Source: Candidatus Saccharimonadales bacterium
GTDB lineage: Bacteria > Patescibacteriota > Saccharimonadia > Saccharimonadales > UBA4665
Assembly (NCBI GenBank): GCA_035479715.1
Contig: DATIIK010000003.1
Span: 3,155 to 27,154 of the forward strand
DNA: 24,000 nucleotides
Direction: 5' to 3'
Shown here: one piece after another, positions 1 to 24,000 of the stretch
How the letters are laid out: the number at the start of each line of letters is the position of its first letter
Position numbering within the stretch: the stretch's first letter is position 1
Program-made: the position numbers and the translations under genes
The notes under the pieces: generated by a model
What the model was told of the DNA's origin: nothing
Database searches by the model: none
What the model saw: the letters and a program-made list of their open reading frames with translations, nothing else

Positions 1-328
1 TCTGCGTAGGCATGGCAACACTGCTCAGGTACGTCTTGCAGGCCGTAATGACATCGGCTGCACTGGCTTCAGCGTCCAGGCCCAGCGCGGTGCGAATGCG
101 CGCTTCATCTTCCTGCAGTCGTATCTGGAGTGTATGGTACAGCTCCGGCCCGGTCGTATCCTGCGGGTCCAGGCCTAGTTCGCGGATCTTGGCGCGGGTT
201 TCGTTGATGATCTGCATCATCAGGCGGATGTCGGCCCCCGGCAACCCGGCCGCCTGTTCCAGACGCTGCAATTGCGTCCGCATGGTCGGCTCAGCCGTGC
301 CCATCAGTTGTGCCAGTACCCTCGACAT
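1..328 (-). CDS. hypothetical protein, N-terminal part (gene continues past the left edge)
   Basis: Absent from the ORF track because it has no stop in the window. The reverse complement from ATG at 328-326 stays open to the edge: MSRVLAQLMGTAEPTMRTQLQRLEQAAGLPGADIRLMMQIINETRAKIRELGLDPQDTTGPELYHTLQIRLQEDEARIR... This composition is balanced, whereas the listed + ORF 12..356 is Ser/Arg/Cys-rich and looks antisense. TGTGATAAT (extended -10-like) lies at 341-349 on the minus strand, 12 nt before the ATG. No family recognised. Confidence 0.5.
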   Translation of the reverse strand, partial: MSRVLAQLMGTAEPTMRTQLQRLEQAAGLPGADIRLMMQIINETRAKIRELGLDPQDTTGPELYHTLQIRLQEDEARIRTALGLDAEASAADVITACKTYLSSVAMPTQ

Positions 329-393
329 GATTACTTATAGATTATCACAAGCGTGATGCCAGGGGATAGTGAAATCATGCCGGATTGCCTGAC

Positions 394-414
394 CTCACAA
401 TGTAAGCTTGTGAG
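394..414. promoter_or_regulatory. perfect 7-bp palindrome CTCACAA-N7-TTGTGAG (operator-like or weak hairpin)
   Basis: Read directly: ctcacaa tgtaagc ttgtgag. It lies between the left end of the high-GC island and the promoter region of the gene starting at 328. No U-tract follows on either strand, so the function is unknown. Confidence 0.3.
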
Positions 415-446
415 CCCGGGCAATACCACATGAGATAGGGGGGTAG

Positions 447-459
447 AGTTGCAAGAGAG
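447..459. repeat. left copy of a 13-bp perfect inverted repeat (AGTTGCAAGAGAG) bracketing the high-GC island
   Basis: AGTTGCAAGAGAG at 447-459 is the exact reverse complement of CTCTCTTGCAACT at 1069-1081. Both copies sit at the composition change. Confidence 0.7.
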
Positions 460-488
460 GACAAAAGGCGATGAGGTGAGGCACGGGC

Positions 489-524
489 GGCCAGCGGTGC
501 AGTCCGAAGACTACGACGCTGGCC
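489..524 (-). terminator. stable stem-loop in the 3' UTR of the island ORF (terminator-like, no adjacent U-tract)
   Basis: Minus-strand RNA reads GGCCAGCG-UCGU-AGUC-UUCG-GACU-GCAC-CGCUGGCC. That is an 8-bp outer stem, an internal loop, and a 4-bp inner stem closed by a C(UUCG)G tetraloop. It lies about 70 nt after the stop at 596. A CCUUUUGU run follows about 25 nt later. Confidence 0.4.
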
Positions 525-595
525 GACCCGGCTCACTCATGGCCAATCAGCCCCTACCCCGCTGTGCGAGTGAGTACTGCCGACGGCGTAGCCAG

Positions 596-1003
596 CTACA
601 GGGAGACCGAGGGGCGCTCGACCATCTGAGCGAGGGCGTCGTGGTGGTACTCGAAGGCCCACTTGATCGCGTCCACGAGGTCACGGAGAGTAGTCGACTC
701 GACGGAGCCGAGGTCGTACTCACAGCGCTCGAGCGCCCGGGTGAACAGGGCGAAGGAACCGGAGGAAGCCGCGTGGTTGACCACGGAGGCCACGTAGGCG
801 AGCGCCTCGGCCCGGCTGTAGCCGTGTGCACCGGCGTTGTACCGGGCGATGTCCTTGATAACGAACAGCGCCTCGACACCGTAGCCGTTGAACCTGGGGA
901 ACAGGTCCTTGACCATCGGGTCGTCGGTGTTGAGGCCGAGCCGGGTGACGACGTCCTGGAGAATCTCCAAGTTCGTGACGGGCATGAGGATGGGACCGGG
1001 CAT
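596..1003 (-). CDS. hypothetical 135-aa protein encoded on a high-GC (actinobacterial-style) island
   Basis: Three long ORFs overlap here. This frame has about 90% G/C at third positions (13 of 136 codons end in A/T by hand count) and a balanced globular-looking composition. It also has a strong AGGAG Shine-Dalgarno (1010-1014, minus) 6 nt before the ATG at 1003. No Cys-rich, TM or recognisable catalytic motif, and no family recognised. Confidence 0.7.
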   Translation of the reverse strand: MPGPILMPVTNLEILQDVVTRLGLNTDDPMVKDLFPRFNGYGVEALFVIKDIARYNAGAHGYSRAEALAYVASVVNHAASSGSFALFTRALERCEYDLGSVESTTLRDLVDAIKWAFEYHHDALAQMVERPSVSL

Positions 1004-1068
1004 GATGTGCTCCTGTCGGGATCTAGAACCACTGCGGTAGCGGTCCTGTGTGGTGGGGGGTCGTCTAA

Positions 1069-1081
1069 CTCTCTTGCAACT
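1069..1081. repeat. right copy of the 13-bp inverted repeat (CTCTCTTGCAACT)
   Basis: Exact reverse complement of 447-459. In mRNA sense (minus strand) it lies in the 5' UTR of the island ORF, and the partner lies in the 3' UTR. Confidence 0.7.
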
Positions 1082-1130
1082 TCAAAATACACTCATGTTA
1101 GTGCGCATAGGCTGTATGCTAACTGAGCAA

Positions 1131-1139
1131 AATATATCA
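1131..1139 (-). promoter_or_regulatory. candidate extended -10 promoter element (TGATATATT) for the island ORF
   Basis: The minus strand reads TGaTATATT in AT-rich, host-like DNA just outside the inverted-repeat-bounded segment. There is no convincing -35. Sequence-only prediction. Confidence 0.3.
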
Positions 1140-1162
1140 TACTGTTTTTGCTTAAATACGTC

Positions 1163-1188
1163 AATACCCCTGTTGCGGCAGGGGTATT
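1163..1188 (-). terminator. rho-independent-type terminator hairpin downstream of the PfkB kinase gene
   Basis: Perfect 10-bp stem AATACCCCTG / CAGGGGTATT with a 6-nt loop, 24 nt after the stop at 1212. The U-tract is weak (stem ends UAUU). Confidence 0.5.
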
Positions 1189-1211
1189 GTGCGAAGTGTA
1201 CGGATCTGAAC

Positions 1212-2216
1212 TTAGAATTTCTCGGCTTTGTACCAATGGGGGGCTTTTTTGAGCCACTCTTCCAAGCCGCGCTCGTCGAGCAGCCCTTGCTGCGCGCCGG
1301 TCTTCTGTACAACACTCATGGAGTTGATGGGTGCCCACTGCAATGCGCTTTCCAGATTATGACCTTTGGCCAGTGCAGCCACGAAAGTGCTAGCGAAGGC
1401 ATCGCCTGCCCCCGTGCGTTCAAACGGCGGCGCTGGGTCCGGGTACAGCGGCATCTTGAGCCGCTGGTTGCCATCGCTGGCGTAGGCGCCGGCAGGACCA
1501 TCGGTAATTACGACGATTTTAGCACCATATGAGTGCAGTGTGTCGATCAGACCATGCACGTTATCGTAGTCGCCGCCTGTTACCAGCACGGCTTCCTCAC
1601 GGTTCAGGACCAGTACTTCGGTACGTGCATACAGCCGCTTCAGCCGTTCCACGCCCGCCGCCATCTGGAAGGTGCCGGGCTGGAAGGCCAGCTTTACATC
1701 AGGATTCTTTTCGAGCCAGTCTGCCATCTGGTCGTGATAGGGCAATGCATGGTCGGAAATGGAACTAAAGTAGATCCACTTTGGAATTTCGTCGGGACGG
1801 AAGTGGGGCCAGTGGTAGTCATAGACTTCGTGCTTGATGAGGATAGTGCGCTCTTCCTTGTACCAGAGCACGTAGTGCGTGTTGCTGAGCTTGTCAGGAT
1901 TGATGTGCACGAAGCGGTGGTCGACCTTTTCGGCATTGAGTTGGTGGATCATGTTACGGCCGGTCTGGTCGCCGCCGACATTCGTCTCAAAGGCCGTATA
2001 TAGGCCCAGACGACTGAAGGATACCGCGGCGTTCGAGGCGTTGCCGACAGCTTCAAGGATCTCGGTGTGGTCGAACGGCAGCTTCGTACCGAATTGCATG
2101 GCCAATACCTTTTGGTCATGGTCATCCGTGTACGTCCACGCCTTGTCGTCGATCAGCTTGATAAATACGTCAGTCACGATATCACCGACTGCCAGTACGT
2201 CTATATGTTTGCCCAT
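1212..2216 (-). CDS. PfkB-family carbohydrate kinase (ribokinase-like)
   Basis: 334-aa ORF with an N-terminal VLAVGDIVTDVF beta-strand/Gly motif and the C-terminal PfkB signature TGAGDAFASTF. Substrate is not assignable from sequence. Confidence 0.85.
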   Translation of the reverse strand: MGKHIDVLAVGDIVTDVFIKLIDDKAWTYTDDHDQKVLAMQFGTKLPFDHTEILEAVGNASNAAVSFSRLGLYTAFETNVGGDQTGRNMIHQLNAEKVDHRFVHINPDKLSNTHYVLWYKEERTILIKHEVYDYHWPHFRPDEIPKWIYFSSISDHALPYHDQMADWLEKNPDVKLAFQPGTFQMAAGVERLKRLYARTEVLVLNREEAVLVTGGDYDNVHGLIDTLHSYGAKIVVITDGPAGAYASDGNQRLKMPLYPDPAPPFERTGAGDAFASTFVAALAKGHNLESALQWAPINSMSVVQKTGAQQGLLDERGLEEWLKKAPHWYKAEKF

Positions 2217-2295
2217 GCCCCACCCTGTTACTGAAGTTAAGTATTGCTTGTGCTTATTGTGTCATAGCTATGCGCTAAAACGCAAGTTTCTTGGC

Positions 2296-2556
2296 CTATT
2301 GTTGTAGGACGTTGATGGTGCGGGCAGCTTGCCGCTGTACGCTTTGCACCACTTTTGCCACTTGTTCCTGCTTGGCTTCTGCGGCATTCAGTACCTTTTC
2401 CGGTGTGTTAGCTGCCGTCTCGGCTGATTTTATAGCCTTGTCCAAACCATTTTCGAGCTTGTCCAGGCCACCCGCCAGCGACTTTTCGAGTGCACCGTTC
2501 TCTACAGCCTTTAGGCCCTTATCCGCCAGCTTTGTCAGGTCGTCAAATAATCCCAT
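2296..2556 (-). CDS. small hypothetical protein (86 aa, helical, Ala/Lys/Glu-rich)
   Basis: The ORF starts 5 nt after the aldolase stop, on the same strand, and fills an otherwise empty gap. The composition is low-complexity, so coding status is only moderately supported. Confidence 0.5.
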   Translation of the reverse strand: MGLFDDLTKLADKGLKAVENGALEKSLAGGLDKLENGLDKAIKSAETAANTPEKVLNAAEAKQEQVAKVVQSVQRQAARTINVLQQ

Positions 2557-2561
2557 AGATG

Positions 2562-3476
2562 CTAGACCACTGCCCTACCAGCCGAATTAAAGTCTTCCAG
2601 CTTGCCCTCGACTACTTTTTGTACGGCTGGTATGACATGCTTGTTGATAAGCTTGGACACCGAGTATTCATCGGGGTTCTCACGCAGGCACTCTTCCAGT
2701 GTAGTACGGTAAGCCACGCGCATGTCGCTATTGATGTTGATCTTGGTAACACCAATTTTTACCGCGCTGACAAAATAATGTCCTGGCGTGCCGCTGCCGC
2801 CGTGCAGACTGATATTGCAGGGCAGTACATCGCGGATACGCTGGAGCAGTTCCAGGTCGAGCTTCTTTGGCACCGGATATTTGCCGTGCAGGTTACCGAC
2901 AGCTGCCGCAAAGGTGTCTATGCCAGTCCGCACATAGAAATCGAGGGCGCTTTCCGGCGTACTAAATGTTTTTTTGATCTCTTCGTAATCAATCTTTTCC
3001 TTGTGTAGGTTGCTACTGCCGCCAAAGTAATGCGGCTCACTCTCTACCAGCGCACCGGTAAACTTGGCATACTCCACAATCTCTTTCGTGGCATCAATAA
3101 TCTCTGCTTCGGTAGCATCCTTTTTAGCCTGAGAAAAGTCGATGTGGATGAACTCAAATCCGGCATCGATGCCCTTTTTGGCATCCTCGACGGATGGTGA
3201 ATGGTCCAGGTTGACGTACATTTCCACCCCGTATTCGTATTTGAAGTTATCAACCATATCGCGCACGTTCTGAATGCCGATATCGCTGACCTCACCGGCG
3301 CTAACCTCTACCAGTACCGGCGCATTCTTGGCCTTGGCAGCGAGGGCGACAGCCTTGAGGGTCGGCTCGTCATCGAGATTGAAAGCGCCGAATGCCCAGT
3401 GCTCGGTACGGGCCTGCTCCATGCGGGCACGTGCTTTAGCACAGTTGGCACGGACTTGTTGTAGTGTAATTGGCAT
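2562..3476 (-). CDS. fba: class II fructose-bisphosphate (ketose-bisphosphate) aldolase
   Basis: 304 aa with NLDHS metal/active-site and SLHGGSG motifs typical of class II FBA/tagatose-bisphosphate aldolases. Confidence 0.9.
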   Translation of the reverse strand: MPITLQQVRANCAKARARMEQARTEHWAFGAFNLDDEPTLKAVALAAKAKNAPVLVEVSAGEVSDIGIQNVRDMVDNFKYEYGVEMYVNLDHSPSVEDAKKGIDAGFEFIHIDFSQAKKDATEAEIIDATKEIVEYAKFTGALVESEPHYFGGSSNLHKEKIDYEEIKKTFSTPESALDFYVRTGIDTFAAAVGNLHGKYPVPKKLDLELLQRIRDVLPCNISLHGGSGTPGHYFVSAVKIGVTKININSDMRVAYRTTLEECLRENPDEYSVSKLINKHVIPAVQKVVEGKLEDFNSAGRAVV

Positions 3477-3500
3477 AATTCCTCTTTCTTCTAAGATGCC

Positions 3501-4478
3501 CTAGCGTTTCTTTTCCAGCACATGATGGGCAGCAAGCCTGATATGTTTGGCATCGAGCCCGAAATGTTCTAACAGTTCGTTCGGCTCACCGCTTTCGCCG
3601 AACCGGTCGCGCATACCGATGCGCAGCATCGGCGCGGGATGTTCTTCGGCCAGCAGCTCTGCGATAGCCCCAGCCAGGCCGCCGGCAATCTGGGCTTCCT
3701 CGGCAGTGACCACGCAGCCGGTCTTACGCACGCTTTTCAGGATGGTCTCGGTATCGAGTGGCTTGATGGTTGGCACATGAATGACTTCGGCATCAACACC
3801 GTCTTTGTACAATTGCTCGGCTGCAACCATAGCCTGATAGGTCATGGTACCTGTAGTAATGATAGTCACGTCGGTACCCGGCATGAACACATACGCCTTG
3901 CCTATTTCGAACGGTGTCTTGTCGGTGGTGATGATAGGCGTCGCTTCGCGGGCCAGACGCAGGTAGTTCGGTCGTCCGTCTCGGGCCATCGCCAGCGTCG
4001 CCTTTTCGGCCTCCACGCTGTCGCCCGGTGCGATCACGACCATGTTCGGCAGCACTCGCATGAGTGCAATGTCTTCAAGCATCTGGTGCGTCGCGCCGTC
4101 AGGGCCTACCGAGATACCTGCATGGCTACCGACGATTTTGACCGGCCGGTCGTTCAGGCAGATGGTAGTACGGATCTGCTCCCAGTTGCGCCCCGGACTG
4201 AATGCCGCGTAGCTGCTGACGAAGGGAATCTTGCCTAAAGCGGCCAAGCCCGCACCGACGGTTACCAGATTCTGTTCGGCCACGCCGATCTCTACGAACC
4301 GATCCGGGAATGCGTCACGGAACAAGCCCATCTGCGTCGAATCGGTCAGGTCTGCGCAGGCAGCTACTACGTTTATATCAATCTCACCAGCTTTCTTAAG
4401 TCCACGTCCAAAGCCTTTGCGGATTGGCTCTCCCGGCAAATCTTTGGCAGTTATATCTACCAGATGTAAATCACTCAT
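3501..4478 (-). CDS. tkt: transketolase, C-terminal (pyrimidine-binding) subunit
   Basis: The track ORF runs to 4574, but MSDLHLVDITAKDLPGEPIRKGFG starts at ATG 4478. That start overlaps the upstream subunit stop (4471-4473) by 8 nt, consistent with translational coupling. The sequence matches the split-transketolase C-terminal half (EIGVAEQNLV, GATHQ). Confidence 0.9.
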   Translation of the reverse strand: MSDLHLVDITAKDLPGEPIRKGFGRGLKKAGEIDINVVAACADLTDSTQMGLFRDAFPDRFVEIGVAEQNLVTVGAGLAALGKIPFVSSYAAFSPGRNWEQIRTTICLNDRPVKIVGSHAGISVGPDGATHQMLEDIALMRVLPNMVVIAPGDSVEAEKATLAMARDGRPNYLRLAREATPIITTDKTPFEIGKAYVFMPGTDVTIITTGTMTYQAMVAAEQLYKDGVDAEVIHVPTIKPLDTETILKSVRKTGCVVTAEEAQIAGGLAGAIAELLAEEHPAPMLRIGMRDRFGESGEPNELLEHFGLDAKHIRLAAHHVLEKKR

Positions 4479-5325
4479 GTTCGCTCCTAATTTTGCCGCC
4501 CAGGGTGCGTAGCTCGTGCAAGGCCTTGACCGCCTGTTCGTGATTTGGCGGTGCACCGTGCCAGTGGAAGTCACCTTCCATAAAATCTACGCCCTTACCT
4601 GGGATAGTGTAGGCAATGATGCAGACCGGTTTTTCGGTGACGGCCTTGGCCATGGCGCAAGCGTCGATGACAGCTTCGATGTCGTTGCCATCGATCTCGA
4701 GCACATGCCAGCCGAAACTTTCCCATTTCTTTTTGAGGTCTTCCAAGGGCATGACACTTTCGGTCGGACCATCAATCTGAATGTTGTTACGGTCGACTAT
4801 GGCAGTGATGGTGTTGAGCCGGTACTTGCCGGCCAGCATGATGCCTTCCCAGACATTGCCCTCGTCCAGCTCACCGTCACCGGTCACCACGTACACGCGG
4901 CGGCTCAGCTGCTTGTCCATGCGTAAGCCCAAGGCGATACCGCAGGCTTGGCTGATACCACAGCCCAGCGGGCCGCTGGTTGTTTCCATGCCTGGGAGAC
5001 GCGTACGCTCCGGATGACCCTGCAGGCGTGAACCCAGACGCCGGAGCGTCATCAGCTCCTTTTTGGGGAAATACCCGGCCTCCGCCATGGCCGCATACCG
5101 TACTGGTACGCAGTGCCCATTGCTAAGCAGTAAGATGTCCCGCTCGTTCCAGTCAGGATTCTTTGGGTCGTGTTTGAGTACATCAAAATACAGCGCCGTA
5201 AAGACATCGGCCAGCCCGAGTGGTCCAGCGCTGTGCCCGCTGCCGGCATGTTCCAGCATGCGGATGATGTCTTCGCGGATGGTATTGGCTTTTTGCTCGA
5301 GTTGTTTCAGTGAATGTGATGCCAT
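4471..5325 (-). CDS. tkt: transketolase, N-terminal (thiamine-diphosphate-binding) subunit
   Basis: 284 aa with GSGHSAGPLG and the TPP-binding GDGELDEGNVWE motif. Adjacent to the C-terminal half. Confidence 0.9.
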   Translation of the reverse strand: MASHSLKQLEQKANTIREDIIRMLEHAGSGHSAGPLGLADVFTALYFDVLKHDPKNPDWNERDILLLSNGHCVPVRYAAMAEAGYFPKKELMTLRRLGSRLQGHPERTRLPGMETTSGPLGCGISQACGIALGLRMDKQLSRRVYVVTGDGELDEGNVWEGIMLAGKYRLNTITAIVDRNNIQIDGPTESVMPLEDLKKKWESFGWHVLEIDGNDIEAVIDACAMAKAVTEKPVCIIAYTIPGKGVDFMEGDFHWHGAPPNHEQAVKALHELRTLGGKIRSEHE

Positions 5326-5342
5326 TTTGTATCTACCGTCTT

Positions 5343-5978
5343 CTATCCCTCTACTATTGCTTTTAGTTTAGCATAAGCGGCAGCCGAATCTTTTGCACCG
5401 TGCAGATAGCCGCCCGCATTCAGCACATCAATACCTCCGAGTGAAAGCAGCCGGGCGTTCTGGTCGTTGACACCCCCGTCCCAACCGAGTTCCAGCCGGG
5501 GCTTGAGGTCACGCAAACGCTGCGCCTTACCAAGTAGGCTCATATCGGCATGACCGCCGAAATGGCCCAGGTTCCCCGAAAATATCAGTACATGGTCAAT
5601 GACATCAAGCGCCGGAGCAATGGCATCTACCGGCGTCTCGGGCAGTAACGCTACACCTACTTCTATGCCGTGGCTGTGCGCCTGCCCGGCGAATTCCATA
5701 AAATCACCCTCGGCTTCGGCGTGCACAATGATAAGCTGCGGCCTGAGTGCGATCAGCGCCGGCAAATGGTCAAACGGGCTTTGGTACATCACATGTAGAT
5801 CCGCCCGTACGCCACCGGGCCACCAGACATCTTCTATTTCCGTCAGCCGATTACGCGTAAATATGCCATCCGACAGATCGATATGCAGGCGATGCGCATA
5901 GCCGAGCGTCTCGTTGATCTGCTTTTCGTAGACCGCTGGCTCATCCGTCGTAACGGTGGGGCAGATTTCTGCGCTCAT
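5343..5978 (-). CDS. rpe: ribulose-phosphate 3-epimerase family protein (divergent)
   Basis: Trimmed to ATG 5978, which forms an ATGA overlap with the upstream membrane-protein stop. HIDLSDGIF resembles the Rpe H-x-D-x-M-D-G-x-F motif, and the length is TIM-barrel-like. The pentose-phosphate neighbours fit. It is divergent, so specificity is uncertain. Confidence 0.65.
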   Translation of the reverse strand: MSAEICPTVTTDEPAVYEKQINETLGYAHRLHIDLSDGIFTRNRLTEIEDVWWPGGVRADLHVMYQSPFDHLPALIALRPQLIIVHAEAEGDFMEFAGQAHSHGIEVGVALLPETPVDAIAPALDVIDHVLIFSGNLGHFGGHADMSLLGKAQRLRDLKPRLELGWDGGVNDQNARLLSLGGIDVLNAGGYLHGAKDSAAAYAKLKAIVEG

Positions 5979-6466
5979 GTGCGCTTCCCCCGCCTGGCGA
6001 TAACCCCTAATGCGATAGTATAGAGAACAACCAGGACCATCATCTCGGTCCACGGTACGCCGAAGGCAGCCCACCAGCTGGTACCGCTACCCGATTGCCA
6101 GTGGAACGTCGTCATGAGTATGCTCGTGACGGTCTGCACGATGCTGAATGCTGCTACGCCCATGGCCGCGATGAATACCGCCCAGAAGAGCCGTGGCAGC
6201 CATCCGAGCACCCGGCCCAGCCCGAAGACCCAGGCAATGATTACCAGCAGCAGCGGATAGCCCCACGTCGATACCTGGAAAGCCCATGTGCCCGCACTCA
6301 TGTAATGGATAAACCGTGCGTACACCCAGAGCAGCTGCGCCACGACCATTACCTGTGCCAACAGCATGATGACCACGAATGCAGCCTGCCATGGGCGGGT
6401 AATAGTTACCAGAACCGGCGTTCCTTTGGCCTGTTTCGCTTGCTTTGTCCGCTTTGCTGCAGCCAT
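5975..6466 (-). CDS. hypothetical integral membrane protein (about 4 TM helices)
   Basis: 163 aa with a Lys-rich N-terminus followed by long hydrophobic, Trp-rich segments. It is packed between rpiB (2-nt gap) and the rpe-like gene (ATGA overlap). Confidence 0.6.
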   Translation of the reverse strand: MAAAKRTKQAKQAKGTPVLVTITRPWQAAFVVIMLLAQVMVVAQLLWVYARFIHYMSAGTWAFQVSTWGYPLLLVIIAWVFGLGRVLGWLPRLFWAVFIAAMGVAAFSIVQTVTSILMTTFHWQSGSGTSWWAAFGVPWTEMMVLVVLYTIALGVIARRGKRT

Positions 6467-6468
6467 TC

Positions 6469-6918
6469 CTAGCCCCCCAACTGGTCTAGTTCATGGATAC
6501 GCCGCTTGAACCTGCTGGCGCCGGCGAACGGCGTCATCAGGAAAGTGTGCAATATGCCGATAGTCTCGTCGAAGCTTAGTGTGCGGGCACTCAGGCACAG
6601 TACGTTAGCATCGTCGTCATTGCGGGCCGAACGGGCTTCTTCCTGGTCGAATGCCAGTGCCGCCCGGATACCCTTGAAGCGGTTCGCAGCCATACACATG
6701 CCCTGTCCGCTACCACATATGAGTACGCCACGTGCATCCGGGTCGCTGTCTTCGCGCAGATGCGCCACTACCCGGCTAGCGAACTGTGGGAAATCATCTT
6801 CTGGCTTCCGTTTCGTATCGCCTTCATCTACGACTTCGTAACCGGAGCGCTGCAAATACTGCATAAGCTCCGCTTTGCGATCAAATCCATTATGGTCCGC
6901 ACCCAAATATATTTTCAT
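6469..6918 (-). CDS. rpiB: ribose-5-phosphate isomerase B
   Basis: 149 aa with MKIYLGADHNG and CGSGQGMCMAANR motifs of the RpiB/LacA/LacB family. Confidence 0.9.
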   Translation of the reverse strand: MKIYLGADHNGFDRKAELMQYLQRSGYEVVDEGDTKRKPEDDFPQFASRVVAHLREDSDPDARGVLICGSGQGMCMAANRFKGIRAALAFDQEEARSARNDDDANVLCLSARTLSFDETIGILHTFLMTPFAGASRFKRRIHELDQLGG

Positions 6919-6989
6919 ATATCCCCTTTACGAATCAGTGTACCATAAGCACATTCGGCGTCGCCAGCCTGTTCTGCCGCAGCCGCTCC

Positions 6990-7028
6990 TAATTAGAAAC
7001 GCCCGCCAACCGGTACGGCTGGCGGGCG
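6990..7028 (-). terminator. rho-independent terminator of gap
   Basis: 13-bp GC-rich stem (7000-7012 / 7016-7028) with a 3-nt loop. The single non-Watson-Crick position is a G-U wobble on the minus-strand RNA but an A-C mismatch on the plus strand. On the minus strand UUUCUAAUU follows. It lies 19 nt after the gap stop. Confidence 0.65.
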
Positions 7029-7046
7029 CCTGCTACATAGGGCGAA

Positions 7047-8063
7047 CTAGCCCTTGTGCAGGAATTTGGCGGCATCGGCCACGACTTCTACGAGACGGTT
7101 GCTGTAACCCCATTCGTTGTCGTACCACACCATCACTTTGACCAAGTTGCCAGCGACGACCTTGGTTAGCAGCAGGTCGACGGTACCGGAGTGGCTGTTA
7201 CCGATGTAGTCAGAACTCACCAGCGGCTCTTCAGATACACCGAGGATACCCTGGTAGAATGGCTCTTTGGCGGCTTTCTTGAAGGCCTCGTTGATTTCCT
7301 CAACCGAGGTATTGCGCTTGAGCAGTGCGGTGACATCGCTCAGTGATACCACCGGGGTGGGAACGCGGATGCTCAGGCCGTCGAACTTACCCTTCAGCTG
7401 AGGCAGCGTAAGGGTCACGGCGATAGCGGCACCGGTGGTCGTTGGGACGATATTCTCAGCGGCATTGCGGCCCTCGCGCAGGTCTTTCTTGGGAGCATCC
7501 TGCAAAGCTTGGCTGGCAGTGTAGCTGTGGACGGTGGTCAGCATGGACTTCTCAACGCCGAATTCACTTTCCAGGATAGCCATAACTGCCCCCAAAGAGT
7601 TAGTAGTACAGCTGGCGTTACTAATGACTTCGGTAGCGCCCTCCAATTTGTCGTCATTGGCACCAAGCACGATGGTGTCAACACCTTCGCTCTTGGTCGG
7701 GCCGCTGATAACGACGCGTTTAGCGCCCGCAGTGATGTGCTTGCTGGCACCGTCTTTGTCGGTAAAGAAGCCCGTGCTCTCAACGACCACATCGATATCC
7801 AGGTCTTTCCAGGGCAGCTCAAGAGGATCTTTTACTGCCAGGACCTTTACTTTGTGACCATCGACGATGATGTTTTCGTCGTCATGGCCGACCTCGTGGT
7901 CGTAGGTGCCATAGTTACTGTCGTGCTTCAGCAAGTATGCCAGCGTTTTGGTATCCGTTAGGTCGTTGATGGCGACGATTTCGAGGTCGTCCCGTGCAAA
8001 TGCGATCTTGAAGGCATTGCGGCCAATGCGGCCAAAGCCATTGATAGCGATGCGTGATTTCAT
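7047..8063 (-). CDS. gap: glyceraldehyde-3-phosphate dehydrogenase
   Basis: 338 aa with INGFGRIGR NAD-binding and SNASCTTNS active-site motifs, and WYDNEWGYS near the C-terminus. Confidence 0.95.
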   Translation of the reverse strand: MKSRIAINGFGRIGRNAFKIAFARDDLEIVAINDLTDTKTLAYLLKHDSNYGTYDHEVGHDDENIIVDGHKVKVLAVKDPLELPWKDLDIDVVVESTGFFTDKDGASKHITAGAKRVVISGPTKSEGVDTIVLGANDDKLEGATEVISNASCTTNSLGAVMAILESEFGVEKSMLTTVHSYTASQALQDAPKKDLREGRNAAENIVPTTTGAAIAVTLTLPQLKGKFDGLSIRVPTPVVSLSDVTALLKRNTSVEEINEAFKKAAKEPFYQGILGVSEEPLVSSDYIGNSHSGTVDLLLTKVVAGNLVKVMVWYDNEWGYSNRLVEVVADAAKFLHKG

Positions 8064-8104
8064 ATTCTCACCCTTGTATCAGATTAATAATGCTTACGGC
8101 TTTA

Positions 8105-8134
8105 ATTGTAGCGCACAGCTGACCCTTGATGCAA
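8105..8134 (-). promoter_or_regulatory. candidate sigma70-type promoter of gap (TTGCAT-18 nt-TACAAT)
   Basis: The minus strand reads TTGCAT (8134-8129), an 18-nt spacer, then TACAAT (8110-8105), about 40 nt upstream of the gap ATG. Sequence-only prediction. Confidence 0.45.
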
Positions 8135-8136
8135 AA

Positions 8137-8166
8137 TTGACCTTTTAAGCATTTTATTGTAAAAAT
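8137..8166 (+). promoter_or_regulatory. candidate divergent promoter of the orphan cassette (TTGACC-18 nt-TGtAAAAAT)
   Basis: TTGACC at 8137-8142 lies back-to-back with the gap -35. An extended -10-like TGTAAAAAT lies at 8158-8166. The -10 is a weak match, so confidence is low. Confidence 0.3.
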
Positions 8167-8205
8167 AATAGAGTCATCTTATGACAACCGAGAGAGGGCA
8201 CCGCT

Positions 8206-8607
8206 ATGAGTGGGGCACAGCAGTCAACAGTTCACACTGCCGAGATTCAAATCTTGGCAATGGAACCAACCGACAGCATCCTCGACCGCCTGGCACGACG
8301 AATATATCTGAGGCAGGTCGACCCCGTACTGCTAGGCCTTGTCGGCACTTCGCGCATCAACATCCGCATCGCCGTCAAATCCGACAGCATGGTGTATGCC
8401 ACTGAAGTCATGGACCACTGCGACGTTCGGGGCCTGCGCATCACGCGGCTCTATCTGAAGATACTGGATTTCTTCCCGGGTGCCTACATCATCGTGGACA
8501 TCGACGAGCAGAACTTCAAACAGCCCGTGCAGCGCTACACCAAGTGCGCCAGCGGTGACCCCGACGAGATCCGTGCGCTCCTGCTTCCGCAGCAGTCTGT
8601 GCAGTAA
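8206..8607 (+). CDS. hypothetical protein A of the orphan cassette (133 aa)
   Basis: Purine-rich SD GAGAGAGGG (8190-8198) lies 7 nt before the ATG at 8206. The overlapping ORFs 8181..8405 (+) and 8332..8727 (-) are Arg/Pro/His-rich and look non-coding. GC3 is about 74% by hand count. An internal Met (MEPTD) is an alternative start. No family recognised. Confidence 0.55.
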   Translation: MSGAQQSTVHTAEIQILAMEPTDSILDRLARRIYLRQVDPVLLGLVGTSRINIRIAVKSDSMVYATEVMDHCDVRGLRITRLYLKILDFFPGAYIIVDIDEQNFKQPVQRYTKCASGDPDEIRALLLPQQSVQ

Positions 8608-8642
8608 AGCCCCCGTAAAGACTACGACCGAAAGGTACAGAG

Positions 8643-9083
8643 ATGGACCCGAAAACCGTACTCTACACGATTCCGCGTACCGGCCACTGCAAGCACAACG
8701 ATCTGCAGACCCTGCTGGAAGCGGCACACGAGCGCAGCGCCTTCGGCTTCGGCGGAAGTCCGCCCCTGGACAGGCTCTACCTCAGCCACGATGACGGTCG
8801 CGGAACCTCTTGGGAGCTGTGCTACCTGGCCACCACGCTGACGCAAGCCGTTGCGCTGTTCCAGTGCACCGGCACTGATCATGACGGCAAGCCCGCTATG
8901 TTCTACGTCGGCGCGATCAAGACGAGCAGCACAACTGATTGGCACCTCACCCAACGGACGGTTATCGGTACCCCCATGCCGGAGTGCGACTACGAAGAGC
9001 TGCCGCTGCTCCCGCAGCTGCATAATCTGCAGTGGCACGGACAGGTGCTCGACCAGCTGGCCGCGAACGCTATCAGCGCCTGA
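8643..9083 (+). CDS. hypothetical protein B of the orphan cassette (146 aa)
   Basis: AAAGG lies 8 nt upstream of the ATG, 35 nt after gene A. The composition is balanced, and GC3 is about 80% by hand count. The antisense ORF 8622..9206 is Arg-rich junk-like. No family recognised. Confidence 0.6.
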   Translation: MDPKTVLYTIPRTGHCKHNDLQTLLEAAHERSAFGFGGSPPLDRLYLSHDDGRGTSWELCYLATTLTQAVALFQCTGTDHDGKPAMFYVGAIKTSSTTDWHLTQRTVIGTPMPECDYEELPLLPQLHNLQWHGQVLDQLAANAISA

Positions 9084-9181
9084 CCACTCTCTCGGTACTA
9101 TCAGTCGACAGAGGTCGTGGGAATGCTTTCGAGTGTCCGTTTCTGGACGCCTCCTTAAGTACATTCTCCCCTCTCTCGACC

Positions 9182-9248
9182 GCACGTTTACGAGTAGGGT
9201 CCTCATATCCAGAATCGTACTGATGAGTCCTAGCAGGACGAAACGTGT
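9182..9248 (+). ncRNA. type III hammerhead self-cleaving ribozyme motif (predicted cleavage after U9188)
   Basis: Read directly: stem III is 9182-9187 GCACGU paired with 9243-9248 ACGUGU. The cleavage triplet is GUU (H17 = U9188). Stem I is 9189-9193 UACGA paired with 9215-9219 UCGUA, with a 21-nt loop. The core CUGAUGA is at 9220-9226. Stem II is GUCCU (9227-9231) / AGGAC (9235-9239) with loop AGC, including the conserved G10.1-C11.1 pair. GAAA follows at 9240-9243. All invariant core positions are present. Confidence 0.85.
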
Positions 9249-9258
9249 TTAAGACAGC

Positions 9259-9289
9259 AAAACACCCCGAGTAAACGGGGTGTTTTATT
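9259..9289. terminator. bidirectional rho-independent terminator (cassette on +, ppa on -)
   Basis: 11-bp stem AAAACACCCCG / CGGGGTGTTTT with a 6-nt loop. A U-run follows on the + strand (UUUUAUU), and the A-run gives a U-run on the minus strand. It lies 16 nt after the ppa stop and 10 nt after the hammerhead. Confidence 0.7.
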
Positions 9290-9304
9290 CTGACAACGGT
9301 TAGC

Positions 9305-9844
9305 TCAAGCTTGCTTCTGGTTGTTCCAGCGCTCAATCGACTCTTTGACGATCGCTTTGGCGGCCTCGATGTCACCCCAGCCTTGCACTACTGTAGTGCC
9401 CGGCTTCTTGAGGTCTTTGTAGTGTGAGAAGTGCTCTGCCATCTTCTGCTTCCAACGCTCACCCATATCATCAAGCGTCTTAATGCTGTCGCCGGTGTTG
9501 CGGTCATCTGCCGGCACTACTACGATCTTGTAGTCTGCCTCGCCGTCATCCACGAAGTTCAGCATACCGATGATGCGGGCCTCAAGCCAGACGCCGGTCG
9601 GAATCGGCGCGTCGCACACAACCAGCGTGTCCAGTTCGTCACCGTCTTCATCAAGTGTCTGCGGAATAAAGCCGTAGTTGACGGGCTTTGCGTAGATACT
9701 CGGCTCGACGCGGTCGATCATGAAGGCGGCACGCCCGCGGTCCCATTCGATCTTCAAAAAGCTGCCCTGGGGAATCTCTACGACCGTGTTCACGGTACCG
9801 TTCTGGTAATCACCAGGTGTCAGGACTTGGTTAAAATCTGCCAC
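9305..9844 (-). CDS. ppa: inorganic pyrophosphatase (family I)
   Basis: VVEIPQGSFLKIEWD and DEDGDELDTLV motifs. The track start (ATG 9916) would overlap the divergent GDPD gene. I prefer GTG at 9844 because a perfect AAGGAG lies 9 nt upstream and the N-terminus then has the usual length. The start choice is an inference. Confidence 0.85.
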   Translation of the reverse strand: MADFNQVLTPGDYQNGTVNTVVEIPQGSFLKIEWDRGRAAFMIDRVEPSIYAKPVNYGFIPQTLDEDGDELDTLVVCDAPIPTGVWLEARIIGMLNFVDDGEADYKIVVVPADDRNTGDSIKTLDDMGERWKQKMAEHFSHYKDLKKPGTTVVQGWGDIEAAKAIVKESIERWNNQKQA

Positions 9845-9898
9845 TATATTGTACTCCTTACTCTGTTTTACTCCCTGATATTGTACACTACTAGTATC

Positions 9899-10579
9899 AT
9901 GAAAATCATCGGCCACCGTGGTGCCAAAGGGCTGGCTCCCGAAAATACCCTGGCCTCATTCAAAAAAGCACTCGAGCACCATGTCGACCAGATAGAATTT
10001 GACCTGCGGGTCACTCGCGACCATATCGTGGTCATCAACCACAACAAAGAGGTCGCCGACCCCGCCGGCACCAAACTACTCATCCGTGCAAGTACGCTAG
10101 AGCAGTTACGCAGGCACAAGCCGGACCTTATGACGTTCCAGGAATTCTTGGACGTCATCGACCACCGTGCGCACCTCCTCGTCGAAATCAAGCCTGGCGA
10201 GCCAACCAAGCAGATCATCGCCATGCTCAAAGAAGACATCGGCCGAGGAAGGCCAGCGGAGAACATATCCGTGGGATCATTTAGCCAGTCTATCCTGCGA
10301 CAGATTCACACGGCACTACCCCGGCTGGAGCTGGTCGTGATCGAGCACTGGTCGGGTATGTACGCCACCTGGCGCGCACGCCGCCTGGGCGCACGCCGTA
10401 TCAATATGCGCTCATGGTGGCTGTGGCGCGGCTTCCTACGGGCCATGCACCGGCGCGGGTACCAGATATCGCCCTACACCATGAATAGTGAACACAACCG
10501 CCGGCGCCTGCAGAAATGGCGACCGTACATCTACGGTGTCATCACCGACTACCCCGACCGCTTTAAGCGTCTGCGATGA
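9899..10579 (+). CDS. glycerophosphodiester phosphodiesterase (GDPD family)
   Basis: MKIIGHRGAKGLAPENTLASF is the canonical GDPD N-terminus (HRG...PENT), followed by EFDLRVTRD. The track ORF from 9431 is an antisense read-through extension across ppa. No clear SD precedes 9899. Confidence 0.85.
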   Translation: MKIIGHRGAKGLAPENTLASFKKALEHHVDQIEFDLRVTRDHIVVINHNKEVADPAGTKLLIRASTLEQLRRHKPDLMTFQEFLDVIDHRAHLLVEIKPGEPTKQIIAMLKEDIGRGRPAENISVGSFSQSILRQIHTALPRLELVVIEHWSGMYATWRARRLGARRINMRSWWLWRGFLRAMHRRGYQISPYTMNSEHNRRRLQKWRPYIYGVITDYPDRFKRLR

Positions 10580-10591
10580 TACACTGATTGC

Positions 10592-11263
10592 ATGCGCGTG
10601 AGATTTACGCATAAGGAAGAGCTTGTTCCCAGTATCTGGCAGTATTTTTTTGTACCCGAGCGGCCGGTAGATTTCATACCGGGACAATATACCAGTTTCC
10701 ATATGACACGCCCGCTGGATGACCCCCGCGGCCAGAGCCGTGTCTTTTCGTTCACCTCACTCCCCTCCGACGAACATGTCAGTTTCGTTGCCAAGTTCGT
10801 GCCGCCACTCAGCCCTTATAAACAAGCCCTGCAGGCACTGCAGCCCGATGATGAACTGTGGGTCGAGGACGCCATGGGTGACCTAGTATTACCCAAGCTC
10901 ACTAGCGTGCCCTTAGTATTCATCGCCGGTGGCATCGGCCTGGCATCGTATATCAGTATGCTGCGGCAGCTTCTGACAGACCGCGAGGAGCGGCAGATAT
11001 TCCTGTTCTATGCCGTACGTAACCAAGCTGAGCAGATCTTCACCGATGTTTTAGGTGCCTACCCCCTAGCACTCAAGCACATCACCATCACACCCCACCG
11101 ATTGACCGCTGATGAGATAGTCGGATCGGTACCGCCGGATACATTCTATTACCTATCGGGCAGCCAGAGGTTTGTCGAAGGATTGCAGGCTGATTTTGAG
11201 CAAGTGGGCATCCCGCGCGAACGGATCGTGTTTGATTATTTTGACGGCTACACCGAACTCTAA
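10592..11263 (+). CDS. FNR-like FAD/NAD(P)-binding oxidoreductase
   Basis: 223 aa with an RVFSFTS (R-x-Y/F-S FAD-binding) motif and a GGIGLAS NAD(P)-binding motif typical of ferredoxin-reductase-type domains. Physiological partner unknown. Confidence 0.75.
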   Translation: MRVRFTHKEELVPSIWQYFFVPERPVDFIPGQYTSFHMTRPLDDPRGQSRVFSFTSLPSDEHVSFVAKFVPPLSPYKQALQALQPDDELWVEDAMGDLVLPKLTSVPLVFIAGGIGLASYISMLRQLLTDREERQIFLFYAVRNQAEQIFTDVLGAYPLALKHITITPHRLTADEIVGSVPPDTFYYLSGSQRFVEGLQADFEQVGIPRERIVFDYFDGYTEL

Positions 11264-11290
11264 AAAGGCGCCGCTTATGAACGCCTTTTT
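11262..11290. terminator. candidate bidirectional terminator between convergent genes
   Basis: AAAAAGGCG (11262-11270) / CGCCTTTTT (11282-11290) with an 11-nt loop. The GC core is short (4 bp), so it is weak. Confidence 0.4.
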
Positions 11291-11304
11291 GGTTTTGCTG
11301 CTTG

Positions 11305-12264
11305 TTAGTTCTGGATGGGGTGGTGCCGGCCTTCGAGATACTCGCGGATCTTGAGTGCTGCCGTGGCGCCTTCGCCGGCCGCGCTGGCAATCTGCATAGT
11401 GGCACAGCTGCGGATATCACCCGCTACAAATACGCCCTTCATGTTGGTCTGAAGGTTCTCGTCGCTCTTTACCAGATGGATGTGGTCCAGCTCGATGCCG
11501 CTGCCTTCCAGGAATTCGCTGTTCGGCTTGAGCCCCACGAATACGAAGACGCCATCAGTTGGGAATTCGACCTTTTTGCCGTCATGGGTACCCACCACTT
11601 TAGTAACTGAGCTGTTCTCGCCCGCTATCTCATCAGTAGTTACACCCAGGTGGACGGTCACTTTGCCTTCATCGACGTACTTTTGCAGATCGTGCTGCAA
11701 TACATCGCTAGCCTTGATAGTGCTGCGCACCAGCAGGTCTATGTGCGTGGCAAAACGGGTCAGGAACATTGCCTCCTGGATAGCGCTGTTGCCGCCACCG
11801 ACCACGACCAGCCGCTTGTCACGGTAAAAAGCGCCGTCGCAGGTAGCGCAGTAGTGGACACCGCGGGCGTAATATTCCTGCTCGCCCGGTACGCCAATTT
11901 TCTTATAATCACTGCCGGTTGCAATCAGGACAGCCTTGGCTCGCATGTCTCCGCTGGTAGTCTCCAGCCGTTTCCAAGCGCCTTCGTCATGGATCTTGAG
12001 CACCTCGCCTAGTTCTATCTCGGCGCCGAACCGTTCAGCCTGCTTCTGCAGGTTGCCAGCCAGTTCCAGTCCAGCGATGCCCTCGGGGAAACCCGGATAG
12101 TTATCAACCCAGTCGGTCACTGCCGCCAAGCCGCCAGGCACGCCTCGCTCGAACAGCAGTGTGTCGATGTCCTCACGCGTGGTATATATAGCTGCACTGA
12201 GCGCCGCTGGGCCTGCACCGATAATAATCACGTCATGTTCTGGAACGGCTGCCGTCTCGGCCAT
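11305..12264 (-). CDS. trxB: thioredoxin-disulfide reductase
   Basis: GAGPAALSAA FAD motif, redox-active CATCDG and GGGNSAIQEA NADPH motif. The start is moved to ATG 12264 (MAETAAV...) because AAGGGAGAG lies 5 nt upstream. The track start at 12321 has no SD. Confidence 0.9.
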   Translation of the reverse strand: MAETAAVPEHDVIIIGAGPAALSAAIYTTREDIDTLLFERGVPGGLAAVTDWVDNYPGFPEGIAGLELAGNLQKQAERFGAEIELGEVLKIHDEGAWKRLETTSGDMRAKAVLIATGSDYKKIGVPGEQEYYARGVHYCATCDGAFYRDKRLVVVGGGNSAIQEAMFLTRFATHIDLLVRSTIKASDVLQHDLQKYVDEGKVTVHLGVTTDEIAGENSSVTKVVGTHDGKKVEFPTDGVFVFVGLKPNSEFLEGSGIELDHIHLVKSDENLQTNMKGVFVAGDIRSCATMQIASAAGEGATAALKIREYLEGRHHPIQN

Positions 12265-12363
12265 ATACTCTCCCTTATTTCCTCTGTTGATGCAGAATGC
12301 TCCGTACAGTTCCCGGAGCATTCCTAACTTGTTCTATTGTAGCAAAATTTTGAGCTGGAGGCC

Positions 12364-12612
12364 TCAAGCGATTGCTGGTGCCAGCTTGGCCAGGTTGTAG
12401 CCTACCACCACTTCCCTGGTGTCGTCGTGCTTTGTCACCACCGTTACTGGTACGGTCAGGGCACCCGAGAGAGCTAAAGCTTCTTGCTGGCGCTCAGGGT
12501 TCTGGTCAAGGTTCACCTCGTCGTACTCAAAGCCTTTTGCGCCCAGGTATTTCTTGACCATCGGGCAATACGCACAAGTAGTTGTCGTGAAGATAGTGAT
12601 GTTCTTGACCAT
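12364..12612 (-). CDS. glutaredoxin-like protein (NrdH/YruB-like)
   Basis: 82 aa with a thioredoxin fold, an N-terminal CAYC redox motif and a TVPV cis-Pro region. AGGAGG lies upstream. Confidence 0.8.
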   Translation of the reverse strand: MVKNITIFTTTTCAYCPMVKKYLGAKGFEYDEVNLDQNPERQQEALALSGALTVPVTVVTKHDDTREVVVGYNLAKLAPAIA

Positions 12613-12698
12613 AATAATGAACCCTCCTGATTATGTCTGATTTTTGTAAGGCTCCCCCGAGTGTTTATTTTAACCCTGCTCAGAAAGTCGTATATATC

Positions 12699-12728
12699 AG
12701 TATATTCTAGCGTAAGCGTAACCGTCAA
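12699..12728 (-). promoter_or_regulatory. candidate promoter of the glutaredoxin-like/trxB unit (TTGACG-18 nt-TATACT)
   Basis: The minus strand reads TTGACG (12728-12723), an 18-nt spacer, then TATACT (12704-12699). Sequence-only prediction. Confidence 0.45.
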
Positions 12729-12792
12729 GGGCGCTACATGTAGTGTTTTTTAATACGTTCGGGGCAATTTTGTGCACAACGTCGTCGTAAGG

Positions 12793-13158
12793 CTACTTGC
12801 CTTCGATAGCGACCAACTCGATGTCGAACACCAGGTCTGCATTGGCTGGAATACCCGAGCCGTACGGTGGACGGTCGCCATATGCCTGAGCGGCGGGAAT
12901 CAACAGGCGGCGGGTACCACCGATCTTCATGCCAGGCACGCCCTGTGTCCAACCGGCGATAACACCGTTCAACGGAAAGCTGATCGCCTTGCCGAAATCA
13001 TGCGAGCTCTGGAACACTTCGCCGGTCTTAGCAATGGCGCCCGTGTAGTGACACGTAACCGTATCAGTAGGCGCTACGACCGCGCCGGTACCCTCCACAC
13101 GATCTTCTATTTTTAATTCCGGGACGGTATCAACAGGGGTAAAATCTTGCATGGTCAT
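12793..13158 (-). CDS. FKBP-type peptidyl-prolyl cis-trans isomerase (cytoplasmic)
   Basis: 121 aa with the FKBP domain pattern VTCHYTG...FDSS-like...GVIAGW...MKIGGTRRLLIP...AYG...IPANADLVFDIELV. Confidence 0.9.
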   Translation of the reverse strand: MTMQDFTPVDTVPELKIEDRVEGTGAVVAPTDTVTCHYTGAIAKTGEVFQSSHDFGKAISFPLNGVIAGWTQGVPGMKIGGTRRLLIPAAQAYGDRPPYGSGIPANADLVFDIELVAIEGK

Positions 13159-13164
13159 GTCTCC

Positions 13165-13695
13165 TTATTTTTGGATCCTGAGTAATTTCACGACGAACAC
13201 CAGGTCTGCGTTTGGCGGGATACTACCCTGCCCTTGGTTGCCGTAGCCGAGGGCGGCAGGGATGACCAGGCGCCGCACACTGCCGACTTTCATACCGGCC
13301 AGCCCTTGATCCCAACCACTGATGACCTGGCCTTGGCCAAGTTTAAAGGCAAAGGCCGTCGTGTCGGTGAAGTTTTCGTCAAACTTGGTACCGTCGCTCG
13401 CCAGCGTACCGTAATATTTCATCACCAGACAGTCGCCGTCCTTGGCGCTAGCGCCGCTGCCCTGCTGCAAGTCGGTCTTCTGTAGCTGTGTAACAGCTCC
13501 GTCGGACTTGTAGATTTCGGGGACAGCCAGGGTCGGTTCAGTCTGACTATCGGTACAGGCCTGTTGTGAGCTTTGCGTATCCGTGGATGGCTTGTCGCCG
13601 CCCTGCATCAGGGCAAAAACCGTTACTGCGCAGGCACTTCCCAAAAACAGAACCGCACCGGCCCCAGCAAAAATTCGTTCACGCATTCGCGCCAT
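13165..13695 (-). CDS. FKBP-type peptidyl-prolyl isomerase with N-terminal signal/anchor
   Basis: 176 aa with a hydrophobic N-terminus (IFAGAGAVLFLGSACAVTVFAL) followed by an FKBP domain (VISGWDQGLAGMKVGSVRRLVIP...IPPNADLVFVVKLL). GGGAGAG SD upstream. Confidence 0.85.
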   Translation of the reverse strand: MARMRERIFAGAGAVLFLGSACAVTVFALMQGGDKPSTDTQSSQQACTDSQTEPTLAVPEIYKSDGAVTQLQKTDLQQGSGASAKDGDCLVMKYYGTLASDGTKFDENFTDTTAFAFKLGQGQVISGWDQGLAGMKVGSVRRLVIPAALGYGNQGQGSIPPNADLVFVVKLLRIQK

Positions 13696-13741
13696 AGTCT
13701 ATACTCTCCCGTTAATCCCTTAATAGTGCCATAAAGCCCCC

Positions 13742-14182
13742 TTAGCAGGCAAGCTGCCGTACCGATTCTGAAAAGCCGTGTTCCATGTCATGTACCAATT
13801 GCTTACGGACCGGCTCCCACACTAGGAAGGGCGCACGTGCCAGATCGCTCAGCGGCACCCAGCGGGGCAAGAACTTATTATCCGGCCGTGCTTGGGCTTC
13901 GGGTGCATCGGGTGGCAAGTGCGCTTCACCCGAGACGTAGTTACACAGAAATATATGACTCTGGTTACCATCGGCCAGTGTTAAAAAGTACAGTTTGCGA
14001 ACCGGCCGAACCACACAGCCAGTCTCTTCGGCCAGTTCCCGTACCACCGTCTGCTCCGGCGTTTCACCCGCCTCGATGCCCCCTCCCGGGACCGAAAAAT
14101 AATGCAGGCCATCCCGCCAGCGCTCTATAAGCAAGAGCTCGTCGTCCCTGATGATAATTCCACGGGCGCTGACACGTGGCAT
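13742..14182 (-). CDS. NUDIX hydrolase
   Basis: Nudix box GGGIEAGETPEQTVVRELAEETG is present. The start lies 3 nt after the ABC exporter stop. Confidence 0.85.
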   Translation of the reverse strand: MPRVSARGIIIRDDELLLIERWRDGLHYFSVPGGGIEAGETPEQTVVRELAEETGCVVRPVRKLYFLTLADGNQSHIFLCNYVSGEAHLPPDAPEAQARPDNKFLPRWVPLSDLARAPFLVWEPVRKQLVHDMEHGFSESVRQLAC

Positions 14183-14185
14183 GTA

Positions 14186-16015
14186 CTATTCTCCCGCCAT
14201 TTCGAACTGCTGCAGCTTCTTCTTGCCGGCTTCGCTATGGGTCTGCTGCAAGGCCAGCAGCTGCGAGTAGATGCCGCCGCTCGCCGCCAACTCATGGGGT
14301 GAGCCGGTCTCGCCGACCTTGCCACCTACAAGGGTGACGATAGTGTCGACTGTCTGGATCGTGCTGAGGCGGTGGGCGATGATGAGCGTCGTACGGCCTT
14401 TCATCAGGCGTTCGAGCGCCTGCTGTACCAGGCGCTCGCTCTTGGTGTCTAAGCTGCTGGTGGCTTCATCCAGGATCAGGATAGGTGCATCCTTGAGTAG
14501 TGCCCGGGCTATGGCGATACGCTGTTTCTGGCCACCGCTGAGTTTGAGTCCGCGCTCACCGATTTCGCTGTCGTAACCTTTTTCGAACCCACTGATAAAT
14601 TCATGGGCATTTGCCGCTTTTGCGGCGGCCACTACATCTTCCTGGCTGGCATCAGGCCGGCCATAGGCGATGTTCTCGTGGATTGTCCCGCTGAACAGCG
14701 CCGGCTCCTGGAACACCACCGCAATATTCTGACGCAATGACGCCTGCTGCACATCATTGATATTTTGGCCATCAATGGTAATGGCGCCACTGTTTACTTC
14801 GTACAATCTGAGCAGCAGGCTGGTGATGGTGGTCTTGCCTTGTCCGCTTTCTCCTACCAGGGCCAGCTTGCTGTCAGACTTGATGGCAAACGACACGTCC
14901 TGGAGCACCGGCGTGCCCGGCTCGTAGCCGAAGTCCACGCCCGAGAAAACGATTGCGCCTTTGGTAATCCTGATCGGCTTGGCGCCCGTATGGTCACGGA
15001 TCTCCGGCTCCTCGTCCATGACTGCAAAATAGTCGCGGCTATTGGCGATAGCCCGTTGGGTTTGTCCCACCAGAAAACTGATACTGAAGAGTGGGATACG
15101 GATCAGCTGCACATACTGGATAAGTAGCACCATAGTACCGATACTGTAACGGCCCCGGGCGGTCTGGATGAAGATGAAAGCATAGAGGGCAAAGTTGATC
15201 ACTGCCAGTACGGTACGGCGTAGCACATCATGCCAGTGCCAGTGCTTGCTCTGTGGGCTGGTAGTTCTGACAATGCGGCGGTAGAGCGCGTCGAACAGCC
15301 GCAGTTCAAACGCTTCCTGTACAAAGCTTTTGACCACCCGGACCTGTGAAACACTCTCCGCAAAACGACCGCTGGCAATATCGCTATCACTGTTGATTTC
15401 CTTTTGGTAGGCCTGCCACTTTTCGTTGCTGAGCGTAGTGAGCCAGATATAGATCGGATACAGGCTGAGCAGAATCAGCGCTACGACCCACGAGTAATAT
15501 GCCACGATGATGAGCGTGAACACCGTGCTGAACAAGAACTGCAAAAAATTGTTGCTGAGCACCTGGGTATAGGTGGCAATCTGACCGATACCACGGTTCA
15601 TGCGGTTGATGATAGTGCCCGTGAGCTCAGTGTCGAAATAGCGCTGCGGCAAGCTCATGACGTGCTGGTAGTACCGATTGCTAAGCAAGCGCTGCTGCTT
15701 AGCGCTGAGCATATCACCGATGTAGCCGCCAACATTACTAAACAGATTCTGACCCATATCCACCGCAAAGATAAGTATGGCAAACACGGCTACCCTCGTG
15801 ACGTCCACATGGCCGCCAGCAGCAGCTTTGCCAATCTCATCGATAGCGGCCTTGGTCAGCAGCGGAATCACCTGTGACATACCGGCAACCAAGATGGTGA
15901 ATACCGAGATACCTAGGTAGTAGCGCCACAAACTGCCCGTAAAGCGCATGATGCGCCAGATACTCTTCATACCCCTATTGTATCGTATGGATTCTCCGCA
16001 GACCACCATCAGCAC
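14186..16015 (-). CDS. ABC transporter, fused permease/ATPase (exporter type)
   Basis: Six-TM-type N-terminal half followed by Walker A GESGQGKTT, signature LSGGQKQRIAIARAL and Walker B ILILDEATS. An alternative start at ATG 15970 (MKSIWRIMRF) is plausible, and neither start has a strong SD. Confidence 0.9.
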   Translation of the reverse strand: MLMVVCGESIRYNRGMKSIWRIMRFTGSLWRYYLGISVFTILVAGMSQVIPLLTKAAIDEIGKAAAGGHVDVTRVAVFAILIFAVDMGQNLFSNVGGYIGDMLSAKQQRLLSNRYYQHVMSLPQRYFDTELTGTIINRMNRGIGQIATYTQVLSNNFLQFLFSTVFTLIIVAYYSWVVALILLSLYPIYIWLTTLSNEKWQAYQKEINSDSDIASGRFAESVSQVRVVKSFVQEAFELRLFDALYRRIVRTTSPQSKHWHWHDVLRRTVLAVINFALYAFIFIQTARGRYSIGTMVLLIQYVQLIRIPLFSISFLVGQTQRAIANSRDYFAVMDEEPEIRDHTGAKPIRITKGAIVFSGVDFGYEPGTPVLQDVSFAIKSDSKLALVGESGQGKTTITSLLLRLYEVNSGAITIDGQNINDVQQASLRQNIAVVFQEPALFSGTIHENIAYGRPDASQEDVVAAAKAANAHEFISGFEKGYDSEIGERGLKLSGGQKQRIAIARALLKDAPILILDEATSSLDTKSERLVQQALERLMKGRTTLIIAHRLSTIQTVDTIVTLVGGKVGETGSPHELAASGGIYSQLLALQQTHSEAGKKKLQQFEMAGE

Positions 16016-16080
16016 CGATGGTGGGTTCCGGGGAATGACAGACGTGAGGAAGCTAAGATGGAAGGAGATATAAAGAAGTT

Positions 16081-16448
16081 GGCGAGGCAGCCAAAGGGCG
16101 CCATCAAAGCCATGATCTTTCTCAGACCATCAGGCCACGTAGGAACGGGGCGCAGGGGGCCAGCCTCTCAACAAGCAAACGCGGATTGTACCGCAGCTCA
16201 CTAGTCGGAGTATAACCAGCCCCCTGCGCGTCTTACCCGCACACATGGCATTGCTGCTCGAAAGGAGCGCAGTCAACACCACGGCGCGTCGCATAGGTCT
16301 TACAGCGGCGAGCTGAGTTCCGCCAGTTGCGTCCGGTAACGCAACAGAGCCATGCGACAAGTGCAAAGCACGGCTGACAGCCATAGCCGTCCCGGGGACT
16401 AGTCCGGCGCCAACGCTTCTGTACGGGCGAATGGTAAAGCTCCTCGCC
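16081..16448 (-). ncRNA. unclassified structured RNA candidate (~368 nt), possibly a divergent RNase P RNA
   Basis: The 645-bp gap has no credible ORF and holds nested helices. The terminal helix is GGCGAGG (16081-16087) / CCTCGCC (16442-16448), with GGCGCC at 16097-16102 / 16406-16411 inside it. An 11-bp helix pairs 16150-16160 with 16219-16229. Local hairpins lie at 16181-16194, 16256-16268, 16326-16345 and 16361-16371, and 16288-16297 pairs with 16350-16358. Read on the minus strand, RNase P-like motifs occur in the right order: GGACUAGUCCCCGGG, GUGCGGGUAAGACGCGCA, GGUACAAUCC, GAUGG and GGCUUU. However, the P4-like pairing is poor. Strand and identity are unresolved. Confidence 0.4.
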
Positions 16449-16610
16449 TTCCCTTTTGCGACGCCAAACCGCAGGAGGGCGAGATTCCGAGCCTCACCAA
16501 TGGCCTATGACCTAGCAAGGTACGTCTGTCGTTACTGACACGTGTTGAGCGAAAAAGGATTGTAAGGGCTAACCCCTAAAAAGCTTACGCGTAGTTCGTT
16601 CAGTGGACAC

Positions 16611-16634
16611 GATTATATAAGCCGTCATACGGCT
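16611..16634 (-). terminator. candidate terminator of pheT
   Basis: Hairpin AGCCGU-AUG-ACGGCU (16620-16634) is followed on the minus strand by UUAUAUAAU, 27 nt after the pheT stop. The stem is short (6 bp). Confidence 0.45.
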
Positions 16635-16660
16635 GCACAGTATTCTAGATTACAGTCCTG

Positions 16661-19177
16661 TTATATTCGCTCTGCCGCACAGGCACCGTGCGCTGCGTTC
16701 GCGACGCTGTCGAGAATCTTGGTGACCTCTGCATCGGTCAAGGTCCGCTGGTAGTGAGTAACATCCAGACGGTAGGTGACATTCTTGTAATCAGCTCCCG
16801 CTTCCTGGTAGATATCCAGTACCGAGGTTTTGACCGCATACTGCTCGGCAGAGAGGGCGGCAACCATACTCCTGACAACCGTGTCCAGCTCGCCAACCGG
16901 CGTATCAGCAGCGATCTTAAGGGTAATATCTTGGCTTACCTTCGGGAAACGTGACAAAGGTGTATACGTGGCAGTATCCGGCCGCATTGCCGACAGAAAA
17001 AGTTCAAAGCCAGCACAAAAATCAGGCAGTTTGAGCGCTTTCATGACGCTGCGCTTATAGTCGCCGATGATGCCGAGCGGACGCTCGCCGCTGTAGAGCA
17101 TGGCCGCACGCTGCAGGTCGAATGGCGCTGCCATCTGCATCAGCATCCGATGCCCCTGCAGGTCAGCCTTGGCTAGTGGTACGATTGTAACCGCGGGCAG
17201 ATCGATCAGGAGCCCCGCAAAACGCTGTGCCTGGTAATACGGCGCACCACCATATTCGCGGGCCGCCGTCTTTGGTTCGGCGGCAAATACGAATGATATA
17301 CGGCCGAATTCGCGCGGCAGCCCATCGTCTTCGGTTTCTGACACGCCATGTGCCTTACCGATCTCAAACAGGGCGAAACGATCGTACCCCGCCTTTATAT
17401 TCATATGAACCTTATCGAGCAGGCTAGGTGTCAGGCTAACGCGGTAATATTGCAAGTCCGGGCTCAGGGCATTGCTCACCTGAAACGCCTCTTCGACTTG
17501 CTGGCCGGCCTTTTTCAGCAGGTCGCCATGCACGAAGCTATATGCCAGCACTTCGTTGGCACCAGCCCGGGCCAACCGGGCACGGATCATCGCCTTCAAC
17601 TCCAGTTTTTCGTCTTTCTGCACTGGCATGATACTACGCTTGGGCAGTTCCAGCGGCAGCTTATCAAAGCCATAAAGGCGGCCGATCTCCTCCACTACAT
17701 CCTCACGTGTTTCGATGTCGGTTCGCCAGAAAGGCGCCGTAACAGTCAGCTGGTCGCCCTCGACCTGAACGCTGCACTCGACATTTTCAAGCAGCTGCCG
17801 CATGTCATCCGCACTCAATGCAAAACCCAACCGTTCATTGATAAACCCGACCGATACCGGTACCGGCGGATGCACCCAGACCCTGCCCTCTACCTGGCTG
17901 ATATCGATAGCGTCGCCTGCTACGGTACCACCGGCCAGCGTGCGTGTTTCGTGCACTGCCTTGGCCAGGACATACGGATTCTGCAGTGGTGACTGGCCCT
18001 TGTTAAAGCGTGTCACCGCATCGGTAAAGAGTCCGTGCGCCATACTGGTGCGGCGGATAGAATACATATCGAAGGTCGCTACCTCGATAATAATGCGTGT
18101 TGTTTCGTCGCTGACCTCCGTAGAGGCACCGCCCATGACCCCACCGACACCGATCAGATGGTCACCGCTGGCAATCATGATAGCTTCCGAACGCGGAGCG
18201 ATTTCTTTGCCACTCAAAAGCGTAATCTTCTCGTCGCTGCGTGGGTAGCGAACCGTGATTTCGGCCCCTGCACCGCTGGTAAGCGCCGCAACCTTGTCGT
18301 AATCATACGCATGGAGCGGCTGGCCGGTCAGGCACATCAGGTAATTGGTCATATCGACGATATTGTTGATGGGGCGTAAACCTAGGCGCACCAGGTGGAT
18401 TTGCAACCACAGCGGGCTTGGACCGACCGTGACATTGCTCATAGGGATAGCCATGAAACGCGGCACCAGTTCAGGCAGTTCATTCGTAACCGTCAGTGGC
18501 AGCGCCTCGGCCTCGATAGCCAGGCTGTACTTTTCGGTGCCATACCAATCCGGACCGACGAATTTCTGCTGCTGTATGCCCGCCAGTTCGCGGTATACGC
18601 CGAGCAGGCCGAAACAGTCCGGGCGATGGGTGAACATTTTGTTTTCGATATCAATGATGTAGTCGTGCAGGTTATAGGCATCGGCGAACGAGGTACCGGG
18701 CGCAATTTCTTCATCAATTTCCAGGATACCCTCGTGGCTATCACCTAGTCCCAGCTCACGCGGGCTGGCCAGCATGCCGTTACTTTTAACACCGCGCAGC
18801 TCGCGCGTACCGAGCACGAACGGATCCTTGCCGTAGCTCTCGGGCACCGTCGTTCCCGGAGGCAGCCAGACAGCGCGCAGGCCGGCACGGACATTGGGCG
18901 CGCCACACACTACCTGCACCAGACCTTCGGCGTCGCGTTCGACACCCTCGACCTTACCGCCGTCGTCGATCTTGCAGACATGCATATGGTCGGAATCTGG
19001 GTGGGACTCACATGCGTTCACGTGCACAACCAGCGCGCCCGCGAACGGGGCGCCAAAATCAATTACTTCCTCGACAGCACCGAGCTGTGCGCCGATGGCC
19101 TCGGCCAAGCCGTCCACATCGTCCTGCAACAGATCTAGGTTCGTATAGAATTTTGCGAGAGAAAGGGGGGCTTTCAT
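16661..19177 (-). CDS. pheT: phenylalanine--tRNA ligase beta subunit
   Basis: 838 aa with an N-terminal tRNA-binding (OB) domain (VVCGAPNVRAG, SNGMLAS), B3/4 and B5 regions and a C-terminal anticodon-binding-like domain. The ATG overlaps the upstream gene stop (ATGA at 19174-19177). Confidence 0.95.
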   Translation of the reverse strand: MKAPLSLAKFYTNLDLLQDDVDGLAEAIGAQLGAVEEVIDFGAPFAGALVVHVNACESHPDSDHMHVCKIDDGGKVEGVERDAEGLVQVVCGAPNVRAGLRAVWLPPGTTVPESYGKDPFVLGTRELRGVKSNGMLASPRELGLGDSHEGILEIDEEIAPGTSFADAYNLHDYIIDIENKMFTHRPDCFGLLGVYRELAGIQQQKFVGPDWYGTEKYSLAIEAEALPLTVTNELPELVPRFMAIPMSNVTVGPSPLWLQIHLVRLGLRPINNIVDMTNYLMCLTGQPLHAYDYDKVAALTSGAGAEITVRYPRSDEKITLLSGKEIAPRSEAIMIASGDHLIGVGGVMGGASTEVSDETTRIIIEVATFDMYSIRRTSMAHGLFTDAVTRFNKGQSPLQNPYVLAKAVHETRTLAGGTVAGDAIDISQVEGRVWVHPPVPVSVGFINERLGFALSADDMRQLLENVECSVQVEGDQLTVTAPFWRTDIETREDVVEEIGRLYGFDKLPLELPKRSIMPVQKDEKLELKAMIRARLARAGANEVLAYSFVHGDLLKKAGQQVEEAFQVSNALSPDLQYYRVSLTPSLLDKVHMNIKAGYDRFALFEIGKAHGVSETEDDGLPREFGRISFVFAAEPKTAAREYGGAPYYQAQRFAGLLIDLPAVTIVPLAKADLQGHRMLMQMAAPFDLQRAAMLYSGERPLGIIGDYKRSVMKALKLPDFCAGFELFLSAMRPDTATYTPLSRFPKVSQDITLKIAADTPVGELDTVVRSMVAALSAEQYAVKTSVLDIYQEAGADYKNVTYRLDVTHYQRTLTDAEVTKILDSVANAAHGACAAERI

Positions 19178-19500
19178 GTGGTTGCTCCTGCGATACGGTC
19201 GGCAATGTGGGCCATCGTGTCCTTAAATTCCTTTTCCAGGTCCAGCCCATAGTAGTTAGCGATGACCAGTATGGACCACAGGCAGTCGGCCAGCTCATGC
19301 GCGAGCTTGGCGTCTACATCGGCTATATCACGCAGGTTTTCTTTGGCCATGATGAGTTTCTGCAGGTCACCAAAGTCACCCGCGAATCCCATCGCATAGT
19401 CACGCACGCCCCAGGTAGTCTTACCCTGCTTGGTGTTCAGTTCTTGATACTGCAGGCGGATAACTTCAGCCTGCTCCATCAGATCCTTCAGGTCGCTCAT
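19174..19500 (-). CDS. MazG-like all-alpha nucleotide pyrophosphohydrolase domain protein
   Basis: 108 aa, helical, with paired acidic helix motifs (DFGDLQKLIM..., LAHELADCLWSILVIANYYGLDLE) like small MazG/YpjD-type proteins. GAGGA SD lies 7 nt upstream. It is translationally coupled to pheT. Confidence 0.7.
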   Translation of the reverse strand: MSDLKDLMEQAEVIRLQYQELNTKQGKTTWGVRDYAMGFAGDFGDLQKLIMAKENLRDIADVDAKLAHELADCLWSILVIANYYGLDLEKEFKDTMAHIADRIAGATT

Positions 19501-19510
19501 ATGGTAGTCC

Positions 19511-20566
19511 TCATGCGAATTGCCTCAAGAAATCAAGCCGGCCGGATTGGAAGTACCGGACGTCATCGATATCGTATTTCATCATTACTAAGCGGTCGAT
19601 GCCACAGCCCCAGGCAAAGCCGGTATAGACCTCCGGGTCGATGCCTGCTTCACGCAGGACATTGGGGTGGATCATACCGCAGCCGAGCAGCTCAATCCAG
19701 CCGCTTTGGCTACATACGCTGCAGCCCTTGCCGTCACAGAACGGGCAGCTGAGCGCGAACTCGAAAGATGGTTCAGTAAAGGGAAAATAGAACGGCTGTG
19801 TCTTCACCCGCAGCTCTTTGCCATAATATTCCTGCAAAAAGGTCTTGAGAGTAGCGATAAGCATGCCTGCATGGACACCCTTGTTTACATAGACGCCCTC
19901 CAGCTGATAGAAGGTGTGCTCATGCCGGGCATCCAGGTCTTCGTTACGGAAGACGCGGTCGGGTACTACCACGGCAATCGGCTCGCCTTTGTCCAGGTCT
20001 GCCTTGTACTGCCGTAGCAGACGGTTCTGCATGGTAGATGTGTGTGCGGGGGCGATCAGGCGCTGTCCGCGCTGGTCTTTCTGCTCGGTCATGAATGTGT
20101 CGTAGTCGTCACGCGCAGGGTGGCCTTCGGGAAAGTTCAGGGCGCTGAACATATGGTAATCGTCGTCGATTTCGCGCGATTCGCTGGCCCGGAATCCCAT
20201 ACGGTAAAAGATGTCTAGGATCTGGTCGCGCTCAGCCATCAGCGGATGGCGGCTGCCAAGCTGGCCCGGCAATGTCCGCGGACGCTTACCGCTCGGTGTG
20301 TTGACGTCAAACGGCGCGGTCACATCGATGGGCGGCAGCGCTTCAGCGGCGTCGGCCACGGCGTCCACCATAGCCTGCAGCTCCGTGCGCAGCTGGTTCA
20401 GCTCCTTACCGAATGCACCACGCTGTTCGGACGGCAATTGCGGAATCTGGGCATAGAGCGCCTTCAGCTCGACGGCTTTCAGGATGTCTGCCTTGGTTGC
20501 TAGCTCGCCGAAGCGCTTCTGGAGCAGCTCTGCGGCTTCTTGTACCTGGGGGTTTTGGTAACTCAT
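19511..20566 (-). CDS. pheS: phenylalanine--tRNA ligase alpha subunit
   Basis: 351 aa with class II aaRS motifs (HPARD, FRNEDLDARHEHTFYQLEG, GFAWGCGIDRLVM). Confidence 0.95.
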   Translation of the reverse strand: MSYQNPQVQEAAELLQKRFGELATKADILKAVELKALYAQIPQLPSEQRGAFGKELNQLRTELQAMVDAVADAAEALPPIDVTAPFDVNTPSGKRPRTLPGQLGSRHPLMAERDQILDIFYRMGFRASESREIDDDYHMFSALNFPEGHPARDDYDTFMTEQKDQRGQRLIAPAHTSTMQNRLLRQYKADLDKGEPIAVVVPDRVFRNEDLDARHEHTFYQLEGVYVNKGVHAGMLIATLKTFLQEYYGKELRVKTQPFYFPFTEPSFEFALSCPFCDGKGCSVCSQSGWIELLGCGMIHPNVLREAGIDPEVYTGFAWGCGIDRLVMMKYDIDDVRYFQSGRLDFLRQFA

Positions 20567-20635
20567 TACCGCACCAGTATAGCAGGGGTCACCGGTGTTT
20601 TGCTACGTTTTAAGCAGCCAAGATATGTCGATACA

Positions 20636-20661
20636 AAAAATGTAAGATTTTTTACATTTTT
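20636..20661. promoter_or_regulatory. 10-bp AT-rich perfect palindrome in the pheS/purF divergent region
   Basis: AAAAATGTAA-gatttt-TTACATTTTT. It overlaps a TTTACA -35-like hexamer (20651-20656) for the + strand. Candidate operator or promoter element, function unknown. Confidence 0.35.
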
Positions 20662-20776
20662 GTAGGAAAGGCGCTACACTATACTTAAAGCTAATGACTA
20701 GAGTAGTGGCGGGATAGACAAAAAGAGAGCCAGAGGCGTCACCGGACGCTTGTGGCAATAGCATAGGGGGCTATAC

Positions 20777-22225
20777 ATGGGAGAGATGCGCGAGAAATGC
20801 GCTGTAGTAGGAGTGTTTGATCCAGAAATGGCGACCGAGCTGGCTGCCAGCGCAATACGGGTACTCGACCATCGGGGACCGCATGCCACAGGTATAGGAG
20901 GTATCTCCGGCGATAATGAGATGGTCGCCTTTCACGCCCCGGGTCGGGCACGTGAAGTACTGACCGAGCCCGAAGTGGCAAAGATGAGCGCAAGAGGGCT
21001 TACCGTGGCCATAGCACACGGTCGCTACGCTACCTCTGGCGGCATGGACAAAGCCCATCCAATCAAGGTTAATACAGGCCGGCAAGCCATACTGTACGAA
21101 GAAAATGGCACCAACTCGGACCTTCGGCCGCTCGAAGCCGACCTTGCCCAGCGCGGCTACAACACTGATGGCCTTATAGACAGCGAAATGAATGCGCTTG
21201 CAATTGGCGACCGCATCAAGCGCGGTGCCAGTGCCGTCGAAGCCATTGCTGGTGCCTACCGGCACATGATCGGCGGTCAGGCCGGCATCATAGCCTGCCA
21301 CGACCTGGACGGCAGCCCCATGCTGGCCGCCTACCGTGACCCATGCGGCATTCGCCCACTGGCGTGGGGCCGCACACCTGGCAAAGGCTATATGTTCGCA
21401 TCAGAGACTATCGGACTGGACGAGGCCGGTGCAACCATTGGCGGCGAAGTGCCCCCCGGCGGCCTTATGACAGTCAGCCACAACGGCCTTAAACACTACC
21501 AGCTGGCGCCGCCGAATCCCAAATTTGACCCATTCGAACTCCTGTACTTTTCGAACAAAAGAAGCCTGTTCAAAGGCCAGCCGATCGGCGATATCCGTGC
21601 CGCGCTTGGACGACGCCTGGCGGAAGAATATGGCTTTGACAGCTCAAGCAACGGCGTCATCGGCATTCCCAATACTGCGATTACCTTTGCAGCCGGATAT
21701 GCGGCTGCAACCGACATCGAGCACCGGCAGGAAATATTGCGCAAAAACAGTACCGCGCGTGCATTCCTGGGCAACACCGCCAAAGACCGGCAAAATATCC
21801 GTAATGGCCTCTACACCTTACAAGACCACCTAGTAAAGGGAGGTGAGTTCGATCTGGTCGATGACTCTCTGCTCCGTAATGGCAATGCACCGTTCGTAAA
21901 CCGATTGTTCCGCGAGGCGGGAGCTGCAGCCGTGCGCCTGTATATCGGTTCGCCGCCCATCCGGTATCCCAACTTCTACGGGACCAATATTCCTCACCAA
22001 AGGGAGCTGGTAGCATCCCACCAGAGCGCGGAGCAGATACGCCGTGATACCGGCGTAGACTCCCTGGGTTACCTATCGCTGGAAGGCATGCTTGAAACAT
22101 TCTATGATATGACCGGCGAGTCCGACAGCAATTTCGACCTTTCGTGCTTTACGGGTGACTACAGACACACCTCCATCGGCCCGCGCGATATCTACGAGCC
22201 GATATACGCTGACTACAGTGCCTGA
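20777..22225 (+). CDS. purF: amidophosphoribosyltransferase-like protein (PurF family, atypical PRPP loop)
   Basis: Ntn amidotransferase N-terminus with Cys8 (MGEMREK-CAVVGVF), a PRTase region FDLVDDSLLRNGNA, SPPIRYPNFYGTN, DSLGYLSLEGM and CFTGDY. AGGGGG SD lies 7 nt upstream. Confidence 0.8.
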   Translation: MGEMREKCAVVGVFDPEMATELAASAIRVLDHRGPHATGIGGISGDNEMVAFHAPGRAREVLTEPEVAKMSARGLTVAIAHGRYATSGGMDKAHPIKVNTGRQAILYEENGTNSDLRPLEADLAQRGYNTDGLIDSEMNALAIGDRIKRGASAVEAIAGAYRHMIGGQAGIIACHDLDGSPMLAAYRDPCGIRPLAWGRTPGKGYMFASETIGLDEAGATIGGEVPPGGLMTVSHNGLKHYQLAPPNPKFDPFELLYFSNKRSLFKGQPIGDIRAALGRRLAEEYGFDSSSNGVIGIPNTAITFAAGYAAATDIEHRQEILRKNSTARAFLGNTAKDRQNIRNGLYTLQDHLVKGGEFDLVDDSLLRNGNAPFVNRLFREAGAAAVRLYIGSPPIRYPNFYGTNIPHQRELVASHQSAEQIRRDTGVDSLGYLSLEGMLETFYDMTGESDSNFDLSCFTGDYRHTSIGPRDIYEPIYADYSA

Positions 22226-22251
22226 CCAACACACTGGTATACTATGTAGTT

Positions 22252-22746
22252 ATGGCAAACTTTAGTTTTGATATAGAATCCGACTACGACAAAGCGGAAA
22301 TGAACAACGTATTCGACCAGACCCAGCGCGAAATCGAAAGCCGCTACGATTTCAAGGGTACGCCGGCCGCCCTCGAATGGCTGGATGATAAAAAGGGTGT
22401 AAAGATAACCGGCAGTGGCGAATGGCAAATTGATGCCATATTGGATATTATCCGCAAAAAACTGGCCACTCGTGGACAGAGTCAAAAGACACTTGACACC
22501 ACAAAAGATATAACCGAAAGCAACCTGAAGAGTACGAAAGAAGTACCTTTCAAACAGGGGCTCGACCAGGATAAGGCCAAGCAGCTCACCAAGCTTATCC
22601 GTGAACAGTACCCCAAGGTAAAGACACAGATCCAGGGCGAAGCCGTCCGCGTTATGAGCGGCAGCAAGGACGACCTGCAGGCAGTCATGCAGCTGCTGCG
22701 CGGCCAGGATCTGGATTTTCCGTTGAACTTTACGAACTATCGGTAG
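22252..22746 (+). CDS. yajQ: YajQ-family nucleotide-binding protein (UPF0234)
   Basis: 164 aa with MANFSFDIESDYDKAEMNNVFDQTQREIESRYDFKG, a near-canonical YajQ N-terminus. Typical length. Confidence 0.9.
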   Translation: MANFSFDIESDYDKAEMNNVFDQTQREIESRYDFKGTPAALEWLDDKKGVKITGSGEWQIDAILDIIRKKLATRGQSQKTLDTTKDITESNLKSTKEVPFKQGLDQDKAKQLTKLIREQYPKVKTQIQGEAVRVMSGSKDDLQAVMQLLRGQDLDFPLNFTNYR

Positions 22747-22801
22747 CGCCCGGCTCAAGTCCTTCGGTTTTAGCAGCCATATTCGCTATACTAGAACAAG
22801 C

Positions 22802-24000
22802 ATGAGCGAAAACACCGAACAACCGACGCCGAGCCTTCTCGAGCAAGCCACCGCCGTACTCGCGAATAATGATCGCAACACGTACACGGTACCCGCTGAA
22901 GGACTGTATCCGCACCAATGGCTCTGGGACAGTTGCTTCGTTGCGATCGGCCTGCGCTGGATCGACATCGACCGCGCCCAGGCCGAGCTCACCAGCCTGC
23001 TCCGGGGCCAGTGGAGCAACGGCATGATGCCCAATATGATATTCAGCAACGATCCACATTACCGCCGTGACCGGGCCGTCTGGCGCAGCTGGATCAGCCC
23101 CTACTCGCCCGACAAGGTCGCCACCAGCGGCATAACACAGCCACCCATGCTTGCCGAAGCCGTCTGGCAGATTGGTGAGCGTTTGAACGCTGCAGAGCGG
23201 CGCACATGGTATAAACAGATGCTGCCCAGCTTGGTCGCGTACCACCAATGGCAATACACCGACCGCGATCCGCACCAGGAGGGCCTGGTGCTTCAGGTGC
23301 ATCCATGGGAAACCGGCCTGGACAATACGCCGCCCTGGATGAGCGAGCTGCACGAACATCTGATGCCCTGGTGGGTACGCAGTATCCGTGCCACGCACAG
23401 TGAGTGGCTTATCAACCTGTTCCGCCGCGATCTGCACTATGTGCCGCCGGGCCAGCGCTTTTCCACGCTGGAGGTGCTCAGCCTGTTCGACGCCCAGCAC
23501 CGCTTGCGCCGCAAAGCGTACGAAACCGACAAGATCCTGCAGCATGGCCTGTTCGCCATCGAAGACCTGACCTACAATTGCATATTCATCCGCGCCAATA
23601 GCCGTTTGCAACAGATAGCCAAGGCCACCAGCCATGCCCTGCCACCCGACCTGCTGGCCAACATGAAAAAATCCGAAGCCGCCCTGGAAGATCTGTGGGA
23701 CGAATATGCTCATGCATATTGGTCGCGTGATTTCATTACCCACCGCCTGATAAAACAGCCAAGCATCGCTACGCTGATGCCCCTGTATGCTGGCTGTATC
23801 AGCAAAGAACGCGCCGAAGTACTCGTACGCCAGCTGGAAGACGACAAAAAGTTCGGCACCGCCTTTGCCGTCCCGAGCGTACCAGTGGACGGCCCGATGT
23901 TCGATCCGGACCGCTACTGGCAGGGACCTACCTGGCTTAATACTAACTGGCTCATATGCGAAGGCCTCAAAAACTACGGCTACGACGACCACGCTGCAGC
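22802..24000 (+). CDS. (alpha/alpha)6-barrel glycoside hydrolase, GH63/MGH1-like (partial, continues past the right edge)
   Basis: Absent from the track (no stop in the window). The ATG at 22802 opens a frame to the edge: MSENTEQPTPSLLEQATAVLANNDRNTYTVPAEGLYPHQWLWDSCF...HPWETGLDNTPPW...YWQGPTWLNTNWLI. These motifs are typical of glucosyl/mannosylglycerate-hydrolase-like GH63 enzymes. The listed 420-aa minus ORF 22730..23992 is its antisense shadow. Confidence 0.8.
   Translation, partial: MSENTEQPTPSLLEQATAVLANNDRNTYTVPAEGLYPHQWLWDSCFVAIGLRWIDIDRAQAELTSLLRGQWSNGMMPNMIFSNDPHYRRDRAVWRSWISPYSPDKVATSGITQPPMLAEAVWQIGERLNAAERRTWYKQMLPSLVAYHQWQYTDRDPHQEGLVLQVHPWETGLDNTPPWMSELHEHLMPWWVRSIRATHSEWLINLFRRDLHYVPPGQRFSTLEVLSLFDAQHRLRRKAYETDKILQHGLFAIEDLTYNCIFIRANSRLQQIAKATSHALPPDLLANMKKSEAALEDLWDEYAHAYWSRDFITHRLIKQPSIATLMPLYAGCISKERAEVLVRQLEDDKKFGTAFAVPSVPVDGPMFDPDRYWQGPTWLNTNWLICEGLKNYGYDDHAA

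Follow-up and report, generated by a model that had tools for sequence, protein, structure and literature searches.

Genomic context and composition

The window, by which we mean the whole 24,000-nt stretch of DNA that was analysed, belongs to a Saccharibacteria MAG, in agreement with the Saccharibacteria-like host considered in an earlier sequence-only reading of the same DNA. Between pfkB and p410 it carries, on the minus strand, a single-gene cassette with a 135-aa ORF (596..1003, minus strand). The surroundings are chromosomal housekeeping DNA: genes of glycolysis and the pentose-phosphate pathway lie on the pfkB side, and uvrB lies beyond. The cassette contains a 13-bp inverted repeat, AGTTGCAAGAGAG at 447-459 and its reverse complement at 1069-1081, 609 nt apart, which is perfect, as had been claimed. 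Homologous cassettes were identified on two further metagenomic contigs, L018 and L017; in L018 the cassette lies directly after a pfkB gene whose protein is 97% identical to that of the window.

The sharp jump in composition described previously is real: the mean GC of the window is 0.558, and consecutive 200-nt intervals rise to 0.645-0.67 at 501-900, compared with 0.47 at 1001-1200. In the mRNA sense, the segment ahead of the 5' arm of the repeat has a GC of 0.34, that between the arms 0.60-0.66, and that past the 3' arm 0.48. The step coincides with the arms in each of the three loci, with 0.31-0.34 outside them and 0.52-0.67 within, a range that takes in the UTR parts. The ORF has a GC3 of 0.90, matching the earlier hand count of about 90%, and an A3 of 0.01, with strongly periodic codon-position GC (0.64/0.40/0.90). 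This GC3 is unique among the genes compared, lying 4.7 sd above the mean of the 31 other genes of the window and L001 (range 0.46-0.74, mean 0.63, sd 0.057). C-ending codons are the commonest class in the neighbouring genes as well. Misassembly of the GC-rich segment is unlikely because both junctions are covered by an independently assembled Logan contig (L002) with 100% identity across 2651 bp.

The encoded protein

The ORF is coding and real, as follows from its periodic codon-position GC, the motifs shared with two remote homologues (FPRF(N/D)G(Y/W)G.E and IKW), the rise in AF2 confidence when the homologues were aligned, and the identical independent assembly. With the 3-sequence alignment, AF2 produced a compact, soluble, all-helical model of seven helices (pLDDT 89.8, pTM 0.85; pLDDT 56 before alignment). 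Together with a pI of 5.05 and a GRAVY of 0.09, the model suggests a cytoplasmic, acidic, seven-helix protein. The earlier statement that the product resembles nothing recognizable still stands after family, sequence, and fold searches: Pfam, NCBIfam, PHROGs, and PADLOC scans of the three family members gave no match, a sequence profile search of the PDB returned noise (E >= 0.09), and Foldseek comparisons of the low- and high-confidence models with the PDB and BFVD reached at best an E of about 1 and a TM of at most 0.36.

Overlapping frames are open, as reported before (449-1126, plus strand; 547-1092, minus strand). The former spans the cassette from arm to arm, encoding 225 aa in the window and 250 aa in L018; were it the real gene or a second one, selection against stop codons in it could explain the missing third-position A of the sense ORF. 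We consider this extremely unlikely, because the minus-strand ORF is the one that agrees with the codon-position GC and the conserved motifs, the AF2 model of the sense protein is confident, and three stop codons interrupt the antisense frame in L017, on which ground dual coding was rejected. A promoter scan found no antisense promoter in the cassette region.

Predicted transcript elements

Upstream of the cassette, a terminator-type hairpin of pfkB (CAATACCCCTG/CAGGGGTATTG; 1162..1189, minus strand) forms an 11-bp perfect inverted repeat; L018 and L017 retain the hairpin, though the sequence of its stem differs. The hairpin overlaps with the -35 box of a putative sigma-70-type promoter (TTGACG, 17-nt spacer, TATGAT; 1136..1164, minus strand), which the promoter scan scored with 10/12 consensus matches, and whose blocks ATTGA and ATAATAT/ATGATAT are conserved in L018 and L017. 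The cassette has its own promoter outside the repeat, as previously proposed. The transcription start, which we infer from the -10 box, would give a leader of 125 nt, and the 3' end is likewise predicted. At the predicted 5' end, leader hairpin 1 (1091..1128, minus strand) appears in both MFE and centroid folds, is common to the three loci, and is followed by a U-run (about 1083-1088); our reading of the alignment suggests one compensatory stem pair, U-A in the window and L018 and G-C in L017.

The 5'-UTR arm of the repeat (AGUUGCAAGAGAG in mRNA; 1069..1081, minus strand) is identical in L018 and retains 12/13 bases in L017. Its end lies exactly 65 nt from the ATG in all three loci, and it does not overlap the Shine-Dalgarno sequence AGGAG (1010..1014, minus strand), which is located 6 nt ahead of the ATG within an invariant ACAGGAG. 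Between the two, the segment GACGA (1061..1065, minus strand) extends the predicted arm helix in MFE and centroid folds by pairing with UUGUC (460-464) after a 3-nt bulge; in L018 it reads GACAA/UUGUC, a G-U pair having become A-U. Leader hairpin 2 (GGACCGCUA-CCG-CAGUGGUUC; 1025..1047, minus strand) is part of the RNAalifold consensus of the three loci, in which a single pair appears as G-U, G-C, and A-U. L017 shares the promoter, the hairpins, the 5' arm, the spacing, and the Shine-Dalgarno sequence. The leader follows the pattern GCTCAGKTAGCATA...CATGAGT...GTTGCAAGAGAG; it also contains an upstream mini-ORF, MSVF*, which has no Shine-Dalgarno sequence and is not conserved in L017.

Downstream of the ORF, a conserved 3'-UTR hairpin (485..528, minus strand) combines an outer stem GGCCAGCG/CGCUGGCC with an inner stem carrying a UUCG loop, and its block CAGUCUU.G.ACUGCACCGCUGGCCGCCCG shows about 90% identity in L018. 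It is followed by the 3'-UTR arm (CUCUCUUGCAACU) with the UUGUC extension (447..464, minus strand), within a 20-nt block, UUUGUCCUCUCUUGCAACUC, identical in L018; in the window as in L018, both the MFE and the centroid fold have the 3' arm paired to the 5' arm. Past it lies a long imperfect hairpin (375..433, minus strand; 26-nt arms, 77% complementary), a possible transcript end that did not score as a canonical intrinsic terminator. The Shine-Dalgarno sequence, the UUCG hairpin, and the placement of the arms in the two UTRs had all been recognized in the earlier reading, as had the end-to-end complementarity shared with a second cassette at 8137-9289. Rfam 15 gave no relevant match (leaders, riboswitches, or ribozymes) to positions 250-1300 at E <= 5 and no match to the whole window at E <= 0.1. 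A known ribozyme in the 3'UTR was rejected on this result; for the hammerhead, the pattern CTGATGA...GAAA was also absent inside the cassette.

Homologous cassettes and the age of the locus

Comparison of the window with L018 sets the time scale. The two pfkB genes differ at 68% of 4-fold sites (synonymous saturation) and have GC3 values of 0.69 and 0.55, respectively, whereas the cassette ORFs have 0.90 and 0.91. Over the same divergence, promoter, 125-nt leader, arms, and 3'-UTR blocks retain 79-100% identity (87% for the leader, 79% from the 5' arm up to the ATG, 100% for both arms and the 20-nt 3' block), whereas the cassette proteins are 27% identical (27-31% across the cassettes). The saturated synonymous sites of pfkB, the conserved UTRs, and the persisting GC3 in L018 argue that the cassette is an old, lineage-specific resident whose UTRs are under strong selection, and that its high GC3 is being kept up and is no relic of a recent transfer. 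The alignments further indicate that the protein changes at a far higher rate than its UTRs do, a pattern suggestive, as a guess, of an arms-race role, e.g. in immunity or anti-defence.

These comparisons do not favour the view that the segment is an island bracketed by the repeat and likely acquired horizontally from Actinobacteria or their phages. The module conserved among the three cassettes begins about 110 nt upstream of the 5' arm and includes the pfkB terminator hairpin, the -35/-10 boxes, and leader hairpin 1; because it extends past the repeat, the repeat is not the boundary of the insertion. In the empty-site comparison suggested earlier, 14 other Saccharibacteria lacked the gene between pfkB and p410, their intergenic site being either short and empty or occupied by unrelated genes; relative to the empty sites, the inserted DNA extends between the pfkB stop and the p410 promoter. 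The arms are flanked by GGGGGTAG on one side and TCAAAATA on the other, i.e. there is no target-site duplication, and domain scans found no recombinase or transposase in the window or L001. The deviant composition would suit a recently acquired genomic islet or a MITE/IS-like element with terminal inverted repeats. The other marks of such elements are missing: the arms do not coincide with the insertion boundaries, neither signs of recency nor donor homologues were found, and there were no dispersed copies of the arm 12-mer in 33 kb of the genome and 14 related loci.

The search for a donor was equally negative. Only the 3 family members were found among 5.8 billion proteins, none, actinobacterial or other, outside the three Saccharibacteria-type cassettes among 1.84 billion cluster representatives, phages, and plasmids, and a profile search with the 3-sequence alignment added zero members. 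Two matches from tblastn/blastn searches against phages and plasmids were discarded, one to a Streptomyces plasmid (E = 0.7, non-significant) and one to a Pseudomonas phage (46 nt). Leader and arm DNA patterns had 5 matches in metagenome contigs, all in unrelated coding or other contexts, and 0, 26, and 44 matches in viral contigs, which we attribute to chance because the second arm, a protein match, and an extended match were lacking in every case.

The cassette might nevertheless be exchangeable, i.e. drawn, perhaps repeatedly, from a pool of high-GC DNA (that of host Actinobacteria or their phages, or of a Saccharibacteria mobile element not yet sampled), with the arms serving as recombination sites. 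This would account for the coincidence of the GC jump with the arms in all three loci, for the A3 of the cassette ORFs (0.01-0.02, as in high-GC taxa), for the low protein identity between conserved ends, and for the different lineage-specific genes at the pfkB-p410 site in other Saccharibacteria. However, none of the protein, phage, plasmid, and viral-contig collections searched contained a member of such a pool, conservation continues well beyond the 5' arm, no recombinase is encoded nearby, all known copies appear to occupy one locus, and 27% protein identity needs no replacement when pfkB synonymous sites are saturated. We regard exchange as rather unlikely. A related proposal, which we consider very unlikely, is that the repeat-delimited domain is self-maintaining or renewable: a locus-specific process acting between the arms, such as site-specific cassette exchange, targeted or RNA-templated hypermutation, or strongly GC-biased gene conversion, would keep the DNA GC-rich, the protein extremely divergent, and the ends fixed. 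If true, CPR bacteria would possess a diversification mechanism that has not been described before.

Significance of the inverted repeat

The 13-bp repeat by itself is not significant, since perfect 13-bp inverted repeats spaced by at most 1 kb turn up in 28% of Markov-shuffled windows, and a second one is present in the window itself at 16301/17083. A further copy of the 13-mer was sought in the window, and none was found at <=2 mismatches; the 12-mer of the arms occurs nowhere else in 33 kb of the source genome and is absent from about 170 kb across the 14 related loci. The significance of the repeat rests on the conservation of its arms across a divergence saturated at neutral sites. Both arms are seen in two loci, the window and L018, and since they are identical wherever both are visible, the 13-bp helix displays no covariation; a DNA-level role, as a protein-binding or recombination site, fits the arm conservation equally well.

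The chance level of such repeats and the C-ending codon preference of the neighbouring genes would agree with an ordinary small gene whose codon bias comes from high expression and whose repeat is coincidental. Against this, the arms and their extensions are conserved across the saturated divergence, GAPDH and FBA, glycolytic enzymes that are usually highly expressed, have a GC3 of only 0.68 and 0.60, and the GC enrichment includes non-coding parts between the arms; we assign this explanation a low probability.

Invertons are invertible DNA segments flanked by short inverted repeats, and the cassette, with its perfect repeat around a short segment of about 600 bp beside a fixed promoter just outside, resembles them. 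In such an arrangement, a DNA invertase would act on the arms and flip the 609-bp segment relative to the promoter, switching the gene on or off, and strict conservation of both arms without covariation would be expected of its sites. Unlike in invertons, inversion would here turn an entire gene instead of a promoter. A single orientation is seen in four assembled copies or loci, no invertase is encoded within 33 kb, and after a flip the leader would be followed by nothing more than M-R-stop or a by-product ORF. A role at the RNA level also accounts better for the conserved RNA hairpins and the 65-nt spacing, and we consider inversion quite improbable.

A model of end-to-end pairing in the cassette mRNA

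The interpretation that we favour, with about even confidence, is that the cassette is an autonomous transcription unit for a lineage-specific orphan protein of one Saccharibacteria subclade, and that its mRNA closes on itself through a helix between the 5' and 3' UTRs. Transcription from its own sigma-70-type promoter would start the leader, which would open with the terminal hairpin, and the promoter scan would place both arms on one transcript. The 13-nt 5' arm with GACGA would then pair in vivo with UUGUC and the 13-nt 3' arm in the 3'UTR, closing the Shine-Dalgarno sequence, the ORF, and the conserved 3' hairpin into one GC-rich domain. Acting at the RNA level, such a helix of about 18 bp, interrupted by a 3-nt bulge, would determine how stable the mRNA is or how it is processed, plausibly as an RNase III or exonuclease-blocking determinant, and might affect translational competence.

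The helix between the arms, extension included, is predicted for the window and the L018 transcript alike, in the MFE as well as the centroid fold. The whole-transcript folding z-scores (-5.0 and -3.6) may be inflated because the shuffled controls blend an AT-rich leader and a GC-rich body. Permutation of synonymous codons revealed no extra structure in the ORF (z = -1.5, -0.4, 0.0), none beyond that of control genes, so RNA structure is not an obvious explanation of the GC3 bias and was rejected as its cause. Counts of AGAGAG/CTCTCT were at chance level, giving no indication of a genome-wide UTR signal.

To our knowledge, regulation by 5'UTR-3'UTR pairing has been documented in only a handful of bacterial mRNAs. 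In S. aureus icaR mRNA, such pairing covers the Shine-Dalgarno sequence (PMC3868564), and in B. subtilis hbs mRNA it blocks ribonuclease entry (PMC5737220). The cassette likewise has complementary UTR segments with a predicted pairing that may serve stability or translation, but its 5' arm ends 65 nt before the ATG and leaves the Shine-Dalgarno sequence uncovered, and its predicted helix is longer (13 + 5 bp) and would enclose the whole ORF. The orphan cassette 2 (8137-9289) has the same RNA layout together with a candidate hammerhead-like ribozyme at 9175-9255, whose putative cleavage site follows GUU at 9188. After its 5'-terminal hairpin, ACCGAGAGAGGG in the Shine-Dalgarno region is paired with CUCUCUCGGU in the 3'UTR, in both MFE and centroid folds. 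This predicted pairing of the Shine-Dalgarno region with CU-rich 3'-UTR boxes is exactly the icaR arrangement (PMC3868564).

Two other known systems share part of the design of the cassette studied here. Its end-to-end pairing, 5'-terminal hairpin, and 3' processing elements recall hok-type type I toxin mRNAs, in which fold-back inhibition (fbi) through end-to-end pairing locks the mRNA in a compact, stable, and highly structured state. Whereas such systems consist of a small hydrophobic ORF and a cis-antisense sRNA, the product here is a soluble acidic protein of 135 aa with a near-neutral GRAVY, and no antisense sRNA was identified. Phage morons are autonomous promoter-gene-terminator units of deviant composition; the cassette resembles them in that one gene of deviant GC comes with a promoter and a hairpin terminator of its own and is placed between conserved genes, at a site variable among relatives. 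It differs in its housekeeping rather than prophage context and in its apparent age and conservation at one locus, as opposed to recent addition.

Implications

The cassette is a compact candidate for regulation by 5'UTR-3'UTR pairing, and two independent orphan cassettes 8 kb apart carry such a predicted pairing, one of them with the candidate hammerhead-like ribozyme. It also calls for caution in HGT calling, as an outlier that looks freshly foreign by its GC3 appears to have kept its bias through saturating divergence. Saccharibacteria and other CPR bacteria have tiny genomes, and most of their lineage-specific genes are uncharacterised. The family described here is a tiny one, with a confidently predicted fold that has no match in the PDB or BFVD, and a protein that appears to evolve faster than its own UTRs follows a pattern typical of conflict-related proteins.

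Genomic setting and composition of the cassette

The window corresponds to the reverse strand of contig CAZMOC010000004.1 (MAG GCA_964568015.1), and since the genomes nearest to it are all Saccharibacteria/Saccharimonadales MAGs, the sequence-only reading was right in guessing a Saccharibacteria-like host. The surrounding genes belong to glycolysis and the pentose-phosphate pathway (PfkB kinase, class II aldolase, split transketolase, Rpe, RpiB, and GAPDH). Over both cassette junctions the window matches an independent Logan assembly at 100% identity, which argues against a chimera.

The exact 13-bp inverted repeat noticed earlier is present (AGTTGCAAGAGAG at 447-459, with its exact complement at 1069-1081), and the deviant composition and codon style reported with it are borne out. 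GC content is 0.60-0.66 between the repeat arms, falling to 0.34 on the side of the promoter and leader and to 0.48 on the opposite side. ORF 596-1003(-), encoding a 135-aa orphan protein, shows codon-position GC of 0.64/0.40/0.90 (A3 = 0.01), which places it 4.7 sd from the 31 other genes of the window and its extension L001 (GC3 0.46-0.74). Codon bias driven by expression is unlikely, because GC3 of the GAPDH and aldolase genes is ordinary and non-coding parts share the GC enrichment. Taken by itself, the repeat is not significant, since a perfect 13-bp inverted repeat occurs in 28% of shuffled windows and the window has a second one. The latter (16301-16313/17083-17095, <1 kb apart, within the pheT coding region) is most likely due to chance, given 0.43 expected per window.

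The pfkB-p410 interval in related genomes

The interval between pfkB and the downstream gene encoding a 410-aa protein, p410 (window 329-1211), was compared in 14 other Saccharibacteria loci (L003-L016), an empty-site comparison already proposed from the sequence. Seven of them leave it empty, at 59-192 bp; in the other seven it holds unrelated lineage-specific genes, namely small reverse-strand ORFs (L004, L005), a secreted-looking 247-aa protein (L007, L011), a 140-aa ORF (L009), or other reverse-strand ORFs (L013, L015). The interval is thus a variable slot across Saccharibacteria, in which the cassette was gained at some point; the cassette gene is indeed lineage-restricted.

The p410 gene itself (window 2-328(-), continuing in L001 10676-11908) is kept in 14/14 related loci at 32-66% protein identity, and its product matches no Pfam family at a threshold as loose as E <= 1. 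Upstream of it, a conserved motif, GCTTGTG(A/G)TAA, resembles an extended -10 box that would give an almost leaderless start. In the closest GTDB relative (L013, JBBCFY010000009.1, 4769-12771; PfkB ~85% identical), tblastn matches to FBA, pfkB, p410, and uvrB are each broken into several frames, which suggests long-read assembly frameshift errors rather than pseudogenes.

The encoded protein

The 135-aa protein has no family match in Pfam, NCBIfam, PHROG, or PADLOC, and a word-indexed search against 5.8 billion proteins retrieves no sequence but its own. When 1.84 billion cluster representatives were scanned in full with HMMER, P0002 (146 aa, E = 6e-10) and P0003 (170 aa, E = 9e-5) emerged as two remote relatives; a profile built from the three proteins recovered no further members, and phage and plasmid searches with the cassette protein and DNA gave nothing significant. 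All three are acidic (pI 4.5-5.05) and share the motifs FPRF(N/D)G(Y/W)G.E and IKW. AlphaFold2 with the three-sequence alignment yields a confident seven-helix model (pLDDT 89.8, pTM 0.85; single-sequence run, pLDDT 56), for which Foldseek searches of PDB and BFVD returned no counterpart (best E ~1). These results make ORF 596-1003(-) a genuine protein-coding gene, from a very small family without a recognisable fold. A long antisense ORF was rejected as a gene; because three stops interrupt its frame in L017, the contig encoding P0002, it is taken as a side effect of A being almost absent from third positions.

Conservation between distant loci

P0003 is encoded directly after pfkB on L018, a 1.5-kb root-metagenome contig. 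The L018 pfkB product is 96.8% identical to that of the window; in the gene, third codon positions differ at 50% and 4-fold degenerate sites at 68%, a saturation which shows that the two genomes belong to different species that diverged long ago. Between them, identity is 87% in the leader (predicted transcript start to 5' arm), 79% from the 5' arm to the ATG, 100% in both repeat arms and in the 20-nt block UUUGUCCUCUCUUGCAACUC, ~90% in the 3'-UTR hairpin block, and 27% in the encoded protein. Since synonymous sites are saturated, the last value needs only weak constraint, and cassette replacement is not required. L017 (693 bp) shares with the window an upstream hairpin overlapping the -35 box, the -10 box, hairpin 1, CATGAGT, GTTGCAAGAGAG, hairpin 2, and ACAGGAG; in each of the three loci, exactly 65 nt separate the 5' arm from the ATG.

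Cassette ORF GC3 is 0.91 in L018 (pfkB GC3 there, 0.55) and 0.75 in L017. Because the bias is equally extreme in two lineages that are saturated at neutral sites and have drifted apart in their own GC3, it is maintained or repeatedly renewed, not left over from a recent import. If the cassette were exchanged from an unseen GC-rich pool, the coincidence of the GC step with the arms would be accounted for, but neither such a pool nor a recombinase was observed. Contrary to the earlier proposal, the arms do not bracket an island: the conserved unit reaches ~110 nt outside the 5' arm, taking in the AT-rich promoter and leader, the inserted DNA spans the pfkB stop to the p410 promoter, and target-site duplication at the arms is absent. 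The earlier acquisition claim is partly supported, in that the gene is lineage-restricted and was gained; a recent, repeat-bounded import from Actinobacteria is not supported, because the unit extends past the arm, no donor-side homologue was found anywhere searched, and the GC3 bias persists. A whole-gene inverton would be consistent with a perfect, conserved inverted repeat adjoining a fixed promoter, yet a single orientation was seen and no invertase gene lies within 33 kb.

Predicted RNA pairing and the second orphan cassette

The promoter scan gave one strong sigma-70-type site (TTGACG-17-TATGAT, 1164-1136(-)), with a predicted transcript start near 1128. In both MFE and centroid folds of 1128-365, hairpin 1 forms at the extreme 5' end and the 13-nt arms pair, GACGA/UUGUC lengthening the helix after a 3-nt bulge; this helix encloses hairpin 2, the Shine-Dalgarno sequence, which it leaves unmasked, the ORF, and the conserved 3' hairpin. 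The L018 transcript folds in the same way. One pair of the helix extension is G-U in the window and A-U in L018, one pair of hairpin 2 is seen as G-U, G-C, and A-U, and L017 carries one compensatory pair in hairpin 1 (alignment read by eye); the arms themselves show zero covariation. Compositional heterogeneity may have inflated the global folding z-scores, and synonymous-codon permutation gave no sign that ORF-internal structure accounts for the GC3 bias.

The second cassette (8137-9289(+)) comprises a promoter (TTGACC-17-TAAAAT, 8137-8165), a 5'-terminal hairpin, two orphan ORFs without family matches (133 aa, 8206-8607; 146 aa, 8643-9083), and a terminator; of the two products only the 146-aa protein was searched, and among 5.8 billion proteins it is a singleton. 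The end-to-end complementarity previously read from its sequence recurs in MFE and centroid folds, where the 3'UTR sequence CUCUCUCGGU is base-paired with the Shine-Dalgarno region, ACCGAGAGAGGG. The Shine-Dalgarno region, GAGAGAGGG at 8190-8198, complements two boxes of the 3'UTR (9087-9096 and 9169-9178), the first of which is paired in both folds. The same arrangement, predicted here, was shown experimentally for icaR (PMC3868564), and the cassette also resembles hbs (PMC5737220).

Because both loci fold alike, pairing is kept where bases change, and the second cassette shows the same predicted design, we favour an RNA-level role for the repeat, in which the arms would form a closing helix governing the stability or processing of the mRNA, and possibly its translation.

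The second-cassette 3'UTR also contains a hammerhead-like (type III) ribozyme candidate (9182-9248(+)), directly 5' of the terminator (9259-9286), with the core CUGAUGA (9220-9226), GAAA (9240-9243), stem I (UACGA/UCGUA, loop ~21 nt), stem II (GUCC/GGAC), stem III (GCACGU/ACGUGU), and a predicted cleavage site after GUU at 9188. Its MFE fold is a three-way junction, and it scores only 21 bits with Rfam Hammerhead_3, below the gathering cut-off of 48.5. Bacterial hammerheads flanking single genes in prophages are known (PMC3088659). A second CTGATGA...GAAA pattern, CTGATGATGCAGATCATCAACGAAA, lies inside the p410 coding sequence (~199-223(-)); its stem II is unconvincing, and ~0.7 chance occurrences of the loose pattern are expected in the sequence searched.

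Implications

The cassette is an orphan gene module, old and lineage-specific, whose UTRs are strongly conserved and probably self-pairing and whose body is persistently GC-rich. It can be likened to UTR-paired mRNAs and to moron-like accessory genes, as a variant of both kinds. The persistence of GC3 ~0.9 through saturating divergence is its most puzzling element, together with the way conserved UTRs contrast with the hyperdivergent protein they enclose.

What the first reader, a model, noticed from the sequence alone, without database searches (positions are those of the whole stretch)
8137..9289. Orphan two-gene cassette with its own promoter, inserted antiparallel between gap and ppa
Every neighbour from 1212 to 9844 is on the minus strand, but this ~1.15 kb unit is on the plus strand. 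It has a back-to-back divergent promoter candidate (TTGACC at 8137) and two ORFs of 133 and 146 aa, 35 nt apart, each with an SD. A ~100 nt structured 3' UTR, the hammerhead and a bidirectional terminator follow. Neither protein shows any motif I can place: no Walker, HTH, nuclease, TM or signal features. GC3 (about 74% and 80% by hand count) appears higher than in the flanking housekeeping genes by eye. A small bicistronic unit of unknown proteins coupled to a self-cleaving ribozyme is not a described arrangement that I know of. It could be a toxin-antitoxin-like or defence/anti-defence module, a remnant of a mobile element, or a lineage-specific regulator. All of these are hypotheses.
Basis: inference. 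Interest (0 to 1): 0.7.

Follow-up and report, generated by a model that had tools for sequence, protein, structure and literature searches.

The report
Ribozyme-ended, self-silencing orphan gene cassette
A 1.1-kb lineage-specific insert between two housekeeping genes of a Saccharimonadales bacterium carries its own promoter and two orphan protein genes, and its mRNA ends in a hammerhead ribozyme next to sequences that exactly complement the first gene's ribosome-binding site, a design that recurs with unrelated orphan genes in two other genomes.

Summary
ORF A (8206-8607) and ORF B (8643-9083) lie on the plus strand between minus-strand gap and ppa. They follow a TTGACC promoter and precede a structured 3' UTR, a complete type III hammerhead (9182-9248) and a bidirectional terminator. 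Both ORFs look coding (GC3 0.74 and 0.79; host-like codon score). ORF A is under purifying selection (dN/dS 0.31 against its only homologue). The unit is an insertion. The closest cassette-free relative joins the ppa terminator directly to the gap promoter, and the junction is empty in 24 of 72 relatives. In the only other carrier, ORF B is replaced by an unrelated ORF. No family, structure, phage or plasmid match exists for either protein.

New finding: ORF A's ribosome-binding region has two perfect 10-nt complements in the 3' UTR, one lying 3 nt from the hammerhead. Two unrelated ORFan-plus-hammerhead cassettes elsewhere in Saccharimonadales follow the same rule with different sequences. 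The background rate is about 0.4% of genes.

Best reading: a self-contained accessory-gene cassette whose mRNA is 3'-processed by the ribozyme and whose translation is self-limited by 5'-3' pairing. Protein function is unknown. This is a new variant of known kinds.

The parts
8106..8134 (-). Inferred gap promoter, back-to-back with the cassette promoter. The -10 box TACAAT is the reverse complement of 8106-8111. The -35 box TTGCAT is the reverse complement of 8129-8134, with a 17-nt spacer.
   Evidence: Read from the sequence. The TACAAT box and the gap 5' UTR are conserved in the cassette-free relative L015. The consensus scan did not call this site, so it is an inference.
8137..8166 (+). Cassette promoter: -35 TTGACC, 18-nt spacer with TG, and -10 AAAAAT. 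The transcription start is expected near 8173.
   Evidence: The region is about 94% identical in L001.
8187..8198 (+). Ribosome-binding region of ORF A (ACCGAGAGAGGG). This is the 5' arm of the long-range pairing.
   Evidence: It has perfect 10-nt complements at 9087-9096 and 9169-9178. The whole-transcript fold pairs it with 9084-9096, with P(paired) 0.98.
8206..8607 (+). ORF A: a 133-aa, acidic, soluble ORFan protein.
   Evidence: It has one homologue at 56% identity and the same length, with dN/dS 0.31. No family or structure match. The AF2 model has pLDDT 33.
8630..8635 (+). SD-like GAAAGG for ORF B, 7 nt before its ATG.
   Evidence: Read from the sequence.
8643..9083 (+). ORF B: a 146-aa, acidic ORFan with no homologue anywhere. 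Its body (about 8608-8994) is replaced by an unrelated 165-aa ORF in L001.
   Evidence: The AF2 model has pLDDT 44. The Foldseek search found nothing significant.
8995..9083 (+). The last 29 or so codons of ORF B. In L001 they are retained as non-coding sequence downstream of the replacement ORF.
   Evidence: alignment. Identity is 76% at the nucleotide level with dN/dS 0.74.
9084..9096 (+). Anti-SD tract 1 (CCACTCTCTCGGT), immediately after the ORF B stop codon.
   Evidence: I4, D2. It is the MFE partner of the ORF A ribosome-binding site: 12 bp with one bulge. The 7-bp core CUCUCGG is kept in L001.
9104..9180 (+). Stable 3' UTR hairpin that ends 8 nt before the ribozyme cut. Its 3' arm contains anti-SD tract 2 (CCCTCTCTCG, 9169-9178).
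   Evidence: The consensus fold includes one compensatory A-U to G-C change. (I5).
9182..9248 (+). Type III hammerhead ribozyme, predicted to self-cleave between 9188 and 9189 (GUU|U).
   Evidence: In L001 it is conserved with N7=C, a longer stem I and a G-U to G-C change in stem III.
9259..9286 (.). Bidirectional intrinsic terminator shared with convergent ppa. It is an 11-bp stem flanked by an A-run and a T-run.
   Evidence: I3. A terminator sits at the homologous position in the cassette-free L015, so it belongs primarily to ppa.

Best explanation
The segment from about 8120 to 9250 is a lineage-specific, probably horizontally acquired accessory-gene cassette inserted at the variable ppa/gap junction of a Saccharimonadales genome.

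It is a self-contained expression unit. A sigma-70-type promoter drives a bicistronic mRNA for two ORFan proteins. ORF A is kept under purifying selection. ORF B is exchangeable.

The transcript is matured at its 3' end by a type III hammerhead that cuts 8 nt after a stable hairpin. This detaches the ribozyme body and the shared terminator.

The 3' UTR carries two pyrimidine tracts that are exact 10-nt complements of ORF A's ribosome-binding region. One follows the ORF B stop codon directly. The other lies 3 nt from hammerhead stem III.

These tracts most likely fold back on the 5' UTR, close the mRNA into a loop and occlude the ribosome-binding site. Translation would then be largely confined to the co-transcriptional window, and the mature mRNA would be kept silent or short-lived.

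Shown here: the anatomy, the coding status, the insertion status, the complementarity and its recurrence. Inferred: self-cleavage in vivo, the pairing in vivo, and the direction of its effect (repression). The function of the proteins is unknown. The tight self-limitation, foreign composition, rapid turnover and small acidic products point towards a conflict-type role (toxin or immunity, anti-defence, or host-interaction factor), but this is a guess.
For: Coding status. GC by codon position and codon log-odds support the called frames. ORF A against its L001 homologue gives dN 0.33, dS 1.07 and omega 0.31, with no indel across 133 codons.

Insertion status. ppa-gap synteny holds in 72 of 80 relatives, with spacers from 71 nt to 3.4 kb. 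Of these, 24 are empty, and none has a tblastn match to A, B or the L001 replacement ORF. In L015 (gap 93% identical) the ppa terminator abuts the gap promoter. GC3 exceeds that of neighbouring genes in all four ribozyme-linked loci.

Hammerhead. The core and all three helices are complete. They are conserved in L001 with pair-preserving changes.

Recurrence. A descriptor search of about 700 kb found complete type III hammerheads only in the window, L001, L032 and L058. L032 scores 45.8 bits with E 2e-7 in Rfam. In L032 and L058 the ribozyme follows an unrelated ORFan (140 and 167 aa) that has its own promoter-like region and an upstream hairpin.

SD/anti-SD rule. Cognate 5' UTR and pre-ribozyme regions share perfect 10-nt complements: CGAGAGAGGG/CCCTCTCTCG, CGACAAGAGG/CCTCTTGTCG and TTAAGTGAGG/CCTCACTTAA. 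Non-cognate pairs give 5-8 nt. Shuffle P values are 0.001, below 0.001 and 0.006. When 3 kb upstream is searched, the best complement of the 16 nt before stem III lands 4-9 nt before the first ORF's start codon in all three. Among 692 ordinary genes, only 5 have a 10-nt or longer complement, and 2 of those are these cassettes. Whole-transcript folding pairs the ribosome-binding site with a 3' UTR tract in all four transcripts.

Precedent. 3' UTR anti-SD pairing represses icaR (PMC3868564). Anti-SD-like sequences hundreds of nt downstream pair with the ribosome-binding site in vivo, block initiation, promote decay, and are depleted from normal genes (PMC12697547).
Against: There are no expression data. 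Self-cleavage and the long-range pairing are predictions only.

In L001 the complementarity is reduced to 7 bp at tract 1 and to 6 bp plus 3 bp at tract 2. The changes are not compensatory, so selection for the full 10-12 bp is not evident within this lineage.

In the window, tract 2 is predicted to sit in the local hairpin while tract 1 pairs with the ribosome-binding site. The tract next to the ribozyme is therefore not necessarily the active one here.

Predicted pairing barely changes on cleavage in the window and L058, so the functional link between the ribozyme and the pairing is unproven.

Only three independent cassettes are known. Fourteen phage type III hammerheads do not follow the rule.

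The window hammerhead falls far below Rfam's gathering score, and its GUU triplet is a slower substrate than GUC (stated from memory).
Confidence: 0.55

Rival explanations
1. A and B form a two-protein conflict module, such as a toxin-antitoxin pair, a toxin-immunity pair, or a defence or anti-defence pair. The RNA features merely keep a harmful product low. This concerns function and can coexist with the best explanation.
For: The unit is a compact bicistron of small proteins. B has been swapped for an unrelated ORF, leaving a displaced 3' remnant, as happens in polymorphic toxin-immunity loci. The ORFs turn over fast and are orphans. All ribozyme-linked products are small, acidic and soluble, like many immunity and anti-defence proteins. 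Hammerheads flank the anti-restriction gene ardA in Agrobacterium (PMC3088659). Sequestering the SD through 5'-3' pairing is a hallmark of toxin mRNAs such as aapA1 (PMC5416894).
Against: There is no hit in PADLOC, Pfam, NCBIfam or PHROGs. No HTH or RHH antitoxin signature was found. The L032 and L058 cassettes carry one ORF only, so a protein pair is not intrinsic to the design. The structure models are unusable.
Confidence: 0.25
2. The unit is a relic of a DNA transposable element. The 10-bp inverted repeats would be terminal inverted repeats, and ORF A would be a decayed transposase fragment.
For: Inverted repeats at 8189-8198 and 9169-9178 bracket the ORFs. The unit is an insertion relative to L015. 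ORF A residues 55-93 resemble the second catalytic-Asp region of an IS1380-type DDE transposase (SDSxxYxxEVMDHCD; hhalign probability 85%).
Against: The repeats lie about 70 nt inside both insertion boundaries. They differ in sequence between cassettes and always coincide with the ribosome-binding site. That pattern fits RNA pairing, not transposase recognition. The transposase similarity is a single 42-aa stretch found after pre-selecting on a 7-mer. Nothing is colinear elsewhere in the cassette, and the putative catalytic SDS is absent from the L001 homologue. ORF A is under purifying selection at constant length. No transposase or integrase is called within 20 kb.
Confidence: 0.06
3. The ribozyme is only a generic transcript-processing or insulating element, as proposed for prophage operons. 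Its adjacency to anti-SD-like tracts would then have no functional meaning: pyrimidine tracts simply build the upstream hairpins.
For: In the window and L032 the tract next to the ribozyme is partly used in a local hairpin. Cleavage hardly changes the predicted pairing in two of four transcripts. Phage type III hammerheads lack the rule. The L001 complementarity has eroded.
Against: Exact 10-nt matches extend well beyond the 4-5-nt SD core and differ in each cassette. They sit 0-3 nt from stem III in all three cassettes. The background frequency is about 0.4%. Anti-SD-like sequences are normally selected against (PMC12697547).
Confidence: 0.15

Closest known systems
Hammerhead ribozymes flanking single genes or short gene blocks in bacterial prophages (Perreault et al. 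2011, PMC3088659)
   Same: A canonical hammerhead sits next to small genes of variable, mostly unknown identity. The proposed role is processing transcripts into gene-length mRNAs. An association with accessory or anti-restriction genes (ardA) is known.
   Different: There is no prophage, integrase or phage homologue here. There is a single ribozyme at the 3' end of an autonomous promoter-driven unit in a roughly 1-Mb epibiont genome. A ribosome-binding-site complement lies beside the ribozyme, and the 14 phage type III hammerheads examined lack one.
icaR mRNA of Staphylococcus aureus, where a 3' UTR UCCCCUG motif pairs with the SD (PMC3868564); related to the hbs 5'/3' UTR interaction in Bacillus subtilis (PMC5737220)
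   Same: A pyrimidine-rich 3' UTR tract is complementary to the SD region of the same mRNA, about 1 kb away. The expected outcome is a translation block and altered decay.
   Different: Here there are two tracts of 10 perfect nt. One directly adjoins a self-cleaving ribozyme that sets the mRNA 3' end. The design recurs on unrelated ORFan genes rather than on one conserved regulator gene. None of this has been tested experimentally.
Type I toxin mRNAs with a 5'-3' long-distance interaction and 3' processing (aapA1/IsoA1, PMC5416894; hok/sok, from memory)
   Same: The full-length mRNA is closed by 5'-3' pairing that hides the SD. A 3' processing step is part of the expression logic. Both are small accessory, fast-evolving loci.
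   Different: The products here are 133-167-aa soluble acidic proteins, not hydrophobic peptides under 60 aa. No antisense antitoxin RNA is evident. Processing is by a ribozyme and leaves the anti-SD tracts on the mRNA rather than removing them.
Synthetic hammerhead ribosome-binding-site switches and ribozyme insulators used in bacteria (from memory)
   Same: A hammerhead is combined with sequestration of a ribosome-binding site in one transcript.
   Different: Engineered devices hide the ribosome-binding site locally in an extended stem I in the 5' UTR, and cleavage frees it. Here the ribozyme is at the 3' end and the pairing spans the whole mRNA.

Membership tests
Hammerhead ribozyme, type III (Rfam RF00008) | Conserved catalytic core: C3 U4 G5 A6 N7 G8 A9 ... 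G12 A13 A14, with the A15.1-U16.1 pair | tested here: met
   CUGAUGA at 9220-9226, GAAA, and the U9187-A pair. L001 has the permitted N7=C.
Hammerhead ribozyme, type III (Rfam RF00008) | Three helices around the core, with stem III open and stems I and II closed by loops | tested here: met
   The MFE fold reproduces the three-way junction. The descriptor gives stems of 5, 5 and 6 bp. All three stems have different but pairing sequences in L032 and L058.
Hammerhead ribozyme, type III (Rfam RF00008) | Cleavable N-U-H triplet 5' of stem I | tested here: met
   GUU at 9186-9188. L032 has GUC and L058 has UUC.
Hammerhead ribozyme, type III (Rfam RF00008) | Score at or above the Rfam gathering threshold (48.5 bits) | tested here: not met
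   The window scores 21.2 bits (E 0.17) and is misaligned because of its 31-nt stem I. L032 scores 45.8 bits (E 2.3e-7). L058 and L001 are not reported at E <= 0.01.
Hammerhead ribozyme, type III (Rfam RF00008) | Self-cleavage activity | not testable with these tools
   This needs an in vitro transcription and cleavage assay.
mRNAs regulated by 3' UTR / SD pairing (icaR type) | A 3' UTR tract complementary to the mRNA's own SD region, beyond chance | tested here: met
   There are two perfect 10-mers. Shuffle P is 0.001. The genic background is about 0.4%. The MFE fold pairs the ribosome-binding site with 9084-9096.
mRNAs regulated by 3' UTR / SD pairing (icaR type) | Conservation or covariation of the pairing among relatives | tested here: inconclusive
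   L001 keeps only 7 bp and 6+3 bp, without compensatory change. Across unrelated cassettes (L032, L058), both partners differ yet still match.
mRNAs regulated by 3' UTR / SD pairing (icaR type) | The pairing blocks initiation or alters decay in vivo | not testable with these tools
   This needs reporters, toeprinting or DMS probing.
Type I toxin-antitoxin (hok/sok, aapA/IsoA) | Small hydrophobic toxin peptide (under about 60 aa) | tested here: not met
   The products are 133 and 146 aa, GRAVY is at or below 0, and the maximum 19-residue hydropathy is 1.25.
Type I toxin-antitoxin (hok/sok, aapA/IsoA) | Antisense RNA antitoxin | not tested
   No minus-strand promoter-like site was reported in 7900-9500. 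No dedicated search was done.
Type II toxin-antitoxin / known defence systems | Membership of a known toxin, antitoxin or defence protein family | tested here: not met
   PADLOC, Pfam, NCBIfam and PHROGs give no hit at E <= 1 beyond noise.
Prophage hammerhead-flanked gene blocks (Perreault 2011) | Prophage or integrase context | tested here: not met
   The genes called in 20 kb are glycolysis, pentose-phosphate, redox and tRNA-synthetase genes. There is no phage similarity.
IS1380-type insertion sequence | DDE_Tnp_1_4 transposase and terminal inverted repeats at the element ends | tested here: not met
   Only a 42-aa local resemblance exists. There is no Pfam hit. The inverted repeats are internal to the insertion.

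The most novel reading that the evidence does not exclude
Saccharimonadales carry a previously undescribed class of portable expression cassette: promoter, ribosome-binding site, ORFan gene(s), anti-SD tract, type III hammerhead. In this reading the ribozyme and the long-range pairing between the ribosome-binding site and the 3' end act together. The SD:anti-SD helix would stack on stem III, 0-3 nt away. Ribozyme cleavage, mRNA closure and translation status would then be coupled, giving a natural ribozyme-based, translation-sensing switch that governs fast-evolving conflict genes in ultra-small epibiont genomes.
Probability: 0.25. Interest if true: 0.8.

Novelty: new variant of a known kind. 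Interest (0 to 1): 0.62.

Why it matters
The biological roles of bacterial hammerheads are still largely unknown, and natural ribozymes tied to translation control are rare. This locus gives a compact, testable case with three parts in one roughly 1-kb mRNA: a ribozyme that sets the 3' end, a protective hairpin, and exact complements of the gene's own ribosome-binding site. The design is repeated on unrelated ORFan genes in other Saccharimonadales.

If confirmed, three things would follow. It would assign a function to a bacterial hammerhead. It would extend 5'-3' UTR closed-loop regulation (icaR, type I toxin mRNAs, long-range anti-SD effects) to a ribozyme-processed format. It would also mark a set of rapidly turning-over accessory genes in reduced epibiont genomes, which are candidates for host or phage interaction factors. 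The module could also serve as a natural part for synthetic biology.

Tried and rejected
Protein homology gave nothing useful.
- The word-indexed search of 5.8 billion proteins found only self hits, plus one 56% homologue of A. It found nothing for B or for the L032 ORFan.
- The exhaustive profile search of 1.84 billion representatives with A and its homologue found only self and P0004. P0004 is a 1149-aa repeat protein whose score comes from seven copies of an RIYLRN-like motif. I judged it spurious.
- Pfam, NCBIfam, PHROGs, PADLOC and the PDB sequence search found nothing.
- tblastn and blastn against phage and plasmid collections, and scans of viral contigs, found nothing.

Structure prediction failed: pLDDT was 33 for A and 44 for B. 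Foldseek on the B model gave no match at E <= 0.001. The top noise-level hits were NTF2-like folds, which I do not use as evidence.

The transposase-origin idea for ORF A is rejected as unsupported, because there is only one local stretch of similarity.

I found no shared promoter or UTR platform between the window, L032 and L058 cassettes. Nothing beyond the ribozyme core is similar.

I tested whether the ribosome-binding-site complement is a general property of type III hammerheads. Fourteen phage examples say no. The one candidate (L113) lies inside a long ORF and was rejected.

No second ribozyme or other Rfam family was found in the window or in 17 related loci.

RNAduplex energies did not discriminate cognate from non-cognate pairs. 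The exact-match statistics did.

There are no terminal direct repeats or target-site duplication at the insertion boundaries.
Full report
**Source and observation**

The window is part of contig CAZMOC010000004.1 of a Candidatus Saccharimonadales metagenome-assembled genome. The two ORFs are its hypothetical proteins VLF59_00665 and VLF59_00670.

- ORF A is at 8206-8607 (133 aa) and ORF B at 8643-9083 (146 aa). Both are on the plus strand and 35 nt apart.
- All other real genes from 1212 to 9916 are on the minus strand. They encode PfkB kinase, aldolase, transketolase, Rpe, RpiB, GAPDH and pyrophosphatase.
- A promoter-like site starts at 8137: TTGACC, an 18-nt spacer with TG, then AAAAAT.
- Purine-rich SD tracts precede both start codons.
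- GC3 is 0.739 for A and 0.789 for B, against 0.57-0.72 in 17 neighbouring genes.
- The codon-usage log-odds of both ORFs in the called frame (0.30 and 0.315) falls in the housekeeping range and beats the other five frames. That includes the 194-aa antisense ORF at 8622-9206.

**The ribozyme and the 3' UTR**

A complete type III hammerhead lies at 9182-9248.
- Stem III is GCACGU/ACGUGU.
- The cleavage triplet is GUU, with the cut after 9188.
- Stem I is UACGA...UCGUA with an extension.
- The core is CUGAUGA.
- Stem II is GUCC-UAGCA-GGAC, followed by GAAA.

Rfam gives it only 21.2 bits (gathering score 48.5) and misaligns it because of the long stem I. The assignment therefore rests on the canonical core, the three helices and the comparative data below.

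Upstream of the ribozyme, positions 9104-9180 form a stable hairpin. The 3' UTR as a whole folds better than shuffles, with z = -3.6 in the window and -7.8 in L001. Downstream, the hairpin AAAACACCCCG/CGGGGTGTTTT (9259-9286) is flanked by an A-run and a T-run, and acts as a bidirectional terminator shared with ppa.

**The only relative carrying the cassette**

One soil metagenome contig (L001, 2147 bp) has the same gap-[cassette]-ppa arrangement. The alignment is mosaic.
- The gap 5' end and the divergent promoter region are 92-94% identical.
- ORF A is 66% identical at the nucleotide level and 56% at the protein level, with the same length and no indel.
- The body of ORF B (about 8608-8994) cannot be aligned. 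It is replaced by an unrelated 165-aa ORF.
- The last 29 or so codons of B, the 3' UTR hairpin, the hammerhead and the terminator stems are again conserved, at about 76-85%.
- ppa is 85% identical, and nearly all its differences are synonymous.

The substitution rates are as follows.

| Region | dN | dS | omega |
|---|---|---|---|
| ORF A | 0.33 | 1.07 | 0.31 |
| ppa | not noted | 1.42 | 0.007 |
| B tail | not noted | 0.36 | 0.74 |

ORF A is therefore a real, fast-evolving protein gene inherited in place. The B tail is conserved at the nucleotide level rather than the protein level.

The L001 hammerhead keeps the core (N7=C, which is permitted). It has a longer, different stem I extension and a G-U to G-C change in stem III. 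The hairpin shows one compensatory A-U to G-C change.

**Insertion status**

I fetched 80 related Saccharimonadales loci through ppa.
- ppa and gap are neighbours on the same strand in 72 of them.
- The spacer between them ranges from 71 nt to 3.4 kb.
- 24 spacers are essentially empty.
- The others hold NUDIX hydrolases (a cluster of 29 ORFs), RelA/SpoT (12), inositol monophosphatase (5), an HD protein, or singleton ORFans.
- None has a tblastn match to A, B or the L001 replacement ORF.

In L015, the closest cassette-free relative (gap 93% identical), the ppa terminator is followed directly by the conserved gap 5' UTR and its TACAAT box. The terminator belongs to ppa. The cassette brought the promoter, the ORFs, the hairpin and the ribozyme.

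**Recurrence of the architecture**

A strict descriptor search over the window and all Saccharimonadales loci (about 700 kb, both strands) found complete type III hammerheads in exactly four places: the window, L001, L032 and L058.
- In L032, from a complete chromosome, the ribozyme scores 45.8 bits with E 2e-7 in Rfam. It lies in the same ppa/gap junction and in the same antiparallel orientation. It sits downstream of an unrelated 140-aa ORFan that has a TTGAAA-17-TATAAT promoter and a hairpin before the ribozyme.
- In L058 the ribozyme follows an unrelated 167-aa ORFan on the other side of ppa. That is where the window has a GDPD gene. It lies directly upstream of the next gene.

The five ribozyme-linked proteins share no detectable similarity. 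All are acidic (pI 4.4-6.1), soluble and 133-167 aa long. All have GC3 above their neighbours. Nothing outside the ribozyme core is similar between the three cassettes.

**The new regularity**

The ribosome-binding region of ORF A (ACCGAGAGAGGG, 8187-8198) has two perfect 10-nt complements in the 3' UTR.
- CTCTCTCGGT lies at 9087-9096, just after the ORF B stop codon.
- CCCTCTCTCG lies at 9169-9178, 3 nt before hammerhead stem III.

The unrelated cassettes obey the same rule with different sequences.
- In L032, CGACAAGAGG (at the ribosome-binding site) pairs with CCTCTTGTCG, 3 nt before stem III.
- In L058, TTAAGTGAGG pairs with CCTCACTTAA, which abuts stem III directly.

Several controls support this.
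- Cognate pairs give 10, 10 and 10 nt, while non-cognate pairs give 5-8 nt. Shuffle P values are 0.001, below 0.001 and 0.006.
- When the whole 3 kb upstream is searched with the 16 nt preceding stem III, the single best complement falls 4-9 nt before the start codon of the first cassette ORF in all three.
- Among 692 ordinary genes in the same loci, only five have a 10-nt or longer complement between the 30 nt before the start and the 150 nt after the stop. Two of those five are these cassettes.
- Partition-function folding of whole transcripts pairs the ribosome-binding site with a 3' UTR tract in all four. In the window and L001 the partner is tract 1, with P(paired) 0.98-1.0. In L032 the partner is the tract next to the ribozyme (P 0.63 cleaved, 0.26 uncleaved). 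In L058 P is 0.97.

There are three caveats.
- L001 retains only 7 bp and 6+3 bp, without compensatory change.
- In the window, tract 2 is predicted to be held in the local hairpin.
- Fourteen phage type III hammerheads do not show the rule.

**How it most likely works**

The following steps are shown here: an autonomous promoter-driven unit, two coding ORFs, a canonical hammerhead, a hairpin ending 8 nt before the cut, and exact ribosome-binding-site complements in the 3' UTR.

The following steps are inferred.
- The ribozyme cuts after U9188. The mature mRNA then ends in hairpin-CCGCACGUU with a cyclic phosphate, freed from the ribozyme body and the shared terminator.
- The anti-SD tracts fold back on the 5' UTR, which lies only about 14 nt from the expected 5' end. 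This closes the mRNA and occludes the ribosome-binding site.
- ORF A, and probably the whole bicistron, is therefore expressed mainly co-transcriptionally and then silenced or destabilised.

There is precedent for each element.
- Base pairing between the icaR 3' UTR and its SD blocks initiation and creates an RNase III substrate (PMC3868564).
- Anti-SD-like sequences hundreds of nucleotides downstream pair with the ribosome-binding site in vivo, inhibit initiation, promote decay, and are depleted from normal genes (PMC12697547). Their repeated presence here is therefore unlikely to be neutral.
- Type I toxin mRNAs such as aapA1 combine SD sequestration with a 3' processing step (PMC5416894).

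Because the SD:anti-SD helix would sit 0-3 nt from stem III, coaxial stacking and hence coupling between pairing and ribozyme folding is conceivable. This is untested.

**What the proteins are**

They are unknown. All family, structure, phage, plasmid and viral searches were negative. Both AlphaFold models are unusable.

A local resemblance of ORF A residues 55-93 to the second-Asp region of an IS1380-type transposase did not extend further. The motif is also degenerate in the L001 homologue.

Several features fit a conflict-type role: tight self-limitation, foreign composition, ORFan status, swapping of B with a displaced remnant, and small acidic products. None of them demonstrates it.

**Comparison with what is known, and verdict**

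Hammerheads that flank single genes or small blocks of variable genes are already described in prophages, including next to ardA (PMC3088659).

Three aspects appear new:
- the non-phage, epibiont-genome setting;
- the single 3'-terminal ribozyme on an autonomous ORFan cassette;
- the recurrent exact complement of the cassette's own ribosome-binding site beside the ribozyme.

A full-text search found no paper that mentions both hammerhead ribozymes and Saccharibacteria. A second search turned up no natural pairing of a hammerhead with an anti-SD tract. Absence from that library is weak evidence.

I classify the finding as a new variant of known kinds and score its interest at 0.62. The anatomy is solid. 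The mechanism is plausible but untested, and it rests on three independent cassettes.

Noticed in passing
L007-L086 (ppa at about 4001-4530, gap downstream); window 8064-9304: The ppa/gap junction is a variable spot across Saccharimonadales. The spacer ranges from 71 nt to 3.4 kb. It is empty in 24 of 72 loci. Elsewhere it holds NUDIX hydrolases (29 ORFs in one cluster, sometimes 2-3 copies in tandem), RelA/SpoT (12), inositol monophosphatase (5), an HD protein, or singleton ORFans on either strand.
   Followed up: partly
L058:3135-3187 (-) and ORF 3284-3787 (-): A second-site ORFan-plus-hammerhead cassette sits between ppa and the FNR-like gene, where the window has a GDPD gene. There is no terminator between the ribozyme and the downstream gene, so the ribozyme would separate two co-transcribed messages.
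   Followed up: partly
window 8582-8596 and 9008-9022: Two similar 15-mers (CTGCTTCCGCAGCAG and CTGCTCCCGCAGCTG, 13 of 15 identical) lie 12-14 nt outside the two ends of the segment swapped between the window and L001. Both are conserved in L001. They could be a recombination substrate for exchanging ORF B, but this much similarity is expected about once by chance in 1.2 kb.
   Followed up: no
window 8368-8484 (ORF A residues 55-93); L006:862-987: ORF A shares SDSxxYxxEVMDHCD with an IS1380-type DDE_Tnp_1_4 transposase from a marine metagenome contig (hhalign probability 85%). The match was pre-selected on the 7-mer, and nothing else in the cassette is colinear with the transposase.
   Followed up: yes
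window 8181-8183: An upstream out-of-frame ATG within the conserved 5' UTR motif CTTATGACAACCGAGAGA is kept in L001. L032 has a similar CTTATGTCGACAAGAGG. Its significance is unknown.
   Followed up: no
window 7941-8063 versus 9305-9841 (compared with L001): Synonymous divergence is very uneven across 2 kb: dS is 0.28 in the first 41 codons of gap but 1.42 in ppa and 1.07 in ORF A. This suggests recombination or a constraint on synonymous sites near the divergent promoters.
   Followed up: no
L010, L043, L057, L070 (ppa-gap spacers of 500-625 nt): These spacers contain no ORF of 60 aa or more, no hammerhead and no Rfam family. Their content is unexplained.
   Followed up: partly
P0004 (1149 aa): This protein is made of seven repeats of about 130 aa, each with a GRIYLRNISPSLI motif. 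It matched the ORF A profile at E 2e-9 only through the repeated short motif. It is probably unrelated to ORF A.
   Followed up: no
window ORFs A and B; L001:268-1217; L032:4883-5305; L058:3284-3787: Every ribozyme-linked ORF has GC3 that is 0.08-0.2 above the flanking housekeeping genes of its own genome, whether the genome is about 56% or about 43% GC. This is consistent with a common foreign source or a shared compositional bias.
   Followed up: partly

Follow-up and report, generated by a model that had tools for sequence, protein, structure and literature searches.

The DNA analysed is a stretch of 24 kb, here called the window, from a Saccharimonadales (CPR) MAG. Its context is one of housekeeping genes and not that of a prophage. 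Genes for a PfkB kinase, a class II aldolase, a split transketolase, RPE, RpiB and GAPDH precede a small cassette of two genes. The cassette is followed by genes for an inorganic pyrophosphatase (ppa), a GDPD phosphodiesterase, an oxidoreductase, TrxB and glutaredoxin, and further on by genes for two FKBPs, a NUDIX protein, an ABC transporter and PheST. A search of the 24 kb for integrases, transposases, phage genes, and long or flanking repeats found none. A single homologous locus was found, L005, a 2,147-nt JGI contig from a soil-type metagenome. The features at the cassette, with the evidence for each, are as follows.

7047-8063, minus strand: GAPDH, the divergent neighbour of the cassette (Pfam PF00044, PF02800).
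8137-8166, plus strand: promoter-like site, TTGACC, 18 nt and a TG-extended AAAAAT (consensus scan; the block is near-identical in L005).
8206-8607, plus strand: ORF1, orphan protein of 133 aa (one homologue, P0003).
8643-9083, plus strand: ORF2, orphan hypervariable protein of 146 aa (only the C-terminal 33 aa align with L005).
9104-9180, plus strand: conserved structured 3' UTR domain of 77 nt (RNAalifold consensus of the window and L005).
9182-9248, plus strand: very probable type III hammerhead ribozyme (sequence, descriptor, covariance model R1, folding, conservation in L005).
9259-9289, no strand assigned: bidirectional intrinsic terminator, common to the convergent ppa (sequence; conserved in L005).
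9305-9844, minus strand: ppa, the convergent neighbour (Pfam PF00719; gene call in L001).

ORF1, ORF2 and the ribozyme are co-oriented on the plus strand, and the site at 8137-8166 may act as the promoter of the cassette. Word-indexed searches and exhaustive HMMER with both proteins returned only self-matches and one homologue of ORF1. This homologue, P0003, is encoded on L005 and is 56% identical to ORF1. No homologue of ORF2 was found among 1.84 billion representatives (exhaustive HMMER) or 5.8 billion clusters. No credible family was found in Pfam, PADLOC or PHROGs for six cassette proteins; a PADLOC match to DpdE of an ORF at a related locus, L044 (E 5e-4), was distrusted, as it covered 80 residues of an 856-residue profile. 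The AlphaFold2 models had pLDDT values of 33 for ORF1 and 44 for ORF2, too poor for a fold search. The cassette proteins occur with 100% identity on CAZMOC010000004.1 (MAG GCA_964568015.1) and on two Logan contigs, and NCBI labels them hypothetical proteins of 'Candidatus Saccharimonadales bacterium'. The codon usage and GC1/GC2/GC3 of both ORFs are host-like. ORF1 and ORF2 are probably real genes, and orphans.

The two genes were compared with their counterparts in L005. The nucleotide identity of ORF1 is 66%, and its differences by codon position number 46/31/60, as against 5/1/74 for ppa. Judged from these counts, ORF1 is fast-evolving under weak constraint. The last 33 aa of ORF2 are 55% identical (E 3e-10) and the body of the protein is unalignable. 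In L005 this conserved tail comes after an in-frame TAG, and by manual count it has few synonymous codon changes between the two loci. The ribosome-binding region of ORF1 has a 10-nt complementarity to the 3' UTR that is partly kept in L005.

The plus strand at 9182-9248 reads GCACGU-U / UACGA-[21 nt]-UCGUA / CUGAUGA / GUCCU-AGC-AGGAC / GAA / ACGUGU, and this parsing agrees base for base with the complete type III hammerhead claimed in the initial annotation. Stem III is formed by GCACGU (9182-9187) and ACGUGU (9243-9248) and has 6 bp. Stem I consists of UACGA (9189-9193) and UCGUA (9215-9219), 5 bp that enclose 21 nt; beyond these 5 bp there is an internal loop and then a distal helix, 9197-9200/9207-9210. 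Stem II pairs GUCCU (9227-9231) with AGGAC (9235-9239) over 5 bp and is closed by the loop AGC. There are no mismatches in the three stems (5/5/6 bp for I/II/III). The core segments CUGAUGA (9220-9226) and GAA (9240-9242) supply the complete invariant core, C3 U4 G5 A6 N7 G8 A9 and G12 A13 A14. The core-adjacent pairs are also intact: 1.1-2.1 is U9189-A9219, 10.1-11.1 is G9227-C9239, and 15.1-16.1 is an A-U pair, A9243-U9187, in which U9187 is U16.1. The cleavage-site base U17 is U9188; H17 is thus not G, the triplet is GUU, and both are the same in L005. The predicted scissile bond would lie between U9188 and U9189. GUU triplets are rare among natural hammerheads and are slower than GUC in minimal constructs.

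The strand order, with stem III open and stems I and II closed by loops, gives the type III topology, and the alignment to R1 agrees. The motif falls within all the sequence criteria for the hammerhead core, for A15.1-U16.1 and H17, and for mispairs that are set out in the methods part of Perreault et al. 2011 (PMC3088659). The internal loop of stem I, 5 bp from the core, is kept in the window and in L005. Between loop II and the stem I loops, no Watson-Crick complementarity of at least 3 nt was found in either, and a loop-loop pseudoknot was dropped for this reason. The tertiary contact of these peripheral loops that fast cleavage requires is therefore at most putative here, and would have to be a non-canonical one. 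By its sequence the element belongs to the hammerhead family, a class that is already known and the knowledge of which it leaves unchanged.

The initial annotation had also judged such a motif very unlikely by chance, and the estimates made here bear this out. A type III descriptor of our own was used, which requires hairpins for stems I and II, an open stem III, and CUGANGA, GAAA, U16.1 and H17. It gave a single match when both strands of the window were searched, at 9182-9248, with stems of 5/5/6 bp, and on 400 Markov shuffles of the window it gave none. Random sequence of the window's composition, 60 Mb from a first-order Markov model, held 3 matches with stems of at least 3/3/3, and none at the settings of at least 4/4/4 or at least 5/5/5. 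At the loosest setting, the number expected by chance in 24 kb is therefore at most about 0.002, and with stems of 5/5/6 it is far smaller.

A check against the Rfam hammerhead models, which the initial annotation had proposed, did not come out in its favour: Rfam 15 gave no match in the whole window at the gathering thresholds. In a permissive scan of 9100-9330, RF00008 (Hammerhead_3) scored 21.2 bits, against a gathering score of 48.5. This alignment spans only 9212-9249, with stem I deleted and part of its 3' strand taken as stem III. The low score is due to the 21-nt insertion in stem I and not to a defective core. Compact canonical type III hammerheads from other loci scored 50.1, 45.8, 41.0 and 37.3 bits with RF00008, and since textbook cases thus lie at 37-50 bits the gathering threshold is tight. 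It is a curation threshold and not a biochemical criterion. At this threshold the Rfam type III model misses members with a long stem I insertion, and such ribozymes are probably under-counted.

A second covariance model, R1, was trained on five type III hammerheads from other loci (L044, L075, L010, L012 and L103; alignment A5). With filters off, it matched the window at 9183-9247 with 46.8 bits (E about 3e-11), aligning stems I, II and III and placing the insertion in the loop of stem I. The second-best match in the window had 10.8 bits. Three of the five training sequences had been fetched by a pattern from the window's own 3' half (stem II and the 3' strand of stem III), so there is some circularity in what stem II, the core and the 3' strand of stem III add to the score; stem I, the 5' strand of stem III and H17 give evidence independent of the retrieval pattern. 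When the window and L005, both with distal stem I trimmed, were aligned with the five other type III hammerheads, all 98 cells paired (100%) and compensatory changes were seen in 8 of 14 pairs; these counts are descriptive and, since only sequences chosen as hammerheads went in, partly circular.

L005 has the same synteny as the window: the start of gapdh, the ORF1 homologue, an ORF2, the UTR, a ribozyme, the terminator and ppa, in that order. Its ribozyme, at 1429-1511, reads GCACGU-U / UACGA-[36 nt]-UCGUA / CUGACGA / GUCCU-ACUU-AGGAC / GAA / ACGUGC. All three stems are retained, as the initial annotation would have them in a related genome, and 41 of the 42 constrained positions are identical. 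From the window to L005, N7 changes from U to C, the outermost pair of stem III from G-U to G-C, and loop II from AGC to ACUU. The distal hairpin of stem I is replaced in both length and sequence, the 4-bp helix and 6-nt loop of the window giving way to 12 bp with a tetraloop (z -4.7) in L005. The asymmetric internal loop of stem I is GUA/AGAA in the window and AUA/CCAG in L005, with a 5-bp proximal helix in both.

The divergence between the two loci was gauged from ppa. The two proteins are 97% identical and 74 of 180 third codon positions (41%) differ. At a neutral identity of 0.59, conservation at 41 of 42 positions has a P of about 7e-9. Taken with these substitutions, the ribozyme is under purifying selection in its only homologous locus. 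Variation at N7, in the loops and in distal stem I, with the catalytic bases fixed, is the signature that selection on catalysis, and not on generic structure, would leave. With a single true homologue and invariant core helices, the evidence within the family is one of conservation and not of covariation. In the alignment of the window with L005 (A1), conserved non-coding blocks flank fast-evolving genes. The promoter or 5' region (8064-8200) is 78-94% identical and 8970-9300 is 58-78% identical, so that conservation reaches beyond the ribozyme alone. Loop II and the UTR contain 1-nt indels that would break any reading frame there. From its sequence and its conservation, the element at 9182-9248 is very probably a genuine type III hammerhead ribozyme under selection.

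The region between ORF2 and the ribozyme is also structured. The domain at 9104-9180 ends 1 nt upstream of stem III. Its outer helix, GUCGACAGAGG/CCUCUCUCGAC, has one compensatory change from A-U to G-C relative to L005, and its inner helix, GGGAAUG/CAUUCUC, has G-C/G-U swaps and carries an apical hairpin on top. The 80 nt upstream of the window ribozyme fold with -31 kcal/mol, and the MFE z-score is -3.9 in the window and in L005. For the nascent RNA 9084-9248, the MFE structure is the 9104-9180 domain plus the hammerhead. For 9084-9295, the fold with the hammerhead enforced lies within 0.2 kcal/mol of the MFE. A pairing of 9086-9094 with stem I in the window MFE was considered as a regulatory alternative fold and was dropped, the pairing being absent in L005.

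As the initial annotation had noted, and as can be read from the sequence, the ribozyme is co-oriented with the two-gene cassette upstream and lies 10 nt before a terminator. The terminator stem, AAAACACCCCG (9259-9269) and CGGGGUGUUUU (9276-9286), is conserved in L005 with one compensatory pair, at the top. It was not flagged by the consensus scanner because its T-run lies partly within the stem. It was also matched, below threshold, as the terminator part of several Rfam models.

Related genomes were surveyed by a scan based on ppa, with one genome per species, which yielded 80 Saccharimonadales loci of 8.5 kb each. The gap between ppa and gapdh ranges from 71 to 3,402 nt across these genomes and contains differing ORFs, and in L027, the closest relative by gapdh (93%), the junction is an empty 148 nt. 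Because the contents of the gap vary and L027 is empty, the ppa-gapdh junction is a variable hot spot. The window's cassette was present in 0 of the 80 loci. Other type III hammerheads were found in two of them, L044 and L075, in each case after an orphan ORF and a strong hairpin, near ppa. The L044 hammerhead (4784-4834, minus strand) matches that of the window in orientation and in its position between ppa and gapdh; it comes after a 140-aa orphan ORF and before a 39-codon ORF. The L075 hammerhead (3139-3189, minus strand) is flanked by a 167-aa orphan ORF and gdpd, on the opposite side of ppa. R1 found no further hammerhead in the 629 kb of the 80 loci.

Metagenomes and viral sequences were scanned with a pattern from the 3' half of the ribozyme. 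This gave 18 loci, among which only L006, on the same contig as L005, was homologous; the others were unrelated type I, II or III hammerheads and were set aside. A viral scan with the 5' half gave no match. A viral scan with a 17-mer of the UTR domain gave two matches, which were rejected as they had no similarity past the 17 bases.

Our reading of the locus, which we hold with a probability of about 0.7, is that a type III hammerhead maintained by selection lies in the 3' UTR of a chromosomal two-gene orphan operon and would serve as a cis-acting element for 3'-end processing. The hammerhead is likely to be active in vivo. Its specific role may be to define a hairpin-capped mRNA 3' end, which we offer tentatively. 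Catalysis, the promoter and the consequence for the fate of the mRNA are what we infer from sequence.

A single RNA, transcribed from near 8137-8166, would carry ORF1, ORF2, the structured domain, the hammerhead and the terminator. The hammerhead would fold as soon as it had been transcribed, being part of the MFE structure at that point, and the backbone would be cut by self-cleavage between U9188 and U9189. The resulting mRNA of about 1 kb would end, with a 2',3'-cyclic phosphate, in the 77-nt stem-loop domain followed by CGCACGUU. The ribozyme body and the terminator, about 100 nt together, would be freed as a fragment with a 5'-OH end. Self-cleavage would thereby set a hairpin-capped mRNA end independently of the bidirectional terminator common to ppa. 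The same role could be worded as insulation from the common terminator and the convergent ppa. By analogy, it would be the same sort of intergenic or intercistronic processing as has been proposed for other bacterial hammerheads.

The possibility was considered that the hammerhead is active but destabilises the cassette mRNA by removing the terminator hairpin, with the slow GUU site setting a tuned or conditional decay. The only intrinsic terminator does follow the ribozyme after 10 nt, both homologues retain U17, and there is a eukaryotic precedent in the hammerhead of the rodent Clec2 3' UTR, listed in PMC6155905. The initial annotation had argued along these lines that cleavage after U9188 would cut the mRNA away from its protective 3' hairpin. 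The first half of this argument stands, as cleavage would detach the terminator. The loss of a protective hairpin does not follow, however, because the 9104-9180 stem-loop would be the new 3' end; conserved and very stable, it would seemingly protect at least as well as the terminator. Moreover, there was no sign of a ligand or a switch, and L005 does not conserve the alternative pairing between 9086-9094 and stem I. The suggestion that GUU reflects tuned or conditional cleavage is speculation, the only datum being the retention of U17 in the two homologues. Destabilisation is therefore an unlikely role.

It is less probable again that the hammerhead arrived in horizontally acquired, mobile or phage-derived cargo and serves that element, perhaps with no current role in the host. 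Many bacterial hammerheads are tied to prophages and integrases (PMC3088659, PMC6155905), the cassette genes are orphans, and the junction they occupy is a hot spot that is empty in L027. However, the 24 kb held none of the mobile-element genes or flanking repeats that were looked for. A blastn search with the cassette gave no match among 50,697 phage and 72,556 plasmid records, and no homologue was found in IMG/VR. In addition, codon usage and GC3 of both ORFs match the host, and with a single copy of the ribozyme no unit-length or circular RNA could be excised. Low odds are likewise given to a motif that is intact but catalytically weak or inactive in vivo and conserved within a larger 3' UTR RNA, for example as a protein-binding or stability element. 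The GUU site would fit this, as would the lack of a detectable Watson-Crick loop-loop contact. All of about 8970-9300 is conserved without the ribozyme being singled out, and the codons of the ORF2 tail show few synonymous changes. Against it, every catalytic base is fixed while N7, the loops and distal stem I vary freely. A chance match, or coding sequence such as the mechanical ORFs at 8851-9252 (plus strand) or 9073-9375 (minus strand), is barely credible. Both ORFs are present in the six-frame list and Rfam gave no gathering-level match, but the chance expectation, the conservation of the constrained positions in L005 and the frame-breaking indels in loop II and the UTR all argue otherwise.

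Bacterial intergenic hammerheads of types I and III have been known since 2010-2011 and number in the hundreds, many near integrases or prophages (PMC3088659, PMC6155905). Type III hammerheads of bacterial genomes and metagenomes were reported by de la Pena and Garcia-Robles 2010 (as cited in PMC6155905) and Perreault et al. 2011 (PMC3088659). The window element has the same core, three-way junction, open stem III and closed stems I and II as these (RF00008), and like them it is intergenic and has the same orientation as adjacent small genes of unknown function. It differs in its stem I, whose 5 bp are extended by an asymmetric internal loop and a distal helix so that RF00008 skips this stem, and in its GUU triplet, theirs being usually GUC. 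Furthermore, its host is a member of the CPR (Saccharimonadales), its setting is housekeeping and not prophage, and it occurs once, at the 3' end of the operon with the terminator directly after it. Among the papers searched, none joined 'hammerhead ribozyme' and 'Saccharibacteria', and the only two that paired 'hammerhead' with 'candidate phyla radiation' deal with RNA polymerase insertion domains. Within the searches made here, the element extends hammerheads to the Saccharimonadales. What sets it apart from the earlier cases is the extended stem I, the GUU site, the CPR host, the housekeeping, non-phage setting and the conserved order of hairpin, ribozyme and terminator that closes an orphan operon.

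PMC6155905 treats the biological role of prokaryotic hammerheads as an open question, and transcript processing has been suggested for gene-flanking bacterial hammerheads (PMC3088659). The clustered prophage hammerheads (Perreault et al. 2011, Figure 3; A. tumefaciens ardA, C. scindens and A. caulinodans) resemble the window element in the proposed cutting of long transcripts into mRNA units. Like those hammerheads, which flank genes, the L044 and L075 ribozymes lie between two ORFs, whereas the window has one ribozyme with no gene downstream, and no phage context. The rodent Clec2 hammerhead (PMC6155905) likewise lies in an mRNA 3' UTR and takes away the normal 3' end on cleavage. However, this eukaryotic hammerhead is discontinuous and what it removes is a poly(A) signal, whereas the window mRNA would keep a conserved hairpin at its new 3' end. 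The window element lies in the 3' UTR and gives no hint of a ligand, in contrast to the glmS ribozyme. The latter folds differently, is found in the 5' UTR and is metabolite-dependent; it is a case of bacterial mRNA self-cleavage in which 5'-OH and 2',3'-cyclic phosphate ends decide the fate of the RNA. The window is an unusually simple case, with one ribozyme, one small operon, one terminator, no surrounding prophage, and a hairpin placed to become the 3' end. The effect of self-cleavage on mRNA fate is therefore directly testable with a reporter.

A wider and rather doubtful proposal is that the hammerhead and the adjoining upstream stem-loop form one composite module, which would make hairpin-capped 3' ends by self-cleavage. 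Such modules would mark the 3' boundaries of fast-evolving orphan-gene cassettes at the ppa hot spot in Saccharimonadales, and bacterial type III hammerheads more generally would have a functional companion, so far unremarked, in a stabiliser hairpin upstream of them. That the upstream hairpin is protective we infer from eight loci, 7 of them independent: the window, its metagenome homologue L005, L044 and L075 (Saccharimonadales), three loci from metagenomes and one from a viral contig. In all eight of these type III hammerheads the 80 nt upstream were unusually stable, with z-scores of -2.5 to -5.9 against dinucleotide shuffles.

In Saccharimonadales, the ppa-gapdh junction is a hot spot of variation. 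Its counterpart in the window spans 8064-9304. In 80 species-level genomes (loci L020-L099, each with ppa placed at about 4001-4530), the gap between the two genes ranged from 71 to 3,402 nt and the ORFs contained in it differed from genome to genome. In the closest relative (L027), the junction is empty and measures 148 nt.

Compact type III hammerheads adjoining ppa were found at two of these Saccharimonadales loci:

L044 4784-4834, minus strand, compact type III hammerhead
L075 3139-3189, minus strand, compact type III hammerhead

The cleavage sites are GUC and UUC. Upstream of each ribozyme lie an orphan ORF (140 aa in L044 and 167 aa in L075) and a strong hairpin, and another ORF follows downstream. 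The L044 hammerhead scored 45.8 bits against Rfam, slightly below the gathering score, and that of L075 was absent from the Rfam matches at E<=1.

The 80 nt directly 5' of the hammerhead were inspected in eight type III loci: the window, the homologous metagenome locus L005, L044, L075, and four metagenome or viral loci (L010, L012, L019 and L103). An unusually stable hairpin or domain was present in all eight, with MFE z-scores of -2.5 to -5.9 relative to dinucleotide shuffles. Bacterial type III hammerheads may in general be accompanied by such a structure. The sample is small (n=8), with shuffled sequence as the only control.

At two further loci, a hammerhead core of the form CTGAYGA-GTCC-loop-GGAC-GAAAC lies 2 nt beyond the CCA end of a tRNA-like sequence. 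A metagenome contig carries one of them and an IMG/VR viral contig the other:

L007 about 3650-3770, minus strand, tRNA-like sequence and hammerhead core
L100 about 1350-1470, plus strand, tRNA-like sequence and hammerhead core

A perfect 10-nt complementarity was noted between two segments of the window cassette:

8189-8198, ribosome-binding region of ORF1, CGAGAGAGGG
9169-9178, 3' UTR domain, 3' strand rich in C and U, CCCTCTCTCG

Because this complementarity is retained just in part in L005, it is probably incidental to the purine-rich and pyrimidine-rich composition of the two segments.

The counterpart of ORF2 lies in the homologous metagenome locus:

L005 720-1332, plus strand, ORF2 counterpart

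The sole conserved part of ORF2 is a segment of 33 aa with 55% identity between the window and L005, in which synonymous changes are scarce. An in-frame TAG (L005 1215-1217) lies immediately 5' of this shared segment. Pseudogenisation, an error in sequencing or constraint at the RNA level could account for the stop codon and the scarcity of synonymous changes.

Elsewhere in the window, no Pfam family was matched at E<=1e-4 by five ORFs, one of which, at the right end, encodes 420 aa:

12-356, plus strand
449-1126, plus strand
5975-6466, minus strand
19174-19500, minus strand
22730-23992, minus strand

Transketolase is split over two ORFs, one carrying the N-terminal TPP-binding part and the other the pyrimidine-binding and C-terminal parts:

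3501-4574, minus strand
4471-5325, minus strand

As listed, these coordinates overlap by about 100 nt, although translation of the downstream ORF probably begins at a later position.
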